Source: a virus (taxonomy: Duplodnaviria > Caudoviricetes). From it: a stretch of 64,000 bases of DNA. Position 1 is the first letter of the stretch. Each line of letters starts with the position of its first letter. Below the pieces are notes generated by a model. It worked only from the letters and a program-made list of their open reading frames with translations. It was not told the origin of the DNA and made no database searches. A program made the position numbers and the translations under genes. Of this stretch, positions 1 to 64,000 are shown piece by piece. The stretch lies in IMG/VR virus record IMGVR_UViG_3300037400_003293, positions 1,206 through 65,205 of that record. One strand, given 5' to 3'.

Positions 1-2
1 AC

Positions 3-1511
3 CGAGATGCCACAACCATATCCCGTAGACGCTATATTTACTCGAGCAATGGTGCCATGGTAGCAGCCTACGGGAAGACAAGTTCCTTGCCGAGTGCTTC
101 TAATCGCATCGGGTACATATACCCGAATACATTGGTTACAAATCTCGGTACGGTAACGTCTTCTGGTATTGGTGGATGGGTTCAAATCAATTGCGAAGGC
201 ACAAGTTGCTATCTGTACACGAGTAATCCAGATAACGTGTTGCATACTTCTTCTGACTCCCCTTCTAACTACGGCAATCTTCGAGGTTGGTATTACGACG
301 GGCAAACAGTCACTTATGATTACACTGGTACGGTAGATACGAATGGTGCGGCAACAATTAACATTTATGCGAGTCGAAGCACAACAAGCACAGTCCTGGC
401 TACGCTCAGTAATAATCAAAATATCAGTTGTATGTACCTGCCGAAGAATTATGCGGACGAGTTTATGCCAGTTAAAATTGGTAACACGGAGGGTTATGTG
501 GAATCCAAATACATTGTAGGAACGAATGCTTATTTAGAGCTTCATCCCGATACGCCCGTTATGCAGAGCATCATCATCAATCATGTCTACCAGAATATTA
601 AACTGGAAGACAATTCTACTTACACTAAGTCATATGATGTGACAATGAAAACGGTTCTGAACAGTTCCAAAGTTGTTATTGAAACAGAACCTATGACCGC
701 CACAGCATACCGTAACATTACCACCAACATTGAATCCAGCGAACTTTCAAAATACCTCAGTCGTATCAATTATTTCTACGGAAAAATGGCGGTTGCCGGG
801 ATCACAGAGGGTATAAGGAACCACAAAGTCGAATTCACAGTTTCTTATTCTAACGGTAACGCTAATACCTATATTGCAGAAATTGAGGTGAAGAATGACG
901 TGCAGGCTGAAACTTATGATTATTATGGGTTTGTCTATGCATATTCCGGAAAGACGGTAAATATGCGCAGTGAGCCAAGCAAATCGTCAACTGTTGTTTA
1001 TCAGGTTCCGGTAAATTCCAGGATTGCCTGTAAGTACGATCCTGCTGAATATGCAGGTGTCGAAGAAGGCGATACGGCTGAGTGGATGCCGGTGCAGTAT
1101 GATGGATATACAGGTTATATGCAGGCTAAGTACATTCGGACGACTAACGCCTATGATGAAGATCCTGGCGGAGAGAGCGAAGACAAGAAGCCTTCGTCGG
1201 TTACCATTGATCGCATTATCTATGAAGGTACAGCAAATGGCTCCGTTGTCGTAAAATTGAAAGACACTTCTTCAGCTCTTCCGCATAAACTAACAGCCGT
1301 CAACAAAACTGAGTATATGATCGCCGCAAGGAGAGCAAACGCGGAAATGGCCACGTATTTCGAGAAGGCCGACGATGCTGGACATTATGCTTGGCACTCA
1401 CATACCGCTCCTTCTTCGTCTATTTTGGCCATTGTGGTGTGTCTTGTTGTGAGATACCAAGACGGCGTTACTAAAGACCTGTTCATTAAGGCCACTAGTT
1501 TCCCACATTAA
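3..1511 (+). CDS. C-terminal part of a large tail-associated protein with SH3b-like cell-wall-binding domains (5'-partial)
   Basis: The frame is open from position 3 (RDATTISRRRYIYSSNGAM...). It has two SH3b-like modules (INIYASRSTTSTVLATL...GYVESKYI; VNMRSEPSKSSTVVYQV...GYMQAKYI) and lies upstream of tail and lysis genes. Confidence 0.65.
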   Translation, partial: RDATTISRRRYIYSSNGAMVAAYGKTSSLPSASNRIGYIYPNTLVTNLGTVTSSGIGGWVQINCEGTSCYLYTSNPDNVLHTSSDSPSNYGNLRGWYYDGQTVTYDYTGTVDTNGAATINIYASRSTTSTVLATLSNNQNISCMYLPKNYADEFMPVKIGNTEGYVESKYIVGTNAYLELHPDTPVMQSIIINHVYQNIKLEDNSTYTKSYDVTMKTVLNSSKVVIETEPMTATAYRNITTNIESSELSKYLSRINYFYGKMAVAGITEGIRNHKVEFTVSYSNGNANTYIAEIEVKNDVQAETYDYYGFVYAYSGKTVNMRSEPSKSSTVVYQVPVNSRIACKYDPAEYAGVEEGDTAEWMPVQYDGYTGYMQAKYIRTTNAYDEDPGGESEDKKPSSVTIDRIIYEGTANGSVVVKLKDTSSALPHKLTAVNKTEYMIAARRANAEMATYFEKADDAGHYAWHSHTAPSSSILAIVVCLVVRYQDGVTKDLFIKATSFPH

Positions 1512-1529
1512 CCGCTAAGGAGGCCTCCT

Positions 1530-1937
1530 ATGACTATTGAGCTCGCAGACGGTACAAAGTTAGAAGGTGTCATTAGCCATTACCAAAACCAGATCTGGAT
1601 CGAGACATCTGTTGAGGTGGCGACAGCGCAGCTCGTAAATCTGCTCAATCCGGAAAAGACCAAGGTCATCACTGAGCATTGGCCGGCACAGGACAAGATC
1701 TATACCGGCTTTACTCGGTGTGACCAGGTCCGAATCAAAGAAGATGGCCATGCTTTGATCTACCTGACAGGGGTCGATGATGCCAAGGTAGAAGAGTATT
1801 GGACCATAGACGAAACCTATTTACCAAAGGAATTCAGAAAGGAGCAAAATCAAAATGGAAGTGAACAAGACGTCGGAAGCGGTACAGATGACGCTGGATC
1901 TGCTGAAAACAGTGAGCCTGCCGGTGGCAACTCTTGA
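1530..1937 (+). CDS. Hypothetical phage protein
   Basis: 135-aa ORF preceded by the RBS AAGGAGG at about 1517-1523. Confidence 0.65.
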   Translation: MTIELADGTKLEGVISHYQNQIWIETSVEVATAQLVNLLNPEKTKVITEHWPAQDKIYTGFTRCDQVRIKEDGHALIYLTGVDDAKVEEYWTIDETYLPKEFRKEQNQNGSEQDVGSGTDDAGSAENSEPAGGNS

Positions 1938-2124
1938 AACCGAGGGCAATAAACTGCTGGTGGCCGTCCACAATCTGGAGCTGGTGCATAAGGCTGTTTC
2001 TGCTATGGAAGAGCAGGTGGACAATCTCGAAGAAGAGATCAACATCCTTAAAACGGAACTTCAGAGAAAGTCCGCTTCTACTCAGGATCAATCCGAAGAT
2101 CAGCAAGAATCTGCCGCTGAGTAA
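1855..2124 (+). CDS. Small coiled-coil protein
   Basis: RBS AAAGGAG at about 1839-1845. Heptad-like LELVHKAVSAMEEQVDNLEEEINILKTEL. Overlaps the upstream gene by 83 nt. Confidence 0.55.
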   Translation: MEVNKTSEAVQMTLDLLKTVSLPVATLETEGNKLLVAVHNLELVHKAVSAMEEQVDNLEEEINILKTELQRKSASTQDQSEDQQESAAE

Positions 2125-2142
2125 GCGGATATCGGAAAGGGG

Positions 2143-2904
2143 ATGAGACCATTGACCTACTATGAAGGAGCTCACGCGATTGCCTTTTCGTCATTGGACG
2201 ACTCTGCAACCCGGAATACCTGGGAAGACTGGTACCTCATTCCCATTTCCAGACCGACCATGAGCATTCCCGGAGCGCAGAGCAAGTTTGTCGAGATTCC
2301 CGGCATGGACGGCAGCTATGATATTAGTGACTATCTGCGTTCGGACACGGCCTTTGCCGACCGTAGTGGAAGTTTCGAGTTTGTGGTGGATAATGACCAT
2401 GCTGAATGGCTGACGATCTACCGCTCTGTCGTTACTTTTCTGCACGGTCAGAGGCTCAAGATGATTCTAACGGATGATCCGGAATGGTATTACGTGGGTC
2501 GGTTTACCGTAGATGAGTGGAAGAGCGAGCCCGCCCGGAGCAAGATTACCATCAGTTACCGGGTGGCCCCGTTCAAATACTCTATCTACGCAGACTTTGC
2601 TCAGAATGTTCTGTGGGATCCGTTCTGCTTCGAGCGGGATATGGATTATAGCGTTCTGTACCACATTCAACTGAATAGCGAGACCAGGACTTATGATATC
2701 GAGGGCTATGGTGTCCGGAATGTCGTCCTGGTCAAACTGGTGAGCGGATCTGGCGGTACGGCTTCCTTTGGCAGTGTTACCAAGCAGGTGAATACCGTTG
2801 GTGTGGAGGTTACTCTCGGCACCGGAAGCCGTATCGGCACAGATCCGCTGACGATTACTGGTACCGGCGTATTTGACGTCGGCTGGCGTAAGGCCAGTCT
2901 GTAA
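2143..2904 (+). CDS. Distal tail (Dit)-like protein
   Basis: Motifs NTWEDWYLIP..RP, VEIPGMDG, LHGQRLKMILTDDPEWYYVGRF and PFKY are typical of Firmicutes siphophage Dit proteins (recall). Confidence 0.75.
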   Translation: MRPLTYYEGAHAIAFSSLDDSATRNTWEDWYLIPISRPTMSIPGAQSKFVEIPGMDGSYDISDYLRSDTAFADRSGSFEFVVDNDHAEWLTIYRSVVTFLHGQRLKMILTDDPEWYYVGRFTVDEWKSEPARSKITISYRVAPFKYSIYADFAQNVLWDPFCFERDMDYSVLYHIQLNSETRTYDIEGYGVRNVVLVKLVSGSGGTASFGSVTKQVNTVGVEVTLGTGSRIGTDPLTITGTGVFDVGWRKASL

Positions 2905-2950
2905 CCGAAATGGAGGAAGTAAAAAGCTATGATATTCCATTGGACAGGGG

Positions 2951-3406
2951 GTGTCGAATATGCCAACCGTTGAGAATTTTACACCACAGGTATTGTGGAC
3001 CACCATCTATGGCCTGTTTGCACTGTGTCTGTTGTTCATGGTTGCATACAAGGTCTATGATGCTGTGCATACCATTCTCGAACGCCGGCGGCAAAAACGG
3101 GAATCGGAAAAGCCCGACTTTGCTGAAGCCGTCAGCCGCAAGGTTATCGAGAAACTGGAGCCTCGATTTAACGAGATCGAGAAGAATCTGGCACGTGACA
3201 AAGCTCGGCTGGATAATCATGAGTCATTTATTACCGACATACGAACATCCCAGCAGGACACACGGGAAGGATTAGCAGCCATTTGTAGATATCTGTTGGC
3301 CATCGCTCAATTTGGTAACATCAGTACCGACAGCAAGGAAATGCGGGAAGCAACCGCAGAAATGAATGCCTATTTGGTATCGAAGCTTGGAGGGAGATCA
3401 AAATGA
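2951..3406 (+). CDS. Membrane-anchored coiled-coil protein (holin-adjacent)
   Basis: N-terminal TM helix (VLWTTIYGLFALCLLFMVAY) followed by a coiled coil; directly upstream of the holin. Confidence 0.6.
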   Translation: MSNMPTVENFTPQVLWTTIYGLFALCLLFMVAYKVYDAVHTILERRRQKRESEKPDFAEAVSRKVIEKLEPRFNEIEKNLARDKARLDNHESFITDIRTSQQDTREGLAAICRYLLAIAQFGNISTDSKEMREATAEMNAYLVSKLGGRSK

Positions 3407-3660
3407 AGGTAAATTGGAGTGTACGTTTCAAGAACGGCGTCTGGCTGAGCTGCTTTTTGTGCAGCCTGGTAACTTTTGTGTACAACGTTCTGGCTATGTT
3501 TGATATTTTTCCGACTGTCACCCAGAACACCGTCATCCAGATCATCGACAATGTTCTGTTGTTCCTGAGCATGATCGGCGTTATTACCGACCCGACGACG
3601 GCTGGGCTGAACGATAGCGAGCGGGCAATGAGTTACACGGAGCCTTGGTCGGACGGCTGA
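3403..3660 (+). CDS. Phage holin (phi LC3-like family)
   Basis: 85 aa; N-terminal MKVNWSVRFKN, two TM segments and C-terminal GVITDPTTAGLNDSERAMSYTEP, the signature of this holin family. Confidence 0.85.
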   Translation: MKVNWSVRFKNGVWLSCFLCSLVTFVYNVLAMFDIFPTVTQNTVIQIIDNVLLFLSMIGVITDPTTAGLNDSERAMSYTEPWSDG

Positions 3661-3661
3661 T

Positions 3662-4039
3662 ATGTGGATTAACGCAAATCCCAATCCGAAGCGCAGAACA
3701 GGTACGGACTGTGTAATCCGGGCAATTTGTTTTGCCTTCGACATGAGCTGGTATGACGTTTATGATGACCTCTGCAGAGTCGGACGCATGGATTGTGAAT
3801 GGGGATGCAACGACACTGTATGGGGTCATTATCTTTTAATGCGAGGATGTACGCCGGTTGTCCTGCCAAAGAAATGCCCGCGCTGCATAGCGATTGCAGA
3901 ATTTGCCAACCAGCATCCTCGTGGAACCTACATCATCGGCACTGGTGGCCATGCTGTTGCTGTGATTGACGGCGATTACTATGACAGTTGGGACTCCGGT
4001 GACGAACTCTCTTCGTTTTTCTGGAAAGTGCCAAGATAA
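3662..4039 (+). CDS. Conserved phage protein with a putative Cys-His-Asp (papain-like) triad
   Basis: DCVIRAIC ... GHAVAVIDGDYYDSWDSG. Confidence 0.55.
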   Translation: MWINANPNPKRRTGTDCVIRAICFAFDMSWYDVYDDLCRVGRMDCEWGCNDTVWGHYLLMRGCTPVVLPKKCPRCIAIAEFANQHPRGTYIIGTGGHAVAVIDGDYYDSWDSGDELSSFFWKVPR

Positions 4040-4054
4040 GAAAGGAGAATAGTC

Positions 4055-4528
4055 ATGGCGTATAACATGTATGGCCAATCCGGATGGAACCCCCAGCAGC
4101 AAATGGGGATGCCTCAGTACAGTTACGGCCAACAGCCAGTGCAGCCAATGCAACAGAGCTTTGCAAACACTCCGGCTATGATTCCTCAGAAACCAGCCTT
4201 TGTCGACGGCGAAATGGCTGCCAGGGCGTTCCAGCTGCCGGAAAATTGGCCTCCGATGGTTCCTCTTTATCTGTGGGACGTGAGCGGCGACGTCTTTTAT
4301 ATGAAGATGATCGGTCAGAACGGCGTACCTATGCCTCTTAGGATTTTCGATTTCAGGGAAAGAGAACCTGCTCCTGCCGGTTATCTGTCCGGAAATGCCG
4401 GCCCGGATATGTCCCAGTATGTTACCAAGAATGACCTGGATCAGCGGTTTAATGAACTGAAGCAGATGATGCAGAGCAATCAAAATGGAGTCAATAACCA
4501 GCAGCAGAATCGAGGTGCTACCAGATGA
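4055..4528 (+). CDS. Q/M/P-rich hypothetical protein
   Basis: RBS GAAAGGAG; low-complexity Gln-rich termini around a core LWDVSGDVFYMKMIGQNGVPMPLRIFDF. Confidence 0.7.
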   Translation: MAYNMYGQSGWNPQQQMGMPQYSYGQQPVQPMQQSFANTPAMIPQKPAFVDGEMAARAFQLPENWPPMVPLYLWDVSGDVFYMKMIGQNGVPMPLRIFDFREREPAPAGYLSGNAGPDMSQYVTKNDLDQRFNELKQMMQSNQNGVNNQQQNRGATR

Positions 4529-4791
4529 GTACCATGTTTAACATGTTCGGTGGGGCTCCCATGACGCCTCAGGCTGCTCAAGCACCTCAGGGGCCTCTGT
4601 CTTTTCAGCAGAAGGTGAATATGGTGCAGCAGGCCATGAACAACCCGCTGATGATCATCCGTCAGAAGTTCCCGGATATTCCTGCGGACATGACGGACCC
4701 AAATCAGATCTATGGATATTTACAACAGACAAGAGGAGTCCCCCCGCAGTTTGCTCAGCAGCTGATGGGGATGTTTGGAGGGATGAGATAA
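4525..4791 (+). CDS. Q/M-rich small hypothetical protein
   Basis: 88-aa ORF translationally coupled to the upstream gene (ATGA overlap). Confidence 0.65.
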   Translation: MSTMFNMFGGAPMTPQAAQAPQGPLSFQQKVNMVQQAMNNPLMIIRQKFPDIPADMTDPNQIYGYLQQTRGVPPQFAQQLMGMFGGMR

Positions 4792-4792
4792 T

Positions 4793-7700
4793 ATGGCCGG
4801 AATCGCGAACGATGTAAAACAGATCCGCCAGGCTTTGTACGGACGGGAGGTCCGGGAAGCGATTGCTCATGGCATTGAGCAGTGCTATTCGGACGTTACC
4901 GCCAGTAAGACCGTAGCGGATACTGCTGCTGCAGCCGCCAATACGGCCACTCAGAACGCTCAAACCGCCACACAGCAGGCCAACCAGGCCCGGGATAATG
5001 CCCAGGCGGTGGCGGATGGGGTTGTCAACCAGTCGATTACGGCTATCAATGACGCGGCAGCCCAGCAGCGGCAGAGTGTCAATGACCTCGGAGACCAGCT
5101 GAAGTCATACATGTCAGAGCATTACAGCGAGACCATTACGAAGGCCGAAGCCAAGGCCAACCGTTCCTCCGTCTCCACAGTCAAACACGCCATTGGTGCG
5201 GACGGGAAGCTGATTCTGACAGATGCTCTGAATGAACCGGCGAAGAAGATGATGATCCATCTGAAACCGAAGCAGGATCTCCACGGATATGATCGTCCGT
5301 GGATTGGCGGTAGTGGGAAGAATTTATTACCAAGTGGCATTGGAAATGGAAGTTATGCAGGCCTTACATGGACAACCAATTCAGATGGTTCCGTTACCTT
5401 GGATGGCACAACAACAGAACAGGTTTGGAACAAATTGTATTTCACAAAAGACTTAACTTTGAAAACCGGAACATATAGGTTTTTAATGAGCGGTGCTTCT
5501 GTTAACGCAAGAATGACGTTCCAAATTGCTAACAAAGCTGAAAACGACCAGTTGTTTGGCACCAGTGGCTCAGATAATACTTTTACGGTTACATCAGATT
5601 ATGTCAATAACATGGTCGCTCGCTTTATTGTTCCAGCAGGAAAGACCTTCGCCAAAGAGACCTTTTTTCCTATGATAATGATCGCTACCGAACCTAATAC
5701 CAACTACGAACCCTACGCCAACGTCTGCCCGATTGAAGGATTTGATGTGGTGGAAGTAGTCAGTACTGGAAAGAATCTGTTTCTGCCGAACAACTGGGCG
5801 AAAGGTTCCATCAACATGTCCGGTAACAACTTTGCCAGTGACTACGGAATCAGGCAGGTTGATTTTCACCATATTGATCCTGATGCTGATTACACATTTT
5901 CTGCCAGCGGCGCATCGGATGACTGTGCATTGTTCGTCTATGACAAAAATTATAACCTTTCTGTTAGATTCCAGTTATGGTCTATTTCTAACGGCAATGG
6001 CCATTATGCTTCTTTTAGAACGCCAAGCGACGCTGCATATTACAAGGTTCGTCTGACAGGTTCTGATTACAGGCCCGACAGGAATATGAACATGCAGTTG
6101 GAGTATGGAACAACGGCCACGGATTATGAACCGTATCATGGCAACACCGTGAATGTCAACCTCATCTCCTCCGCTGGTTCCACAGTCTACGGTGGCACCG
6201 TAACGGTGAATGAGGACGGAAGCGGTACATTAGTTGTGGATACATGCATCGAGGACATGGGTGAAATTAATTGGAGTTATAATGATGATGGCCGTTTCAA
6301 AGGCGCGATGAAAAACCAAATCAAAGGCTATGGCACTTCAGACGCAAGGACCATTGACTTTGCTTGCTCTTGCTATGATGTTCTTAGTGATGGCAGTCCA
6401 TACAATGGAGCTTTAAACGGCGTAATATATTATGCAGCAACTATGTTATGGACACAAGACAATAGATATACAGATTCTGCGCAATACAAATCAGCTATGT
6501 CTGGCCAAACAGTCGCATATCCATTAAATGATCCCGTCACATACCAATTAACTGCTACACAAATTCAAACGGTCATCGGTACAAATCATATCTGGACAGA
6601 CGGAACCAGTTTGGAGCTTGACTACCACGCTGATAGATATGGCAAAGTTGAACGCCTCTTAGCCGCTTTTCCAAAAGATACCGTTGCTGGTGATTTTGCC
6701 ACTTTCACAGATGGTGCCGATGGTTTGCCTGTTGAAAGCCTGACAGCGAATATTGAGCCGAAACAATACTTACATGGTTATGATCATCCGTGGGTTGGCG
6801 GTGCAGGAAAGAACCTTCTTCGTTCTTTTACTAATAACTCATTCTTGGTAACTGGAATCAGGATCCGTACATTGGATGACGGTTCGCTTTGGGTATCTGG
6901 AAAAGCAACCGATACAGTTGAGGCGAGTTTTGTTAGAGTGCCAAGGGATACAACAAAAACATATTTTGTCAATGGATGTCCGTCAGGTGGAAGTACGTCT
7001 TCATATCGAATCATTGTTCGCTTGTTTGAAGGTAATTTAATGGTCGGAACGCTATCTGACATCGGGAATGGTCTCGTTATCCCTCCGAGTGAACAACCGA
7101 CGGCAACAGAAATGCGTGTCGGGATTTGGGTCAACAACGGTTATACAGTGACTGGCATGAATTTTAAGCCTATGGTGATAGTCGGCGATTCGGCAGAACC
7201 ATATGAGCCATACGAAAATATCTGCCCGATTACAGGATGGGACGATGTGTGGTTTGGAGAAAATCTGTTCCACAAAAAAAATATACTTTTCGGTAAAAAC
7301 TGGATCAATGGTTCGGCTATTAACCGTGCCACCGTGTTTATGCAAATGAAGAAAGGCGCAAAATATTACTATCGCATTGCATATCGCGGGACTGCCTGGG
7401 ATTTAGGTATGGTTTATGGTGAGAATAGCGCTATTGGTCAGGGGCAAACCTTCTCTTGGAACACTGGGATGTCGGTCGATACACTAAATAGTCACACGGT
7501 CACTAATACAAATGCATTCTTACAGTTTCAGTGGAATGATGGCGGTCAGACTGACCCAGTTCAGTTGACAGATATAAACACTTGGGATGTCTTTATAAGC
7601 GAAGTTAGTGATCATCCGACGTCCCAAACAGTACCTGTCAAATCTATCTCAGGCTCCACGGTCTACGGCGGAAAACTTACCATTAAAGGTGACGGAAGCG

Positions 7701-8146
7701 GAGAATTAATAGTTGACAGAGCAATGCTTACAGAATCGTCGTTCGCATCAGTAGTTAGTGGAGTTTCGGCCGGCGGATTGCATTGGACGGATAAACTAGA
7801 TCTTACATATACTATCGGTGATGGAAATTCCATATCGTCTCACTTAATGAAGAAAGAGGGAAATGCCGGATGGGCATCAAAGACCCCATGTTATGACGCT
7901 TCAGATGGAAAAGTTATAAGGGTTTATTGTAAATCTGACAATGTTTCTGATTTCAGGAAAGAGATGGCCGGTTTACAGATATGCTATAAAACAACCCCAG
8001 TAACGTATTCTATGACTACTAATGAGGTTTTTACTCTTCTTGGCTCCAACCACATCTTCTGTGACGCCGGGGAAGTCACTGTCACTTATCATGCAGACCC
8101 GACCCTGTTCATCACTAAAAAGATCGCCCAGGCCCTGAACGCCTGA
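4793..8146 (+). CDS. Tail fibre / receptor-binding-like protein with an internally duplicated module
   Basis: 1117 aa; N-terminal coiled coil, then two copies of PKQxLHGYDxPWxGGxGKNLL...YEPY.N.CPI.G...STVYGG...DGSG.L.VD; AT-richer variable inserts. Confidence 0.6.
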   Translation: MAGIANDVKQIRQALYGREVREAIAHGIEQCYSDVTASKTVADTAAAAANTATQNAQTATQQANQARDNAQAVADGVVNQSITAINDAAAQQRQSVNDLGDQLKSYMSEHYSETITKAEAKANRSSVSTVKHAIGADGKLILTDALNEPAKKMMIHLKPKQDLHGYDRPWIGGSGKNLLPSGIGNGSYAGLTWTTNSDGSVTLDGTTTEQVWNKLYFTKDLTLKTGTYRFLMSGASVNARMTFQIANKAENDQLFGTSGSDNTFTVTSDYVNNMVARFIVPAGKTFAKETFFPMIMIATEPNTNYEPYANVCPIEGFDVVEVVSTGKNLFLPNNWAKGSINMSGNNFASDYGIRQVDFHHIDPDADYTFSASGASDDCALFVYDKNYNLSVRFQLWSISNGNGHYASFRTPSDAAYYKVRLTGSDYRPDRNMNMQLEYGTTATDYEPYHGNTVNVNLISSAGSTVYGGTVTVNEDGSGTLVVDTCIEDMGEINWSYNDDGRFKGAMKNQIKGYGTSDARTIDFACSCYDVLSDGSPYNGALNGVIYYAATMLWTQDNRYTDSAQYKSAMSGQTVAYPLNDPVTYQLTATQIQTVIGTNHIWTDGTSLELDYHADRYGKVERLLAAFPKDTVAGDFATFTDGADGLPVESLTANIEPKQYLHGYDHPWVGGAGKNLLRSFTNNSFLVTGIRIRTLDDGSLWVSGKATDTVEASFVRVPRDTTKTYFVNGCPSGGSTSSYRIIVRLFEGNLMVGTLSDIGNGLVIPPSEQPTATEMRVGIWVNNGYTVTGMNFKPMVIVGDSAEPYEPYENICPITGWDDVWFGENLFHKKNILFGKNWINGSAINRATVFMQMKKGAKYYYRIAYRGTAWDLGMVYGENSAIGQGQTFSWNTGMSVDTLNSHTVTNTNAFLQFQWNDGGQTDPVQLTDINTWDVFISEVSDHPTSQTVPVKSISGSTVYGGKLTIKGDGSGELIVDRAMLTESSFASVVSGVSAGGLHWTDKLDLTYTIGDGNSISSHLMKKEGNAGWASKTPCYDASDGKVIRVYCKSDNVSDFRKEMAGLQICYKTTPVTYSMTTNEVFTLLGSNHIFCDAGEVTVTYHADPTLFITKKIAQALNA

Positions 8147-8158
8147 AGGAGGTAGCAC

Positions 8159-8659
8159 ATGTACAGTTTCATCAAATCCATTATCGAAACTGGAAACTTT
8201 AAACTTTCCGACATGGAAACCCGTATCAAGCGCCTGTACGTCACAGGCGATCTGACGGAGGAACAGGTGCCTGAGCTTCTGGCCCTCGCCGCTGAGAACG
8301 CTTCCGATGCCGCCAATGCCAATCTGTACGACATGGTCATTGATCTGATGCGCCGGGTGGATGCCATTGAGTCCAAGGGCATCACCGTCTGGAACAGCCA
8401 GAACAACATCACCGCCAAAGGTCAGACCCGTCTGTATGATATTGATAAGGATGGTACGCTCGATTACGTCCGCTATGACGGCGGTCGTTCCAGCACCTCC
8501 CTGTCTCCCGGAAAGATCGAAGGCTGGGTAAAGACGGATGCTTCAGGCAACGTCACCCACACCATCAGCCGTGACGCGAACGGTAATATCGTCCTGACTC
8601 CGTATGTAGAGCCGGAACCTGAACCCGAACCCGAACCGACTGAAAACGGAGAGCAGTAA
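8159..8659 (+). CDS. Hypothetical phage protein (tail-associated region)
   Basis: RBS AAGGAGG; 166 aa; C-terminal EPEPEPEP repeat. Confidence 0.7.
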   Translation: MYSFIKSIIETGNFKLSDMETRIKRLYVTGDLTEEQVPELLALAAENASDAANANLYDMVIDLMRRVDAIESKGITVWNSQNNITAKGQTRLYDIDKDGTLDYVRYDGGRSSTSLSPGKIEGWVKTDASGNVTHTISRDANGNIVLTPYVEPEPEPEPEPTENGEQ

Positions 8660-8739
8660 TTGACATTTGAAACCAAAGCCGAGGTTGTAACGACTGGGGC
8701 ACGCCTTAGTTGTAGTTTGTAGGCATTTAAATAGGTGTT

Positions 8740-8861
8740 TAAGCGGTGGCGGAATAGGTAGACGCTTATCTGACTAAGGGAGATAGTACGAGGGCAAGAG
8801 TAATCTGAGTCGGCGACCTATGAATGCTCCCATGTGAGGTGCAAATCCTCACTCGCTTAAC
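8740..8861 (+). ncRNA. tRNA-Leu-like RNA with an expanded anticodon/variable region
   Basis: Acceptor TAAGCGG/TCGCTTA; Leu-type D arm TGGCGGAATAGGTAGACGC; T arm GTGAGG-TGCAAAT-CCTCAC. About 69 nt lie between the D and T arms. No encoded CCA. Confidence 0.6.
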
Positions 8862-8895
8862 TTAAATAATACAATAACTTCACGAAGGAGTAAAA

Positions 8896-10344
8896 ATGGC
8901 TTTTATAAACGTCAAATTTACCCGGAAGGAAAATTATGAAGAGTTCAATTGCGCTCCAGGTACGGTAATGAAAGTTCCTTTTGAAGACTATGTCGCCGCC
9001 GTTGTCGCTTCTGAGATCGGAAACTCTGATATTGAAGCTTGTAAAGCTCAGGCCATTGCTGCGAGAACATTTGCCGTCAATAAAGATGTTCTTGAAGGAA
9101 AAGAAATTACAGATAGCAGTGCCAAAGATCAGGCTTTCCGAATTAGTCGTCTGGATGATTATTTATATCCAAATGCGATGAAAGCTGCTGAGTTGACGGA
9201 AGGCCAAATTCTTACCTACAACAGTAAACCGATCGCGGCAGTATATTCTGCTTGTAACGGAGGGCACACTGTCTCGGCGAAAGAGCGCTGGGGCAGTGAG
9301 CGAAAATACTTGCCAGCTCAAGTTGATCCATGGGATAACAGCGCCAAGCGAACAGGTCATGGCGTCGGCATGAGTCAAAGAGGTGCTAAAGCCATGGCTA
9401 AAGCGGGGAAGACCTATGAGGAAATCCTCGCTTTTTATTATCCCGGAACGCAAATTACCGATCTCTGGGCTTTGGAAAAGGAAGAAGGTGAGGGCTTGGT
9501 CAATGCAAAAGATTTCATTGATAAAGTAAAAATTGCTTTAACGGAGCAGTGGGGTTACATCTACGGCACCTGGTATACTTTTTGGACCAAGGAAGACCAA
9601 GCCAGACTCAACAAAACGACAGACAGCAACCGTGCCAAGTCCCGTCAATACGGATCACGGTGGATTGGGCATGTCGTGACCGATTGTTCCGGCCTGGTTT
9701 ATTGGGCCATGAAGCAATTTGGCGTAGAGGTCGCTCATCATGCGACATACCTTTATACAGACTATTGTCGAAACAAAGGCAAACTTATATATGGTGAGCC
9801 TACTGACGGGCACAAGTTGCTGCCAGGGTCTCTCGTCTTCAAGAAAGGAAGCAAAGACAAAATTCATCACGTTGGAATTTACATCGGAAATGACCAAGTG
9901 ATTGAAGCGAAAGGTGCCCAGTATGGAGTCATCGAGTCTTACGTGTTTGATGGCTGGGATTACTGGGGTGAACTGAAAGCCGTCGATTATAGCAACCGTC
10001 AAGAAAAGGAGGAAACCACTATGGATGCCGCAAAAGTTTACAATACCAAAACTGATTCCGTGAATATGCGAAAGAATCCGAGAAAGAATGCCGGTATTCT
10101 TTGCAAAATCCCTGATGATTCCATTGTTTCTGTCATTGATAGATCTGTTCCTGGCTGGTATCAGGTAGAATATGCTGGACGAGTTGGTTGGGTAATGTCC
10201 GATTACCTCATGGATGTCAAACCGGAACCTGTTCAGGAAGAAATGGATCTTACTACACTTGTGCAGCTGATGCGCGCTTCTCTGGAAGGCCTGTCCGAAG
10301 AGCTGACAAAGCTCGAGGAGATTGTCAATAAGACAGTTGGCTGA
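8896..10344 (+). CDS. Multidomain endolysin: SpoIID/LytB-like + NlpC/P60 + SH3b
   Basis: SpoIID-like EDYVAAVVASEI..EACKAQAIAART and GHGVGMSQRGAKAMA; NlpC/P60 DCSGLV...HHVGIYIG; SH3b VNMRKNP...WYQVEYAGRVGWVMSDYL. Confidence 0.85.
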   Translation: MAFINVKFTRKENYEEFNCAPGTVMKVPFEDYVAAVVASEIGNSDIEACKAQAIAARTFAVNKDVLEGKEITDSSAKDQAFRISRLDDYLYPNAMKAAELTEGQILTYNSKPIAAVYSACNGGHTVSAKERWGSERKYLPAQVDPWDNSAKRTGHGVGMSQRGAKAMAKAGKTYEEILAFYYPGTQITDLWALEKEEGEGLVNAKDFIDKVKIALTEQWGYIYGTWYTFWTKEDQARLNKTTDSNRAKSRQYGSRWIGHVVTDCSGLVYWAMKQFGVEVAHHATYLYTDYCRNKGKLIYGEPTDGHKLLPGSLVFKKGSKDKIHHVGIYIGNDQVIEAKGAQYGVIESYVFDGWDYWGELKAVDYSNRQEKEETTMDAAKVYNTKTDSVNMRKNPRKNAGILCKIPDDSIVSVIDRSVPGWYQVEYAGRVGWVMSDYLMDVKPEPVQEEMDLTTLVQLMRASLEGLSEELTKLEEIVNKTVG

Positions 10345-10370
10345 TCGCTGTTTGGCGTCAGGAAGAAGGT

Positions 10371-10409
10371 GGCTCCCTTGGGCTGAGAAGGGAGTCTCTT
10401 TTTATTTTT
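10371..10409 (+). terminator. Intrinsic terminator after the endolysin
   Basis: GGCTCCCTT/AAGGGAGTC stem followed by a T-rich tract. Confidence 0.7.
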
Positions 10410-10436
10410 GGGTCCAATAAATAACGGAGGAGAAAA

Positions 10437-10595
10437 ATGTGGCAAACAGACTACCATATTGTACGTTTCGACAAGTGGTGCAAAAAATGCCAACATGCGG
10501 ATCTCGATGACAACGACGATCCCTGCGCCGAATGTCTTTGCGATCCGGTAAATACCAATGACCGGCAGCCTACATACTTTAAGCCAAAGGAATAA
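10437..10595 (+). CDS. 52-aa Cys-rich protein (CxxC...CxxC), not in the ORF track
   Basis: RBS GGAGGAG; MWQTDYHIVRFDKWCKKCQHADLDDNDDPCAECLCDPVNTNDRQPTYFKPKE*. Confidence 0.7.
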   Translation: MWQTDYHIVRFDKWCKKCQHADLDDNDDPCAECLCDPVNTNDRQPTYFKPKE

Positions 10596-10822
10596 TTTCC
10601 GGAGAAGGGACATTTTTACAATCCCTTCTCTTTTTTTTGTGCGTTCCACGATTTTTACAAGGGCGTTTATGAAGGGAAAGGAGGAATGCCTTGAGAGTAA
10701 TCCTGACCGAAAGAAGGGAGGCCGCATCGGCTTCTCTTTTTCTTTTCTAAGATAGAATTCTAATCTAAGATAGCTTTTTGATTCAAACTTTTCAGCCTCG
10801 TTAGTGAAAGGAGGTTGTTGAC

Positions 10823-11827
10823 ATGAGCAACCGAACAATTTATACTAACGATGTGCTGCAGAACCTTGACAACTACACAGAAACTCGCCTGAAGAATACG
10901 GAAATGAACGATCAGATTAAGTTGATCAATTTTGTGGACATTTGGCTGGATCTTTTTAAGAAGAACTCCATCAAGGAAGCGTCTTTGGCTCGTCTGATTG
11001 TTTCCCGAAAGGCTCTGGAAGATTACACCATCGCTCAAATGAAGATCGGAGACATCAGTTTCTTTGATATTCAGAAGTACATCAATTCCCTGGTAGACGC
11101 CGGTTACAGCATGAGCGGCATCAAGAAACAAACCTTGATCGTCACAGCACCGCTCAAACAGGCCGCTGCTATGCAGGTAATTGCAGCAGATCCATGTGTA
11201 GGCATCAAGATGCCAGTGGAAACGAAGGTAAAGAAAAAGAACCGTCCGGTTGTGGCGTACACTAAGGAAGACCAGGAACGGCTCTTTAAAGAGATCAAAG
11301 AGCATCCGGACAGTGTCGGGTACTTGGCTGTTGGCTTTATGATTGAAACCGGTGTACGTTCCGGGGAACTGATGGCGTTGAAATGGTCTGATATTGAGCT
11401 GGACCGCTGCCGTATGCGGATCCACGCCACCATCATCAACCCTATGTACAATACCGCCGCTTACCAGAATTCGCCAAAGAGCAAAAGCAGCAATCGAACC
11501 ATTCCGCTGACTCCGAAAGCAATCAGCATTCTGAAGAAGCTCCAACAGACCAGAACCACTGAATGGGTCTTCGAAGAGGACGGCGAACGGTATTCCTATC
11601 GCAGATTGGTATACCAGACCAAGAAACTGTGTCGGACGGCTAAAGTGGTGTATTACGGCGAACATGTCTTCCGTCATACCTTCGCCACGAATTGCTATTA
11701 TAAAGGGATCGATGTCAAGATCCTGAGCCGCCTGATGGGGCACAGCAGCGTACAGGTAACCTACAATACCTACATCAACCTGTATGGAGACGGCTTCGAC
11801 ACCATGTATGCAGCGTTGTGTTTCTGA
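10823..11827 (+). CDS. int: Tyrosine integrase
   Basis: Catalytic motifs ETGVRSGELMALKW, HVFRHTFAT and LMGHSSVQVTYNTY; SAM-like core-binding domain; RBS GAAAGGAGG. Confidence 0.95.
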   Translation: MSNRTIYTNDVLQNLDNYTETRLKNTEMNDQIKLINFVDIWLDLFKKNSIKEASLARLIVSRKALEDYTIAQMKIGDISFFDIQKYINSLVDAGYSMSGIKKQTLIVTAPLKQAAAMQVIAADPCVGIKMPVETKVKKKNRPVVAYTKEDQERLFKEIKEHPDSVGYLAVGFMIETGVRSGELMALKWSDIELDRCRMRIHATIINPMYNTAAYQNSPKSKSSNRTIPLTPKAISILKKLQQTRTTEWVFEEDGERYSYRRLVYQTKKLCRTAKVVYYGEHVFRHTFATNCYYKGIDVKILSRLMGHSSVQVTYNTYINLYGDGFDTMYAALCF

Positions 11828-11852
11828 TGCGAAATTTGCAAGCATTATTATG

Positions 11853-11982
11853 AAAGGGACGAATACAAAGGGTTAGCCCAATTAAATAAGTAGCGAGCTC
11901 TAGCTGAATAAGCTTATGTGTGTAGATAAAGTTATCGGACGCTTTGTAATCGTTTAGAGGAATCACAATTCCTCTTCCCTTT
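11853..11982 (+). ncRNA. Putative structured small RNA (cassette payload)
   Basis: Directly follows the repeated motif. AAAGGGA/TCCCTTT closing stem, TACAAAG/CTTTGTA inner stem and GAGGAAT/ATTCCTC hairpin; no credible ORF. Confidence 0.55.
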
Positions 11983-12010
11983 TGTGGTAAAGGTCCTTAC
12001 AAAGAAAAAG

Positions 12011-12055
12011 GTGGATCAGCGACGAGGTTTAGGAGCCCAAAATCGCTGATCCCAC
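12011..12055. terminator. Inverted repeat downstream of the tRNA-Cys fragment (minus strand)
   Basis: GTGGATCAGCGA / TCGCTGATCCCAC; positioned to follow the reconstituted host tRNA after integration. Confidence 0.55.
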
Positions 12056-12063
12056 TGGTTCTT

Positions 12064-12112
12064 TGGAGGCGCCATCCGGATTCGGACCGGAGCATAAAGG
12101 TTTTGCAGACCT
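12064..12112 (-). mobile_element. attP core = 3' half of tRNA-Cys(GCA)
   Basis: The reverse complement reads AGGT-CTGCAAA-ACCT TTATGC TCCGG-TCCGAAT-CCGGA TGGCGCCTCCA (anticodon arm GCA, T arm, acceptor and CCA). The 5' half is absent. It lies about 240 nt downstream of int. Confidence 0.85.
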
Positions 12113-12210
12113 CTGAAAGAAAGGACGGGTGAGTTTCTGTGTAGTCTAATATGAAGAAATATGCGAGCTTATACGAAAAATACACAGGCTTTTGTGAAGG
12201 AGGTGGCAAT

Positions 12211-12525
12211 ATGTCGTTAGATAGTTATTTAATGGTTTGCGGAATTGGAAGGTTTGTTGCTTGCTCATATGAACAGGTAAAATCGATTTTATCAAAACTG
12301 AACGAGGTTGCTAATTCACAAGGTTGGATTTCCATACAGAATATATTGGACATTGTTAATGATGCAATTCCTGAGATGGAAATGAAAGCAAGAGGAATCG
12401 CGCCTTGGTATCTTGATAAGGTTGGTTATTCCTTTAAAGATGAGCAGACTCAGCCATTCCAATTGACGACTGCTACATATAACGGGCTGTGTATATATGG
12501 CATCTACCCGACAAAAGAGGGCTAA
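12211..12525 (+). CDS. Hypothetical protein
   Basis: RBS GAAGGAGG before ATG 12211; preceded by a motif variant at 12172. Confidence 0.6.
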   Translation: MSLDSYLMVCGIGRFVACSYEQVKSILSKLNEVANSQGWISIQNILDIVNDAIPEMEMKARGIAPWYLDKVGYSFKDEQTQPFQLTTATYNGLCIYGIYPTKEG

Positions 12526-12583
12526 CATGGCCCTTTTCTTTTTGAATTGTTTGTGGTACAATAACCGAAAGGAGGAGGATAAA

Positions 12584-12856
12584 ATGAAACTTTATTTGAT
12601 GAAATGTCCTGACTGCGGAGGGCAGTTGGAAGTCGAAGAAGGCCTTCAGTTCTTCTACTGCAAATATTGTGGGTCTAAAATCCTTGTCGACCAGACAAAG
12701 ATACAAGAAATGGTACACGAGGAGAAGATGAGTGATATTGAGTACAAGAAAAAGCGGCTTGGAACGATCGAAGAGGTTGGTACGCTCATTTTAGTGGGTT
12801 TGATGATCGGCTTTATGTGTCTCATGGCTTTATTAGAATCACTTCATATCATTTGA
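12584..12856 (+). CDS. Zinc-ribbon protein with a C-terminal TM helix
   Basis: CPDCGG...CKYCGS; hydrophobic C-terminus; RBS GAAAGGAGG; extended -10-like TGGTACAAT upstream. Confidence 0.75.
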   Translation: MKLYLMKCPDCGGQLEVEEGLQFFYCKYCGSKILVDQTKIQEMVHEEKMSDIEYKKKRLGTIEEVGTLILVGLMIGFMCLMALLESLHII

Positions 12857-12903
12857 ACAGCTTCGGCTGCTTTTTTTTATTTTTGGGAAAGGTTGTGATT
12901 ACA

Positions 12904-13239
12904 ATGATATCGTGTCAATGGTGTGGGCAGAAAAGCGAGCACTTGATTAAACTGTATGAGGTTCATGGGAAGTACGTCAGCGATCCGTTGCCGGTTTGCA
13001 GGGAGCATTTGATTCCAGGAAAAGATCCATGCCCGGAGAAGCTGTACGAACTGATTGAAGAGGGGGATCAGATCCGTCGGAAGTGGTATGAGGGCGAGGA
13101 GCTCAAGCAAGCGATTGAACGAAGGCTGAACTGGTTTCACCAGCATCCCGGACAGCTTGACCATGCCTGGTCCAATGATTGGGACGGGAACATGAGGTAT
13201 TCCTGGTTCGAAGACCATCCAAACGAAATTACAAGATAA
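12904..13239 (+). CDS. Hypothetical Cys-containing protein
   Basis: CQWCG...C motif; start site uncertain. Confidence 0.5.
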   Translation: MISCQWCGQKSEHLIKLYEVHGKYVSDPLPVCREHLIPGKDPCPEKLYELIEEGDQIRRKWYEGEELKQAIERRLNWFHQHPGQLDHAWSNDWDGNMRYSWFEDHPNEITR

Positions 13240-13302
13240 ACACGATTTTTACAAATGCTGCTATGGAAGCCTTTAACACTTTTGGAAAGGAGAGATAGCA
13301 GT

Positions 13303-13383
13303 ATGTTTGGAGTAGCTGGTGTGCTGCTGATTGCAGCTGGCGTATTTCTGGTTGCCAAGTGGATCAAAGACGGAAATGACTGA
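13303..13383 (+). CDS. 26-aa membrane peptide (not in the ORF track)
   Basis: Motif at 13241 + RBS GAAAGGAG + MFGVAGVLLIAAGVFLVAKWIKDGND* + terminator. Confidence 0.65.
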   Translation: MFGVAGVLLIAAGVFLVAKWIKDGND

Positions 13384-13521
13384 AAAGAAAGAGGGGTCGC
13401 GTGAAGCGGCTTCTCTTTTTTTATTTTTGGAGATGTGATTTGTATGATATTTACAGAGAACGTACATACAATGCTCCTTGAAAATGCCGCTGTTTATGGC
13501 GGACATCAAGGAGGCATGGAT

Positions 13522-13950
13522 ATGGGCACTGTAACCAGACCGGAACTGAGCGAGAAAAATCGTTGGTGGATCAGCAAGCACCGCTACTACGAGCTGAAGC
13601 ACTTCTGTCTTCAGTATGAGGATTGGAAGAAAGCGCTTCGGGAGCTGGACGGATATTCGACAGTATCAGCCGTAGCGATGGAAAGAATCAATGTGGGACG
13701 AACCGGAGATCCTACAGCCAATGTGGCACAGATACGGGAGATGTACAGTCACCGGATGCATTTGGTAGAGTCGGCTGCATTCGAGGCCTGTGATCACCAA
13801 TTTTGGTGGGAATTCCTCTTGCGGGCAGTTACGGAGAATGTCAGCTACGATGCTCTGGAGGCACAGTTTGGCATTATGCCCGGCAGCCGCAACGACTGGT
13901 ATGAGCGGTACAGGAGGTTTTTCTGGACGCTGGACAAGATGCGTGAATAA
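13522..13950 (+). CDS. Conserved phage protein, possible transcriptional regulator
   Basis: RBS AAGGAGG; RPELSEKN..WISKHRYYELKHFCLQY; C-terminal helical pattern (SYDALEA...WYERYRRFFW) resembling RinA/ArpU-type regulators (recall only). Confidence 0.55.
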   Translation: MGTVTRPELSEKNRWWISKHRYYELKHFCLQYEDWKKALRELDGYSTVSAVAMERINVGRTGDPTANVAQIREMYSHRMHLVESAAFEACDHQFWWEFLLRAVTENVSYDALEAQFGIMPGSRNDWYERYRRFFWTLDKMRE

Positions 13951-14009
13951 AGTTATCACGCAGGTGACAGGTTTCGTTGCTATGATATTACGATCGGAAG
14001 GAGTATGCA

Positions 14010-14255
14010 ATGTCTGAATTGTTGGTTGGAATCTTGATCGGGCTTGGAGCGGGGGCTGTGGTTACCGCAATCACGGTGTCTCTGCTCATTGATAAATGGT
14101 ATGTGGGAAACCTCAATCTGGATGCCTCGATTCCGGAGGAGCCCTACTACTTTATGGAAGTGGGCCGGGGTATGACACATAAGCTCAGCAAAAACAAGCA
14201 TGTGCTGCTGAACGTCAGGAAGTCCAACTATGAAGACCGGAAGGAAACGAAATAA
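14010..14255 (+). CDS. Small N-terminal TM protein
   Basis: LLVGILIGLGAGAVVTAITV; RBS GGAAGGAG. Confidence 0.7.
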   Translation: MSELLVGILIGLGAGAVVTAITVSLLIDKWYVGNLNLDASIPEEPYYFMEVGRGMTHKLSKNKHVLLNVRKSNYEDRKETK

Positions 14256-14293
14256 TCAGGCCCTGTTGTGGAAGACCGCATTTCAGAAAGGAG

Positions 14294-14788
14294 ATGGAAC
14301 GTATGGATAACAGTATTGAGAGAATGCTTGCAGGTGAAATCGAAACGACCTTATCGGCACTCAAAACCATGAACGCCAATACGGAACAGGCAAAGGCGGA
14401 GCTGATGAAGCTGGCAAGGCTTCAGGAACTCAGAGCCAGGGAACTTGATGCAATCCTGAAGGAAAAGCAATTGGCTGAGACAAGTATGTCGAAAGTAGAC
14501 GAGATGTCTATCCGTAATGCTGAATTGGAGCAGAAGAGAAAGCAGGCGGAAGAAGAACTCGAGATGAAGAAGGCAGAACTGGCTCAAAAAGAAGCTGAAC
14601 TTAAGGAGGCAAAGAAAGGACGCTGGTGGAAGACGGTTCTGGATATTGTCAGCATCGGAGCACCGCTCGGTGTCGGGCTGTATGGGCTGAAGAAAGGATT
14701 TGAGTTCGAGGAGGAGGGAAAGATCTATTCCAGCAGGACTCCTCAATTCGTATCCGGATTCATGAGACTTTTCGGAAAGAAAGGTTGA
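14294..14788 (+). CDS. Coiled-coil protein with a hydrophobic C-terminal segment
   Basis: E/K-rich heptads, then VLDIVSIGAPLGVGLYG; RBS GAAAGGAG. Confidence 0.7.
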   Translation: MERMDNSIERMLAGEIETTLSALKTMNANTEQAKAELMKLARLQELRARELDAILKEKQLAETSMSKVDEMSIRNAELEQKRKQAEEELEMKKAELAQKEAELKEAKKGRWWKTVLDIVSIGAPLGVGLYGLKKGFEFEEEGKIYSSRTPQFVSGFMRLFGKKG

Positions 14789-14865
14789 GCAGAAAAGAGG
14801 CTCTGTGATATTTCACGGGGTCTCTTTCTCTTTTTGGACTTAGACAAAAATAAAGGAGGAACTTT

Positions 14866-15405
14866 ATGCGTACGACTACATTTCAGAAACAGGTAAGCAC
14901 CGGCGAGATCAGCTACATGCACGACCAAGGAATGTCAAATAAGGACATTGCCAAGAGGCTAGGGACGACTTGCGCCACCATCAATCAGTATTTTCCAGAG
15001 GAAAAACGCCGTTATACTAAGGTGACCGAATATGACGTGTACGAGATGGTGAAGCTTTTTGAACAGGGTGTTTCCGTCCAAAAGATAGCTACCAAATTCT
15101 ACTGCTCGAGCAGTACCGTGTATCGCATTCTGACTAATTACGGAATTACATTTGAGAGTAAGCGTGGCGGCCGTCCAAAGAAGAAAAAGGATGTAGGTCT
15201 TCCGGAAGCGCCAAAAGAAGCGGAACAAGCAAACGCAGGCAGGCTGGACCAGGAAAAGGTCGGCATATACCGTGGCCGAATCGGTAAATATGTCGTGGAT
15301 CGGGAAGACAAAACGGCGTCTATTCCGGAGATGATGGGCTGGATGAATAAGGAACAGCTCGGATATTTGATCCGAGATTTAATGATCGTGTGGCAGGAGT
15401 TGTAA
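14866..15405 (+). CDS. Tandem HTH DNA-binding protein
   Basis: GMSNKDIAKRLGTTCATINQY and GVSVQKIATKFYCSSSTVYRIL. Confidence 0.75.
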   Translation: MRTTTFQKQVSTGEISYMHDQGMSNKDIAKRLGTTCATINQYFPEEKRRYTKVTEYDVYEMVKLFEQGVSVQKIATKFYCSSSTVYRILTNYGITFESKRGGRPKKKKDVGLPEAPKEAEQANAGRLDQEKVGIYRGRIGKYVVDREDKTASIPEMMGWMNKEQLGYLIRDLMIVWQEL

Positions 15406-15408
15406 GCG

Positions 15409-15771
15409 ATGCGTTATCACTATGATCGGCCGAAGCATTACAGCAGCCATTACGGAGAGGAATATGTCTGCGATCATCCGGTATACAGTAAGTGTACTCT
15501 GTTCCGTGTGTGGGATCGAGGTCTGGCGGTCATCCAGCAGCGATACGATCCGGGGACAAAGAGAACCTATTGGGGCCCGATCGATCCTTGGCTGACAGAC
15601 CCAATCTACCTGAATCCGGCCTTCCTTGCCTATTTTAAAAAGAGGTCGGACGAGGCAGATGCAACCGGCTGTTATCCAACTGTAACAGTTCGGCAGATCA
15701 TGTGGGCGCTCAAGATGAAACCCATTCCAAAAGAGGTATGGGAGACCGTCTTTGATCGAGCGGAGATATGA
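15409..15771 (+). CDS. Conserved hypothetical phage protein
   Basis: 120-aa ORF coupled to the upstream gene. Confidence 0.65.
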   Translation: MRYHYDRPKHYSSHYGEEYVCDHPVYSKCTLFRVWDRGLAVIQQRYDPGTKRTYWGPIDPWLTDPIYLNPAFLAYFKKRSDEADATGCYPTVTVRQIMWALKMKPIPKEVWETVFDRAEI

Positions 15772-15813
15772 CACGAAATTTTCAAGCCTTCTTATGAAAG
15801 GAGGTTCGATAAT

Positions 15814-15954
15814 ATGGTTTCTATCGGACAATTAGTAGGTTTGTTAGGTTTCGCATTTATTTGTTGGATTTCCGGCTATATCTGTGGAGAAGGACATGCA
15901 TTGATTGACGAGGAGAAAAAGAAAGAAACGGCCTCTATTGCAGAGAAGGAGTGA
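15814..15954 (+). CDS. 46-aa membrane peptide (cassette 1)
   Basis: MVSIGQLVGLLGFAFICWISGYICGEGHALIDEEKKKETASIAEKE*; own motif, RBS and terminator. Confidence 0.7.
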   Translation: MVSIGQLVGLLGFAFICWISGYICGEGHALIDEEKKKETASIAEKE

Positions 15955-16019
15955 GCGCAAAGCCCACTCTTTTTTTTCGCGAAATATACAAGCCTTCCTA
16001 TGAAAGGAAGGTGCTGAAC

Positions 16020-16121
16020 ATGACGCAGGTAGCAGTATTATTCTTACTCGGATGTATGTTAGGTGAGTATCTGGATAAAAGGCAGGAGCGTAAATCAGCT
16101 TCGAAGGAGTATAAGGGGTGA
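16020..16121 (+). CDS. 33-aa membrane peptide (cassette 2)
   Basis: MTQVAVLFLLGCMLGEYLDKRQERKSASKEYKG*; own motif, RBS and terminator. Confidence 0.7.
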   Translation: MTQVAVLFLLGCMLGEYLDKRQERKSASKEYKG

Positions 16122-16184
16122 GCGCAAAGCCTCTCCCTTTTTCACGAAATAAACAGGCTTTCTTATGAAAGGAAGGTGATTAAT

Positions 16185-16289
16185 ATGATCTTTACTCTGA
16201 CATGTATGTTTCTTCTTGGTTGGTTTATTGGCAATTACCAAGGGCACAAAGCAGAGAAAGCAAAGAACAATCCTGATCAAAAGGGGTGA
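16185..16289 (+). CDS. 34-aa membrane peptide (cassette 3)
   Basis: MIFTLTCMFLLGWFIGNYQGHKAEKAKNNPDQKG*; own motif, RBS and terminator. Confidence 0.7.
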   Translation: MIFTLTCMFLLGWFIGNYQGHKAEKAKNNPDQKG

Positions 16290-16378
16290 GCGCAATGCTC
16301 GCTCCTTTTTTTTTTTCACGAAATAAACAGGCCTTCTTATGGAACGGACGAGATCCGTATCGAAAAGGAGGATGGTTT

Positions 16379-16531
16379 ATGGAAATTTTGTTTGTATTGA
16401 TCTTGCTTGGATTAGCGACTGGATGTATTGGACTCGTGATCGCGGCAAGAGCATTCGACTGGTTTTTGGATAAACTGATCCAGTTGATTCGTGAACGGAA
16501 GAGCTCGTGTGAGTGGAGGAATGGCCTGTAA
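16379..16531 (+). CDS. 50-aa membrane peptide (cassette 4)
   Basis: RBS AAAAGGAGG; MEILFVLILLGLATGCIGLVIAARAFDWFLDK... Confidence 0.7.
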   Translation: MEILFVLILLGLATGCIGLVIAARAFDWFLDKLIQLIRERKSSCEWRNGL

Positions 16532-16582
16532 CAAGGGCCATTCTTCTTTTTCACGAATTTTACAATGGGTGTTATGGAAGAG

Positions 16583-16906
16583 ATGTAAGTCTGAGCATTA
16601 GGTAATGCACTTAGATGAAGATGGATGTGGATCGAAACCACACGGACTTACATTACAGTTGCGGATAACAAGAAATTAGTAGGTGACGAAAGTTTCTAAG
16701 AAGCGAGGCTAAGAGAGAGGTAGACTCCTGATCGACCAACATAAAATATCGGCGGTTATCTGAGGGCGCTGCAGCGTCAATGACTGTATAAGAACTAAAA
16801 GTGGCGTGCCACCAAAGCGTGGTCCGATTTACGAAGAGGATTTCGATCATATGCAGTGATCAGAAATTGGTATGGCGAGTAACGACGTGAGTCTTGCAAG
16901 TTCTTA
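16583..16906 (+). ncRNA. Large structured ncRNA with a tRNA-like 5' domain
   Basis: Multiple nested stems found by eye (see findings); bracketed by the repeated motif and a poly-T tract; no RBS-supported ORF. Confidence 0.7.
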
Positions 16907-16940
16907 TTTTTTTTTCACGAATTTTACAAGTGATATTATG

Positions 16941-17023
16941 GAGAAGGAAGAACTGTGACACGCATGTAGTCGATTAGGTTCGACCGGTCTATACGGAGTG
17001 CGTTGCTCCCGTATAGCCTTCTC
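16941..17023 (+). ncRNA. Putative ~85-nt structured RNA (cassette payload)
   Basis: GAGAAGG/CCTTCTC closing stem, GTCGA-TTAGGT-TCGAC and CTATACGGAG/CTCCCGTATAG hairpins, then a T tract. Confidence 0.55.
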
Positions 17024-17052
17024 TTTTTATTTTTCGAAAGGAGCACAAACTT

Positions 17053-17544
17053 ATGGCTGAACCCAATGAACGAAGGATCAAAATTGAAGAGGAGGACATG
17101 GAGCTTTGGATTGATGCACTTGATGACTCTGTCCAAACGGGCGAATCTACAGTCCGGGCAATAAACGTCTGTATGCGTTATTTAACACATTCCGGTGTAC
17201 TTGAACGGATGACATTCATTCAGGCGCTTTTGGACGATGATATATTCAAAGATATTCTCATGTCCAGAAACTGCGGAGAAAAGACATCTAATCATTTGAA
17301 GAGAGCAAGGCTGCTGCTGAAGGAGAGGTGCAAAGAGATGGGTACGGTTAAGGTCCCTGATATTCTGCCATTAGCAAAGGCCGATCCAAAATTGTTTAAA
17401 CAGTTCTCGACTCTCTATAAGTTTTTTGGATGGGATGTCGGTGGTGACAGGCTTCATTATGCTTCAGCTCGTGCGAGCCAGTACAGAAAGAGGGCAGAAG
17501 AGCATGTGGGAGAACGGGATTCTCTTCTGACAGATCAAAAATAG
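17053..17544 (+). CDS. Protein with an RNAP alpha-CTD-like helix-hairpin-helix segment
   Basis: TVRAINVCMR...DILMSRNCGEKT resembles alpha-CTD SVRxxNCLKR...DLMKxRNLGxKS; RBS GAAAGGAG. Confidence 0.5.
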   Translation: MAEPNERRIKIEEEDMELWIDALDDSVQTGESTVRAINVCMRYLTHSGVLERMTFIQALLDDDIFKDILMSRNCGEKTSNHLKRARLLLKERCKEMGTVKVPDILPLAKADPKLFKQFSTLYKFFGWDVGGDRLHYASARASQYRKRAEEHVGERDSLLTDQK

Positions 17545-17561
17545 ATGCAAGGAGGGCTAAT

Positions 17562-17984
17562 ATGAAAGCGTTTCTTAAGACTCTGATCGGCGGGGCTGTA
17601 GGACTTGGAGCGCTGTATGTAGTGGGTAAGATATGTTACAACCTGGGAAAGGACGTGGCAGAGGTTGAACGACAGCTGGAGCCTGCTAAGAATGAAGTGG
17701 TCCATCCAACTGCTTCTGAGGGAACTGGAGAGGCGGAGACTGAGGCTGAAACTGAACAGCCGGCAACTGAAGAAGAACCAGCACAGGAGGCAAAGCATGA
17801 CGGCGGACGATTCATGGATAAAGTCCGAAACGCCAAAGCTTTCCTCAAGATCAAAAAGGCCCTGAGCAGTAATAAGTCTCCAGGTGTACTTGGTTCCCTT
17901 CTCAAGAATCCGGAAGGGGCAAAGATTGAAGCATTTGTGCAGAACGGAGGGGTGAGGATCAATGTAAGGCCTGGAGTCACGTAA
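17562..17984 (+). CDS. N-terminal TM protein with an acidic linker
   Basis: LIGGAVGLGALYVVG; RBS AAGGAGG. Confidence 0.7.
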   Translation: MKAFLKTLIGGAVGLGALYVVGKICYNLGKDVAEVERQLEPAKNEVVHPTASEGTGEAETEAETEQPATEEEPAQEAKHDGGRFMDKVRNAKAFLKIKKALSSNKSPGVLGSLLKNPEGAKIEAFVQNGGVRINVRPGVT

Positions 17985-18043
17985 TTGTCACGAACAAAAC
18001 ACAGTCTTTTATGGAATCATGAACACGAAAGGAGGACAAAATA

Positions 18044-18400
18044 GTGATGAAAATTTATGTGGTTCCTGAAGACGATTCTATTAAAGCGAAGGTAGAGGCT
18101 TATATTCACAATCGAAATGTGGATCTCAAATGTGCGATGGATGAACATCCGATGGAGACTTTAGCGTTCGGAACAGCGGCGATTACGACGTTTGGGGTTG
18201 CCTTGAAGGCAATCCTCAGAAACGTTAATCTCCGTAAAGAGGAACGGTCGAAGAATCTGCGAGTGTGGGATCCGGTACTTGGAATCTACTGGGGATTGAG
18301 GAAAGAAATGAGCCAGAACCAGCAGCTTGAATTTGAGTCTCGCAGGAAGGCAGGTGAAACTTGCGGAGCTATTTTGCAGAGCATGAAGCTGTTGAAATGA
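18044..18400 (+). CDS. Hypothetical membrane-associated protein
   Basis: RBS GAAAGGAGG; central hydrophobic segment; preceded by the motif at 17989. Confidence 0.7.
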   Translation: MMKIYVVPEDDSIKAKVEAYIHNRNVDLKCAMDEHPMETLAFGTAAITTFGVALKAILRNVNLRKEERSKNLRVWDPVLGIYWGLRKEMSQNQQLEFESRRKAGETCGAILQSMKLLK

Positions 18401-18460
18401 GACCGAAAGCAGGGGCGACAAACGCTTCTGCTTTTTGCTTTGAACAGAAAGGAGCATACT

Positions 18461-19282
18461 ATGTGTGATAATTATGTGGATGAAATGCTTATTACAAAAT
18501 GTTTTGATATTGCAAATTCTAAAGGAATCCTTACCGCACACGATATAGCAAACGAGATGAGGCTGGCACGGAAACCGTCTAACAATCCGGTGATTATAGA
18601 TATGTCTAGGCATCCAACGCCCGGACTTATGTATCAGGCAATCTATAAATCGATGAAGTGGCTCCGTAATTACAACAGGGCTTTTAAGAAAGGAGAACCT
18701 ACTATGACTGTAACTGACAATATTACTATTGAGACGGTTGGGAGCATCACCTATGAACCGTGTACCGCTACTGGTTTCAGCTTTACCCTGGACAACCCAA
18801 CCATCACAAAAGATATTATCGATAAGCTCACCATAAAGCCAAATGACGTCGAAGATGCTATCAACCGCGAGCTATTTACCTTTAAGAAACAGGAAGCTCC
18901 GATCCGTCCTCTCCGCTATTGGCAGACTGACAACGGCTGCATCACGGTGGAATGGACCGACCACACCAAGACCACTGTTACCCCGAGTGATCCTGAGCAT
19001 GCGGATGTATTCAGCGGCATCTGTATCGCCTACACCAAGAAGATGTTTGGTAGCACTACCGCCATCATGAGGTCTATTGAACAAGCAAAATGGCTCACGG
19101 ATATGCCAAAACGCCGTAAGGAAACAGAACGCAGGCACATCAAAGAGAGTCGAGAACGGAAACAAAAACGTGCCAAGGAACACCGTGAAGCAATGATTGA
19201 GAGCCGCGTTGAAGACATTAAGATAGAGCAGGAAGCGCAGAAGCGCATTGCTAAAGAAAAGGAGGCAAGCAACAATGCTTAA
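18461..19282 (+). CDS. Hypothetical protein (second in-frame RBS/ATG at 18704)
   Basis: RBS GAAAGGAG before 18461; charged coiled-coil C-terminus. Confidence 0.65.
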   Translation: MCDNYVDEMLITKCFDIANSKGILTAHDIANEMRLARKPSNNPVIIDMSRHPTPGLMYQAIYKSMKWLRNYNRAFKKGEPTMTVTDNITIETVGSITYEPCTATGFSFTLDNPTITKDIIDKLTIKPNDVEDAINRELFTFKKQEAPIRPLRYWQTDNGCITVEWTDHTKTTVTPSDPEHADVFSGICIAYTKKMFGSTTAIMRSIEQAKWLTDMPKRRKETERRHIKESRERKQKRAKEHREAMIESRVEDIKIEQEAQKRIAKEKEASNNA

Positions 19283-19634
19283 TCAAATTGCAATGATATT
19301 TGGTTACTTCATGCTTGTTATGATGGCCCTGTTCTGTCTGTATGTGCTGTATATCACCATCCGTGATCATTTTGCGGAAAAGAAGGCTACAAATAAGAAA
19401 TATCTCGAACATCTGAGGGAAGAAATTGACAATAATGAAAAACGTATCGGACATCTGATTTGCACGACAGCCGAACTTGACGAACGACTTACTCTCCTTG
19501 AGGAAAGCACGAAAAAAACAGAGTCTGCTATGGAAGAACCGAAAGGAGGTATCTGCCATGAAGAAGTTTCTGGGAAACCTGAAGGACCAGATCGTGAGCA
19601 AGTGCGAGAACGCGGACAAGACGAAGGTGCTTAA
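19275..19634 (+). CDS. TM + coiled-coil protein
   Basis: RBS AAGGAGG; IAMIFGYFMLVMMALFCLYVLYI. Confidence 0.65.
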   Translation: MLNQIAMIFGYFMLVMMALFCLYVLYITIRDHFAEKKATNKKYLEHLREEIDNNEKRIGHLICTTAELDERLTLLEESTKKTESAMEEPKGGICHEEVSGKPEGPDREQVRERGQDEGA

Positions 19635-19788
19635 ATGGAGTTGTGTGATTGGTGCCGCAATCTTAGGATTGTTTGGCAACATCCTGGACACCAAGATTAA
19701 GGACCGCGACTATGACGCGTCTGTCAAAGCAGCGATCGCCGAAAAGGTAGCCAAAATCAACATGGGCGATCAGAGTGAAAACGGTTGA
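19558..19788 (+). CDS. Small TM protein
   Basis: RBS GAAAGGAGGT; WSCVIGAAILGLFGNIL. Confidence 0.65.
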   Translation: MKKFLGNLKDQIVSKCENADKTKVLKWSCVIGAAILGLFGNILDTKIKDRDYDASVKAAIAEKVAKINMGDQSENG

Positions 19789-19848
19789 ACCGGAGGGCAA
19801 AGGCATAGCAAATCGCTGTGCCTTTTCTCTTTTGCGAAAGGAGGGAGC

Positions 19849-20283
19849 ATGGATACTGCACAAAGACGTCTCGTCTACATGAAGGATATGGGCTGCATGG
19901 ACCGGCTTCTGACGGTAAGGGAGGCGGTACTTCTCTTAAATGAATGGAGAAGGCTCAATATTCCCAGATACAATCTGGACTTTTCCATCGGATTTTCCAG
20001 AGCCATCACCAGTGGTCATGAGTATGTGTTCCTGAACTATCTGGTGGATCTGCTGATCAAACGGATAGAGAAGGGACACGATGATCCGATTACGGAAGTA
20101 GCCAATTATTACTACGAGCTGGATGAAGTGCTGGCAATGAGCGATGATGATCATTATGTCACCCATCGGTTTGCTTCCTACATGGAGAACGCGACGCATG
20201 ACATCATGAATTATCTGCATAAAAAAGAAAAGGAGCTGAACGAGCATGAGCATGACAGAATGGCTTACCAGAACGGCCAGTAA
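19849..20283 (+). CDS. Hypothetical protein
   Basis: RBS GAAAGGAGGG; 144 aa. Confidence 0.7.
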   Translation: MDTAQRRLVYMKDMGCMDRLLTVREAVLLLNEWRRLNIPRYNLDFSIGFSRAITSGHEYVFLNYLVDLLIKRIEKGHDDPITEVANYYYELDEVLAMSDDDHYVTHRFASYMENATHDIMNYLHKKEKELNEHEHDRMAYQNGQ

Positions 20284-21067
20284 GCTACAAAGGAATCTGC
20301 CGAGTATTCTGACAGGCAGTGGGATATTTCACATGCTTCTGGGAACCGGATTAGCTGTCAAGGCGACGCCGGAAGCCATGCGAAAGATCGAGGAAAAGAA
20401 GGAAGAGGAAGGCCACGAACGGTTGACCTTTTCCCAAACCGTGCAGGCGATATGGCGCTGTTATATTTGGGCAGTGCTGGCAGAAGGCGTCGGTGTCGGA
20501 TGTGTCATTGGCGGCCAGGTGGAGAGCAACAAGCGCCAGGCAGCGCTGACCATGCTGGTTAATTCCGCCGAGATCGGTGCCAGGGAGTTCCAGGAATACC
20601 GTCGTTATGTCCGGGAACGTCTGGGCGAACAGAAAGAAGCGGAAATTCACAACCAGGCCGTACAGACGATAGTAGACCAGACACCACCACCTGCGGATAT
20701 GGCAGGACAGGACATTGTGGATGGCGTTGCGATGAAGCCGGTGTGCTTCCATCGTGACTTCGGACGGTATTTCTATGTGGATTATGATACTGTAGCCGCT
20801 GCCGTCAACCGGCTGAACAAGACCATCACCACCAGTTTGGAAGGATATGTCAGTCTGAACGACTTCTATCGGGAGATTGACGTGTCCACCATCGAGTTTG
20901 GTGACATGATTGGGTGGAGTCTTGAGACCGGGTTGATCGAGATTCCGGATAAAGAAGCTGTAGAGTATGCAAAGCCGCCAGTCGGAGCGCCGAATTGGGT
21001 CGCCTGTTGGGTGCTGGAGTTCACCAATCCCCCGCAGTACGAGTACAAATACTTTCGTAAGCACTAA
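20246..21067 (+). CDS. Conserved phage membrane-associated protein (paralog of 22257-23207)
   Basis: Hydrophobic N-terminus ...GTGLAVKATP; C-terminal YVSLNDFY...IGW. Confidence 0.7.
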   Translation: MSMTEWLTRTASKLQRNLPSILTGSGIFHMLLGTGLAVKATPEAMRKIEEKKEEEGHERLTFSQTVQAIWRCYIWAVLAEGVGVGCVIGGQVESNKRQAALTMLVNSAEIGAREFQEYRRYVRERLGEQKEAEIHNQAVQTIVDQTPPPADMAGQDIVDGVAMKPVCFHRDFGRYFYVDYDTVAAAVNRLNKTITTSLEGYVSLNDFYREIDVSTIEFGDMIGWSLETGLIEIPDKEAVEYAKPPVGAPNWVACWVLEFTNPPQYEYKYFRKH

Positions 21068-21159
21068 GTGGCTGTGCTTTTATGACTAAATCACGATTTT
21101 TTCAAAGTCTGTTATGGACGGAAAGTCCAGATAAAAATATTTGAGAGGAGAAACTCAAA

Positions 21160-21564
21160 ATGGAAGAAAACATCATGACGAACGAAGTAGCGGAACAGGT
21201 GGCTGATCAGCTGATCGACACTGCAACCAACGACATGACCGTGGTTCCTGCGCAGACCTGTGCGCAGCCGGTAGTGGCGTCTTCGAACGGGACTGGCAAG
21301 ACCGTTATGGCGGCTGTTGGTGGATTCATCGGTGGTGTTGCGGTTAGCGCCGCATTTAACCACTGGGTAGCACCGAAGCTGAGTAAGGCTCTGGCCGATC
21401 ACAAGGCGAAGAAAGCCAAGAAGAAGGCTGAGAAGGAAGCGAAGAAAGCGGGCAAGTCCAAGGACAGCAAGAAAGCTGAACCGGAACATCCTGAACCCCA
21501 GAAGCCGTACGATGTTGAGACCATGAAGAAGGATGATCTCAAAATTGACGATCTGGAAAACTGA
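21160..21564 (+). CDS. TM protein with a Lys-rich tail
   Basis: VMAAVGGFIGGVAVSAAF; preceded by the motif at 21092. Confidence 0.7.
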   Translation: MEENIMTNEVAEQVADQLIDTATNDMTVVPAQTCAQPVVASSNGTGKTVMAAVGGFIGGVAVSAAFNHWVAPKLSKALADHKAKKAKKKAEKEAKKAGKSKDSKKAEPEHPEPQKPYDVETMKKDDLKIDDLEN

Positions 21565-21642
21565 CGGCAGAAGCGGAAGCTCATGGATAATCCCATGGGC
21601 TTCTGTTTTTCGTGATCAAAAACGAACAGAAAGGACAGAGGT

Positions 21643-22245
21643 ATGGAACAATATCCTTCCAATAGCGACAAAAGCAGAGAACATACCGATTATTCCAATA
21701 AACATGTAACCGGACCGGCTGTCAGCGGAGGAGCCCGGTGCCGGGAGAAAAACTGGTTGGACCAAGTGCGCGAGTTCTTCGGGATTGCCGAATGTCACAC
21801 CTTTCGTGATTATGTCAGCACGCTGAGCGACGTGACCAACCGTGTATACGGGGCCATTGATACTCTGCTCGGAGGCAGGCCGGCAAACGTCCAGAGCCAG
21901 GTGCCTGGAGCCAGGATTGCCTATGCCAACTATTATAACCAGCAAGCACCCAAAGCACAGCCATCCGGGCAGCAAAAGGCCTTTTTCGCTGCTACCTACG
22001 AGGACCTGGAGTTTGACCTTCGCCAGGATGCGGAAATCGTGCTGCTGCGGATGAATGAGCTGTTGCAGATGTACCAGGCGGTCAGCGTTGGGGATCTGTT
22101 TGACCTGGCCGGGGTTACCAGTCCCAACGGATATACCGATCAGAAGTACGGTTGGACACCTGGAACGATTTCTGGGGCAAGGGTAGTTCCTTTCGGCCGA
22201 AAATACCGGATCGTCGGACTGCCGGTACCGGTTCAGCTCAGATAA
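21643..22245 (+). CDS. Conserved hypothetical phage protein
   Basis: C-terminal AVSVGDLFDLAGV...YGW motif shared with neighbours. Confidence 0.7.
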   Translation: MEQYPSNSDKSREHTDYSNKHVTGPAVSGGARCREKNWLDQVREFFGIAECHTFRDYVSTLSDVTNRVYGAIDTLLGGRPANVQSQVPGARIAYANYYNQQAPKAQPSGQQKAFFAATYEDLEFDLRQDAEIVLLRMNELLQMYQAVSVGDLFDLAGVTSPNGYTDQKYGWTPGTISGARVVPFGRKYRIVGLPVPVQLR

Positions 22246-22256
22246 AGGAGGAGTAT

Positions 22257-23207
22257 ATGAAATTTTCACTGAAAGACATGATCGTGAATGGCGCACATAA
22301 GGTCCGTGCCAAAGTCGGCCCCAAGATGCCTGATATTCTGATGGGCATTGGTACTGCCGGTGTCGTTGGCGGCACAGTAATGGCGTGCCGTGCCACGACG
22401 AACGTTCCCGGAATTATGAAGGATTATCGAGACCAGAAAGCGCAGATCCAGACCGGCCTGGATGAGGACGGCGATCACCGGACGGACGAGGAAATGGCCA
22501 AAGATATTCGCAGGCTCAAGGTCAGGACCGTTGGAAAACTGGCACTGAACTATGCTTCTTCCGCTGCTGTGGAAGGGCTGAGCCTGGCCGGTATGTGGGG
22601 CGGCTATGGCCAGATGAAGACTATGTTCCTGGAGGCGAGCGCCACCTGTGTGACCCTGACAGAAACGATCCGCAAGTGCCGTGAATTCGTTCGCAACGAA
22701 TATGGCGAAGATGCGGAAGAAAAAATGATGCACAACTACCGGGAAGAAGAAGTGCTGAGCACAAACGAGAACGGGGAAACGGTTACCGAAAAGGTCAAGA
22801 TCTACCCCCGTGATCATCATAAGATGCCCAGCCCTTACGCCCGGTATTTCTGCTACGGTGAAGCGACAAGTGCGGAAAAGAGCCTGGATTACAACGTAAC
22901 TTTTCTCAACTGTCTTGAGCCGATCCTGACCAGAAGGCTCAAAGCTCTTAAGAAGATAGCGCTCAATGATGTCTATGACGAACTCGGCATCAAACGGAGC
23001 ATTACCGGCAACCGTGTCGGATGGATCTACGACGAGAAATCGCCCACAGGAGACAACGAGGTAAAACTCCGGGCACGGATCGTGTTCCGTGAAACCGTGG
23101 ATGACTTTGGCAACCCCAACGGTTGGGAAAGAGTGATTATGATCGACCCGAATGTGGACGGAGCCATGGAAAAACGTGCCGTTCAGCTTGGGTTGATGGA
23201 CGAATGA
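22257..23207 (+). CDS. Conserved phage membrane-associated protein
   Basis: RBS AAAGGAGG; LMGIGTAGVVGGTVMACRATT; C-terminal IALNDVYDELGI...VGW. Confidence 0.75.
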   Translation: MKFSLKDMIVNGAHKVRAKVGPKMPDILMGIGTAGVVGGTVMACRATTNVPGIMKDYRDQKAQIQTGLDEDGDHRTDEEMAKDIRRLKVRTVGKLALNYASSAAVEGLSLAGMWGGYGQMKTMFLEASATCVTLTETIRKCREFVRNEYGEDAEEKMMHNYREEEVLSTNENGETVTEKVKIYPRDHHKMPSPYARYFCYGEATSAEKSLDYNVTFLNCLEPILTRRLKALKKIALNDVYDELGIKRSITGNRVGWIYDEKSPTGDNEVKLRARIVFRETVDDFGNPNGWERVIMIDPNVDGAMEKRAVQLGLMDE

Positions 23208-23219
23208 CGGAGGAAGGCC

Positions 23220-23762
23220 ATGAACAAAGGTTTGATATTCGTTGGCGGACTGGCTCTCGGCGCTGCTGCCGGGAGCTTTATGACCCACAAGATCCTGAAG
23301 CAGAACTACGCACAGGCAGCCGAAGAAGAGATCGCCGCGGTCCGGACGGCGCTGCTGGAGGATATACGGAAGCGTCACGGCGAAGAAGCCAAAGAACAGA
23401 AAGAAGAGCAGAAGAAAGCCGCCGTAAATGCTATGACCAAGTACGGCGCTCAGGATGCACAGAAGACTTTGGATAAACAGCCCAAGGCCGAGGTAAAGCC
23501 GCCCTATCCCATTCCTCCGGAAGTGTTTGGCGATCCTGGCAATCCCCATCGTCAGGCTAGTTTTAAAGTGTATCTGGACGGTCCAATCATTGATGACGAC
23601 GATCATCAGGTAAGTCAGAAAGAGTTTGAGCTTGCTGTAGGACGCGGGGCATTGACCTACTTCAATGATGATGAAGACAGTATCTGCATCCGTAACGACG
23701 CGCTGAAGACCGACTATGAGATCGTCCTGCTGAACCGGAACTACGCGGATGACGCTCATTAA
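23220..23762 (+). CDS. N-terminal TM + coiled-coil protein
   Basis: GLIFVGGLALGAAAGSF. Confidence 0.7.
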   Translation: MNKGLIFVGGLALGAAAGSFMTHKILKQNYAQAAEEEIAAVRTALLEDIRKRHGEEAKEQKEEQKKAAVNAMTKYGAQDAQKTLDKQPKAEVKPPYPIPPEVFGDPGNPHRQASFKVYLDGPIIDDDDHQVSQKEFELAVGRGALTYFNDDEDSICIRNDALKTDYEIVLLNRNYADDAH

Positions 23763-23773
23763 CAAGGATATCG

Positions 23774-24364
23774 TTGGAGGCGGTCGCCGTGCGAACTGAA
23801 GAAGGGATGTGGAAACGAGTCGAGCTTGAACGGGATTACTTTAATTGGCTGACTGCCAAGATCCCCGGATGGCGGGACGCGTACCCGGAACTGATTTCCA
23901 AGCTGTACGCGACCCCATTCCGGGTGACCTTATTGCAGGATGAGAACCGTGTAGCTGACGGATTATCTCTCCGGAGCCGATATGCATGGGAGAAAGGACT
24001 GGACCGTCTGGCTCAGGATATTCTCAAGGCCTGTCGACCCTGCGGGATATTAGAATTGATGCTGGCTATGTCTATCCGATGCGAGGAAGAGTATCTGGCT
24101 TCCCCATCAGAGGACGAGCCGCTCGGATCCGCATGGTTCGGACCCATGGTACACAGCCTTGGTCTGGCTCATCAGATGGGTCCGTTCTATGACGAACAGA
24201 GTGTGGAGATAACGCTCCGTACGTTTATGGACCGTCAATACCGTCCGGACGGGTTTGGCAGCCTGTTCTGGATCCGGGGAACACAAGAAGACCTGCGGCA
24301 AATGGAGCTTTGGCGGCAGATGATGCTTTGGATTGAACAAAAGAAACAGGAGGAACAGAAATGA
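23774..24364 (+). CDS. Conserved hypothetical phage protein
   Basis: YFNWL...DENRVADGLSLR...LELMLAMSIRCE...G.GSLF...E.WRQM pattern; exact start uncertain. Confidence 0.7.
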   Translation: MEAVAVRTEEGMWKRVELERDYFNWLTAKIPGWRDAYPELISKLYATPFRVTLLQDENRVADGLSLRSRYAWEKGLDRLAQDILKACRPCGILELMLAMSIRCEEEYLASPSEDEPLGSAWFGPMVHSLGLAHQMGPFYDEQSVEITLRTFMDRQYRPDGFGSLFWIRGTQEDLRQMELWRQMMLWIEQKKQEEQK

Positions 24365-24705
24365 GCGATATGATCAAGAAAGAACATCCCGGCAAGAGCC
24401 TGGGACAGAGTCTGGATATTCTGCGCAAGGATGTCAGCGAGATTGCCGCGGATATTGACGAGCTGTATGGGCTGGATGACGACAACTTCCATGCCATTCA
24501 GGATCTGAGGAAGGCGGTACAGAACTGCAACAAACGGTTCGCTGCCCTGGATCGTCAGGCGAAGGTCCGTCAGTCGAGAAGGATTCTCGGTTGGGGCCTG
24601 CTCGGTGCCGGTATGTACTGTGTTTTCAAGAGCATTCGTGAGATTATCTCCGAACTGAACACGAGGGTGGAGGCTCTCGAAAACAACAAAGAAAGAGACG
24701 GATAA
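24361..24705 (+). CDS. Coiled-coil + TM protein
   Basis: ILGWGLLGAGMYCVF; coupled to the upstream gene. Confidence 0.65.
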   Translation: MSDMIKKEHPGKSLGQSLDILRKDVSEIAADIDELYGLDDDNFHAIQDLRKAVQNCNKRFAALDRQAKVRQSRRILGWGLLGAGMYCVFKSIREIISELNTRVEALENNKERDG

Positions 24706-24711
24706 TAAGCA

Positions 24712-27700
24712 ATGGTCGATTTTTTGATGGTCTCGGAGCGTTTGACCAAAAAAGGCGGCCTGGAAGTCATTGAAATCTATCCCAAGTTCAAGATCAAGAA
24801 CCCAAGCGAAGATCTGATGATCAAGGGAAAAGACTTCTATGCCGTCTGGAACGAACAAAAGGGGCTCTGGTCAACGAACGAACAGGACGTCATCAAGATC
24901 ATCGACGGGGAACTGGACCATTACGCAGAAGAGAACAAAGCACGCTTCGAACCCCGGCCCGTCCGCATCCTGCATATGTGGGATGCGGAAACCGGCATGA
25001 TCGACCGATGGCATACCTATTGCCAGAAACAGATGCGTGATACTTTCCACATGCTGGACGAGAAACTGATATTCAGCAACACCGAAGTGAGGAAAGAAGA
25101 TTACGCGTCAAAGAAACTGCCCTATCCGCTGGAATCAGGGCCCACGCCAGCCTGGGACAAACTGATCGGAACCCTGTATGGGGACAAAGAAAAGCACAAG
25201 ATTGAATGGTGTCTCGGCAGCGTTGTCTCCGGGGACAGCAAGAAGTTGCAGAAGTTCATGGTACTCTACGGCGAACCTGGATCTGGTAAGTCTACCCTGC
25301 TTGATATTATCGACAAGAAGCTCTTTGTCGGGTATACGGACAGCGTAGACAGTAAGGCCCTTGGTTCCGCCAGCAACGTCTTTGCCCTGGAAAGCTTCAA
25401 GAACAACCCGTTGATTGCCATTCAGCACGAGGGTGACCTCAGCAAGATTGAAGATAATACCCGTCTCAACAGCCTGGTCAGCCACGACAAGATGACGGTG
25501 AACGAGAAGTTTAAAGGCATTTATACAAACGCCTTTAAAAGTTTTCTGATCCTGTCATCCAATAAGCCAGTCAAGATTACCGATGCCAAATCCGGTCTGC
25601 TTCGCCGTCTGATAGACGTCAGCCCCACCGGCAACCTGCTTCCGGAAGACGAGTACAACCGTCTCAACCACCAGATCGACTTTGAACTTGGAGCTATCGC
25701 GGATAAATGTCTGCATGTTTACCAGGCCAAACCGGACTATTACCGGACCTATGTGCCCATCAACATGCTTGGAGCCACCAACGACTTCTACAACTTTGTG
25801 ATGGATATGTGGCCAATCTTCAAAAGGCAGGACAACACCACCCTTCAGAGCGCCTGGGGACTGTATAACGACTACTGTGAGAAAGCCCGTGTCGCCTATC
25901 CCTATTCTCAGCGCGCGTTCAAAGAGGAGCTCAAGAACTACTTTCACGAGTTTCAGGAGCGCGCCATGATTGACGGGGTACGGGTGCGGAGTTACTACAG
26001 CGGTTTTCGTGCGGATAAATTCAGTGACGAAGACGAGGAACCTGAAGAGAAACAGGATCCCGGCATTCCGGAATGGCTGCGAATGACAGATCATCAGAGA
26101 AGCCTCCTGGATGATTATCTGGCTGATATGCCGGCACAGTACCCATTAGAAGACGGACGGATGCCGAGGAAATGGCCTAAGTGCACTACTCATCTGCGAG
26201 ATCTGGACACCAGGAAGCTGCATCATGTGCTCGTGCCTGAACAGCTGATCGTGATCGACTTTGATATTTCAGTGAACGGAGAAAAGAACCTTCAGCGAAA
26301 CCTGGAAGAGGCTGCGAAATGGCCGGCAACGTACGCAGAGCTTAGCAAAAGCGGAAAAGCCATCCACCTGCATTACTTCTATACCGGAGACGTGCATGAG
26401 CTGAGCAGTGTGTATGCCGATCAGATCGAGATAAAGACACTGCTGGGTGGTGCGTCTCTGCGCCGGATGCTGACCAAATGCAACGATGTAGAGATCGCTA
26501 CCATCTCCTCTGGCTTACCGAAAAAGGATGTGAAAGCAACGACAGACATTCAACAGATCAAAAGCGAAAAGGCCCTGAGGACCATGATTAGCCGTTGTAT
26601 GCTGCCCAAGGAAGACCCAAAACGCATCAATCCACAGGGCACGAAATCGGCTGTGGACTTCATTGGTAAGCTGCTGACTGAAGCCTATGAAAGTGGTATG
26701 AGCTATGACGTGTCAGACATGTACAACGTTATCGCCAACTTCGCAGCTAAAAGCACTCATCAGGCTCAGGAAGCTTTAAAACTGGTAACCAAACTGCACT
26801 ACAAGAGTAAAGATGACGAGGCCGATGACGAACCACCGTGGACGCCGAAAGATGACGAGCCGCTGGTGTTCTTTGATATTGAGACATTTCAGAATGTTCT
26901 CTTCATCAACTGGAAGGCCATGGAAGACTACTCACCCAAGGACTTCGAAGGAACGCCTGAGGAACGCTGGCATCAGTACATCGAGCGTCTGAAGGTGGAC
27001 CACAAGCCCGTCATCCGGATGGTGAACCCGAAACCGGCGGAAGTCGAAGAATTTCTAAGGCTGAAGTTTGCCGGCTTCAACTGCAGGCGCTATGATAACC
27101 ACGTCATCTACGGACGGATGATGGGTTACAGCAATATGCAGTGCTACATGCTGAGCAAACGTATCATCAGTGGAGATCGAAACGCCTTCTTTGGGGAAGC
27201 CTATAACCTGAGCTATACCGACGTTTACGACTTTGCCAGTGCCGGAAATAAGATGAGCCTCAAGAAGCTGGAGATCAAGATGGGATTCTTCCATCAGGAG
27301 CTCGGCCTCGAATGGGACAAACCGGTGCCGGAAGAGCTGTGGGAAAAGGTAGCCGCTTACTGTGATAACGACGTTCTGGCCACTGAAGCTGCATTCCGAT
27401 ACTTGGAGCCTGACTGGACGGCTCGGCAGATTCTGGCGGATGTAGCCGGGATGACGGTCAATGATACCACCAACAGCCTGACCGCCCGGATCATCTTTGA
27501 CCGGGTCCGCAAACCGCAGGGAGAGTTCAACTACAGAAACCTGAGCCTCCCGGTCAAAGAGCTGACGGACAAGATCATGGCCTTCCTTAAAGACGCCTGT
27601 CCGGAGATGATGCGGGAACTGCATGGCGAGGAAGAGAGCCTGCTTCCTTACTTCCCCGGATATACCTACAAGAACGGCGTCAGCACCTACATGGGCGAGG

Positions 27701-28989
27701 AAGTTGGTGAAGGCGGCTATGTCTATGCCGAGCACGGATATTACGAAGATGTAGCTCTGCTGGACATTGCCAGTATGCACCCTCATTCCATCATCGCGGA
27801 ATGTCTGTTCGGCCCGCGGTTCACCAAACGGTTCAAAGAGATCGTTGACGGACGTGTGGATATTAAGCATGAAGCCTGGGATGAAGTAGATAAGATTCTG
27901 GGCGGAAAACTGACGCCATACGTCAAGCGGGTCAAGAACGGTGAAATGACCAACAAGGACCTGGCGAACGCTCTGAAAACGGCTATTAACTCTGTATACG
28001 GCCTGACATCCGCCGCCTTTGAGAATGCGTTCAGAGACCCGAGAAACATTGATAATATCGTCGCCAAGCGCGGAGCCCTGTTCATGGTGAACTTGAAGAA
28101 GTGCGTCCAGGAACGGGGCTTCACCGTAGCACACATCAAGACGGACTCCATCAAAATTCCAAATGCAACACCTGAGATCATCCAGTTCGTGCAGGAATAC
28201 GGCAAAGAGTATGGATATACCTTCGAGCATGAGGCAACGTACGAGAAGATGTGTCTGGTCAACAATGCCGTATACATCGCCAAATACGCCACTGCTGAGG
28301 CCTGTGAGCATTTGTATGGTCCAGACCACATGCCCAGTGATAACCGCAAGAAAGGCGGCCAGTGGACGGCCACGGGCAAGCAATTCGCCGTTCCGTACGT
28401 GTACAAGACCCTGTTTACCAAGGAACCGATCGTGTTTGAAGATCTATGCGAAACGTTCCAGGTGACAGGGGCTTTGTATTTGGATATGAACGAGAACCTG
28501 CCGGACGTCAGCAAACAGGAAGCGAAGTTGTTGAGTGTTCTCAAAGAACAGGGATACAGCTACGACGAGTGGTTGGATATTCGCAACGAATGGACGCTGG
28601 CCCTGCAAAGCGGGGATCCGGACGCGTTCAGACGGTTCAACAGCGACGTGATGGGCTTCACCAAGGACCTGATGCGGCTGGACGACGAGATTCAGAAAGG
28701 CCACGACTACAAGTTTGTGGGTCGGGTAGGCCTGTTCACGCCGGTCAAACCAGGATGCGGAGGCGGTGAACTGATGCGGGAGAGCGGAGGCAAGTATGCA
28801 TCCGCTACCGGAGCGAAGGGATATCGATGGGTAGAGAGTGATAGCATCGGCGCTACCCGTGCCATCACCGGTTCCGGAAAGCCGATCCTTGGATTGGATG
28901 ATATCGACCGCACTTACTACAACAAGCTGGTGGACGACGCAAGAGAAGCCATCAGCCAATACTGTGATATTGAAAACTTCATTTCATAA
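24712..28989 (+). CDS. Fused SF3 helicase/primase - 3'-5' exonuclease - family B DNA polymerase
   Basis: Walker A GEPGSGKST; prim-pol-like DFD...SKSGKAIHLHY; exonuclease FFDIETF; PolB DIASMHP, KTAINSVYG and HIKTDSIK. Confidence 0.88.
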   Translation: MVDFLMVSERLTKKGGLEVIEIYPKFKIKNPSEDLMIKGKDFYAVWNEQKGLWSTNEQDVIKIIDGELDHYAEENKARFEPRPVRILHMWDAETGMIDRWHTYCQKQMRDTFHMLDEKLIFSNTEVRKEDYASKKLPYPLESGPTPAWDKLIGTLYGDKEKHKIEWCLGSVVSGDSKKLQKFMVLYGEPGSGKSTLLDIIDKKLFVGYTDSVDSKALGSASNVFALESFKNNPLIAIQHEGDLSKIEDNTRLNSLVSHDKMTVNEKFKGIYTNAFKSFLILSSNKPVKITDAKSGLLRRLIDVSPTGNLLPEDEYNRLNHQIDFELGAIADKCLHVYQAKPDYYRTYVPINMLGATNDFYNFVMDMWPIFKRQDNTTLQSAWGLYNDYCEKARVAYPYSQRAFKEELKNYFHEFQERAMIDGVRVRSYYSGFRADKFSDEDEEPEEKQDPGIPEWLRMTDHQRSLLDDYLADMPAQYPLEDGRMPRKWPKCTTHLRDLDTRKLHHVLVPEQLIVIDFDISVNGEKNLQRNLEEAAKWPATYAELSKSGKAIHLHYFYTGDVHELSSVYADQIEIKTLLGGASLRRMLTKCNDVEIATISSGLPKKDVKATTDIQQIKSEKALRTMISRCMLPKEDPKRINPQGTKSAVDFIGKLLTEAYESGMSYDVSDMYNVIANFAAKSTHQAQEALKLVTKLHYKSKDDEADDEPPWTPKDDEPLVFFDIETFQNVLFINWKAMEDYSPKDFEGTPEERWHQYIERLKVDHKPVIRMVNPKPAEVEEFLRLKFAGFNCRRYDNHVIYGRMMGYSNMQCYMLSKRIISGDRNAFFGEAYNLSYTDVYDFASAGNKMSLKKLEIKMGFFHQELGLEWDKPVPEELWEKVAAYCDNDVLATEAAFRYLEPDWTARQILADVAGMTVNDTTNSLTARIIFDRVRKPQGEFNYRNLSLPVKELTDKIMAFLKDACPEMMRELHGEEESLLPYFPGYTYKNGVSTYMGEEVGEGGYVYAEHGYYEDVALLDIASMHPHSIIAECLFGPRFTKRFKEIVDGRVDIKHEAWDEVDKILGGKLTPYVKRVKNGEMTNKDLANALKTAINSVYGLTSAAFENAFRDPRNIDNIVAKRGALFMVNLKKCVQERGFTVAHIKTDSIKIPNATPEIIQFVQEYGKEYGYTFEHEATYEKMCLVNNAVYIAKYATAEACEHLYGPDHMPSDNRKKGGQWTATGKQFAVPYVYKTLFTKEPIVFEDLCETFQVTGALYLDMNENLPDVSKQEAKLLSVLKEQGYSYDEWLDIRNEWTLALQSGDPDAFRRFNSDVMGFTKDLMRLDDEIQKGHDYKFVGRVGLFTPVKPGCGGGELMRESGGKYASATGAKGYRWVESDSIGATRAITGSGKPILGLDDIDRTYYNKLVDDAREAISQYCDIENFIS

Positions 28990-29001
28990 AGGAGAAAAAC
29001 T

Positions 29002-29532
29002 ATGACTAACATGAATCGTATTGCTCTGGATAACACCCGTTTCATCTTCATGACCAACTTCTCCGGCGATCCTGCCCGTGATAAATGGGGTGACGACCGT
29101 CGTAAAGCCAACATCATTATTCCTTCTGAGGATCAGGCCAAGGATATGACCAAGGCCGGCATCAACGTTCGCGTTACCAAGCCCAGGGAGAATGACGATC
29201 CCGCGACATTCAAGCCCGAATATTTTGTGCAGATCCAGACCAAGTACCGTAAGCGCAACCGGGAGGAAGTCAAGTATCCTCCGAATGTCTACCTGGTTAC
29301 TGGGGATAATGATCCGGTGCTGCTTACGGAAGAAACGATCGGCTGCCTGGATAAAATCCGGGTCAAGAATGTCAACTGCATCGTGAATCCGCGAGAGAAC
29401 GATGACGGGAACGGCATCAGTCTGTATGTGCGTACTATGTATGTCGAACAGGATATGGATGACGATCCGTATGCCGCCCTGTATCGCCGGAAACAGGCAA
29501 AGTCCGATGTCATGGATGATGATACCTGGTAA
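29002..29532 (+). CDS. Single-stranded DNA-binding protein (likely)
   Basis: Follows the polymerase; TNFSGDP...RRKANIII; acidic C-terminal tail DVMDDDTW. Confidence 0.65.
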   Translation: MTNMNRIALDNTRFIFMTNFSGDPARDKWGDDRRKANIIIPSEDQAKDMTKAGINVRVTKPRENDDPATFKPEYFVQIQTKYRKRNREEVKYPPNVYLVTGDNDPVLLTEETIGCLDKIRVKNVNCIVNPRENDDGNGISLYVRTMYVEQDMDDDPYAALYRRKQAKSDVMDDDTW

Positions 29533-29574
29533 TACGAAGTTTACATCTGCTCCTATGAAAGGAGCGTGTAGCTT

Positions 29575-29889
29575 ATGAACATCGGTGATTTTGCAGAAAA
29601 GTATTCGGTGACAAAAAGAGAGGTTGCCTATTGGACCGACCTTGGATTGGTTCATCCGAAGATCAACGAGAAGAACGGCTATCAGGACTACGACGCTGAA
29701 AATGAGAAAGAGATTAAGTATGTCATTATTATGAAGGCAGCTGGGATGAAACTGGATCTAGCTCATCTCGGGTTTCTTAAAATGATTCCGGACGATATGT
29801 ATGAACAAATCGTTGTGGAACCTATTCTTGAGGAACGCCGTAGAATGAGTAAGTTCTATGATGACGCCCTCAGCTATGCCAGAGAATAA
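29575..29889 (+). CDS. MerR-family HTH regulator
   Basis: MNIGDFAEKYSVTKREVAYWTDLGLVHP...NGYQDY; own motif (29533) and terminator. Confidence 0.75.
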   Translation: MNIGDFAEKYSVTKREVAYWTDLGLVHPKINEKNGYQDYDAENEKEIKYVIIMKAAGMKLDLAHLGFLKMIPDDMYEQIVVEPILEERRRMSKFYDDALSYARE

Positions 29890-29955
29890 GAGGCACTTAG
29901 CCTCTTTCTCTTTTCCTCGCGAAGTTTACATACTCTGTTACGGGGGTGATTTGCT

Positions 29956-30216
29956 ATGACGAATCAGCGTAAGAAAGTAATTCCTAACTGGCGTGAACGA
30001 CTTGCTTTGTGGGTGATGAGGCACGGAATAGTTGGCAGCAATGGAGACTATACAATCTGCTGGTATAACAAAATACTTGCTAAGATTGCGAGCAAACTCG
30101 TTAAGCAGAACTATTTTGAATGGCTGGAGTATCAGCTCAAAGTGACTGGTTTATGGTTCACGATCGATGAGGAAAACCAGCTTCTGATGGCTGAAACAGC
30201 AAAACAATTGTCTTAA
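29956..30216 (+). CDS. Hypothetical protein
   Basis: Cassette with a motif variant at 29918 and a downstream hairpin. Confidence 0.6.
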   Translation: MTNQRKKVIPNWRERLALWVMRHGIVGSNGDYTICWYNKILAKIASKLVKQNYFEWLEYQLKVTGLWFTIDEENQLLMAETAKQLS

Positions 30217-30289
30217 ACGGACGGAGACTCTGTGATAAACATTGCAGGGTCTCCTGTCTTTTCACGAAATTAGAAAGGAGCTTAGACAA

Positions 30290-31072
30290 ATGAATAACAA
30301 ATTTTTACGGTCTGATTATGAAGAAGTTCGTCCTCTGCTCGATGATGAAAACACTCTGAATGGATCGGGATTCTTAAAAGGCGGGCTTGGCAAAAGACAT
30401 CTGGAAGAGTTTCGTATGTGGCTGGATGGAGCAACCTACCAGAACATCGCTGACACATTCAAAATCAGCCGGGAAATGGCACGCCAGGATGTACGGAAGG
30501 CTGCCCGCATTCTGATGAGTATGCATTTGGATAGCTATGATAAAAAAGAGCTTTCCAATATGGACCGATTTTTTGTTTATATCGGAAAGGTTGCACACGA
30601 AAAAGCATTAGATAGCCGTTACATTCGCGCTGCTAATTGCTTTATCCGTTCTCAGAAAGACTTGGATCACACCGATTTTCTGAAGGCATTAAGAGAAACA
30701 GATATTGAAGACATCCTGATGCTGAAAGGTATCAGAGCAATAGACGCCGCAATCCTTGTCGCCGCGCACAATCGTCTGATTGACGAGTATGTGGAGCCCC
30801 TTCCGGAGTATGAAAAATATCCGGTAAACCATCGTCCGGAGTTGAGGGCATTCCTTCAAAGCGTCGCGGATAAATATGGATATACCATGAACCACATCAC
30901 TCGCGCTGAGAATTGTTTTGTCCGCAACACGAAGGGCTTTGCCCCGGATTATCTGCAAGAATTAAAGGATGCCGACCCGGATACATTCATTACTTGGCGA
31001 AATGCTGGAGCTAAAACAATTGAGTTTCTGCGTCGGGCACATGACGAACTTAATCGGAAGGAGCATAACTAA
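30290..31072 (+). CDS. Sigma4-like HTH + two alpha-CTD-like modules
   Basis: GATYQNIADTFKISREMARQDVRKA; IRAANCFIR...DILMLKGI; TRAENCFVR...WRNAGAKTIEFL. Confidence 0.6.
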   Translation: MNNKFLRSDYEEVRPLLDDENTLNGSGFLKGGLGKRHLEEFRMWLDGATYQNIADTFKISREMARQDVRKAARILMSMHLDSYDKKELSNMDRFFVYIGKVAHEKALDSRYIRAANCFIRSQKDLDHTDFLKALRETDIEDILMLKGIRAIDAAILVAAHNRLIDEYVEPLPEYEKYPVNHRPELRAFLQSVADKYGYTMNHITRAENCFVRNTKGFAPDYLQELKDADPDTFITWRNAGAKTIEFLRRAHDELNRKEHN

Positions 31073-31416
31073 TGGCTGACATGAAATTTATTGGCGGGAC
31101 TTTAATCGTGGACGGTAAGATTGTTATGCGCCAATTAGAACTGATGGTTTTGAAGGAAAAGAGCTTTATTTGGGGTGACGTCCTTGACTCAGATACGCTC
31201 GAAAAAGAACTGTTTAAAAATGGTCCTGTAGATGCTAAGACGGCTCTTGATATTATTGATCGTGTGGAATTAAAGATGAAGCGCGAGCTGGCGACGATGG
31301 ATGCCTACCGTAAATTATTCAAAGAATGGGGAGAGCTTACGGTCGAACAACTTCAGCAAATTGAAGATGATCCGGAATCAGAATACAACAAACTTAGGAG
31401 GAAATATCATGACTAA
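31072..31416 (+). CDS. Hypothetical protein
   Basis: 114 aa; RBS AAGGAG. Confidence 0.6.
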   Translation: MADMKFIGGTLIVDGKIVMRQLELMVLKEKSFIWGDVLDSDTLEKELFKNGPVDAKTALDIIDRVELKMKRELATMDAYRKLFKEWGELTVEQLQQIEDDPESEYNKLRRKYHD

Positions 31417-31651
31417 AACATTCTGTGACCGCTGCGGAAAAGAGATTGAAAGGAAGAGCGGTTTTGGTGGACTGTACGCCTGGATCACTCACCGTACCTA
31501 TTTTGCCAAGCTGAGGATGATCCGATCTTCTATTCCGGATGATGTTGAATGGGAAGAAGACGAACGATATATCTGCCCGGAGTGTGAAACAAGTTACATT
31601 CATTGGTTCATGAACCCGGAAAAGGACGGTGATCCGAATGATAAATCTTGA
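31409..31651 (+). CDS. Zn-finger-like small protein
   Basis: MTKTFCDRCGKEI...ICPEC; RBS AGGAGG. Confidence 0.65.
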   Translation: MTKTFCDRCGKEIERKSGFGGLYAWITHRTYFAKLRMIRSSIPDDVEWEEDERYICPECETSYIHWFMNPEKDGDPNDKS

Positions 31652-31922
31652 AACAGAGCCCATCTTCAGCATTCACATTAGTTTCGCGGATGGGTCCAAT
31701 CCGGTGGTTTACTATAATCTCAATCTCGAGCAGGCTTGTCGGGTGCTGATTGAGTGGAGCGAGGAGTGGATCTTGTCTCCAGCCGGCAATGTAAAGCTTG
31801 ATGACAGCATCTGGTATTGGCACGCCAGAGCGAGGAACCATGATATTCAGGAGGCGATACACGATGACAGTCGAGAATATGAGGTCGCAACTGATTCAGC
31901 GTTATTCGAAGACGATCCGTAA
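31629..31922 (+). CDS. Hypothetical protein
   Basis: 97-aa ORF within an operon; start uncertain. Confidence 0.5.
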   Translation: MIRMINLETEPIFSIHISFADGSNPVVYYNLNLEQACRVLIEWSEEWILSPAGNVKLDDSIWYWHARARNHDIQEAIHDDSREYEVATDSALFEDDP

Positions 31923-32061
31923 TCAGAGGGTTGATCTGATGCCGGACGAACAGGTAATCGCCATTTACCACAGCCTGATCGAGCGGAAAGACCCCAAGAT
32001 CGGCAAGCCAAAGACGCCTGCACGTTCTGAAGTCCGGTGCGAACAGCTTAGCTTCCTATGA
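31864..32061 (+). CDS. Small conserved hypothetical protein
   Basis: RBS AGGAGG; MTVENMR...MPDEQVIAIY. Confidence 0.55.
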   Translation: MTVENMRSQLIQRYSKTIRNQRVDLMPDEQVIAIYHSLIERKDPKIGKPKTPARSEVRCEQLSFL

Positions 32062-33311
32062 TAAAGTTGAGAAAATACCAGCTCGACGCCATCGAAAAGA
32101 TGCACAATGGCTGCGTGCTTTGCGGTGGCGTCGGCAGTGGAAAAAGCCTGACCTCTATTGCTTATTACTACCTGCTGAACGGCGGATGCATGGATAGTCT
32201 GACCGGCGGCGACTTTGTCCCTATGACGAAGCAGCAGGATCTGTATGTCATCACCACCGCCAGAAAGCGGGACACATATGAATGGGAGCTGGAAATGGCT
32301 CCCTTTCTTTTGTCTCCGGATCGCGGTCATGTGGTCGTGGATAGTTGGAATAATGTGCACAAATATGTCTCGGTCAAAAACGCTTTCTTCATCTTCGATG
32401 AGCAGCGGGTTGTCGGCAAGGGTCTGTGGGTAAAAAGCTTTCTGAAGATCGTGAAAAGCAACCAATGGATATTGCTGAGCGCTACCCCTGGAGACAAATG
32501 GGGTGATTATGTCCCATTGTTCCTGGCGAACGGCTTTTACAAGACGAGGAAGGAGTTCAGCGAGCAGCACGAGATCTATTCCAGGTTTACGGACTTCCCA
32601 AAAGTGGAGCGTTATGTCAACACACGGAAGCTCGAATACCTGCGGGATAGGATCCTGGTGGATATGGACTTTGCCCGGCCAACGACGTCCCACCACATTG
32701 ATATTCCTGTGGCATTTGACGGAGCGCAGTACAAGCAAATTTACCGCAGTCGGTTTGACCCATGGGAAAACAAGCCGATCGAGAACGCCGCCGGGCTCTG
32801 CTACTGCCTGAGAAAAGTTGTGAACTCTGACCCAAGCAGGGCTGTTGCATTGATAGAGCTGGCGGAAACCCATCCTAAGATGATCGTGTTCTACAACTTT
32901 GACTATGAGCTGGACATCCTTCGCCAAACCGCTTACCCGGAAAGAACAGTGGTGGCTGAATGGAACGGCCATAAACACGAGCCCATTCCCGTGGAGAGCG
33001 AACGGTGGATTTACCTGGTACAGTACGCAGCGGGAGCAGAGGGATGGAACTGCATTGAGACGGACACAATGGTCTTTTATAGCCAGAACTACAGTTACAA
33101 GACCATGAAGCAGGCGATGGGCAGAACAGACAGGATGAACACGCCATACATCAACCTGTATTACTACCACTTCAAAAGCGCAGCAGCCATTGATATAGCC
33201 ATTGGCCGGGCGCTGAAGAACAAAAAAGAGTTCAATGAAAGGAGATTTGTACGTTGGGATACTACGAAAGCGAGTACGTCCGGAACCAAGAAAAAATCAT
33301 TCGGAAGTTAG
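32058..33311 (+). CDS. SF2 (SNF2-like) helicase
   Basis: LRKYQ, GGVGSGKS, IFDEQ, LSATPG, QYAAGAEGWN and QAMGRTDR. Confidence 0.9.
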   Translation: MIKLRKYQLDAIEKMHNGCVLCGGVGSGKSLTSIAYYYLLNGGCMDSLTGGDFVPMTKQQDLYVITTARKRDTYEWELEMAPFLLSPDRGHVVVDSWNNVHKYVSVKNAFFIFDEQRVVGKGLWVKSFLKIVKSNQWILLSATPGDKWGDYVPLFLANGFYKTRKEFSEQHEIYSRFTDFPKVERYVNTRKLEYLRDRILVDMDFARPTTSHHIDIPVAFDGAQYKQIYRSRFDPWENKPIENAAGLCYCLRKVVNSDPSRAVALIELAETHPKMIVFYNFDYELDILRQTAYPERTVVAEWNGHKHEPIPVESERWIYLVQYAAGAEGWNCIETDTMVFYSQNYSYKTMKQAMGRTDRMNTPYINLYYYHFKSAAAIDIAIGRALKNKKEFNERRFVRWDTTKASTSGTKKKSFGS

Positions 33312-33439
33312 ACGGCATTGAACGGGCGCTCAATCAGATCAACAAAACACTGCAGCGGGGATTATCTCCCAAACCGATTACTTTAGCGGACTTTATTACA
33401 ACAACTGATGGCGCAGAGGAGGAAACAGAAAATGACTGA
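33254..33439 (+). CDS. Small coiled-coil protein
   Basis: 61-aa ORF overlapping the helicase 3' end. Confidence 0.45.
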   Translation: MGYYESEYVRNQEKIIRKLDGIERALNQINKTLQRGLSPKPITLADFITTTDGAEEETEND

Positions 33440-33923
33440 AAATATGACAAAGGCTCTTGCTTGGGTTGGATTTGGTGTTGGGGTTATGGGGATTGCAGCT
33501 GCCGCGTACAGCATGGATCAGGCGAATGCCTGCAAACGGATGATCTCGGATAGTCAGAAGCGCATCAGCGAACTGACGCACGTGGATGTGGACCAGTACA
33601 TCGTCAACGAAGCGGTGAGGAAGGCAGTCCGTGAACAGGCGTCGGAAGCGGTCGGCCACGCTCGCAGACAGATTGAAAAGGACATGAGCGCTGATCTGCG
33701 TAATCGCATTAAGCAGGCCGTGAGTAACAAGACTGATGAAATCAATAAGCAGGTCGCGGATCAGCTGGCCAAGGAAATGGCTGCGGTGGATAAGGACGAG
33801 ATCATCAGCCAGGTGATGGATGCTACCACGGACAAGCTCATTGATAAATTGGGCGATGATCTGGATCGCGAAGTCGGGAAGATGGGCAAGATCTATAAGG
33901 GTATCGCCGCGGTGCTTCAGTGA
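33432..33923 (+). CDS. TM-anchored coiled-coil protein
   Basis: RBS GAGGAGG; ALAWVGFGVGVMGIAAAAY. Confidence 0.7.
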   Translation: MTENMTKALAWVGFGVGVMGIAAAAYSMDQANACKRMISDSQKRISELTHVDVDQYIVNEAVRKAVREQASEAVGHARRQIEKDMSADLRNRIKQAVSNKTDEINKQVADQLAKEMAAVDKDEIISQVMDATTDKLIDKLGDDLDREVGKMGKIYKGIAAVLQ

Positions 33924-33932
33924 GGTGTTTAT

Positions 33933-34145
33933 ATGCTGTTTAAAAGATTCCGTAAAAAGCATGGGCTGTATGATCTCCGAAAAGAAGTTGCCATTTGGGT
34001 TGAAAAGAATATCGGCGCCGAATATGTCGATGGAGCACTTGATAAATACGACAAGATAAACAGCGGCGTGCCAATTGGAGGATTCCAAGAAACGGCAGTA
34101 TTTATCGATATGATTGAACGAATCAAAAAACAAGTGTTGACATAA
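33933..34145 (+). CDS. Hypothetical protein
   Basis: RBS GAGGTG; 70 aa. Confidence 0.6.
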   Translation: MLFKRFRKKHGLYDLRKEVAIWVEKNIGAEYVDGALDKYDKINSGVPIGGFQETAVFIDMIERIKKQVLT

Positions 34146-34154
34146 ATAGGAGTT

Positions 34155-34376
34155 TTGATCATGACTTGTGATAAAAATTGCTCACAGTGTTTTTATGGGT
34201 ATAGACAAGTCGAAAAATACAAGTGTGGCAATAAAAATGTGACATGTGATGGCGAATGCTATAAGTGCCCATTTCGCAAAGAGGAATCCGTAAAATATAT
34301 TTGCAATGTAACACGAAAGGAGTTCAACAATGAAAATTACACAGGCAGGCTGGGAGATCCTGACACCGATCAGTAA
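34155..34376 (+). CDS. Cys-rich small protein
   Basis: CDKNCSQC...CDGECYKCP...C. Confidence 0.55.
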   Translation: MIMTCDKNCSQCFYGYRQVEKYKCGNKNVTCDGECYKCPFRKEESVKYICNVTRKEFNNENYTGRLGDPDTDQ

Positions 34377-34995
34377 GGACGGGCAGGAAGAGCTCAAAGC
34401 CATCGAACAGGCCGCAAGAACCTGTTATAAGAGCGAGGCCAATCCGGATGACGAGCTGGCTGCGGCCAAACTGGTTCTGAGACTGATATCCAACGGTCAC
34501 GAGGCTATGCTGGAGCATCAGTCCTTGTCCGTCCGTTTCATCTGTGACCGGGCTGTCAGCCATGAATTGGTCCGGCACCGGATGGCGTCGTTCGCGCAAG
34601 AAAGTCAGCGCTATTGCAATTACTCTAAAGATAAATTTGGCAATGAGGTCACCTTTGTTCAGCCGTGGTGGATGGATGAAGAAGACGACGTTGGCTACCA
34701 TGATTGGATCCTTGCGTGCGAAGCGGCCGAGAATGCCTATTTCAAACTCCTGGGCTATGGATATCCTCCGCAGAAGGCCAGGATCGTACTCCCGAACTGT
34801 ACGAAAACGGAGATCGTCGTCACGGCCAACTACCGTGAATGGCGGCATATTTTCCGGCTACGGACAGCAAAGGATGCACATCCGGATATGCAGTGGCTGA
34901 TGAACTCTCTGCTTTATGAAGTACAGAAGAAAATTCCTGTGATCTTCGATGATATTTCTGTCAGAAAGATGAGCCAGATCCGCGAAAACGCCTGA
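34330..34995 (+). CDS. thyX: FAD-dependent thymidylate synthase
   Basis: ThyX motif RHRMASFAQESQRY; GHEAMLEH; ARIVLP; ANYREWRH. Confidence 0.95.
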   Translation: MKITQAGWEILTPISKDGQEELKAIEQAARTCYKSEANPDDELAAAKLVLRLISNGHEAMLEHQSLSVRFICDRAVSHELVRHRMASFAQESQRYCNYSKDKFGNEVTFVQPWWMDEEDDVGYHDWILACEAAENAYFKLLGYGYPPQKARIVLPNCTKTEIVVTANYREWRHIFRLRTAKDAHPDMQWLMNSLLYEVQKKIPVIFDDISVRKMSQIRENA

Positions 34996-35033
34996 TGTAA
35001 CACGGTTTTTACAACCAGTGTTATGAAAGGAAG

Positions 35034-35366
35034 GTGTTTTATATGACACGATATGTAGTAGCTTGGTTGGTAGCAAATGCGGTAACTATGATAATGATCT
35101 TGACAATGATCGGGATCAAGATGAGCCGGAGACTCAAGAATCACTACGGACAGTATCATTACCATTATGTGGAGGATTATTATGCTAAGTATGTCACATA
35201 TATGTGTACGAAAGATCCGTGGATGGCAAGATGGTTTTCCGGAAGTAGGGTGATTCATTGGATAAAAGTCTTGACCATTGGATGGTTGGCCGCCGGATGG
35301 ATGCTGAACTGTTACTATGATTTCGAGGAAGCAGAAGACCACTTTGAACTCTATGAGGGGGATTAA
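35034..35366 (+). CDS. Two-TM membrane protein (AT-rich cassette)
   Basis: Motif at 35001 + RBS + hydrophobic segments + terminator 35355-35387. Confidence 0.65.
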   Translation: MFYMTRYVVAWLVANAVTMIMILTMIGIKMSRRLKNHYGQYHYHYVEDYYAKYVTYMCTKDPWMARWFSGSRVIHWIKVLTIGWLAAGWMLNCYYDFEEAEDHFELYEGD

Positions 35367-35387
35367 CAAAGCCCCTTCTTTTTTTTT
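35355..35387 (+). terminator. Intrinsic terminator
   Basis: GAGGGG...CCCCTTC followed by 9 T. Confidence 0.7.
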
Positions 35388-35406
35388 GTGAAAGGAGCAT
35401 GAACAA

Positions 35407-35688
35407 ATGGCCAATAAGAAAAAGATCGGAGAACTGCCTAACAACGAAAAGCTTGGAGAACTGTTGCTGAAAGCTGCAGGTGATCGTTCTTTGAGACAGT
35501 ATGCGAGGGACGCAGGCGTGGCACCAGCAAGATTGTTTGAGATGAAACGTGTGAATGGCCCGAGGCCCACAATTATTTCTCTCCTTAAGCTTACGGAAGG
35601 AAAGGCTGCTCCACAGAATGGTGTAACGCTTTCTGATTTCCTGAGTGCTGCCGGATATGGAAACTGGACGGTGGTTCATCTGTCATGA
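35407..35688 (+). CDS. XRE/Cro-like HTH protein
   Basis: LGELLLKAAGDRSLRQYARDAGVAPARLFEMKR; RBS GTGAAAGGAG. Confidence 0.7.
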   Translation: MANKKKIGELPNNEKLGELLLKAAGDRSLRQYARDAGVAPARLFEMKRVNGPRPTIISLLKLTEGKAAPQNGVTLSDFLSAAGYGNWTVVHLS

Positions 35689-35948
35689 AGACACTCATTG
35701 ATACTTTCAACTCCTGGTGGCCGGCGTGGGTTCCACATGTGCTCGACTATATTGAAGGGCCTGGGAACAGCATTGCAGTTACATTCCAGGACGATGGATA
35801 TATGACAAGCAACGCCGTGTACCATTTTGGGATGAGTGACGATGGTACTGCATTCCTGCACAGAATTGATGAACTGAATGCTACGGACTATACGCCAGAA
35901 AGGATACAGAAATGGTTAGAATCACATGCGACCGTTGCGGACGCGTAA
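35685..35948 (+). CDS. Hypothetical protein
   Basis: Coupled ATGA overlap; 87 aa. Confidence 0.55.
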   Translation: MKTLIDTFNSWWPAWVPHVLDYIEGPGNSIAVTFQDDGYMTSNAVYHFGMSDDGTAFLHRIDELNATDYTPERIQKWLESHATVADA

Positions 35949-36109
35949 TACAGAACAGTGTGCTCCCGTTGATGAATGTAAAATTCCCGGTGCTGGACAT
36001 CTCTCTCAAATACAATTTGATAGAGGAGGCCGGGAAAATAGATCTGTGTGACAATTGTAGGAAAGAATTCTTCGACTGGTTGAATGTAAAGGAGGAAAAT
36101 GAAGAATGA
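35912..36109 (+). CDS. Zn-finger-like small protein
   Basis: CDRCG...DLCDNC. Confidence 0.6.
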   Translation: MVRITCDRCGRVIQNSVLPLMNVKFPVLDISLKYNLIEEAGKIDLCDNCRKEFFDWLNVKEENEE

Positions 36110-36348
36110 GTCTGTCTCAGGAACCTGTAGCATTGCTCGATCAGTGCCATGGATATTTTGTGAAGTTTACGAGCGCGGTGGATGGAAGGGATTTTTACAT
36201 TGATCCTTCCCGGGTGATGAAGATTGATGAGATTCCGATGGGCACTCGTATGGTGCTGGAGGGAAATATTATTGTCATTGCCAAGGAGCCTTTGGACGCT
36301 GTGCTTTATGCATTGACCGGCGTGGAACCGGATGGAGAGAAGGCATGA
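36106..36348 (+). CDS. Hypothetical protein
   Basis: RBS AAGGAGG; 80 aa. Confidence 0.6.
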   Translation: MSLSQEPVALLDQCHGYFVKFTSAVDGRDFYIDPSRVMKIDEIPMGTRMVLEGNIIVIAKEPLDAVLYALTGVEPDGEKA

Positions 36349-36354
36349 CAGCTT

Positions 36355-36549
36355 GTGATTGCTCCAAATTATGCTGGGCCACAGTCGCCATGTGATAAGG
36401 ATTGCAGCAAAAGGAGCCCAACTTGTCACGGTGAGTGCGTCCGTTGGAAGGCGTACGAGGAGAGACGACGAGCCTATCTCGAGGAAATTTATAGGCGGAA
36501 ACAGGCTATTCCGTACCGCAAAAAGAGGAATAATGGAGGCATGTGGTGA
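36355..36549 (+). CDS. Cys-rich small protein
   Basis: PCDKDCSKRSPTCHGECVRW. Confidence 0.55.
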   Translation: MIAPNYAGPQSPCDKDCSKRSPTCHGECVRWKAYEERRRAYLEEIYRRKQAIPYRKKRNNGGMW

Positions 36550-36568
36550 GGCAAAAAGGCAATTTTAG

Positions 36569-36860
36569 TGGCCACTTTGGCCATTTTCAAAAGTGGCCAT
36601 TTTCGGTCAAAAGTGGCCAATTGGCCAAATTTCGGGTAGTTAGTCATGACTAATTGTGTCAAAAATGTGTCACGATGGCCAAAAAAGTGGCCAATTGCCC
36701 GGGTTCTGCCCACTTTTAAAAACAAAAGTGGCCACACCTTTTTGCCTGATACCACAGGGGTTTTCGTCAAAAGTGGCCAATTGCCCACCCTTTTTCTTAT
36801 TTATTATAGAAAAAATTTTTATATATAATAAATAGGAAATTACCCGGGCAAATGGCCAAT
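36569..36860. repeat. TGGCCA / AAGTGGCCA repeat cluster with an AT-rich patch (putative replication origin)
   Basis: 10 TGGCCA palindromes in about 290 nt, five as AAGTGGCCA; AT-rich 36791-36840. Confidence 0.7.
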
Positions 36861-37040
36861 TCACAAATTTTGATATTTTTCACCAAATTCTGCCTGTGCT
36901 TTTGCACGGGCTTTTCTGTTTCGACCAAAACCGGCTAACGGGCTGAAAAAAACGAAATTTACAAGCCCTATTATGAAGAGAGAGTGACTCATGCACTTTC
37001 TCTTCTTTTGGTCGATTTTTGATAAAGGAGGATGCACTGC

Positions 37041-37391
37041 TTGAGTACGCCATTGGAAAGCGCGTTTCAGTCAAGGTTGAGAAAACAGATTGGAAAGCTG
37101 CTTCCGGGAGCCATCCTGATTAAGTTGCCAAGCGGCAACAAGCAGGGCATTCCTGATCTATTGATACTTTACAAATCCAAATGGGCGACACTGGAATGCA
37201 AGAGAAGCGCAACTGCCTCTCACCGCCCTAACCAGGATTGGTATGTGAAGACAATGGATCATATGTCCTTTAGCCGATTTATCTACCCGGAAAACCGGGA
37301 CAAGATATTGAAGGAGCTTCTTGATTTTATGAAGACCGAGAAAGGACACGACCAAAATGAAATTCAACCAACACTCAAACCTTCTAGGTAG
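37041..37391 (+). CDS. VRR-NUC domain nuclease
   Basis: ESAFQ...GIPDL...LECK...RPNQ; TTG start after RBS AAAGGAGG. Confidence 0.85.
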   Translation: MSTPLESAFQSRLRKQIGKLLPGAILIKLPSGNKQGIPDLLILYKSKWATLECKRSATASHRPNQDWYVKTMDHMSFSRFIYPENRDKILKELLDFMKTEKGHDQNEIQPTLKPSR

Positions 37392-37914
37392 TCATGCGTT
37401 TCTGAGCGCCAGCAATTATCACTGGATTAACTATGACGAAGAAAAGCTGATTACAAGTTACAAGAACTTTACGGCTTCTCAGCGCGGCACAGAGCTGCAT
37501 GAATTTGCAGCCACATGTATCAGGCTCGGACAAAAGCTGCCACGCAGCAACAAAACCCTGAATATGTATGTGAACGATGCCATCGGTTACAAGATGACGC
37601 CGGAGCAAGTTCTCTACTACTCTGATACTTGTTATGGCACAGCAGATTCAATTGTCTTCCGGGACGATAAGCTTAGGATCCACGATCTGAAAACCGGAGC
37701 GATCCCGGCGCACATGGAGCAGCTGATGGTGTATACCGCGCTGTTCTGTCTTGAATACAAGATGAAGCCGGGTTTGATTGACATGGAACTTCGTATCTAC
37801 CAGAACGATGACATCGTCATCTATGTTCCGCAGGCAGATGAGATCCTGCCAATCATTGATAAAATCATCAAGTTTGACAAGCTGATCAATCGGCTGAAAG
37901 AACAGGAGGGATAA
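37357..37914 (+). CDS. PD-(D/E)XK (Cas4/RecB-like) exonuclease
   Basis: RGTELHE, GTADSI, IHDLKTG and QLMVY. Confidence 0.8.
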   Translation: MKFNQHSNLLGSHAFLSASNYHWINYDEEKLITSYKNFTASQRGTELHEFAATCIRLGQKLPRSNKTLNMYVNDAIGYKMTPEQVLYYSDTCYGTADSIVFRDDKLRIHDLKTGAIPAHMEQLMVYTALFCLEYKMKPGLIDMELRIYQNDDIVIYVPQADEILPIIDKIIKFDKLINRLKEQEG

Positions 37915-37916
37915 GC

Positions 37917-40889
37917 ATGGATAATTTACTGTTGGAAATGCTGTCTCTCTATTCTGGCGATCCTCTGGATCTGTACTTGATGAATGACGAGACACTGGAA
38001 CACGCTTATGAAGCGCAGGGCATCGGTGCCACAGGTGCTGGCGGAAGAACAAGAGAAGCCAGCTCTCAGGGTATTGGATCGGGAAGATACAGGAAAGGCA
38101 CCGGCGACAATCCTTATCAGCATGGATTCAGCAACTTCCTGGATCGTGTGGACTATTATAAACGCTCTGGTGTGACCAATCAGAAAGATTTGGCCAAGCT
38201 GTGTGGATGTGAAAATACGACTGATTTTCGTATTGCTTACTCTCAGGCTTTGCATGAGTGGAAGGTCAACCGTGCTGCCACTGCGCAGGCAATGCTGGAC
38301 AGCGGTAAGTACAAGACCAAGAAAGCAGTTGCTGAAGCGCTTGGCATTCGGGATACTACTCTCACTTCCTGGCTGAATCCCAAGTCTTTGGAGCGAGTCA
38401 ACCAGGCGCAGAATGTGGCGGATTTCCTGGAGAACCAGCTCAAAGAAAAGAAAATGATAGATGTTGGTGTCGGTGTAGAGAGGGAACTCAACTGCAGCCG
38501 CACCAAACTGGCTGAAGCCTTGGCCATCCTTGAGCAAAAAGGATACAACGTGTATGGCGGCCGTGTGCCGCAGGCAACGAATCCTGGAAAGAAGACAACG
38601 CTTAGCGTGCTGGCAGATACTGATCAGAAATGGAGTGATGTTTATAATCATCCCGAATTGATACAATCTGTGGCAGACTATATTGTCCGTCAAGATGGCG
38701 AAGGCAATGACGTTGTTCAGAAGAAATGGCAATATCCCGAGTCTTTGGATAGCTCCAGACTGATGATCCGTTATCGTGACGATAAAGCGTACGATGGCCA
38801 CACCGGTTGGGAGAAGGACGGAACCATTGAACTGCGCCGAAATGTGCCTGATTTGGATCTGCAAGGCAGCCACTATGCTCAGGTCCGCATCATGGTAGAT
38901 GGAAATAAGTACCTTAAAGGTATGGCGCTTTATTCTGACCATATGCCAGATGGTGTTGATGTGGTATTTAATACCAATAAGACACCCGGCGAAGATGTTC
39001 TAAAGAACATTAAGAAAGATCCCGATAATCCTTTTGGTGCATTGCTTCGCAATGAAGGCGGTCAGTATACTTATGAAGATAAAGATGGCAACACCAAGCT
39101 TGGGTTGATCAACAAGACCAGGCAGGAAGGCGACTGGGAAGATTGGAAGGATTCTCTTCCTTCTCAGTTTTTGGCCAAACAGCCTATTGCTCTCATTGAT
39201 AAACAGCTGAATAAGACGATTGAAGAGAAACAGGCTGAGTTCGATGAGATTATGGCGCTGACCAACCCGACAGTAAAGAAGTCGTTGTTGGCTGATTTTG
39301 CTGAAGCCTGTGATTACCAATCTGTTCATATGCAAGCAGCCGCTTTACCTAGGCAGAAGTATCAGGTATTATTGCCTGTTCCTACCTTGAATGATAATGA
39401 GGTTTATGCTCCTTATTACAAGAACGGCGAAACAATTGCTTGTATCCGATTCCCAAACCAAGGATTGTTTGAGATTGCCATTTGCAAGGTAAATAATAAC
39501 AATCCGCAGGGTGTGGAAATGATCGGCAATTCAATGGACGCTATCGGATTGAACAAAGCTAACGCAGATCGTCTGTCCGGTGCTGATAATGATGGCGATA
39601 CTGTTCTTTGCGTCCCCTGCAATGATCCCAAATACAGCGACACAAAGATTATGAACCAGCCGCTGTTGGAAGGATTGCGTGATTTTGATCCCAAAGTCCA
39701 GTACAGGTGTGATCACATTGAGACACGTACAGAGCGGGTTAAGAAAAAAGATAAATTTGGTAATGTCCTTAAAGACGAAGACGGAAATCCCGTTTATGAG
39801 GAAAAAGAAGTAGAGCATTATTTCCGAAACGGGAAAGAGTTCAAGCCAATGACTCGTACTCAGATGGAAATGGGGATCGTTAGCAATTTGATGATGGATG
39901 CTACGCTTCGTGGCGCGTCTGATGATGATAAAGCTGCGATTGCCCGCCATTGTCAGGTCGTTATCGACGCAGAAAAGCACCATCTGGACTGGCAGCAGAG
40001 TGCCATTGATAATCATATTAAGGAGCTCAAAAAGAAATACCAGGAACGGATTGATGATGAGGACGGATCTTATCATTATGGCGCTTCCACTTTGATAACG
40101 AGAGCCAAATCGCCTACACAGATTGTCAAACCTACAGGTGCTCCTCATATTGACCCTGAAACCGGCAAATTATATTACACAGATAAACAAAAGAAACCGC
40201 AAACTTATTATGATAAAAAGACTGGCAAGACCAAGGTCCGCATGGAAGATGTGGCACTGCTGGAGACAAAAGATAGCGCCTTTGATCTGGTGTCTGATAT
40301 GCACAATGCCAAGGAGCTGGCATATGCCAAGTTCTCTGATACGCTGCGTGATATGGCCAACCAAGCTCGAAAGGTTATTGCCAATACCGGAGACATCCAG
40401 TTTAATAAGCAGGCGGAAGCCAAATACCATGAAGAAGCGGAGCACTTATTGAGCGAATTGATGATTTCTGAAATGAATGCTCCACGTGAGCGTATGGCCC
40501 AGCTGTATGCCCGCGGTATAACCCTGGCCAAGCTGCGGGACAATCCCGATATGACCAAAAAAGAGCAGAGAAAGGCAAGTCAATCTGCCTTGGCGGAAGG
40601 AAGAGTTCGTTTTGGTGCACATCGACATAAAATCGATATTTCTCCAAGAGAATGGGAAGCGATTCAGGCCGGTGCGATCAATAAAACAAAACTGACCGCC
40701 ATCCTCAAATATGCAGACTCCGATAAAGTGCGCAATTATGCCACACCGAAGGCTTCTACCAATTTGACGCCTGGTCAGGTGAACCGTATTAAGAGTGCAT
40801 TGGCTAGCGGCGTTTCTCCTTCTTCTTTGGCCGAGCAATATCATGTGTCTGTGTCTGCTATTAACGCCTATAGAAAGAAGAAATCGTAA
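37917..40889 (+). CDS. Single-subunit two-barrel (DPBB) RNA polymerase-like protein with HTH domains
   Basis: Catalytic-like LSGADNDGDT preceded by RFP; HTH segments KTKKAVAEALGIRDTTLTSWL and GVSPSSLAEQYHVSVSAI. Confidence 0.7.
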   Translation: MDNLLLEMLSLYSGDPLDLYLMNDETLEHAYEAQGIGATGAGGRTREASSQGIGSGRYRKGTGDNPYQHGFSNFLDRVDYYKRSGVTNQKDLAKLCGCENTTDFRIAYSQALHEWKVNRAATAQAMLDSGKYKTKKAVAEALGIRDTTLTSWLNPKSLERVNQAQNVADFLENQLKEKKMIDVGVGVERELNCSRTKLAEALAILEQKGYNVYGGRVPQATNPGKKTTLSVLADTDQKWSDVYNHPELIQSVADYIVRQDGEGNDVVQKKWQYPESLDSSRLMIRYRDDKAYDGHTGWEKDGTIELRRNVPDLDLQGSHYAQVRIMVDGNKYLKGMALYSDHMPDGVDVVFNTNKTPGEDVLKNIKKDPDNPFGALLRNEGGQYTYEDKDGNTKLGLINKTRQEGDWEDWKDSLPSQFLAKQPIALIDKQLNKTIEEKQAEFDEIMALTNPTVKKSLLADFAEACDYQSVHMQAAALPRQKYQVLLPVPTLNDNEVYAPYYKNGETIACIRFPNQGLFEIAICKVNNNNPQGVEMIGNSMDAIGLNKANADRLSGADNDGDTVLCVPCNDPKYSDTKIMNQPLLEGLRDFDPKVQYRCDHIETRTERVKKKDKFGNVLKDEDGNPVYEEKEVEHYFRNGKEFKPMTRTQMEMGIVSNLMMDATLRGASDDDKAAIARHCQVVIDAEKHHLDWQQSAIDNHIKELKKKYQERIDDEDGSYHYGASTLITRAKSPTQIVKPTGAPHIDPETGKLYYTDKQKKPQTYYDKKTGKTKVRMEDVALLETKDSAFDLVSDMHNAKELAYAKFSDTLRDMANQARKVIANTGDIQFNKQAEAKYHEEAEHLLSELMISEMNAPRERMAQLYARGITLAKLRDNPDMTKKEQRKASQSALAEGRVRFGAHRHKIDISPREWEAIQAGAINKTKLTAILKYADSDKVRNYATPKASTNLTPGQVNRIKSALASGVSPSSLAEQYHVSVSAINAYRKKKS

Positions 40890-40905
40890 GAAAGGAGTGA
40901 TCTGA

Positions 40906-41160
40906 GTGTCTGGAGAATGCGCAATCACTACATTCGACAATCCTTACGATCCTTTTACTCAGTTTGATCACTGGTTTCTGTACGATTGCGAAAAAGGTTA
41001 TTATTCTTGCGGCTATTTGGCGAGAATTGCACGTTTAGCAAACGCAATGACAGAAGAAGAAAAGGATGCTGAAGTTGAACGAGCAATTGATGAGATTATT
41101 TCGTTCGATTTCATGGGAATTTACAAGAAAGTGTACAGAAAAGAGCCAGTTTCAGCATAA
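40906..41160 (+). CDS. Conserved hypothetical phage protein
   Basis: RBS GAAAGGAG; TTFDNPYDPFTQFDHW. Confidence 0.75.
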   Translation: MSGECAITTFDNPYDPFTQFDHWFLYDCEKGYYSCGYLARIARLANAMTEEEKDAEVERAIDEIISFDFMGIYKKVYRKEPVSA

Positions 41161-41283
41161 TTCTGCACCAAACAACAAAAGAAAGGCTAAAAATGAAGCA
41201 CATTTCGTTCAAATTTATGGGAAAAACATACAAACAATGCACAGAGAGGCGTGTAACTGCCCAAAACTGACATAAACCGCATA

Positions 41284-41360
41284 GGGAGGGGGTCCGAAAA
41301 AACACACCCCCTCCCCTTATCGCGGGGTTCTTCGATTTTCCTCCGGGGGACATTTTTGGA
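41284..41360. other. Putative cos / packaging region
   Basis: Perfect 10-bp IR GGGAGGGGGT/ACCCCCTCCC plus G/C runs in the intergenic gap just before the terS-like/HNH/terL genes. The location is inferred. Confidence 0.45.
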
Positions 41361-41393
41361 TAGTGAATTCTGGAATCGGTCGATTTGCAACAT

Positions 41394-41534
41394 TTGAATG
41401 AGTCTATGGGATGGCGGACGTGTTTCATGGGTCACCTCCTTTCGGTCATGATACTTTCAGTGTTCTTTTTGGTTGTGCAGCTTTTTCCAACCATGCTCCT
41501 TTCACCACTGAAACCCTCTCATAGACTCATTCAA
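41394..41534. ncRNA. Structured element closed by a 15-bp IR, with two anti-SD loops
   Basis: TTGAATGAGTCTATG/CATAGACTCATTCAA; inner stems TCATG/CATGA, TTTCAGTG/CACTGAAA and GGTTG/CAACC. Confidence 0.55.
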
Positions 41535-41599
41535 GTGCTGCAAAGCATGTAAAAACTCAATAGAACAGGAGATGAAGTACCATCAAAAGCACGGATAGT

Positions 41600-41923
41600 A
41601 TGGAGTCTCCTCGGGCTCCGAGACGATTGAGGCCTGGTTTGTCCCCTGAGGCCGATGAAAATCAGCTGATTTCCCTCTCCATCGACGCTGCAAAGAAGAT
41701 GTTGGTCGAGGGAACTGCTCCAACGTCTATTGTTCTGCATTACTTGAAGCTCGCTACCACCAGGGAACGGATGGAACGCGAAATGATGGCCACGCAGAAG
41801 GAACTAATGGAAGCCAAGAAGCAGGCGCTCGAATCTCAGGCCAAAGTGGAACAGCTATACGCCGATGCCATGAAGGCCATGCAGCGTTACAGCGGTTATG
41901 GTGATACGGATGAGCCGCACTGA
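41600..41923 (+). CDS. Conserved protein at the start of the packaging module (possible terminase small subunit)
   Basis: PEADENQLISL...GTAPTSIVLHYLKLATTRE; position before HNH/TerL. Confidence 0.6.
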   Translation: MESPRAPRRLRPGLSPEADENQLISLSIDAAKKMLVEGTAPTSIVLHYLKLATTRERMEREMMATQKELMEAKKQALESQAKVEQLYADAMKAMQRYSGYGDTDEPH

Positions 41924-42335
41924 TCTTCGAACATACACGGAGCTTTCCAAACTCAAGACGTTTGCTGAGCGGTTTGAATACCTGAAGCTGAATGGTGAAG
42001 TTGGTAAAGATACTTTCGGATACGACCGGTACCTGAACCAGCGTTTTTACCATTCTCCCGAATGGCGTCGGATTCGAGATCAGATTATTGTGCGAGACAA
42101 TGGCTGTGATCTTGGTGTAGAAGGTTATACCATCTATGACAAGATCTACATCCACCATATGAATCCGATCACCGTTATGGATATTTACACCACTTCCGGT
42201 CTGCTTACCATGCCGGAGTTTCTTATATGTGTGTCATATGAAACACATAATGCCATTCACTATGGAGATGCATCAAAGCTCAGGAGTGATCCGGTAGAAC
42301 GGCGTCCGAACGACACCTGCCCCTGGAAATTATAG
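41898..42335 (+). CDS. HNH endonuclease
   Basis: WRRIRDQIIVRDNGCDLG...IHHMNP...THNAIH. Confidence 0.85.
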   Translation: MVIRMSRTDLRTYTELSKLKTFAERFEYLKLNGEVGKDTFGYDRYLNQRFYHSPEWRRIRDQIIVRDNGCDLGVEGYTIYDKIYIHHMNPITVMDIYTTSGLLTMPEFLICVSYETHNAIHYGDASKLRSDPVERRPNDTCPWKL

Positions 42336-42339
42336 GAGG

Positions 42340-42711
42340 TTGCTTATGGAAGACAGCATTTTACGGTCTGTCAGAAAGGTCTGTGGACCGGGTGCGGAAA
42401 GTGGCGATTTCGACACTGACCTCATCATACATATTAACTCCGTGCTGTCTATCCTTCAGCAACTAGGCGTAGGCCCGGAGAATGGATACTATGTCGATAG
42501 TGACGCTCAGACATGGGACGACTATTTGGGCGAAAATTCCTTTCACCTCAATATGGTGAAGTCCTATTTATGTGCAAAGGTTCGGTTGCTCTTCGATCCC
42601 CCAGTTTCTTCGGCGGTGTTGAACAGCCTTGAACATTTGTGTTCTGAGTTCGAATGGCGGTCTAACGTAGCCGCCGAAAATAAAGCATTAGAGGAGGCGA
42701 AGAGTTCATGA
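42340..42711 (+). CDS. Head-tail connector-like protein
   Basis: SIL.SVRK...FDTDLIIHINS...L.QLGVGP...KVRLLFDPP (recall of phage connector families). Confidence 0.6.
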   Translation: MLMEDSILRSVRKVCGPGAESGDFDTDLIIHINSVLSILQQLGVGPENGYYVDSDAQTWDDYLGENSFHLNMVKSYLCAKVRLLFDPPVSSAVLNSLEHLCSEFEWRSNVAAENKALEEAKSS

Positions 42712-43664
42712 ATGTTGTTCTTACCACTGTTGATCATGATTCTTCGCTGATGCATCACGGTGTAAAAGGCATGAAGCGAGGTGTCCGCCTATACCAGTAC
42801 GAGGACGGAACTTATACGCCACTCGGCCGGATTCATTACGGAATTGGTAAAGGCCGTGAAAAAGGCGAACCTGAAAAATCCGATCGCCAGAAAGAAAAAG
42901 AGCTAAAGGCCAATATTTCCGATAAGATTAAACAATTTAGTGAGAATCGTAAGGCAAAAGCTGAAGCTCGTACCAAGGAAAAAGAAGCCGAACAGAAGCA
43001 ACGTGAGGATGCTCGAAAAGAAATTCGGAATCTGTCTGATCAGGAACTAAACACAAGACTTGCCAGGTTACAAAAGGAAAAGCAGTATTCCGAACTCCTG
43101 AACGAACGAGAGAACCGTGAAAAAGGTCCTGTTCGTGCCGCAGTTAGTAAACTCCTTAAAGAAGCTGCTGAAAACCTGGCAAGAAAGACACTAAATGAAG
43201 TCGTCGATCAAGTCATTCGTAGAGGCAAGAGCAAGATTCAGGAAAAAACAGCTATCAAACTCGGTGATTATAAAGACGTAGATCCTTATAGTCTTAGTCC
43301 TGATAAACTGAAGGCCGTCTCCGATGCATTTAATACAGCAGCAAATCTTATGCGCAACAAATATGCTGTCGAACACGAGGGCAGGAATCCAAACGACAAT
43401 AACAACCAAAATCAAAATAATCAGCAAAAGCAGAAAAACCAAAACGACAACCCACAGCCAAAACAACAAAACAACGACAAGCCTGCTTCAGATAATAAGT
43501 CAAAGAAACAAGACAAGAAACAAGACAAGAAAGAAAAACAGAAGAATAAGCAGCAGGATCGAGTGGAAGCCATGGCAAGGTCCGGAAAGACTTTCGAAGA
43601 GATCGCTAAATCTCTCCACATTTCCGAATCCATGGTCTACAAATATTTGGAAGACCTGGTGTGA
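42708..43664 (+). CDS. HHGxKGMK-motif protein 1
   Basis: LMHHGVKGMKRGVRLYQYEDGTYT; charged and Q/N/K low-complexity body; C-terminal HTH-like GKTFEEIAKSLHISESMVYKYL. Confidence 0.75.
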   Translation: MNVVLTTVDHDSSLMHHGVKGMKRGVRLYQYEDGTYTPLGRIHYGIGKGREKGEPEKSDRQKEKELKANISDKIKQFSENRKAKAEARTKEKEAEQKQREDARKEIRNLSDQELNTRLARLQKEKQYSELLNERENREKGPVRAAVSKLLKEAAENLARKTLNEVVDQVIRRGKSKIQEKTAIKLGDYKDVDPYSLSPDKLKAVSDAFNTAANLMRNKYAVEHEGRNPNDNNNQNQNNQQKQKNQNDNPQPKQQNNDKPASDNKSKKQDKKQDKKEKQKNKQQDRVEAMARSGKTFEEIAKSLHISESMVYKYLEDLV

Positions 43665-43669
43665 CATAG

Positions 43670-45409
43670 ATGATCTCTAACACAGCCGTACCAAAGTATT
43701 ATGGCGAATTTCGCGCAAAAGTTCTGGCTGGACTCATTCCTGTCTGCGAAACAATAGAAATGCAAATGCACCGGATTGACGACATGATTGCCAATCCGGA
43801 ATTTTATTACGACGATCAAGCCATTGATGGGTTCATCGCATTCTGTGAAGAAGAGATGACTTTGACCGATGGCGGCGATCTTAAGCTACTTGAGACCTTC
43901 AAGCTCTGGGCGGAGTCCATCTTTGCCTGGTTTAGGTACGAGGAGCAGCAGATCCCGGTCCCAAATCCAGACGGAAGCGTTTGGATGAAGACCAAGTATG
44001 TGAAGAAACGGGTCGTCAATGAACTGTATCTGATCATTCCACGAAGCGCGGCCAAGACACTATTCGCCACGTTGATCCAGGCCTATTTCCTGGTCATCGA
44101 CACGACCACTACTCACCAGATTGCCGTCGCCTATACGACCGATCAGGCCGACGAGACCCTCGCGCCTTTCCGTACAGCCATTACGCGCAGTAAAGGCCCG
44201 CTGTTTAAGTTCCTGACAGAAGGTAACCTGCACAACACAACAGGCAGCACAGCCAACCGTCCGAAACTGTATTCCAGCAAGCGCGGAATCGAGATGTCTC
44301 TGACGAACAGTTACATCGAAACGGTACCCATGAGAGTGGACCGTCTACAGTCCGTCCGAACCAAGGTCATTACCATTGACGAATGGTTGAGCTGCGATGT
44401 ACGAGACAATGTATTTCAGGCCTGTCGACAGAGCTGTGCTAAAACTCCGGACTATTTGATCGTTGCTATCAGCTCCGAAGGAACCATCCGAAATGCAATC
44501 GGAGACGATGTCAAAATGGACCTGTTGAAGGTTCTACGCGGCGAGATTTATGCCCCATGGCAAGCCATCTGGTATTACAAGCTGGATGACATTCGTGAGG
44601 TAAATCATCCGGAACTGTGGCTGAAAGCAAATCCGAATTTAAACTACACCGTTACCTACGAGACCTACCAACGGGACGTTGAACTGGCAGAAAAGTCACC
44701 ATCGGCTCGAAATGATATTCTGGCTAAACGGTTTAACCTGCCGATGGAAGGCTCTACCTATTTCTTCACCTACAATGAAACACTTCCTCACGCTCCGCAC
44801 CAATACTGGCAAATGCCATGTGCTATGGGCTGCGACTTAAGTCAGGGGGATGACTTCTGCGCGTTTACGTTCATGTTCCCATTGCGAGACGGGACGTTTG
44901 GAATTAAAACCAGGAACTACATCAGTCAACTGACATTTGATAAGTTGACACCTTCCATGCACATAAAATACCAGGAATTCATCAACGAGGACAGTCTATG
45001 TGTTATGGATGGGACGGTTCTCGATATGATGGCCGTATACGACGATCTCGACAGGTTCATCATCGAGCATGAATACGACGTCCGTTGTATGGGATTTGAC
45101 CCGTATAACGCCAAGGACTTCGTAGCAAGATGGGAGAGCGAAAACGGGCCGTTCGGCATTGAGAAGGTTATTCAGGGTTCTCGTACAGAATCGGTTCCGT
45201 TGGGCGAGTTGAAGAAACTGTCCGAAGAGCGAATGTTGATCTTTGACGAGAAGCTGATGATGTTCGCTATGGGCAACTGTATGACTGTAGAGGACAATAA
45301 TGGCAACCGGAAACTGCTGAAGAAGCGGGCCGATCAGAAGATTGACGCCGTTGCAGCTATGATGGATGCCTACATTGCGTACAAACTGAATCGCGATGCA
45401 TTCGAATAA
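43670..45409 (+). CDS. terL: Terminase large subunit
   Basis: Walker A-like PRSAAKT, Walker B TIDEW, coupling ISSEG, and nuclease MGCDLS ... KIDAVAAMMDA. Confidence 0.9.
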   Translation: MISNTAVPKYYGEFRAKVLAGLIPVCETIEMQMHRIDDMIANPEFYYDDQAIDGFIAFCEEEMTLTDGGDLKLLETFKLWAESIFAWFRYEEQQIPVPNPDGSVWMKTKYVKKRVVNELYLIIPRSAAKTLFATLIQAYFLVIDTTTTHQIAVAYTTDQADETLAPFRTAITRSKGPLFKFLTEGNLHNTTGSTANRPKLYSSKRGIEMSLTNSYIETVPMRVDRLQSVRTKVITIDEWLSCDVRDNVFQACRQSCAKTPDYLIVAISSEGTIRNAIGDDVKMDLLKVLRGEIYAPWQAIWYYKLDDIREVNHPELWLKANPNLNYTVTYETYQRDVELAEKSPSARNDILAKRFNLPMEGSTYFFTYNETLPHAPHQYWQMPCAMGCDLSQGDDFCAFTFMFPLRDGTFGIKTRNYISQLTFDKLTPSMHIKYQEFINEDSLCVMDGTVLDMMAVYDDLDRFIIEHEYDVRCMGFDPYNAKDFVARWESENGPFGIEKVIQGSRTESVPLGELKKLSEERMLIFDEKLMMFAMGNCMTVEDNNGNRKLLKKRADQKIDAVAAMMDAYIAYKLNRDAFE

Positions 45410-45426
45410 TTAGCGAGGTACTTATT

Positions 45427-46131
45427 ATGGACATCGTTTTATGTACTCGGGAAGAGGCCGAGAATTACTTAGCTCATTACGGCGTTCCGGGCATGAAACG
45501 AAATGTCCGCCGCTGGCAGAATGAGGACGGCACCTATACCAATGCTGGCAAGATCCATTACGGAATTGGCGACGGCAGACAGGCCGCTGCTAAACAGGAA
45601 CCGAAGCGTAAGTTTACTTTTGGTGCAACTTCGAAACCATCATCTTCTGGGAATGGTCAGCGGAAGTTTACTTTTAGTTCCGGGAATCAGGCGTCGCCAC
45701 AGCCAGCAACACGCAGCAATCAAAATGGACGGAATTTTTCTGCGCAAGGGCGAAAAGTCAATGTGACCGGAGTTGCTAAGCAGGCGACCATTGGCCAAGG
45801 CTATTCTACAAACGGTCCTGTTTCTGGGCAAGAGAACGATAGCGTGCAGTATGAAGCTTATCGTAATTTTCTTTCTGGTTTTTTGCCTGTTGCATTTAAA
45901 GAATTGGAAAAAGGAACAGACTTTTCTGTGTATGCTTCTCCGGTAGATAGCATTCCTGGCAAATTGGCAAAGGAGTATCTTGCCCGATCCGGCCTTCTGC
46001 CACAAGAGATCCTCGACGTTTTCGATGATAATATGTACCAGTTCTTTTATAAACGTTGGATGTCAAATCCAAATTCCAAATTCTCAAAGTTTGTCAACGA
46101 GACGATGGCCAAAAACAATAAATCCAAATAG
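45427..46131 (+). CDS. HYGxxGMK-motif protein 2
   Basis: YLAHYGVPGMKRNVRRWQNEDGTYT. Confidence 0.75.
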   Translation: MDIVLCTREEAENYLAHYGVPGMKRNVRRWQNEDGTYTNAGKIHYGIGDGRQAAAKQEPKRKFTFGATSKPSSSGNGQRKFTFSSGNQASPQPATRSNQNGRNFSAQGRKVNVTGVAKQATIGQGYSTNGPVSGQENDSVQYEAYRNFLSGFLPVAFKELEKGTDFSVYASPVDSIPGKLAKEYLARSGLLPQEILDVFDDNMYQFFYKRWMSNPNSKFSKFVNETMAKNNKSK

Positions 46132-46144
46132 TCGGAGGTAAGCT

Positions 46145-47380
46145 ATGGAAATTATTTTGTGCGCAAAAGAGACCGCCGATGACTATTTGATGCATCATGG
46201 CGTAAAAGGCATGAAACGTGGCGTTCTGCGTTGGCAGAATAAAGACGGAAGCTTAACTCCAGAAGGGTATAAGCATTATGCTGAAATGTATGGCTGGGGC
46301 AAGAAGCTGAAGAAGGCGGAACGTCTTCAGAACAAGGCCGATAAGGCGGCCGATAAAGCTGAAAAAGCTTCGCGAAAGGCGGACGACGATTATGTCAAGT
46401 CTTACAAAGCTGAACGTAAGAACGAAAGGTGGAGCACAGAACGTCGTCAGGAAAAGGCCGATCGCGCTAAGGAACTTGCTGGCGAAAGCAAAGCTAAGTC
46501 CGATCTGCTGTCTGTAAAAGCCCGACAAGCTCAGAAAAAGGCTTCCGATTATGCTGACAAGCTTCAGCGTAAAGAGGATAAACTGTCTAAGTTTATGAAT
46601 GAAGATGGTTCTCTGAACGACGAAGCTCTCCGGAAGTACACCTACACCACTGGTGTGCCAGGCGAAAGAAAGATGTCGCTTGTCGGTAGAATGATCTTTG
46701 GTAGAGAATACTCTAATAAATTCAACAAAGACCATACCATGTCTAAAGAAGATGTTAAGGCATGGGAAGAAGCCGAACGGAAGAAATTTGATGAAGAATC
46801 CGAAGATAGACGTAGAAAGGTTAAAGAACTGGATGACGTGCATAATGAGATCATGAGCGGATTCGACGATCGTTCTGATGACGACAAAAAGAAGCTTGGC
46901 GATCGTGTATTAAAGATACTAGATGATACCGGTAATGGTAAATTTGATTTTGGAAATGAAAGCGGCACCGATGCCACCAATTGGCGGGGAATACGGACTT
47001 GGCTAACAGATCGTGTATTTGAAAAATCTGGCGAAATAGATTCTGGTTATTATATACCAGGAACAAATGCATCCAAAGCACGTGATCCTATTAACAAAGC
47101 CATTGACAATCTTGACAAACGCCGTAACGAAATGAAGAAAGAAATTGGCTATGTAAGATACGGACCGGACGATTATAAAGAATGGCGTAGAGAAGAAAAG
47201 AGATTGTATTCCGCCCTGCACAAAGATTCTACATGGAAACGCCTCTTACAAGAAAGAGACGAGGCATATAACAAATATGAGTTTAGTAAGTCTTTGTTTG
47301 GAGCGGTTTTAAAAGATATTGGGTTTAATGACACGCCAGAAAATAGAAGAATACTTAGTCTTTATGGCTGGTACGAATAA
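46145..47380 (+). CDS. HHGxKGMK-motif protein 3
   Basis: YLMHHGVKGMKRGVLRWQNKDGSLT; highly charged. Confidence 0.75.
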   Translation: MEIILCAKETADDYLMHHGVKGMKRGVLRWQNKDGSLTPEGYKHYAEMYGWGKKLKKAERLQNKADKAADKAEKASRKADDDYVKSYKAERKNERWSTERRQEKADRAKELAGESKAKSDLLSVKARQAQKKASDYADKLQRKEDKLSKFMNEDGSLNDEALRKYTYTTGVPGERKMSLVGRMIFGREYSNKFNKDHTMSKEDVKAWEEAERKKFDEESEDRRRKVKELDDVHNEIMSGFDDRSDDDKKKLGDRVLKILDDTGNGKFDFGNESGTDATNWRGIRTWLTDRVFEKSGEIDSGYYIPGTNASKARDPINKAIDNLDKRRNEMKKEIGYVRYGPDDYKEWRREEKRLYSALHKDSTWKRLLQERDEAYNKYEFSKSLFGAVLKDIGFNDTPENRRILSLYGWYE

Positions 47381-47402
47381 ATAAATCCGGAGGGACCAGA
47401 AT

Positions 47403-48662
47403 ATGGGACTGTTAAGCCGATTCCGGAATGCCTGGAATGTATTTAAGAATAAGGACCCGACGTTGTCTATTGATACGGGTCCTGGATACTGGGCCCGGCC
47501 GGATCGGATGCGATTCAGCCGGGGAAATGAACGAAGTATTATTACAGCGGTATTCAACCGGATTGCTATGGATGTCGCCGCAATTCCAATTCAGCATGTC
47601 CGCACAGATGAAAACGGCCGGTACAAAGAGACGATCCAGAGTCATATCAACAATTGTTTGACGCTGGAGGCAAATCTCGACCAAACCGGCCGTGCTTTTA
47701 TTCAGGATGCGGTTCAAAGCATGTTCGATGAGGGCTGTGTGGCCCTGGTACCAATTGACTCGGATGATGAGCCAAAAGACTCCGGTAACTTCCCGGTATA
47801 TACGATCCGAACTGGACGTATTGTTGAGTGGTTCCCTGAGTATATTAAGGTGAATGTCTATAACGAACTGACAGGGAAACGGGAAGACATTAAGGTACTT
47901 AAATCTACGACAGCGATTATTGAGAATCCGATGTACTCTGTGATGAATGAGCCAAGTTCCACCATGCAAAGGCTGGCAAGGAAGTTGGCTCTTTTGGACG
48001 TGGTGGATGAACAGGCTTCGAGCGGTCGTTTGGATATGATCATCCAGCTCCCGTACGTCATCAAGACACCGGCACGGCGTGAACAAGCTGAGATCCGCCG
48101 TAAGGATATTGAGCGCCAGCTGGCGGAAGGCAAGTACGGTATCGCCTATACTGATGGCACCGAGCGTATCACACAGCTGAACCGTCCGGTGGAAAACAAC
48201 CTGATGAAGCAGATCGAGTACCTTACCAATCTTCTGTTCAGCCAGGTTGGCGTGACTCAGGCAATTCTCGATGGATCTGCGGATGAACAGGCCATGATGA
48301 ATTACACCAACCGGATTCTGGAGCCGATCCTGAGTGCTTTCGTGGATGAAATGAAGCGGAAGTTCCTGACCAACACCGCCAGGACACAGCATCAAACCTT
48401 TATGTATTTCCGTGAGCCGTTCCGTCTCATTTCCAGCAGCGACATTGCAGAGATCGCGGATAAGTTTACCAGAAACGAGATCATGACGTCCAATGAAATT
48501 CGTCAGATTATCGGCATGAAGCCCAGCGATGATCCGAGCGCCGATGAACTTCGGAACAAGAACCTGAGCGCTCCTGCCGGCAGTCAACCGGGCGCTGGTC
48601 CGACAGAGGCCGGGCCAGGACTGTCTCCGGAACTTGAAGCATTGCTCGATCAAGGGGGATAA
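47403..48662 (+). CDS. Portal protein
   Basis: HK97-like portal layout; C-terminal IMTSNEIRQIIGM; lies between terL and the protease. Confidence 0.9.
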   Translation: MGLLSRFRNAWNVFKNKDPTLSIDTGPGYWARPDRMRFSRGNERSIITAVFNRIAMDVAAIPIQHVRTDENGRYKETIQSHINNCLTLEANLDQTGRAFIQDAVQSMFDEGCVALVPIDSDDEPKDSGNFPVYTIRTGRIVEWFPEYIKVNVYNELTGKREDIKVLKSTTAIIENPMYSVMNEPSSTMQRLARKLALLDVVDEQASSGRLDMIIQLPYVIKTPARREQAEIRRKDIERQLAEGKYGIAYTDGTERITQLNRPVENNLMKQIEYLTNLLFSQVGVTQAILDGSADEQAMMNYTNRILEPILSAFVDEMKRKFLTNTARTQHQTFMYFREPFRLISSSDIAEIADKFTRNEIMTSNEIRQIIGMKPSDDPSADELRNKNLSAPAGSQPGAGPTEAGPGLSPELEALLDQGG

Positions 48663-48667
48663 GGAAA

Positions 48668-50572
48668 ATGACCTATGATTTTTGCGGGTACGCGACCAGG
48701 AATAATGTGAAATGTTCCGATGGCCGCGTGATCCTGAAAGACGCTTTCCGTGACGACGACGGAAAGAAAGTCCCATTGGTGTGGAATCACCAGCACAACA
48801 GCCCGGATACTGTTCTCGGGCACGCCATCCTGGAAAACCGTGATGATGGCGTTTATGCGTATGCCACTTTCAACGACACGGATTCCGGCCAGCGTGCTAA
48901 AGAGCTCGTTCGTCACGGTGACGTCAATGCGCTGAGCATCTACGCAAATAAGCTGCGTGAGACCGCCGGCCGTGTCATGCATGGGGTGATTCGGGAAGTT
49001 AGCCTGGTATATGCCGGGGCGAATCCTGAAGCATATATTGACTCTTTTGTCGCCCACAGCGACGGCGATGTGACTGAAGACCGGTCCCAGGGCTGGTTCT
49101 ATTCCGGTATGGAAGGTGAGCTGTACCATGCGGAGTCCGAAGATACACAGGACGAGGAACAGGATGAAGCGGCTGCCGAACCCGAGGAAGAGCTGACCCA
49201 CGCCGACGAGGACGAAGGAAAAGGCGAAGGCGACGGAGAGAATAAAGGCGACTCCGGAGAGGACGATTCCGACGAGGGCGTTGATGCGATCCTCGAGACG
49301 TTCACGGACAAGCAGAAAGCAGTAGTAATGGCCATGGTCGACAGTATTCTGGAGCAGGCCGAGAAGAACAAATCCGAAGACAATCAAAATGAGGAGGAAT
49401 CCGACATGAAACATAATGCTTTTGACCAGGAATTGGTCGAGCAGGGTAGCACCCTTTCCCACAGCGACGAGGTCAAGATTCTTGAAATGGCCAAGTCTTC
49501 CAGCATCGGCACTCTGAAGGGTGCTATGAAGGCGTTTGTTGAAGACGCTGAGCTGGCCCACGGCTTCGATAGCCAGAGCCTGACTCTGCTGTTCCCTGAA
49601 CATAAAGACCTGAAGACCGGCGCGCCTGAGATGCTGACGGATGACCAGGGCTGGATCACCAAGGTCCTGAACAAGGTCTCTAAGAGCCCTCTGACCCACG
49701 TCCGTGTCCGCTTTACCGATATCCGTCAGATCGAAGAAGCGAACCGTGCCAAGGGTTATAAGCAGAAGGGCACCCAGAAAGCCCTGACCGGTGACATCAG
49801 CGTGGTCTATCGCGTCACCGATCCCCAGACCATCTACATCCGCAGTGACCTGCCCAGGGACGATGTCCTTGACATTCAGGACTTCGACTACGTGCAGTAC
49901 ATGTACAACATCGACCGTATGAACCTCAACGAGGAACTGGCTACCGCGATCATGCTGGGCGACGGCCGTGCTGTTGGCGATCAGTACAAGATCAAGGAAG
50001 ACAAAATCATCCCTGTCTGGACGGACAACGAGCTGTTCACCATTCACCGTAAGGTGGACTTCGCCGCTATGAAGGCCTCCCTGCAGGGCACCAACACCAA
50101 TCAGTATTTCGGCGACAACTTCGTCTATGCTGAAGGCTTCGTGCAGGAGCTCCTGTATGGCCGTGAGGACGCCAAGAATGTCGGTCAGGCTGACCTGTAC
50201 ATCACGCCCCACATGCTTAACGTTATGCTGCTGGCCCGTGATCGCAACGGCCGTCGTATTTACGGCACCGTCAGCGAGCTGCAGAGCGCTCTGAACGTCG
50301 CTTCCATCACCACCGCTGAACAGTTCGAAGGTAAGATCCGTACGGATGCCACCACTGGCAAGAAGTACAAGCTGCTGGCGATGCTGTACAACCTGAAGAA
50401 CTATCAGTTGGGTGCCGCCAAGGGTGGCGAAATCACTCATTTCACTGATTTCGACATCAACTTCAACACTCTGCAGAGCCTGTTGGAGACCCGTACTTCC
50501 GGTATGAACACCCGCCCGCTGAGCGCGCTGGTTCTGGAAGAAGAAGTGGTCGAAGAACCCGAGAATCCCTGA
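48668..50572 (+). CDS. Prohead protease - major capsid fusion
   Basis: N-terminal protease (VPLVWNHQH, LSIYA, EVSLVYAGANP), acidic linker, then the capsid domain from MKHNAF (in-frame RBS at 49391-49397). Confidence 0.85.
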   Translation: MTYDFCGYATRNNVKCSDGRVILKDAFRDDDGKKVPLVWNHQHNSPDTVLGHAILENRDDGVYAYATFNDTDSGQRAKELVRHGDVNALSIYANKLRETAGRVMHGVIREVSLVYAGANPEAYIDSFVAHSDGDVTEDRSQGWFYSGMEGELYHAESEDTQDEEQDEAAAEPEEELTHADEDEGKGEGDGENKGDSGEDDSDEGVDAILETFTDKQKAVVMAMVDSILEQAEKNKSEDNQNEEESDMKHNAFDQELVEQGSTLSHSDEVKILEMAKSSSIGTLKGAMKAFVEDAELAHGFDSQSLTLLFPEHKDLKTGAPEMLTDDQGWITKVLNKVSKSPLTHVRVRFTDIRQIEEANRAKGYKQKGTQKALTGDISVVYRVTDPQTIYIRSDLPRDDVLDIQDFDYVQYMYNIDRMNLNEELATAIMLGDGRAVGDQYKIKEDKIIPVWTDNELFTIHRKVDFAAMKASLQGTNTNQYFGDNFVYAEGFVQELLYGREDAKNVGQADLYITPHMLNVMLLARDRNGRRIYGTVSELQSALNVASITTAEQFEGKIRTDATTGKKYKLLAMLYNLKNYQLGAAKGGEITHFTDFDINFNTLQSLLETRTSGMNTRPLSALVLEEEVVEEPENP

Positions 50573-50594
50573 TTAAATCAGGAGGAGATTCAAA

Positions 50595-50915
50595 ATGGCA
50601 AGATATAGCGGCGACATCGGCTTTATCGAAAATAAGCTGACTGCCCCCGGGAAGTGGAAGCCCCAGACGACAAAACGCCATTATTATGGGGACGTCAATC
50701 GTTCCATCCGTAAGCTGGAGGCTGGTCCTGGAGTGAACGACAACGTAGTGATCAACAATGAGATCAGCATCATTGCAGATCCCTACGCCACTGCCCATGT
50801 CTTTGCCATCCGGTTTGCCGAGTGGCAGGGGGTACAGTGGAAGGTAACCAATGCTGAGATTCTGTATCCCCGTATTGTTCTGACTCTGGGAGGGATTTAC
50901 CATGGGAACTCGTGA
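50595..50915 (+). CDS. Head closure / stopper-like protein
   Basis: Position after the capsid; W.V...E..YPR..L.LGG. Confidence 0.65.
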   Translation: MARYSGDIGFIENKLTAPGKWKPQTTKRHYYGDVNRSIRKLEAGPGVNDNVVINNEISIIADPYATAHVFAIRFAEWQGVQWKVTNAEILYPRIVLTLGGIYHGNS

Positions 50916-51207
50916 GGATTTGGATGCCTTGCTAACTGAGACCCTTGGCAGCGAATCCGTTTATTACCAGCCTCCCGAGAATTTACAGATGACCTATCCG
51001 TGCATCGTGTATTCTCAGGACAAGCCATATGTTCGACATGCCAACAATAAAACCTATCATCGGAGGAAGGCCTACAAGCTTCTCTACATCTCCTACGATT
51101 CAGACGAGGAAGTTGTCGATAAGCTGACAGGCCTTCCTTACTGTTCGATGGGCGAACCTTATACCGCAGACAACCTGTATCACTATCCGTACACTATATA
51201 CTTCTGA
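50902..51207 (+). CDS. Tail terminator-like protein
   Basis: VYYQPP...YPCIVY pattern. Confidence 0.65.
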   Translation: MGTREDLDALLTETLGSESVYYQPPENLQMTYPCIVYSQDKPYVRHANNKTYHRRKAYKLLYISYDSDEEVVDKLTGLPYCSMGEPYTADNLYHYPYTIYF

Positions 51208-51222
51208 TGAGGAGGAAACACC

Positions 51223-51873
51223 ATGAGCAAATTGACTTGGGACGGCATCGGCAAGAAAGAGTTTGAAGTCGGTGTAAGCCAGGGCGTTCTGTTCCTGTAT
51301 GACGATACGGCGAAGAAGTGGCTCGGCATTCCGTGGAATGGTCTGACCAACGTCACTGAATCCCCCGAAGGCGGCGACCCTGAAGAGTTCTACGCCGACA
51401 ACACGCTGTATGCCGTTCTTCGTGGTAACGAAACTTTCGGTGGCAGTATTGAAGGCTTCACCTATCCGCCCGAATTTGAAGCCTGCATCGGTCATGCCGA
51501 GCTGGGCAATGGCGTGTATATCGGTCAGCAGACCCGTAAGACCTTTGGTCTGGCCTATCGCAGTGAGGTCGGTAACGACACCAACCCCAACGCTGGCTAT
51601 AAGCTCCATCTGGTCTACAACTGTACCGCCAATGCTTCCGAGATGAGTCACGACACCACCGAGGATAGCCCGAACCTGGAGCCCATGAGCTTCGACTACA
51701 ACTCCACCCCGACTCCGGTTCCCGGCCACAAGCCCACCAGCTCTGTGACCATTGACAGCCGTACTGCTACTGACACGGTCCTGAAGAAGATCGAGGATGC
51801 TATCTACGGCACCGAAAATGCAGACGCCTATCTCCCGCTGCCAGAAGAGCTGATTTCTATGCTCACCACCTGA
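51223..51873 (+). CDS. Major tail protein
   Basis: LTWD...E.GV..GVL...WNGLT.V.ESPEGG...YADN...E.F..SIE.FTYP.EF (phi13/C2-like MTP). Confidence 0.9.
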   Translation: MSKLTWDGIGKKEFEVGVSQGVLFLYDDTAKKWLGIPWNGLTNVTESPEGGDPEEFYADNTLYAVLRGNETFGGSIEGFTYPPEFEACIGHAELGNGVYIGQQTRKTFGLAYRSEVGNDTNPNAGYKLHLVYNCTANASEMSHDTTEDSPNLEPMSFDYNSTPTPVPGHKPTSSVTIDSRTATDTVLKKIEDAIYGTENADAYLPLPEELISMLTT

Positions 51874-51989
51874 TCTGGGCAGCGAAATCCCATTCTCCAC
51901 TGAGCGATTGACGCCGATGGGATGACAGATACGGCCGGAACGAAAAGAGATAACGGCCGTGATCTTTTTAAGTGAAAGGAGCATTCAAA

Positions 51990-52454
51990 ATGATCAAGAA
52001 AACCCTCACCTATCTCGATTACGAGGGCGCGGAGCATACGAAGGATTTTTACTTCAGTATGAGCCAGACGGAATTTACCCTTCTGAACAACAAGATTCCC
52101 GGCGGGTTTGACACCTACCTCAAGCGGATCCAGGAAGATCACAACGAGGAAAAACTGATCGACCTGCTGACTACCTTCATCATCGAAGGCTATGGCGAAC
52201 GGACACCGGATGGCCTCGGCTTCATCAAGGAAGATATTCAAGGCCGCAAACTCGGTAAGCTGTTCGTCTGCACGGAGGCCTGTGATAATCTGATCACAGA
52301 ACTGTTTGAGAAAGAAAATAATATCGGCGCATTCATCATTGGAATGCTGCCCAAGTCCATCCAGGGCAAGGCTGAAGCCGAGTTCAAGAAGGTTGTGGAC
52401 GACGCTTCAAAAGATGGGGACAAGATCGTTTCCCTTCCGACCACAACCGAATAA
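51990..52454 (+). CDS. Tail assembly chaperone
   Basis: MIKKTLTYLDYEG...DFYF...; follows the MTP; RBS GTGAAAGGAG. Confidence 0.75.
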   Translation: MIKKTLTYLDYEGAEHTKDFYFSMSQTEFTLLNNKIPGGFDTYLKRIQEDHNEEKLIDLLTTFIIEGYGERTPDGLGFIKEDIQGRKLGKLFVCTEACDNLITELFEKENNIGAFIIGMLPKSIQGKAEAEFKKVVDDASKDGDKIVSLPTTTE

Positions 52455-52466
52455 TTCTGTTTTTAC

Positions 52467-52500
52467 GTCCCCGGCATAATATTTCCGGGGACTTTTTGTT
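52467..52500 (+). terminator. Intrinsic terminator
   Basis: GTCCCCGG/CCGGGGAC + TTTTTG. Confidence 0.7.
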
Positions 52501-52514
52501 TTTCGGAGGTATAT

Positions 52515-53060
52515 ATGCTTACGCTGACCATTCCAGACGGTGATTTCTGGGACGAGGCACACCAGCGATTCGTCATTGTTAAAGGCCAGGCCATTCAGGT
52601 GGAGCACAGTCTGATCTCTGTCAGCAAGTGGGAGGCCAAATGGAAGAAGGCATTTTTGAGCCAAGCCCCGAGAACAGGGGACGAGCTCGTCGACTACATC
52701 CGTTGCATGACTGTGACTCACGTAAGCGATCCGAATCTGTATCTCTGCATCACCGGAAGCCATATTGCGGAAGTACAGGCGTACATTGACGATCCGATGA
52801 GTGCGCTCCGGTTCCGCGGAGAGGCCAATAAGAAACCACAGGGTTATACCAAACCCAAAACTTCTGAGCAGATCTATGCCGCCATGGTATTGCTCGGCAT
52901 CCCGTTTGAGTGTGAGAAATGGCATTTAAACCGGCTGCTGACATTGATCCATGAGTGCGAACTGCTGAACAATGGCGGAAAGATGAGCCGAAAAGATTCC
53001 GCCAAAATGATGTCGCAGATGAATGCCGCCCGCAGGGCTAAATACCATACCCGAGGATAA
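52515..53060 (+). CDS. Second tail assembly chaperone-like protein
   Basis: EHSLISVSKWE.KW...IP.ECEKWHLNRLLTLI. Confidence 0.7.
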   Translation: MLTLTIPDGDFWDEAHQRFVIVKGQAIQVEHSLISVSKWEAKWKKAFLSQAPRTGDELVDYIRCMTVTHVSDPNLYLCITGSHIAEVQAYIDDPMSALRFRGEANKKPQGYTKPKTSEQIYAAMVLLGIPFECEKWHLNRLLTLIHECELLNNGGKMSRKDSAKMMSQMNAARRAKYHTRG

Positions 53061-53075
53061 GGAGGCGATTTCTGG

Positions 53076-53471
53076 ATGGGCAGGAGTTCTCCGCTCGTAG
53101 TTAAACAAAGTGGCGAGTTCAAGAATTTCGAGCGATTTCTCCAGAAAGACCGCCGCTTGAAAGCTCTGAAAAAAGCTTTGGATAAATTTGGACGACGGGG
53201 CGTGGACGCATTAGCCGCCGCGACCCCGGTCCGAACTGGCGTTACAGCTGCGAGCTGGCGTTATAACATCGCTATTAACAAAGATGGTGTTTCCATCTAT
53301 TGGTGCAATGACAATCTGGCGTCTGACGGCACCCCTATCGTTAAGTTGCTCGTACGAGGCCACGGGACCCGTGATGGGCATTATATTCGGGGAAATGACT
53401 TTGTTACCCCCGCGATTCAACCCATTTTCGATGAAATTGCTGATGAGGCATGGGCGGAGGTGATTAAGTAA
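53076..53471 (+). CDS. HK97 gp10-like tail component
   Basis: A.ATPVRTG.TAASW...HGT..G.Y..G..F..PA. Confidence 0.75.
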   Translation: MGRSSPLVVKQSGEFKNFERFLQKDRRLKALKKALDKFGRRGVDALAAATPVRTGVTAASWRYNIAINKDGVSIYWCNDNLASDGTPIVKLLVRGHGTRDGHYIRGNDFVTPAIQPIFDEIADEAWAEVIK

Positions 53472-56400
53472 TGGCGAACGACGTCGAAACCAAAATTGTA
53501 GAGGCGCAATTTCGAAGCGAAGACTTTGATAAAAACATTCGCCGAAGCACCAAGAATGTAGAGGACTTCAAGAAGTCACTGGACTTTGATGACGCCGTCC
53601 GGCAGATGCGGGATGTCGTCGATCAGGGTACGCCGATGTCCACAATGTTCGAAAAGCTGTCAGGCAATGTAGAGAAGCTCGCGAATGAACTCACCGGCAT
53701 CGGAAGCTTATCCACTTATGTTGCACAGAAGATCAAGTCTGCCTGGCAGGGTGCTATGAATAGCATTGAGAGCTTCATGAAGAGCCTGACCAGTGCACAG
53801 ATCAAAGAGGGCAGCAAGAAATATGATGGTTTGCTGAAAGCTGTTCAGACCATCAAGAATGCTACCGGAGACGCTGAAGATTACGTGTATGGTATAATGA
53901 AAGACCTAAACACTTACACGGACGAAACCAGTTATAACTTCAGTGACATGGCAGCTAACATCGGTAAGTTCACCACGGCCGGTGTAAATTTGGGGGATGC
54001 CGAAAAGGAAATGGAAGGCATCGCTAACTGGGCTGCTCTGGCTGGTCAAGGTGTTAATGAAGCCCAGCGGGCCATGTACAACATCAGCCAGGCCATGAGC
54101 GCAGGCTACATGAAGCTGATGGACTACCGAAGCATTCAAAATGCAAATATGGACATCCGCCGATTCCGTGAGGAAGCATTGAAGGCTGCTGTGGCGGTAG
54201 GCGCTTTGACAGAAAAGAACGGCAAGTATTACGCTAAAAAGAAAAAAATGGCCGCTCAGGACACCACGAGCACCACCACAAAAAAGAACTCAAGTAAGAA
54301 GAAGCAGAATGCCGATTCCGGAATGGTGGAGGTCAACATCGACAACTTCACCGATACGCTTTCTTATGGCTGGTTCAACCGGGAAGCTATGGAAAAGGTG
54401 TTTAAGGTTTTCGGTGACAACACGAATGGTATTGGCAAAGAGGCCTATAAGGCTGCACAGCGGTGTATAACCTTTACTGATGCGCTTAATGCAATCAAAG
54501 ACATGTTGTCCACCGGATGGATGCAAACTTACCAGAGTATTTTTGGCAAGCTCAGTGACGCTATGAACCTGTTCAGCGGCATGTGCAACAAGGCCTCCGA
54601 GATGCTTTCTAAGTTTGTCGAGACTCGTAACAAGATTCTTGATCATTGGAGTCTAACCGGTCGTGATTCTTTGTGGGGGGCTCTTGTTGGCGAGATCGAG
54701 GCTCCTGATGGCGATGTCCTTTTTAAGGGTGCCTATGGTCTGTTGGATGCTCTTAGTGACATTGGTGACACCATCTATGAATCCTTCTGGAACCTCGTTA
54801 AGCGATTCGCGGATCCGGCTAAAACAGGCATTTTCGAGAGTGACGACCGCTACAAGTTTAATTATCTTGCGGCTTGTCTTACTCACCTGACCCATTCTGT
54901 TCAGGACTTCACTAACAGTATTAACACCTTCCTGAATAACACTCCCCTTGGTCAGACGGAGACGAGGGCCGATCAGCTGAGACACACCATTGAAGGGATC
55001 TTTGCGGTCGTGTCCATGGTGTTCCATGTGATTAAGGAGGTCGGGCGGTTCGGAGCTACAATTCTCGGTCAGCTTCAGCCGACATTTGATGCAATCGGTT
55101 ACATGATCGGTTATCTGGCCGGTCTGATCACCGGAGATTCTGTAAAAGAGATCCGGAAGAACAATCTCGGTTCATTCCTTCAAAATCTGGCTACTGTACT
55201 GCGTCCGGTAACGGCCATCATCAATACTGTAGTGCTAAATCTGGCTCGTCTGGTCAAGGCAATTGCAGATGTAGGAAGTCAGACCGGAATCACACAGAAA
55301 CTGATATTCGCCCTGCCATTCGTGAAACTGTTGAAGAACCTCAGTCTGTTCCACGTTAAGCTCGGTCTGATCGGTAAAGTTCTCGCTGTTCTCTCCTTTG
55401 CCAAAGTTGCAAATGAGATCGGACGGTTCGCTAAGAGCACGGATATGTTCAAGAAGATCACGGCCAAGAGCAGCGGCACGCTTGGCAAGTTCTGGTCTGT
55501 CATTCAGAACACATTCAGTTCCAAGAACATGAAGTCCATCAAGACGCTGTTTACCAAGAAACTGGTGGCCATGTTCTCCTCCTTCCCAACGGTCGTCGAG
55601 ACAATCAAGACCAAACTTGGCACTTTTGGCCAGAGCATTGTGGGTGTCTTCAGCTGGCTGTTTGAGACCTTGATCGACCCGTTGATCGGCACAGCCAAAG
55701 CGGAAGACTTCTCTGCCCAGCTGGACACGACTTTGACACGGTCTTTGGTTCCCGGCGGAGACAATCCTTCTTCCCGTGGCGAAAGCTTGCTCGGAAGGAT
55801 CCGTGAAGGGTTTACTGCTTTCTTTAAGCCTATCAAGGATTGGTTTGCCAATTTCTTTAACCAGACAATCCCAAATTTGCTTAACAGCGACGGTGTCAAG
55901 GCCATCAAGAATTTCTTCAGTGGCACCACCTTTATGGAAGTGCTGACCAATGCGGTTCAGCTGAAGAAGTGGATGTCTATGGGCAAGATTGGCGCTGGTC
56001 TGGTTTCTTTGGGTAAAGGTTTTAAGTGGATCGGCAAGGGCGGAAAAGTGTTCGGTAAGAACTTGAAGAACCTGAATCTCGCAGGAATCTTCAAGGATAT
56101 GTTTAATATTTCGAACATTATCGGTAGTAATAATACAGATAATAGCAAACGTACCAGCGTTCAGCTCGGCAAATTTGGAAGCCAGCTGTTGCAGATCGCA
56201 GCTGCGGTTGGTGTTCTGGTATTTGCTGCGAACAAATTGTTGGAAATGGATGCGAAGAACCCAGATGCGCTGAAGAATGCCGGAATCGCTTTGGCTGGGT
56301 TACTTGGCGGATTGATTATGGCTGGTGTCGCTGCGAAGTATTTGACTGGCGGCGGAACCGGTTTGTTGGCTATTGCCGCTGGCATCGCTGTTCTGGTGCA

Positions 56401-59400
56401 GACGTTAGATTGGCTGTTCAAAATGCCAGCTGGCGAGTTCGAGCAGGCAGGATGGAAGCTGGCAGCGTTGATGCTCGGGCTGTCTACGGCCATGTGGCTG
56501 GCCACAGGCGGCGTATTTGGCGGTACCCGAAAACTGAAAGGCGTTATCAACTTTGCCCTTGGATTAACTCTGCTGTTAATTCCCATAAAGGAATTGGCGA
56601 AGAACGATAAGGAAATTGATAGTGGCATTCTCAGGCTGGAGGCTCTGATATTGGGTGTCGCGGCGGTCTCTGCCGTGATGGGCGCAACTAAGTTTAGCGG
56701 GTTCAAAGGAATGATCCGGTTTGCTCTTGCCATCACCATTCTTCTGATCCCGATCAAGGAACTTGCCAAAATGAAGATTGTGGATGAAGCGCTTAAGGGC
56801 CTTGGAATGCTTGCATTATTGTTCGGTGAGATCGGCGCACTTGCTCATTTTACGAATGACAAAAAGATCACGCATCTGTCCGGACTGGTTGGCGCAATCG
56901 CGGCTTTAACCGCCATTGGCTGGCTGATTGGCAAAACCATGGATTGGAAACAGGCACTTGTTGGATTCGTACCAATTCTTGCTATGGTGTTCCTTCTCGG
57001 TAAATTCCTGAAGGATGCGTCCGAACTGAAAGCAGACCAGATTAAAGAGATAACCAAGATCTTTAAAGCACTGACCTGGATGATAGCTGTTATTGGTATT
57101 GTTCTTGCGGCAATGAATATTTATCAGTTTGATTATGGGATTACTATAACGTTCTTTGCCGGAGTCTTTGCTTTATTACTTGCTGTTGGTGGTATGTTAA
57201 GACTCGCTTCTAAAACGGATGCTTCAGCTATAGGTAAAATGAGTTTGCTTATGGTGACTCTAATGGCAATGATTGCCGTTACGGCCGGGGCACTCATCTT
57301 CATCAGCCAATATAACCTCGACTGGACAACGATCCTTTCCTTCCTTGGAGGCTTGGCTGCTCTGGTAGCTGTGCTTGGCATATTCCTACCAGTATTGGGC
57401 AAGCTGGATGCTGGATCAGCTATTACAGGCATTCTCGTCCTTGGCGGAGCGATTGTTGTTATCATGGGCGCAATCTCACTTATGTCTAAAGTGCTTTTGG
57501 GCTCTGTTGGTAGTGCATTTACTGAACTGTCTTCCAGATTATCGTTGATGAGTGGACTGCTTCGTGATTTCTTTGGCCAGATGGATCTCATCTCTAAAGA
57601 GAGCACAGCACATGCGATTTCCATCTTTGAAGATTTGAAGAAGCTGATTGACGGCCTTTCTGGTTTCAGTGGATATGAGACGGATATTAGCAGTGTTGAA
57701 CGCCAGCTGATGTATCTCGGCACCGGCCTGACGATGTTTTTCCTTAACGACAGCACCTATCCGTCCCCTGATCAGTCAAACGCTTTCGCTACTCTGAATA
57801 AACTGATCGAAATCAGTCCGAAATTGTCGACCATCTCTTTCGGGAATCTTCCGGCATCCTTGATGTATTTAGGCAGCGGTCTTAGGATATTTGACACTTC
57901 CACCAAAGGCATTGCAGCAGAAACACCTGCATTATCTATGCTGACATCCCTGATTAGCACCGTGGAGAACAAGACAAATGCTTTGAATGGATCCATTGCT
58001 ACAGATCTGATGTATTTGGGCGTCGGCGCGAAACTGTTCAACAATTCTACGAAAGGAATTGTTACAGACAAGCCTCTTGTTCTTAGTCTGCTGCAAAATC
58101 TGTTCGGCATGGCAAATGACATCAATACATTTTCGCAGCTCCCGCTCACGACCTTTACAAGCCAGATGTCTGGACTTGGTGGTGCAATGAGTTTGTATGC
58201 TAAGGGTGCAAAAGAAGTAACTGGTATTGGCACTGAGGAATTGCCTGATGCTACTTCGGCCATTGAGATTCTGAAGTCTATTTGTGCTAGCATTGCCGGC
58301 GAGGACGGGACTGAAGCATTTGTGATTCCCGAGAATCTCCCGGATAAAACAGAGCTTGGTCTGTTTGCTGGGCAGTTAGCAGCTTTGGCAATGGCTTTGG
58401 CCGATTATGCCAATGCCGCAAATAGTTTCCAGGGCGATAGCGCCAGTAAATCCATCGAACTACTGAAGCTCCTTGGTGAAATGGGCGGATATTTGACTCC
58501 GGATAATCTAAGTGCTACTTCTGCTTTTACAGATGCTGGTGTTTCCGGAAATGACGCCAATGGCAATGGGCCTTTAGGTCAGTTTGCGCTGGATGTTGGG
58601 GCGCTCGGTGAAGCACTTGCTTCTTTTGCAACACTTACTGGAGATAAAACATTCGACGCCGGTATGGGTGCACTTACTCATCTGGAAACCATTAATAGCC
58701 TGGTAACAAGCGATGCATTAGCATTTACAAATGCATTCACTAAAGCTGAAGTTAGTGGCAAGGGTTCTGATGGGAACAGCACTCCATTAGGTATGTTTGC
58801 CATGGATATTACGGCCCTCGGAAGTGCATTAAACAGCTTTTCTTCTTTGACAGAAAATACTACATTTAATAATGGTCTCGGCGCTTTGGATAAATTGAGC
58901 GACCTGAATGGCAAGCTTACAGCGCAGAACCTTGCTTTTGTTTCAGCTTTTGCAAATGCTGGTGCTTCCGGTACCGTTCTTAGCAATTTTGGCGAAGATA
59001 TTGGTAATCTTGGTACTGGTCTTGGCGGTTTCGTTAAGAATATAACTATGGAGGACGGCAGTCAGGCCGACTTTGACAATGCAATTCGGGCACTGAACTT
59101 TCTTGTATCCCTTAAGAGTAGATTACCAGATCCATCGTCGTTTATGTCTTGGTTTACGGGTAAAGGTAAAGAGTTTGAGGGACTTGGGGTACAGCTTGAA
59201 TTGCTTGGCCAAGGATTGCATGACTTTAGTGCTAAGATGACGGATATTGGTGACGGCAACAGCGGCATCAATATGGATTCTGTTAATAACGGCATTTCCG
59301 CATTAGCCGGACTGATTCAAGTTATGAACACACTGTCCCTCACACAGCCAAATACTGGAGGTCTTGTGCAGATTGGCGACTTGTTTGTTGCCATGTCCGA

Positions 59401-60070
59401 TCTTGTCACACTATGGTCGGATGAGCAGGGATTATTGTCTGTCAACGGAAAGAGTATCGCCACAGGTATAGCCACCATTGCAAAAGATATAAGTGACGCG
59501 TTTAACGAGGTCAAAGGGATTGATGCAGATGCTATATCCGTTTTCAACGATCTTATGTCCGGTCTTGGCGTGCTTGTTTTGGCAGACCCAAGCGTTGATA
59601 TGCATCAACCAGGCGAAAAGATTATGCAGGGAATGGCTGAGGGTGTCGATTCCAGTAAAGCCATTCTGGTCACGTCAGTTACTACTGCTGTTAAGGGAGC
59701 TTTGGATGCGGTAGACAGCATCGAATACCATCCCATGATCACCCCGATTATCGACCTGAGCAATGTCTCTGGCGATACTCTGGATGATCTGTTCGGTGGT
59801 AACTACCAGCTGAATCTTGGCGACGCACTGAACCGAGCGGCAGCGGCTACTTCCGGCTCTGGTCCGGTAGAGGTCATCGTTCAAAATCAGCTCAGTCTCA
59901 GCACCTTGCAAAGCCAGGTATCGGCGCTTCAGTCGAGTATTGAATCCCTCGGAACTTACATTTCCAACATTCAGTTCGTGCTGAACACAGGAGAATTGGC
60001 AGGCGGCGTGACCGATGGTGTAGACAGAAATTTAGGCAGAAAAACGTTGTACGCTAGCAGAAGAAATTGA
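53471..60070 (+). CDS. Tape measure protein
   Basis: 2199 aa; TMP N-terminal domain (LNTYTDETSYNFSDM..NIGKFT.AG...A.YNISQAM); many TM/Ala-Gly-rich repeats. Confidence 0.93.
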   Translation: MANDVETKIVEAQFRSEDFDKNIRRSTKNVEDFKKSLDFDDAVRQMRDVVDQGTPMSTMFEKLSGNVEKLANELTGIGSLSTYVAQKIKSAWQGAMNSIESFMKSLTSAQIKEGSKKYDGLLKAVQTIKNATGDAEDYVYGIMKDLNTYTDETSYNFSDMAANIGKFTTAGVNLGDAEKEMEGIANWAALAGQGVNEAQRAMYNISQAMSAGYMKLMDYRSIQNANMDIRRFREEALKAAVAVGALTEKNGKYYAKKKKMAAQDTTSTTTKKNSSKKKQNADSGMVEVNIDNFTDTLSYGWFNREAMEKVFKVFGDNTNGIGKEAYKAAQRCITFTDALNAIKDMLSTGWMQTYQSIFGKLSDAMNLFSGMCNKASEMLSKFVETRNKILDHWSLTGRDSLWGALVGEIEAPDGDVLFKGAYGLLDALSDIGDTIYESFWNLVKRFADPAKTGIFESDDRYKFNYLAACLTHLTHSVQDFTNSINTFLNNTPLGQTETRADQLRHTIEGIFAVVSMVFHVIKEVGRFGATILGQLQPTFDAIGYMIGYLAGLITGDSVKEIRKNNLGSFLQNLATVLRPVTAIINTVVLNLARLVKAIADVGSQTGITQKLIFALPFVKLLKNLSLFHVKLGLIGKVLAVLSFAKVANEIGRFAKSTDMFKKITAKSSGTLGKFWSVIQNTFSSKNMKSIKTLFTKKLVAMFSSFPTVVETIKTKLGTFGQSIVGVFSWLFETLIDPLIGTAKAEDFSAQLDTTLTRSLVPGGDNPSSRGESLLGRIREGFTAFFKPIKDWFANFFNQTIPNLLNSDGVKAIKNFFSGTTFMEVLTNAVQLKKWMSMGKIGAGLVSLGKGFKWIGKGGKVFGKNLKNLNLAGIFKDMFNISNIIGSNNTDNSKRTSVQLGKFGSQLLQIAAAVGVLVFAANKLLEMDAKNPDALKNAGIALAGLLGGLIMAGVAAKYLTGGGTGLLAIAAGIAVLVQTLDWLFKMPAGEFEQAGWKLAALMLGLSTAMWLATGGVFGGTRKLKGVINFALGLTLLLIPIKELAKNDKEIDSGILRLEALILGVAAVSAVMGATKFSGFKGMIRFALAITILLIPIKELAKMKIVDEALKGLGMLALLFGEIGALAHFTNDKKITHLSGLVGAIAALTAIGWLIGKTMDWKQALVGFVPILAMVFLLGKFLKDASELKADQIKEITKIFKALTWMIAVIGIVLAAMNIYQFDYGITITFFAGVFALLLAVGGMLRLASKTDASAIGKMSLLMVTLMAMIAVTAGALIFISQYNLDWTTILSFLGGLAALVAVLGIFLPVLGKLDAGSAITGILVLGGAIVVIMGAISLMSKVLLGSVGSAFTELSSRLSLMSGLLRDFFGQMDLISKESTAHAISIFEDLKKLIDGLSGFSGYETDISSVERQLMYLGTGLTMFFLNDSTYPSPDQSNAFATLNKLIEISPKLSTISFGNLPASLMYLGSGLRIFDTSTKGIAAETPALSMLTSLISTVENKTNALNGSIATDLMYLGVGAKLFNNSTKGIVTDKPLVLSLLQNLFGMANDINTFSQLPLTTFTSQMSGLGGAMSLYAKGAKEVTGIGTEELPDATSAIEILKSICASIAGEDGTEAFVIPENLPDKTELGLFAGQLAALAMALADYANAANSFQGDSASKSIELLKLLGEMGGYLTPDNLSATSAFTDAGVSGNDANGNGPLGQFALDVGALGEALASFATLTGDKTFDAGMGALTHLETINSLVTSDALAFTNAFTKAEVSGKGSDGNSTPLGMFAMDITALGSALNSFSSLTENTTFNNGLGALDKLSDLNGKLTAQNLAFVSAFANAGASGTVLSNFGEDIGNLGTGLGGFVKNITMEDGSQADFDNAIRALNFLVSLKSRLPDPSSFMSWFTGKGKEFEGLGVQLELLGQGLHDFSAKMTDIGDGNSGINMDSVNNGISALAGLIQVMNTLSLTQPNTGGLVQIGDLFVAMSDLVTLWSDEQGLLSVNGKSIATGIATIAKDISDAFNEVKGIDADAISVFNDLMSGLGVLVLADPSVDMHQPGEKIMQGMAEGVDSSKAILVTSVTTAVKGALDAVDSIEYHPMITPIIDLSNVSGDTLDDLFGGNYQLNLGDALNRAAAATSGSGPVEVIVQNQLSLSTLQSQVSALQSSIESLGTYISNIQFVLNTGELAGGVTDGVDRNLGRKTLYASRRN

Positions 60071-60117
60071 TGCCGGGGACTCGTTCCCTGGTCTTTTAAA
60101 AGGAGGTCGGGGACCGA

Positions 60118-63100
60118 ATGGCATCGGTTGAAATCTATATTAAGAATTACAAAGGCCCCGATGGAACAGTGATCTCTAGAGAGACGCTGCTTCAGACCAT
60201 CCCGATGACAGGCGATCCGGTCATTACCAATCCGAAAGTGAAAACTGATCTTGGTAAGGCCGGATCGTTTGAATTCGGGCTGGAGCTGAACAGTCCGTAC
60301 TACGACGCTATGATGCAGATGAAAACCATTCTGCGCGTCGTATATTTCGGGGAGACATTGTTCCGCGGAAGGGTTCTGACCATCGACAAAGGCATGGCCA
60401 GAAGCAGAGTAGTTCATTGCGAGGGTGACTTGGCTTTCTTGCTGGACAGTCACCAGGTCGGGGTCAAGGATGACGCCCGGCAAAAAACAGACGTTCTGAC
60501 ATATCTGAGCAGTGTCATAAACCAGCACAACTCAGACGTTGACGATGCAGATAAGCGATTTATCCTCGGTGAAGCGCCATCCAGCTACTCGGACAGCATC
60601 CTGAGCGATCAGCGAGTAGACGTTCCTGCTGATAAGGCGGAACAGAAGTTCGGCAGTTCCGGCTACGACACGTCTATGGATCGTCTGGAAGGACTGTTGA
60701 GCGATTTTGGCGGCTATATGCGGACCAGGTACGATTCTTCGGACGGGACCGTTTTCCTGGACTGGCTGGACAATTACTATCGTCCGTACTCCGGTCAGGA
60801 CATCGAAGTTGCTTCCAATCTGATCGACTTGAGCGGGCAGACAGAAGTCAGCAATCTGTTTACCATCGTCCTACCCATCGGTAAGAAAGATAACGGTGAG
60901 GTATTCATCAACAGCTGGTGGCCAAAAGTAAGCCCGAATCACCCTAAGGTGGACTATATTAAGGTGTCAGAGCTGGCGACGATTCCTTTATATTCGGATG
61001 ATGTGCTGAATTCTGGTTATCATCGGAAGGAAGACTACGCCAATGCCAATGCTCGGTTCGGGAAGATCTGGAAACCTGTTGAGTTTGAGAATGCCAACAC
61101 CCCGCAGAAGCTGTTCAATTATGCTAAAGACTGGATCAAGAATAACTTCATGCCTGAACTGACCCAGTGGGATGTTACCGCGCTGGATCTGAAGTTTGTT
61201 GGCAGTGATCAGAGGGCTTTGTTCACTGGTGACCGGGTGAAACTGGTGCACCCAGAGGTAGACCAGACTTTCATCTCCGTCACCATCATCTCCGCTGAGT
61301 ACGATCTGTACAATCCAGACAAAAACAAATTCAAAATCGGTATTCCAAACCAGCAGATCAACGCTTCCTACGGTGCCAAGCAGAAGAATGCGTCCGGAGC
61401 AAAGTCGGTAAATGCCGGCATTTCCACAGATAATCTGCAGAAGGAGTTGGAGTCTAAGGTCAATTCTCTTCTGGACGATCTCAACCGTGACAGAGATATT
61501 CTTCAGCAGCAGTATATCCTGAAGACAAAGTACAAAGAGAATATCGGGTTGGATGATCCATGGGCCTTCTTGAAATATAAGACAGACTGCATCACCGAGA
61601 AGGATCCAGAGACGGTTGCCAAGGAAACGGCGGAAGCTAACAAACTGCTTACTCAGACATGGCGGACCAAAAATCTTAAGTTGTTGGCTCTGCAACGTAC
61701 AAACGAGTTACAACGTTGGGACGATCCTGTAAAATGGAATGATCCGCAGCTTGTAATTGATAATACCCCTGAATTGAAAGCAAAGCAGGACCAGTTTAAA
61801 ATGGCCGCTACGGTCCATCTCGTACAGGATCTAAACCTTCCGCAAGATCAAGCGATTGTCCTGTTGAACGACTCCATCGAGAATACGAAACTATATAATC
61901 TCGTGGACGATGATGGCAACTGGACGCAGGAAGCATATGACAGTGGCGCTTATGTATGGAATCCAGAAATAAAGTCGATCATCCATAAGGCCAAGCTTGC
62001 TTTTGACGAATCAGATAATAAATCAATAGATGACAGCATCATCTCAAGCTCTTTGCCATGGGCTTCTATAGGATCGGTAGATATTGGTGGCGGAACATTA
62101 AGTGTTAAAGATCTTAAGGATGCATCCTCTGGAGAACTGAAAAAGGTCGTAAGCTTCATCGAGGACAAGGCCGGCATTGAGCTGACCGACACATTGGAGA
62201 ACCTCAAAACGAGCTTTAACCTCGATGGCCTGGCCATTATCGAAGGCATCAAGGATAAGGCATCTGCCGGCTGGAAGAAGGTTGTCGACCTCGCCGGCGG
62301 ATTGCTCAATACCACGTCCGTTTCTGATACTGTTACCGGTATTTGGAACCAGACTGTTGAGGCTCTTGGCGGACTGGTCAGCGGTACTAGCGAAAAGAAG
62401 CAGAACGGCGATAAGGAAACGTTTCTGAACATTATCAACGGTTTGCTTGCCGGTTCCAGCAAGGAAAAAGAAGGAAGCACTGACGTCGATAAATCCATTG
62501 ATTTTCTTTCTGGCACGCTCACCGGGAGCGAGACCCAGACTGAATCCACAGGTATCAAAAGTAAACTGTTTGATATTCTTGGTATGTTTCTTGGCCGCGA
62601 GGAAACAAAGACTGGTCAGGACACCAGCAAAACTTTCTTCCTCGGCAACGACAAAGCCCAGGTAGACGGCACCACCGGCACTGCTTCCTTCGGTGAAGGA
62701 TATGAATGGATGGTCACGCTGAACGACACTGTTGGCAATGAGCGTGGCTTTGTTTCTGCAAAAGACTTCCAAGCGGTTCAGTCCATCCCCAGCTTCAAGA
62801 CAAAATTTGCTGCAGTGGATAAATTCGTTGCTAATCAGGCCACCTTCAATGACACTTATACAAAGAAATTGACAGCTGCAGAAGCATACATTAACAAGAT
62901 CAATTCTACTTCTGTCGATGCAGACGCATATGTTTCTGCCGGACATGGCTCATTTAACAGTGTAAATGTCAAGAATGGTTTGACTGCAAATACTGTTACC
63001 GGGAACTCGATGAAGATAAAAGTTGCCGGCCCGAATAATACTTCAGAAGATGCTGATCTTAGCCTATGTTTCTCCAGTGCAGTGAGCAGTTTCAAAGATG

Positions 63101-63999
63101 GTGTATGGACTCTCACCCTCTATAAGATAGGCGGTGGATCGCAAGACGTCCCTTTCGACCTTACGGCGACTGACTGGTATAAGAATCAGATCGCCGGTGA
63201 GTATAACGATGGTTGGGATGCCGCTGTTGATGTTTCCAGTATTCCGGAGATTATCTCATCTTCTACGGAAAAGGGAAGTATGACCGCTTCCTGGCCAAAT
63301 AAAAAGACGGTCGGATCGGATGTCACTCGCGGCACTACAGAGATGACCTTCCGCCTTGAGGTGAATCAGAACGATGCATTTATTCGGGTAGAAGGGGACA
63401 ATGATACTTACAAAGATTATGCTCACATAACACACAACCAATACAAAAATGGTCAAAATGCTACAAAGGTCAAGAAAGGTACCTGGTCTGGTAAGGCTAT
63501 TACCTTTACTACAGATGCCCCGACACCGAATGCTAATGCGGCTCAGACACTGACTTTGTCATGGAATAATGACACTGGCTGGTCATGGGATGACGATAAT
63601 GGTTATCAACAGAAATACCAGATTAAAGATGGTAATACAGTTGTTGATACTGTTTATGCCACGATTCCGGGTATGGCTGTTGGCCTGACAGAGCCTGGCA
63701 CTCAGAAGTCTACATGGTGGAAAACATCCGGCACCAATGCTAATAAGTATGTGGTTCCTGGCACTTCAGCAGCTGCTTATCTGGCTACTGATACAGCTAA
63801 AGATCATCCTCTTAGCAGTCTAAAGACCGGCTCTGATATTGTCATTACCCCGACTGAAGCTCTGAACTCAGTTAAGGTCAAGAAAGGTACCTGGTCTGGT
63901 AAGGCTATTACCTTTACTACAGATGCCCCGACACCGAATGCTAATGCGGCTCAGACACTGACTTTGTCATGGAATAATGACACTGGCTGGTCATGGGAT
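60118..63999 (+). CDS. Large tail protein with an N-terminal prophage endopeptidase/Tal-like domain (3'-partial)
   Basis: RBS AAAGGAGG; MASVEIY...GSFEF...LFRGRV...CEGDLAFLLDS. Spot-checked in frame to the window end; absent from the ORF track, presumably because no stop lies inside the window. Confidence 0.75.
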   Translation, partial: MASVEIYIKNYKGPDGTVISRETLLQTIPMTGDPVITNPKVKTDLGKAGSFEFGLELNSPYYDAMMQMKTILRVVYFGETLFRGRVLTIDKGMARSRVVHCEGDLAFLLDSHQVGVKDDARQKTDVLTYLSSVINQHNSDVDDADKRFILGEAPSSYSDSILSDQRVDVPADKAEQKFGSSGYDTSMDRLEGLLSDFGGYMRTRYDSSDGTVFLDWLDNYYRPYSGQDIEVASNLIDLSGQTEVSNLFTIVLPIGKKDNGEVFINSWWPKVSPNHPKVDYIKVSELATIPLYSDDVLNSGYHRKEDYANANARFGKIWKPVEFENANTPQKLFNYAKDWIKNNFMPELTQWDVTALDLKFVGSDQRALFTGDRVKLVHPEVDQTFISVTIISAEYDLYNPDKNKFKIGIPNQQINASYGAKQKNASGAKSVNAGISTDNLQKELESKVNSLLDDLNRDRDILQQQYILKTKYKENIGLDDPWAFLKYKTDCITEKDPETVAKETAEANKLLTQTWRTKNLKLLALQRTNELQRWDDPVKWNDPQLVIDNTPELKAKQDQFKMAATVHLVQDLNLPQDQAIVLLNDSIENTKLYNLVDDDGNWTQEAYDSGAYVWNPEIKSIIHKAKLAFDESDNKSIDDSIISSSLPWASIGSVDIGGGTLSVKDLKDASSGELKKVVSFIEDKAGIELTDTLENLKTSFNLDGLAIIEGIKDKASAGWKKVVDLAGGLLNTTSVSDTVTGIWNQTVEALGGLVSGTSEKKQNGDKETFLNIINGLLAGSSKEKEGSTDVDKSIDFLSGTLTGSETQTESTGIKSKLFDILGMFLGREETKTGQDTSKTFFLGNDKAQVDGTTGTASFGEGYEWMVTLNDTVGNERGFVSAKDFQAVQSIPSFKTKFAAVDKFVANQATFNDTYTKKLTAAEAYINKINSTSVDADAYVSAGHGSFNSVNVKNGLTANTVTGNSMKIKVAGPNNTSEDADLSLCFSSAVSSFKDGVWTLTLYKIGGGSQDVPFDLTATDWYKNQIAGEYNDGWDAAVDVSSIPEIISSSTEKGSMTASWPNKKTVGSDVTRGTTEMTFRLEVNQNDAFIRVEGDNDTYKDYAHITHNQYKNGQNATKVKKGTWSGKAITFTTDAPTPNANAAQTLTLSWNNDTGWSWDDDNGYQQKYQIKDGNTVVDTVYATIPGMAVGLTEPGTQKSTWWKTSGTNANKYVVPGTSAAAYLATDTAKDHPLSSLKTGSDIVITPTEALNSVKVKKGTWSGKAITFTTDAPTPNANAAQTLTLSWNNDTGWSWD

Positions 64000-64000
64000 G
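63466..64000 (+). repeat. Exact direct repeat of at least 127 nt (63466-63592 and 63874-64000), 408-nt period
   Basis: Identical sequence encoding KVKKGTWSGKAITFTTDAPTPNANAAQTLTLSWNNDTGWSWD; the second copy is cut by the window edge. Confidence 0.9.

Follow-up and report, generated by a model that had tools for sequence, protein, structure and literature searches.

In the genome of a cattle-gut phage, the region just 5′ of the DNA-packaging genes raises the question of whether it encodes a structured RNA that pairs with ribosome-binding sites (RBSs) of the phage itself, or small genes on the opposite strand. For the window (i.e., the whole stretch of DNA analyzed, 64,000 nt in length), a first-pass annotation proposed a trans-acting RNA at the start of the late region, with two loops complementary to Shine-Dalgarno (SD) sequences. 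Real SDs of minus-strand genes were given as the alternative.

Position, fold, and strand of the element

The element spans 41384–41544 on the plus strand, as delimited by an inverted repeat, a fold z-score of −5, a covariance-model match, and alignments A2 and A6. It lies in the leader of the packaging/structural operon and starts 55 nt from the left cohesive end (cos). The cos site (41321–41329) has a 9-nt 3′ overhang (CGCGGGGTT), which places the right end of the genome at 41320 and the left end at 41330. This assignment is based on the DNA contigs of run X1, which stop at 41320 and start at 41330, and on one X23 contig that starts at 41330; the termini of many IMG/VR contigs fall at the homologous position. 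A G+C-rich hairpin (GGGAGGGGGT / ACCCCCTCCC; 41284–41315) at the right genome end is conserved in relatives. The left-end box (CTTCGATTTTCCTCCGGGGGACATTTTT; 41330–41359), which also opens many contigs and the records of cultured relatives, is probably a terminase recognition site. The last large gene before cos (37917–40889, plus strand) encodes a candidate YonO-like/RdRP-like single-subunit RNA polymerase with a DNDGD motif (phrog_4291, E = 4e-281; Koert et al., bioRxiv 10.1101/842583). This polymerase is only distantly related to YonO, and approximately 250 phage records have a homolog of it at their right end. On the other side of the element, the first gene of the packaging/structural operon (41600–41923, plus strand; phrog_4259, E = 2e-32) encodes a protein of 107 aa that has a K/R-rich N-terminus followed by long helices, two in the structural model, and that has no match in Pfam, among PDB sequences, or in Foldseek. 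Judging from conservation upstream of the ATG, this gene may truly start at an ATC at 41582. More than 500 relatives of the neighboring gene are present in IMG/VR.

The closing inverted repeat, described in the first-pass annotation as 15 bp, is real but was understated in length. Its arms are 31 nt long, 87% complementary, and 99 nt apart, and they form the closing helix P1 (41384–41414 paired with 41514–41544, plus strand). A 151-nt stretch folds at −50.9 kcal/mol (z = −5.0 relative to dinucleotide shuffles), and the covariance model finds the element as the sole copy in the window (65.5 bits, E = 1e-11). The interior is variable across the family. In the window, it is predicted to form an inner helix (41455–41462/41506–41513, plus strand) around a small hairpin (41471–41475/41488–41492), with the second of two anti-RBS motifs being single-stranded inside. 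Both loops have the proposed sequences and positions and are mostly unpaired in the ensemble, with probabilities of 0.72 for motif 1 and 0.94 for motif 2. A natural variant in the 3′ arm (A41525G, seen in three runs) converts a U-A pair to U·G on the plus strand. A cmscan search of 40800–42000 against Rfam with E-values up to 10 found no relevant family, including C4 (RF01695), phage pRNA (RF00044), and 6S RNA; the highest-scoring match, to a plant microRNA model, reached 21.8 bits where the threshold is 135.

The family comprises 92 non-redundant copies of 110–190 nt from gut and rumen phages, Faecalibacterium phage FP_oengus, Lactococcus phage P118, and Arthrobacter and Curtobacterium phages. 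The most distant members score weakly with covariance model R2 (E = 0.065 for P118 and 0.23 for Arthrobacter phage Kardesai) and were placed in the family by position, long helix, and motif. When seven cultured relatives were folded, a hairpin with the motif was seen by eye in five; Streptomyces phage Namo and Gordonia phage Petito have no convincing copy. Namo encodes the polymerase and yet has no long hairpin before the first gene, indicating that the element is not indispensable to this phage group. Within the family, every member has 27–36 predicted pairs in the closing helix, and compensatory (two-sided) changes occur in 26 of the 27 helix pairs in the alignment. The helix cells are paired in 95% of cases, compared to 76% in shuffles (0 of 500 reached 95%) and 32–49% when the partner strand was slid. 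The covariation score is 0.74, compared to 0.34 and 0.13–0.19 for the same two controls. These comparative patterns indicate that the element is a real RNA structure in which base pairs are kept by compensatory change.

As for the strand, the helix cells contain 102 G·U and 16 A·C combinations. This excess suggests that the element is read from the plus strand, although a bias toward C-to-T mutations on the non-template strand could inflate it. The plus-strand fold is also the more stable one in 36 of 42 copies (by a mean of 11.8 kcal/mol), nearly all genes of the window are on the plus strand, and a plus-strand tRNA-Leu gene is located 45 nt downstream of the element in three relatives. The evidence thus points to the plus strand as the RNA strand, and the structured plus-strand RNA proposed for the head of the late region is borne out by helix covariation and strand asymmetry.

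This strand assignment and the helix that favors it leave small minus-strand genes with real RBSs as an extremely unlikely explanation. Although the minus strand has a perfect SD with an ATG 6–7 nt downstream in the window (ATG at 41428) and in two relatives (L005 and L006), and copies an RBS, its spacer, and a GTG in P118, a start codon follows the SD at 4–12 nt in only 34 of 88 copies, roughly as often as expected by chance. The reading frames opened in this way share no conserved peptide, shrinking from 105 aa in the window to about 50 aa in L005 and 9 aa in L006. Moreover, the 105-aa frame has no Pfam match and overlaps the end of a conserved plus-strand gene. This minus-strand ORF in the gap should not be annotated.

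The proximity to cos brings up a feature of the DNA itself, namely an inverted repeat enclosing terminase-binding repeats in a cosB-like array. Such an array would suit the direct motif repeats in the window, the four motif copies in FP_oengus, and the short distance to the genome end, as the element is 40–60 nt from the contig start in many relatives. However, the asymmetry between G·U and A·C is unexpected for double-stranded DNA, and loops of 60–100 nt make cruciform extrusion unlikely. In addition, the elements of phages Eevee, Kardesai, and Synepsis are 0.5–1.9 kb from the end and have kept their place before the phrog_4259 gene. Particularly, in Curtobacterium phage Eevee, the distance to the genome end is 1.9 kb, yet the element lies immediately 5′ of the phrog_4259 and HNH genes, suggesting that the element is tied to the operon rather than to cos. 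A packaging site of this kind is therefore considered very improbable.

Complementarity to the RBSs of the phage

Motif 1 (TCACCTCCTTTCGGT, loop 1; 41432–41446, plus strand) includes TCACCTCCTTTC at 41432–41443, and its complement ACCGAAAGGAGG(T) is found at two plus-strand candidate targets. As first reported, these are an early-region RBS at 19538–19550 (13 nt, with ACCGAAAGGAGG at 19538–19549) and an RBS at 12564–12575 (12 nt). Motif 2 (CATGCTCCTTTCAC, loop 2; 41492–41505, plus strand) is perfectly complementary over 14 nt to GTGAAAGGAGCATG at 35388–35401 (plus strand), the candidate target and RBS of a 93-aa gene (35407–35688) that the first-pass annotation called an XRE regulator. A further match of 13 nt had been listed for motif 2 at 51972, where a copy of GTGAAAGGAGCATG with one mismatch is found (51972–51985). 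The same 35388–35401 segment is also a weak reverse-strand match of the covariance model. When the 8-mer core was fixed and the flanks were randomized, matches of at least 13 nt and at least 14 nt were obtained in 8.7% and 3.1% of trials, respectively, such that the 13- and 14-nt lengths are only marginally unusual within the window alone. Stronger support for the complementarity comes from the relatives.

Across the family, the two motifs differ in distribution. Loop 2, with its CTCCTT core (RNA CUCCUU(UC)), is present in 88 of the 92 copies; it is found at a fixed distance of about 20–30 nt 5′ of the 3′ arm, has a mean unpaired probability of 0.73, and its core forms invariant columns in alignment A6. 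In total, the elements contain 141 CTCC words and 21 GGAG words. Loop 1 is restricted to a sub-clade that includes the window, L005, L006, L018, L027, and others, and is missing from many members. Two loops are thus not the rule, and loop 2 alone is universal in the family.

Within the 64 kb of the window, CTCCTTTC occurs 23 times compared to 2.95 expected. Twenty-one of these copies are on the minus strand and correspond to RBSs of plus-strand genes, whereas the two plus-strand copies are both inside the element. A repeated promoter of the phage polymerase was also considered for this motif and was ruled out by the confinement of its plus-strand copies to the element. The matching RBS type, GAAAGGAG, is concentrated among early and middle genes (18 of 21 sites at 10.6–41.2 kb) and nearly missing from late genes. 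Similarly, AAAGGAG is present in 20 of 41 early RBSs but in 2 of 23 late ones (p = 0.001), and the site lists of two complete relatives are split between early/middle and late genes as 28 vs. 2 and 26 vs. 1. Examples of the early type are CUCUUGAAAGGAG, GUCUUAAGGAGGA, and GUGAAAGGAGCAUG, in comparison to the GGAGG type of late genes. This distribution fits early-gene shut-off, one of the roles that the first-pass annotation had suggested. The early/late difference could, however, reflect separate ancestry of two genome modules rather than selection for escape.

The claim that the loops are complementary to the phage's own RBSs gains most from relatives. In three distant lineages, the motif changes together with the RBS consensus, which supports the exposed pyrimidine motif being the complement of the RBSs of each phage. 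The actinophage motif (CUCCUUUCAAGAG) is exactly complementary to an RBS of 13 nt. CTCCTTTCAAGAG is found in four actinophage elements, and its 13-nt complement occurs one to four times per genome (about 0.001 expected), in each case serving as an RBS for a gene that lies outside the structural block. In Lactococcus phage P118, the motif CUCCUUAA matches the preferred UUAAGGAG sites. Its element contains CTCCTTAA twice and a 13-nt match to GTCTTAAGGAGGA, and its genome favors TTAAGGAG (8 sites) over GAAAGGAG (3 sites). In a flank permutation test limited to five gut-phage genomes, the assignment that joins every element to the genome from which it came had a better flank match than any other of the 120 possible assignments. 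Overall, the lineage-specific seed variants (…UUUCAAGAG, CUCCUUAA, …UUUCAAAA, and …UUUCGGUG) match the RBS flanks of their own genomes.

These variants also bear on a resemblance to host rRNA. The overall architecture of the element appears similar to that of the pre-16S stalk, with CCUCCUUUC just before the 3′ strand, and the first loops of the window (UCACCUCCUUUC) and of L006 (AUCACCUCCUUUC) are identical to the 16S rRNA 3′ end. The element might therefore mimic this end or its precursor as a decoy for Era, for a maturation nuclease, or for a MazF-type or other defense toxin, and conservation of the motif across phyla would be in line with this role. Nevertheless, the universal motif is UCUCCUUUC rather than CCUCC, and both CUCCUUAA of P118 and the actinophage …CAAGAG depart from 16S rRNA and follow the phage RBS flanks. 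Such mimicry is regarded as highly unlikely. That the Lactococcus CUCCUUAA and actinophage …UUUCAAGAG variants follow the phage flanks and not the 16S 3′ end also argues against a generic effect on host translation, which had been another suggested role.

Expression and mode of action

Within 40800–41800, no terminator-like site was found, and the search for a promoter yielded a single weak sigma-70-like site, which lies within the gene upstream of the element. A promoter-like motif that occurs 16 times in this phage has no copy upstream of the element. The 5′ arm is vaguely similar to this motif (…ACA-N8-TATGRA), but it has a 12-nt spacer and gives no match at up to two mismatches, so it was rejected as a promoter. 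The 5′ arms of the actinophage elements bear no likeness to the 16-copy motif. With neither a promoter nor a terminator of its own found, the element looks like a part of the late-operon leader rather than an independent sRNA gene. Signal from RNA libraries is limited to one 154-nt contig (41439–41592, depth 2.9), which could stem from DNA; all runs found are stored as contigs, which cannot give strand, ends, or level.

Placement in a leader makes it conceivable that the element acts purely in cis. It would be an RNase III processing site or a stabilizer that splits the polymerase mRNA from the late mRNA, similar to the lambda N leader or the T7 R0.3 site, and the motif would mask the SD of the phrog_4259 gene and set its output. 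The lack of an identifiable promoter or terminator agrees with such a leader, as does the constant position of the element just upstream of this gene, 20–75 nt from an RBS that is strongly conserved as GAGAGGAGGCAGUAA. A helix of 27–36 bp is a classic RNase III substrate, and the predicted helix of every member exceeds the approximately 20 bp or more of an RNase III-type hairpin. The proposed masking is where this explanation fits less well. The motif can form about 9 bp with the RBS of this first gene, but two of these are G·U, the contiguous Watson–Crick match is 5 nt, and the RBS is of the late GGAGG type. In the clade of the window, the first gene has almost no SD, yet the element carries two motif copies. 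The first-gene RBSs of actinophages (ACGGAGGUGAC and TTAAGGAGGTGAAC) mismatch the extension UUUCAAGAG, in contrast to those of other genes, which match over the full 13 nt, and in three relatives a tRNA gene intervenes between the element and the first gene. A purely cis-acting leader is thus judged to be unlikely, albeit the most serious of the alternatives.

Another explanation is that the leader RNA is bound by a protein and that its likeness to an anti-SD is incidental. The element could be a nut- or put-like antitermination site that serves the host polymerase or the YonO-like polymerase across the late operon of about 25 kb, or it could be bound by the phrog_4259 protein through its basic N-terminus. 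The position at the head of a very long operon and the K/R-rich N-terminus of the first gene product, followed by long helices, are both suggestive, and the actinophage motif is kept over up to 13–15 nt. The YonO-dependent late operon of SPbeta also opens with an unannotated non-coding RNA (PMC5467207), but no homologous hairpin was found in the yonN–yonK gap. Moreover, the model of the phrog_4259 protein matches no solved RNA-binding fold, and protein binding leaves unexplained both why the motif changes in step with the RBS consensus of each phage and why late genes avoid the matching RBS type. Given these conflicts, a protein-binding site appears improbable.

The best reading of the element, which we give an even chance of being correct, is an anti-RBS RNA that shuts off translation of early and middle genes. 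The RNA would be transcribed on the plus strand as part of the leader that precedes the late packaging and structural genes. The 27–36-bp helix that clamps both ends is probably a nuclease-resistant scaffold, and it is probably also the RNase III processing site at which the RNA would be freed from the long transcript. The interior displays one or more single-stranded anti-RBS copies with the core CUCCUUUC, which is the complement of the standardized RBS on early and middle genes. At the onset of late transcription, the RNA would pair with these RBSs, block 30S binding, and lower their translation. Late genes may escape because their short GGAGG-type RBSs lack the matching A-rich flank. The anti-SD of 16S rRNA has the same complementarity, and the RNA would therefore compete with ribosomes; with a single leader in each late transcript, the RNA may not be abundant enough to titrate dozens of RBSs.

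Comparison with known systems and implications

Several phage and bacterial RNAs provide partial parallels to an anti-RBS RNA of this type. The c4 antisense RNA of P1/P7 (RF01695) and the sar RNA of P22 are likewise phage-encoded structured RNAs with exposed loops that pair with RBS regions of their own phage, whereas the pairing proposed here is predicted. The c4 RNA is reportedly cut out of a longer transcript and not made from its own gene. It shows no sequence or structure match to the element in the cmscan search, and it has a single target just downstream in the same operon and a role in immunity. In contrast, the motif described here fits the standardized RBS of many early and middle genes, and the element heads the late operon and has a closing helix of 27–36 bp. 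RNase III and RNase E release the sRNA DicF of the Qin prophage from a polycistronic phage transcript, and DicF blocks translation by pairing at the RBS. However, DicF aims at host genes such as ftsZ through a specific seed, lacks a long closing helix, and is not homologous to the element. The sRNAs of Firmicutes with C/U-rich loops (e.g., the RNAIII hairpins and RsaE of S. aureus, and RoxS of B. subtilis) pair with the SD sequences of several mRNAs. These sRNAs are encoded by the host, have UCCC/CCCC seeds, and possess promoters and terminators of their own, whereas the element is phage-encoded, embedded in a leader, not in Rfam, and has a CUCCUUUC seed extended to the phage RBS flanks.

Two phage systems are similar in logic or in position. 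The RegB nuclease of T4 inactivates early mRNAs at GGAG SD sites and spares late mRNAs (PMC3014915). RegB is a protein made early, whereas the element would use an RNA made with the late transcript; the likeness is thus an analogy of logic rather than homology. In SPbeta, Forrest et al. placed the unannotated non-coding RNA where the YonO-dependent late operon begins (PMC5467207). Like the element, this RNA lies between a YonO-type polymerase gene and late/packaging genes. The 1.7-kb yonN–yonK gap of SPbeta has only scattered CTCCTT words, with a best model match of E = 0.15, and the parallel is best considered as an analogy.

At the level of the genome, the "empty" 440-bp gap 5′ of the packaging genes can be described as a 9-nt cos site and an RNA gene. 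At the level of the family, we tentatively propose, with somewhat less than even confidence, that an RNA-only temporal switch operates in a phage supercluster infecting two host phyla (gut/rumen Clostridia, Faecalibacterium, Lactococcus, Arthrobacter, and Curtobacterium). In this switch, a stable hairpin from the late leader would carry a loop antisense to a private RBS of early and middle genes, the RBS type of late genes would have evolved to escape it, and the loop and the RBS tag would co-evolve. If true, the element would represent an unrecognized and widespread class of phage regulatory RNA, and the timing of gene expression would be achieved without a protein, through a private RBS code of a whole gene class. 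Such a switch would also explain the visibly different SD contexts of early and late genes. The cultured members have tractable hosts, including Lactococcus lactis, Arthrobacter, and Faecalibacterium. Finally, the biology of phages with YonO-like polymerases, which is unexplored, would gain a further component.

Genomic setting and genome ends

Nearly all genes of the window (bases 1206–65205 of the 65,205-bp IMG/VR virus record; the sequencing runs containing it are bovine gut metagenomes) are on the + strand. The element (41384–41544, +) is housed in a 440-bp gap (41161–41599). Upstream of this gap are a 990-aa polymerase gene (37917–40889; phrog_4291 'RNA-dependent RNA polymerase', E = 4e-281; DNDGD motif) and a conserved gene of 84 aa (phrog_4303). 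On the downstream side lies the packaging block, which includes the phrog_4259 gene, an HNH endonuclease, a connector protein, and the large terminase. The polymerase is the signature gene of a supercluster uniting actinobacteriophages with Lactococcus and Faecalibacterium phages, the description of which makes no mention of the RNA element (Koert et al., bioRxiv 10.1101/842583).

The phrog_4259 protein (107 aa) has two long helices and an acidic tail. Its true start is probably upstream of the annotated ATG, because protein conservation continues 5' of this codon (window 41567–41602; 2466–2500 and 258–296 in the relative loci L005 and L006) and the ATG is replaced by ACG in both relatives. 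The aligned upstream start, 10 nt past AGGAG, is ATC in the window (41582), ATA in L005, and GTG in L006, which suggests near-cognate AUC/AUA initiation in the window's clade. An upstream ORF of eight codons (41572–41598) stops 1 nt short of the annotated ATG. Further downstream, the 318-aa protein encoded after the connector gene (42708–43664) may be the small terminase, given that its C-terminal HTH is weakly similar to small-terminase and resolvase HTH families.

The physical genome ends are readable from public contigs (region 41284–41359; right end 41320, left end 41330). DNA contigs of the probable source run stop at 41320 and start at 41330, and the homologous point is the end or start of dozens of IMG/VR contigs. 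The absent 9 nt (CGCGGGGTT) are consistent with a cohesive end of the 3' type, as in cultured relatives with the same box at the record start. A G+C hairpin lies on one side of the cos site and a conserved left-end box (TTTTCCTCCGGGGGA…), common to Lactococcus, Arthrobacter, Gordonia, and Streptomyces phages, on the other. Given this cos position, 55 nt separate the left genome end from the element, and the right end carries the polymerase gene. In circular or concatemeric DNA, the order along one strand is polymerase, 84-aa gene, cos, element, and late genes. No terminator was predicted between the polymerase gene and the late genes, and late transcription may, as in lambda, run across cos. 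That the element acts as DNA in cos function is highly improbable. In the Arthrobacter phages Kardesai and Synepsis and the Curtobacterium phage Eevee, it is 0.5–1.9 kb from the end, yet immediately 5' of the phrog_4259 and HNH genes, indicating that it is tied to the operon rather than to cos. In addition, the strand asymmetry and the 60–100-nt interiors make a DNA-level reading unlikely.

Structure, strand, and interior of the element

The sequences quoted in the first-pass annotation were all found at their positions. The closing inverted repeat is real, although its arms (41384–41414 and 41514–41544) are 31 nt long with 87% complementarity, rather than the 15 bp proposed. Compared with shuffled sequences, the fold has much greater stability (z = -5). 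Searches with the two flanking proteins gathered approximately 160 loci, and two covariance models recovered the element from most of these loci. In every case it was upstream of phrog_4259, the first late gene, and scored best on the + strand; the proposed placement at the start of the late region holds. The family set comprises 92 non-redundant copies. In a 34-sequence alignment, both-side changes occur in 26 of the 27 closing-helix pairs and 95% of cells are paired; none of 500 shuffles equaled the real alignment, and sliding the partner reduced pairing to 32–49%. Closing-helix cells include 102 G·U versus 16 A·C, an excess to which strand-biased deamination may have contributed. In 36 of 42 sequences, the fold of the + strand has the greater stability (average margin 11.8 kcal/mol), and the natural variant A41525G, present in three runs, changes a U-A pair into U·G on this strand. 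The relatives indicate that the element encodes a real structured RNA on the + strand. In a size-fractionated RNA library, one 154-nt contig spans 41439–41592, a weak signal of transcription. Three relatives of one clade have a + strand tRNA-Leu(CAG) gene 45 nt past the element, before the first late gene (L018, 2178–2264; L011, 2172–2258; L027, 2175–2262); the leader is therefore a source of at least one further stable RNA that is processed.

The family-invariant interior feature is CUCCUU(UC) after a U-rich run, which corresponds to loop 2 (41492–41505), located about 20–30 nt before the 3' arm and mostly unpaired. Four such motifs are present in the element of the Faecalibacterium phage FP_oengus. 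Of the two anti-Shine-Dalgarno loops first described, loop 2 is therefore general, whereas loop 1 (41432–41446) is limited to some clades. The family at its smallest consists of simple 33–36-bp hairpins, the apical loop of which is rich in pyrimidines. Position, architecture, and motif were the basis for assigning the Lactococcus and actinophage hairpins; their covariance-model scores were only borderline. The earlier alternative that the motifs are real RBSs of minus-strand genes now appears extremely improbable: the three closest copies have minus-strand ORFs of 105, about 50, and 9 aa, and a start codon at Shine-Dalgarno spacing is found in 34 of 88 copies, which is the chance rate.

Correspondence between the motif and phage RBSs

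The window has 23 copies of CTCCTTTC. The minus strand has 21 of them, which, read as GAAAGGAG, are RBSs of genes on the + strand; the two loops account for all copies on the + strand itself. The GAAAGGAG sites are mostly in the early/middle region (18 of 21). By a simple gene call, AAAGGAG occurs in 20 of 41 early/middle RBSs versus 2 of 23 RBSs of late genes (Fisher p = 0.001), and the late genes have GGAGG without an A-rich flank. Site lists of two complete relatives give splits of 28 versus 2 (G002) and 26 versus 1 (G005). Across these three genomes, Shine-Dalgarno contexts differ between GAAAGGAG (early/middle) and plain GGAGG (late), a difference that could come from separate ancestry of genome modules. 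The reported 13- and 14-nt RBS matches are present but modestly unusual given the 8-mer core (8.7 and 3.1% of random flanks, respectively), such that the window alone does not carry the anti-RBS interpretation.

The comparison among phages supports the claimed complementarity to the phage's own RBSs. Kardesai, Zeina (also from Arthrobacter), Synepsis, and Eevee have long hairpins with 29–34 outer pairs, each containing CTCCTTTCAAGAG. The exact 13-nt complement CTCTTGAAAGGAG occurs on their coding strands (4, 1, 2, and 3 copies, respectively; about 0.001 expected), and every copy is an RBS, 5–9 nt 5' of a start codon in the 24–48-kb non-structural region. The element of the Lactococcus phage P118 has CTCCTTAA twice, and its genome has eight TTAAGGAG sites versus three GAAAGGAG sites, opposite to the preference in the other genomes compared. 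One P118 RBS matches 13 nt of the element (GTCTTAAGGAGGA), and the likeness runs on through the spacer. For five gut-phage genomes, the four core-flanking bases fit the RBS flanks of their own genomes best, and the 119 other element-genome assignments were worse. These patterns indicate that the motif tracks the phage's own RBS. A decoy of the 16S rRNA end is very doubtful, because lineage-specific motif variants diverge from the 3' end of 16S rRNA, which points to the phage's RBS rather than a 16S-binding factor as the partner.

A promoter-like motif, cACG-AAATTTACA-N8-TATGRA, is repeated at 15–16 sites in the window (10651–36977), often with AGGAG directly after; none was found in the window's late region. 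It resembles CGCG-TAAATTACAC-N4-TATAATGAG before several early genes of the same four actinophages (loci L178–L188), and a promoter common to phages of two phyla would be consistent with the phage-encoded YonO-like polymerase recognizing it. The 5' arm of the element (…TCG-ATTTGCAACA-N12-TATGGGA) is loosely similar, with a spacer of 12 rather than 8 nt; this likeness may be coincidental or left over from the way in which the arms arose. On the complement of the 3' arm, the sequence is …GAGTCTATGAGA.

Possible roles of the leader RNA

A cis-acting leader or processing site is a somewhat unlikely explanation, and a purely cis model of Shine-Dalgarno masking is weakened because the phrog_4259 gene, which directly follows the element, has a late-type RBS. 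A protein-binding RNA of the antitermination type is unlikely. The nearest RNA precedents are P1/P7 c4 RNA, P22 sar, DicF, and the C/U-loop sRNAs of Firmicutes; covariance-model comparison of the element with these gave no matches. A functional precedent, but made of protein, is T4 RegB (PMC3014915). In SPbeta, an ncRNA heads the YonO-dependent late operon, and the YonO start site and this unannotated ncRNA were placed in the yonN-yonK gap (Forrest et al., 2017, PMC5467207). This gap (NC_001884.1, 14153–15833, minus strand) is 1.7 kb without an annotated gene and contains several stretches with strong folding, as well as two CTCCTT words 100–150 nt before yonK; a search of it did not establish homology to the element.

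The best reading, in which we place middling confidence, is that a late-leader RNA with an anti-RBS motif lowers early/middle translation. Such an RNA would arise as the late-operon leader, be protected by its long helix, and probably be released through this helix by RNase III. Its exposed anti-RBS would pair with early/middle RBSs and reduce translation of those genes, and the late genes would escape.
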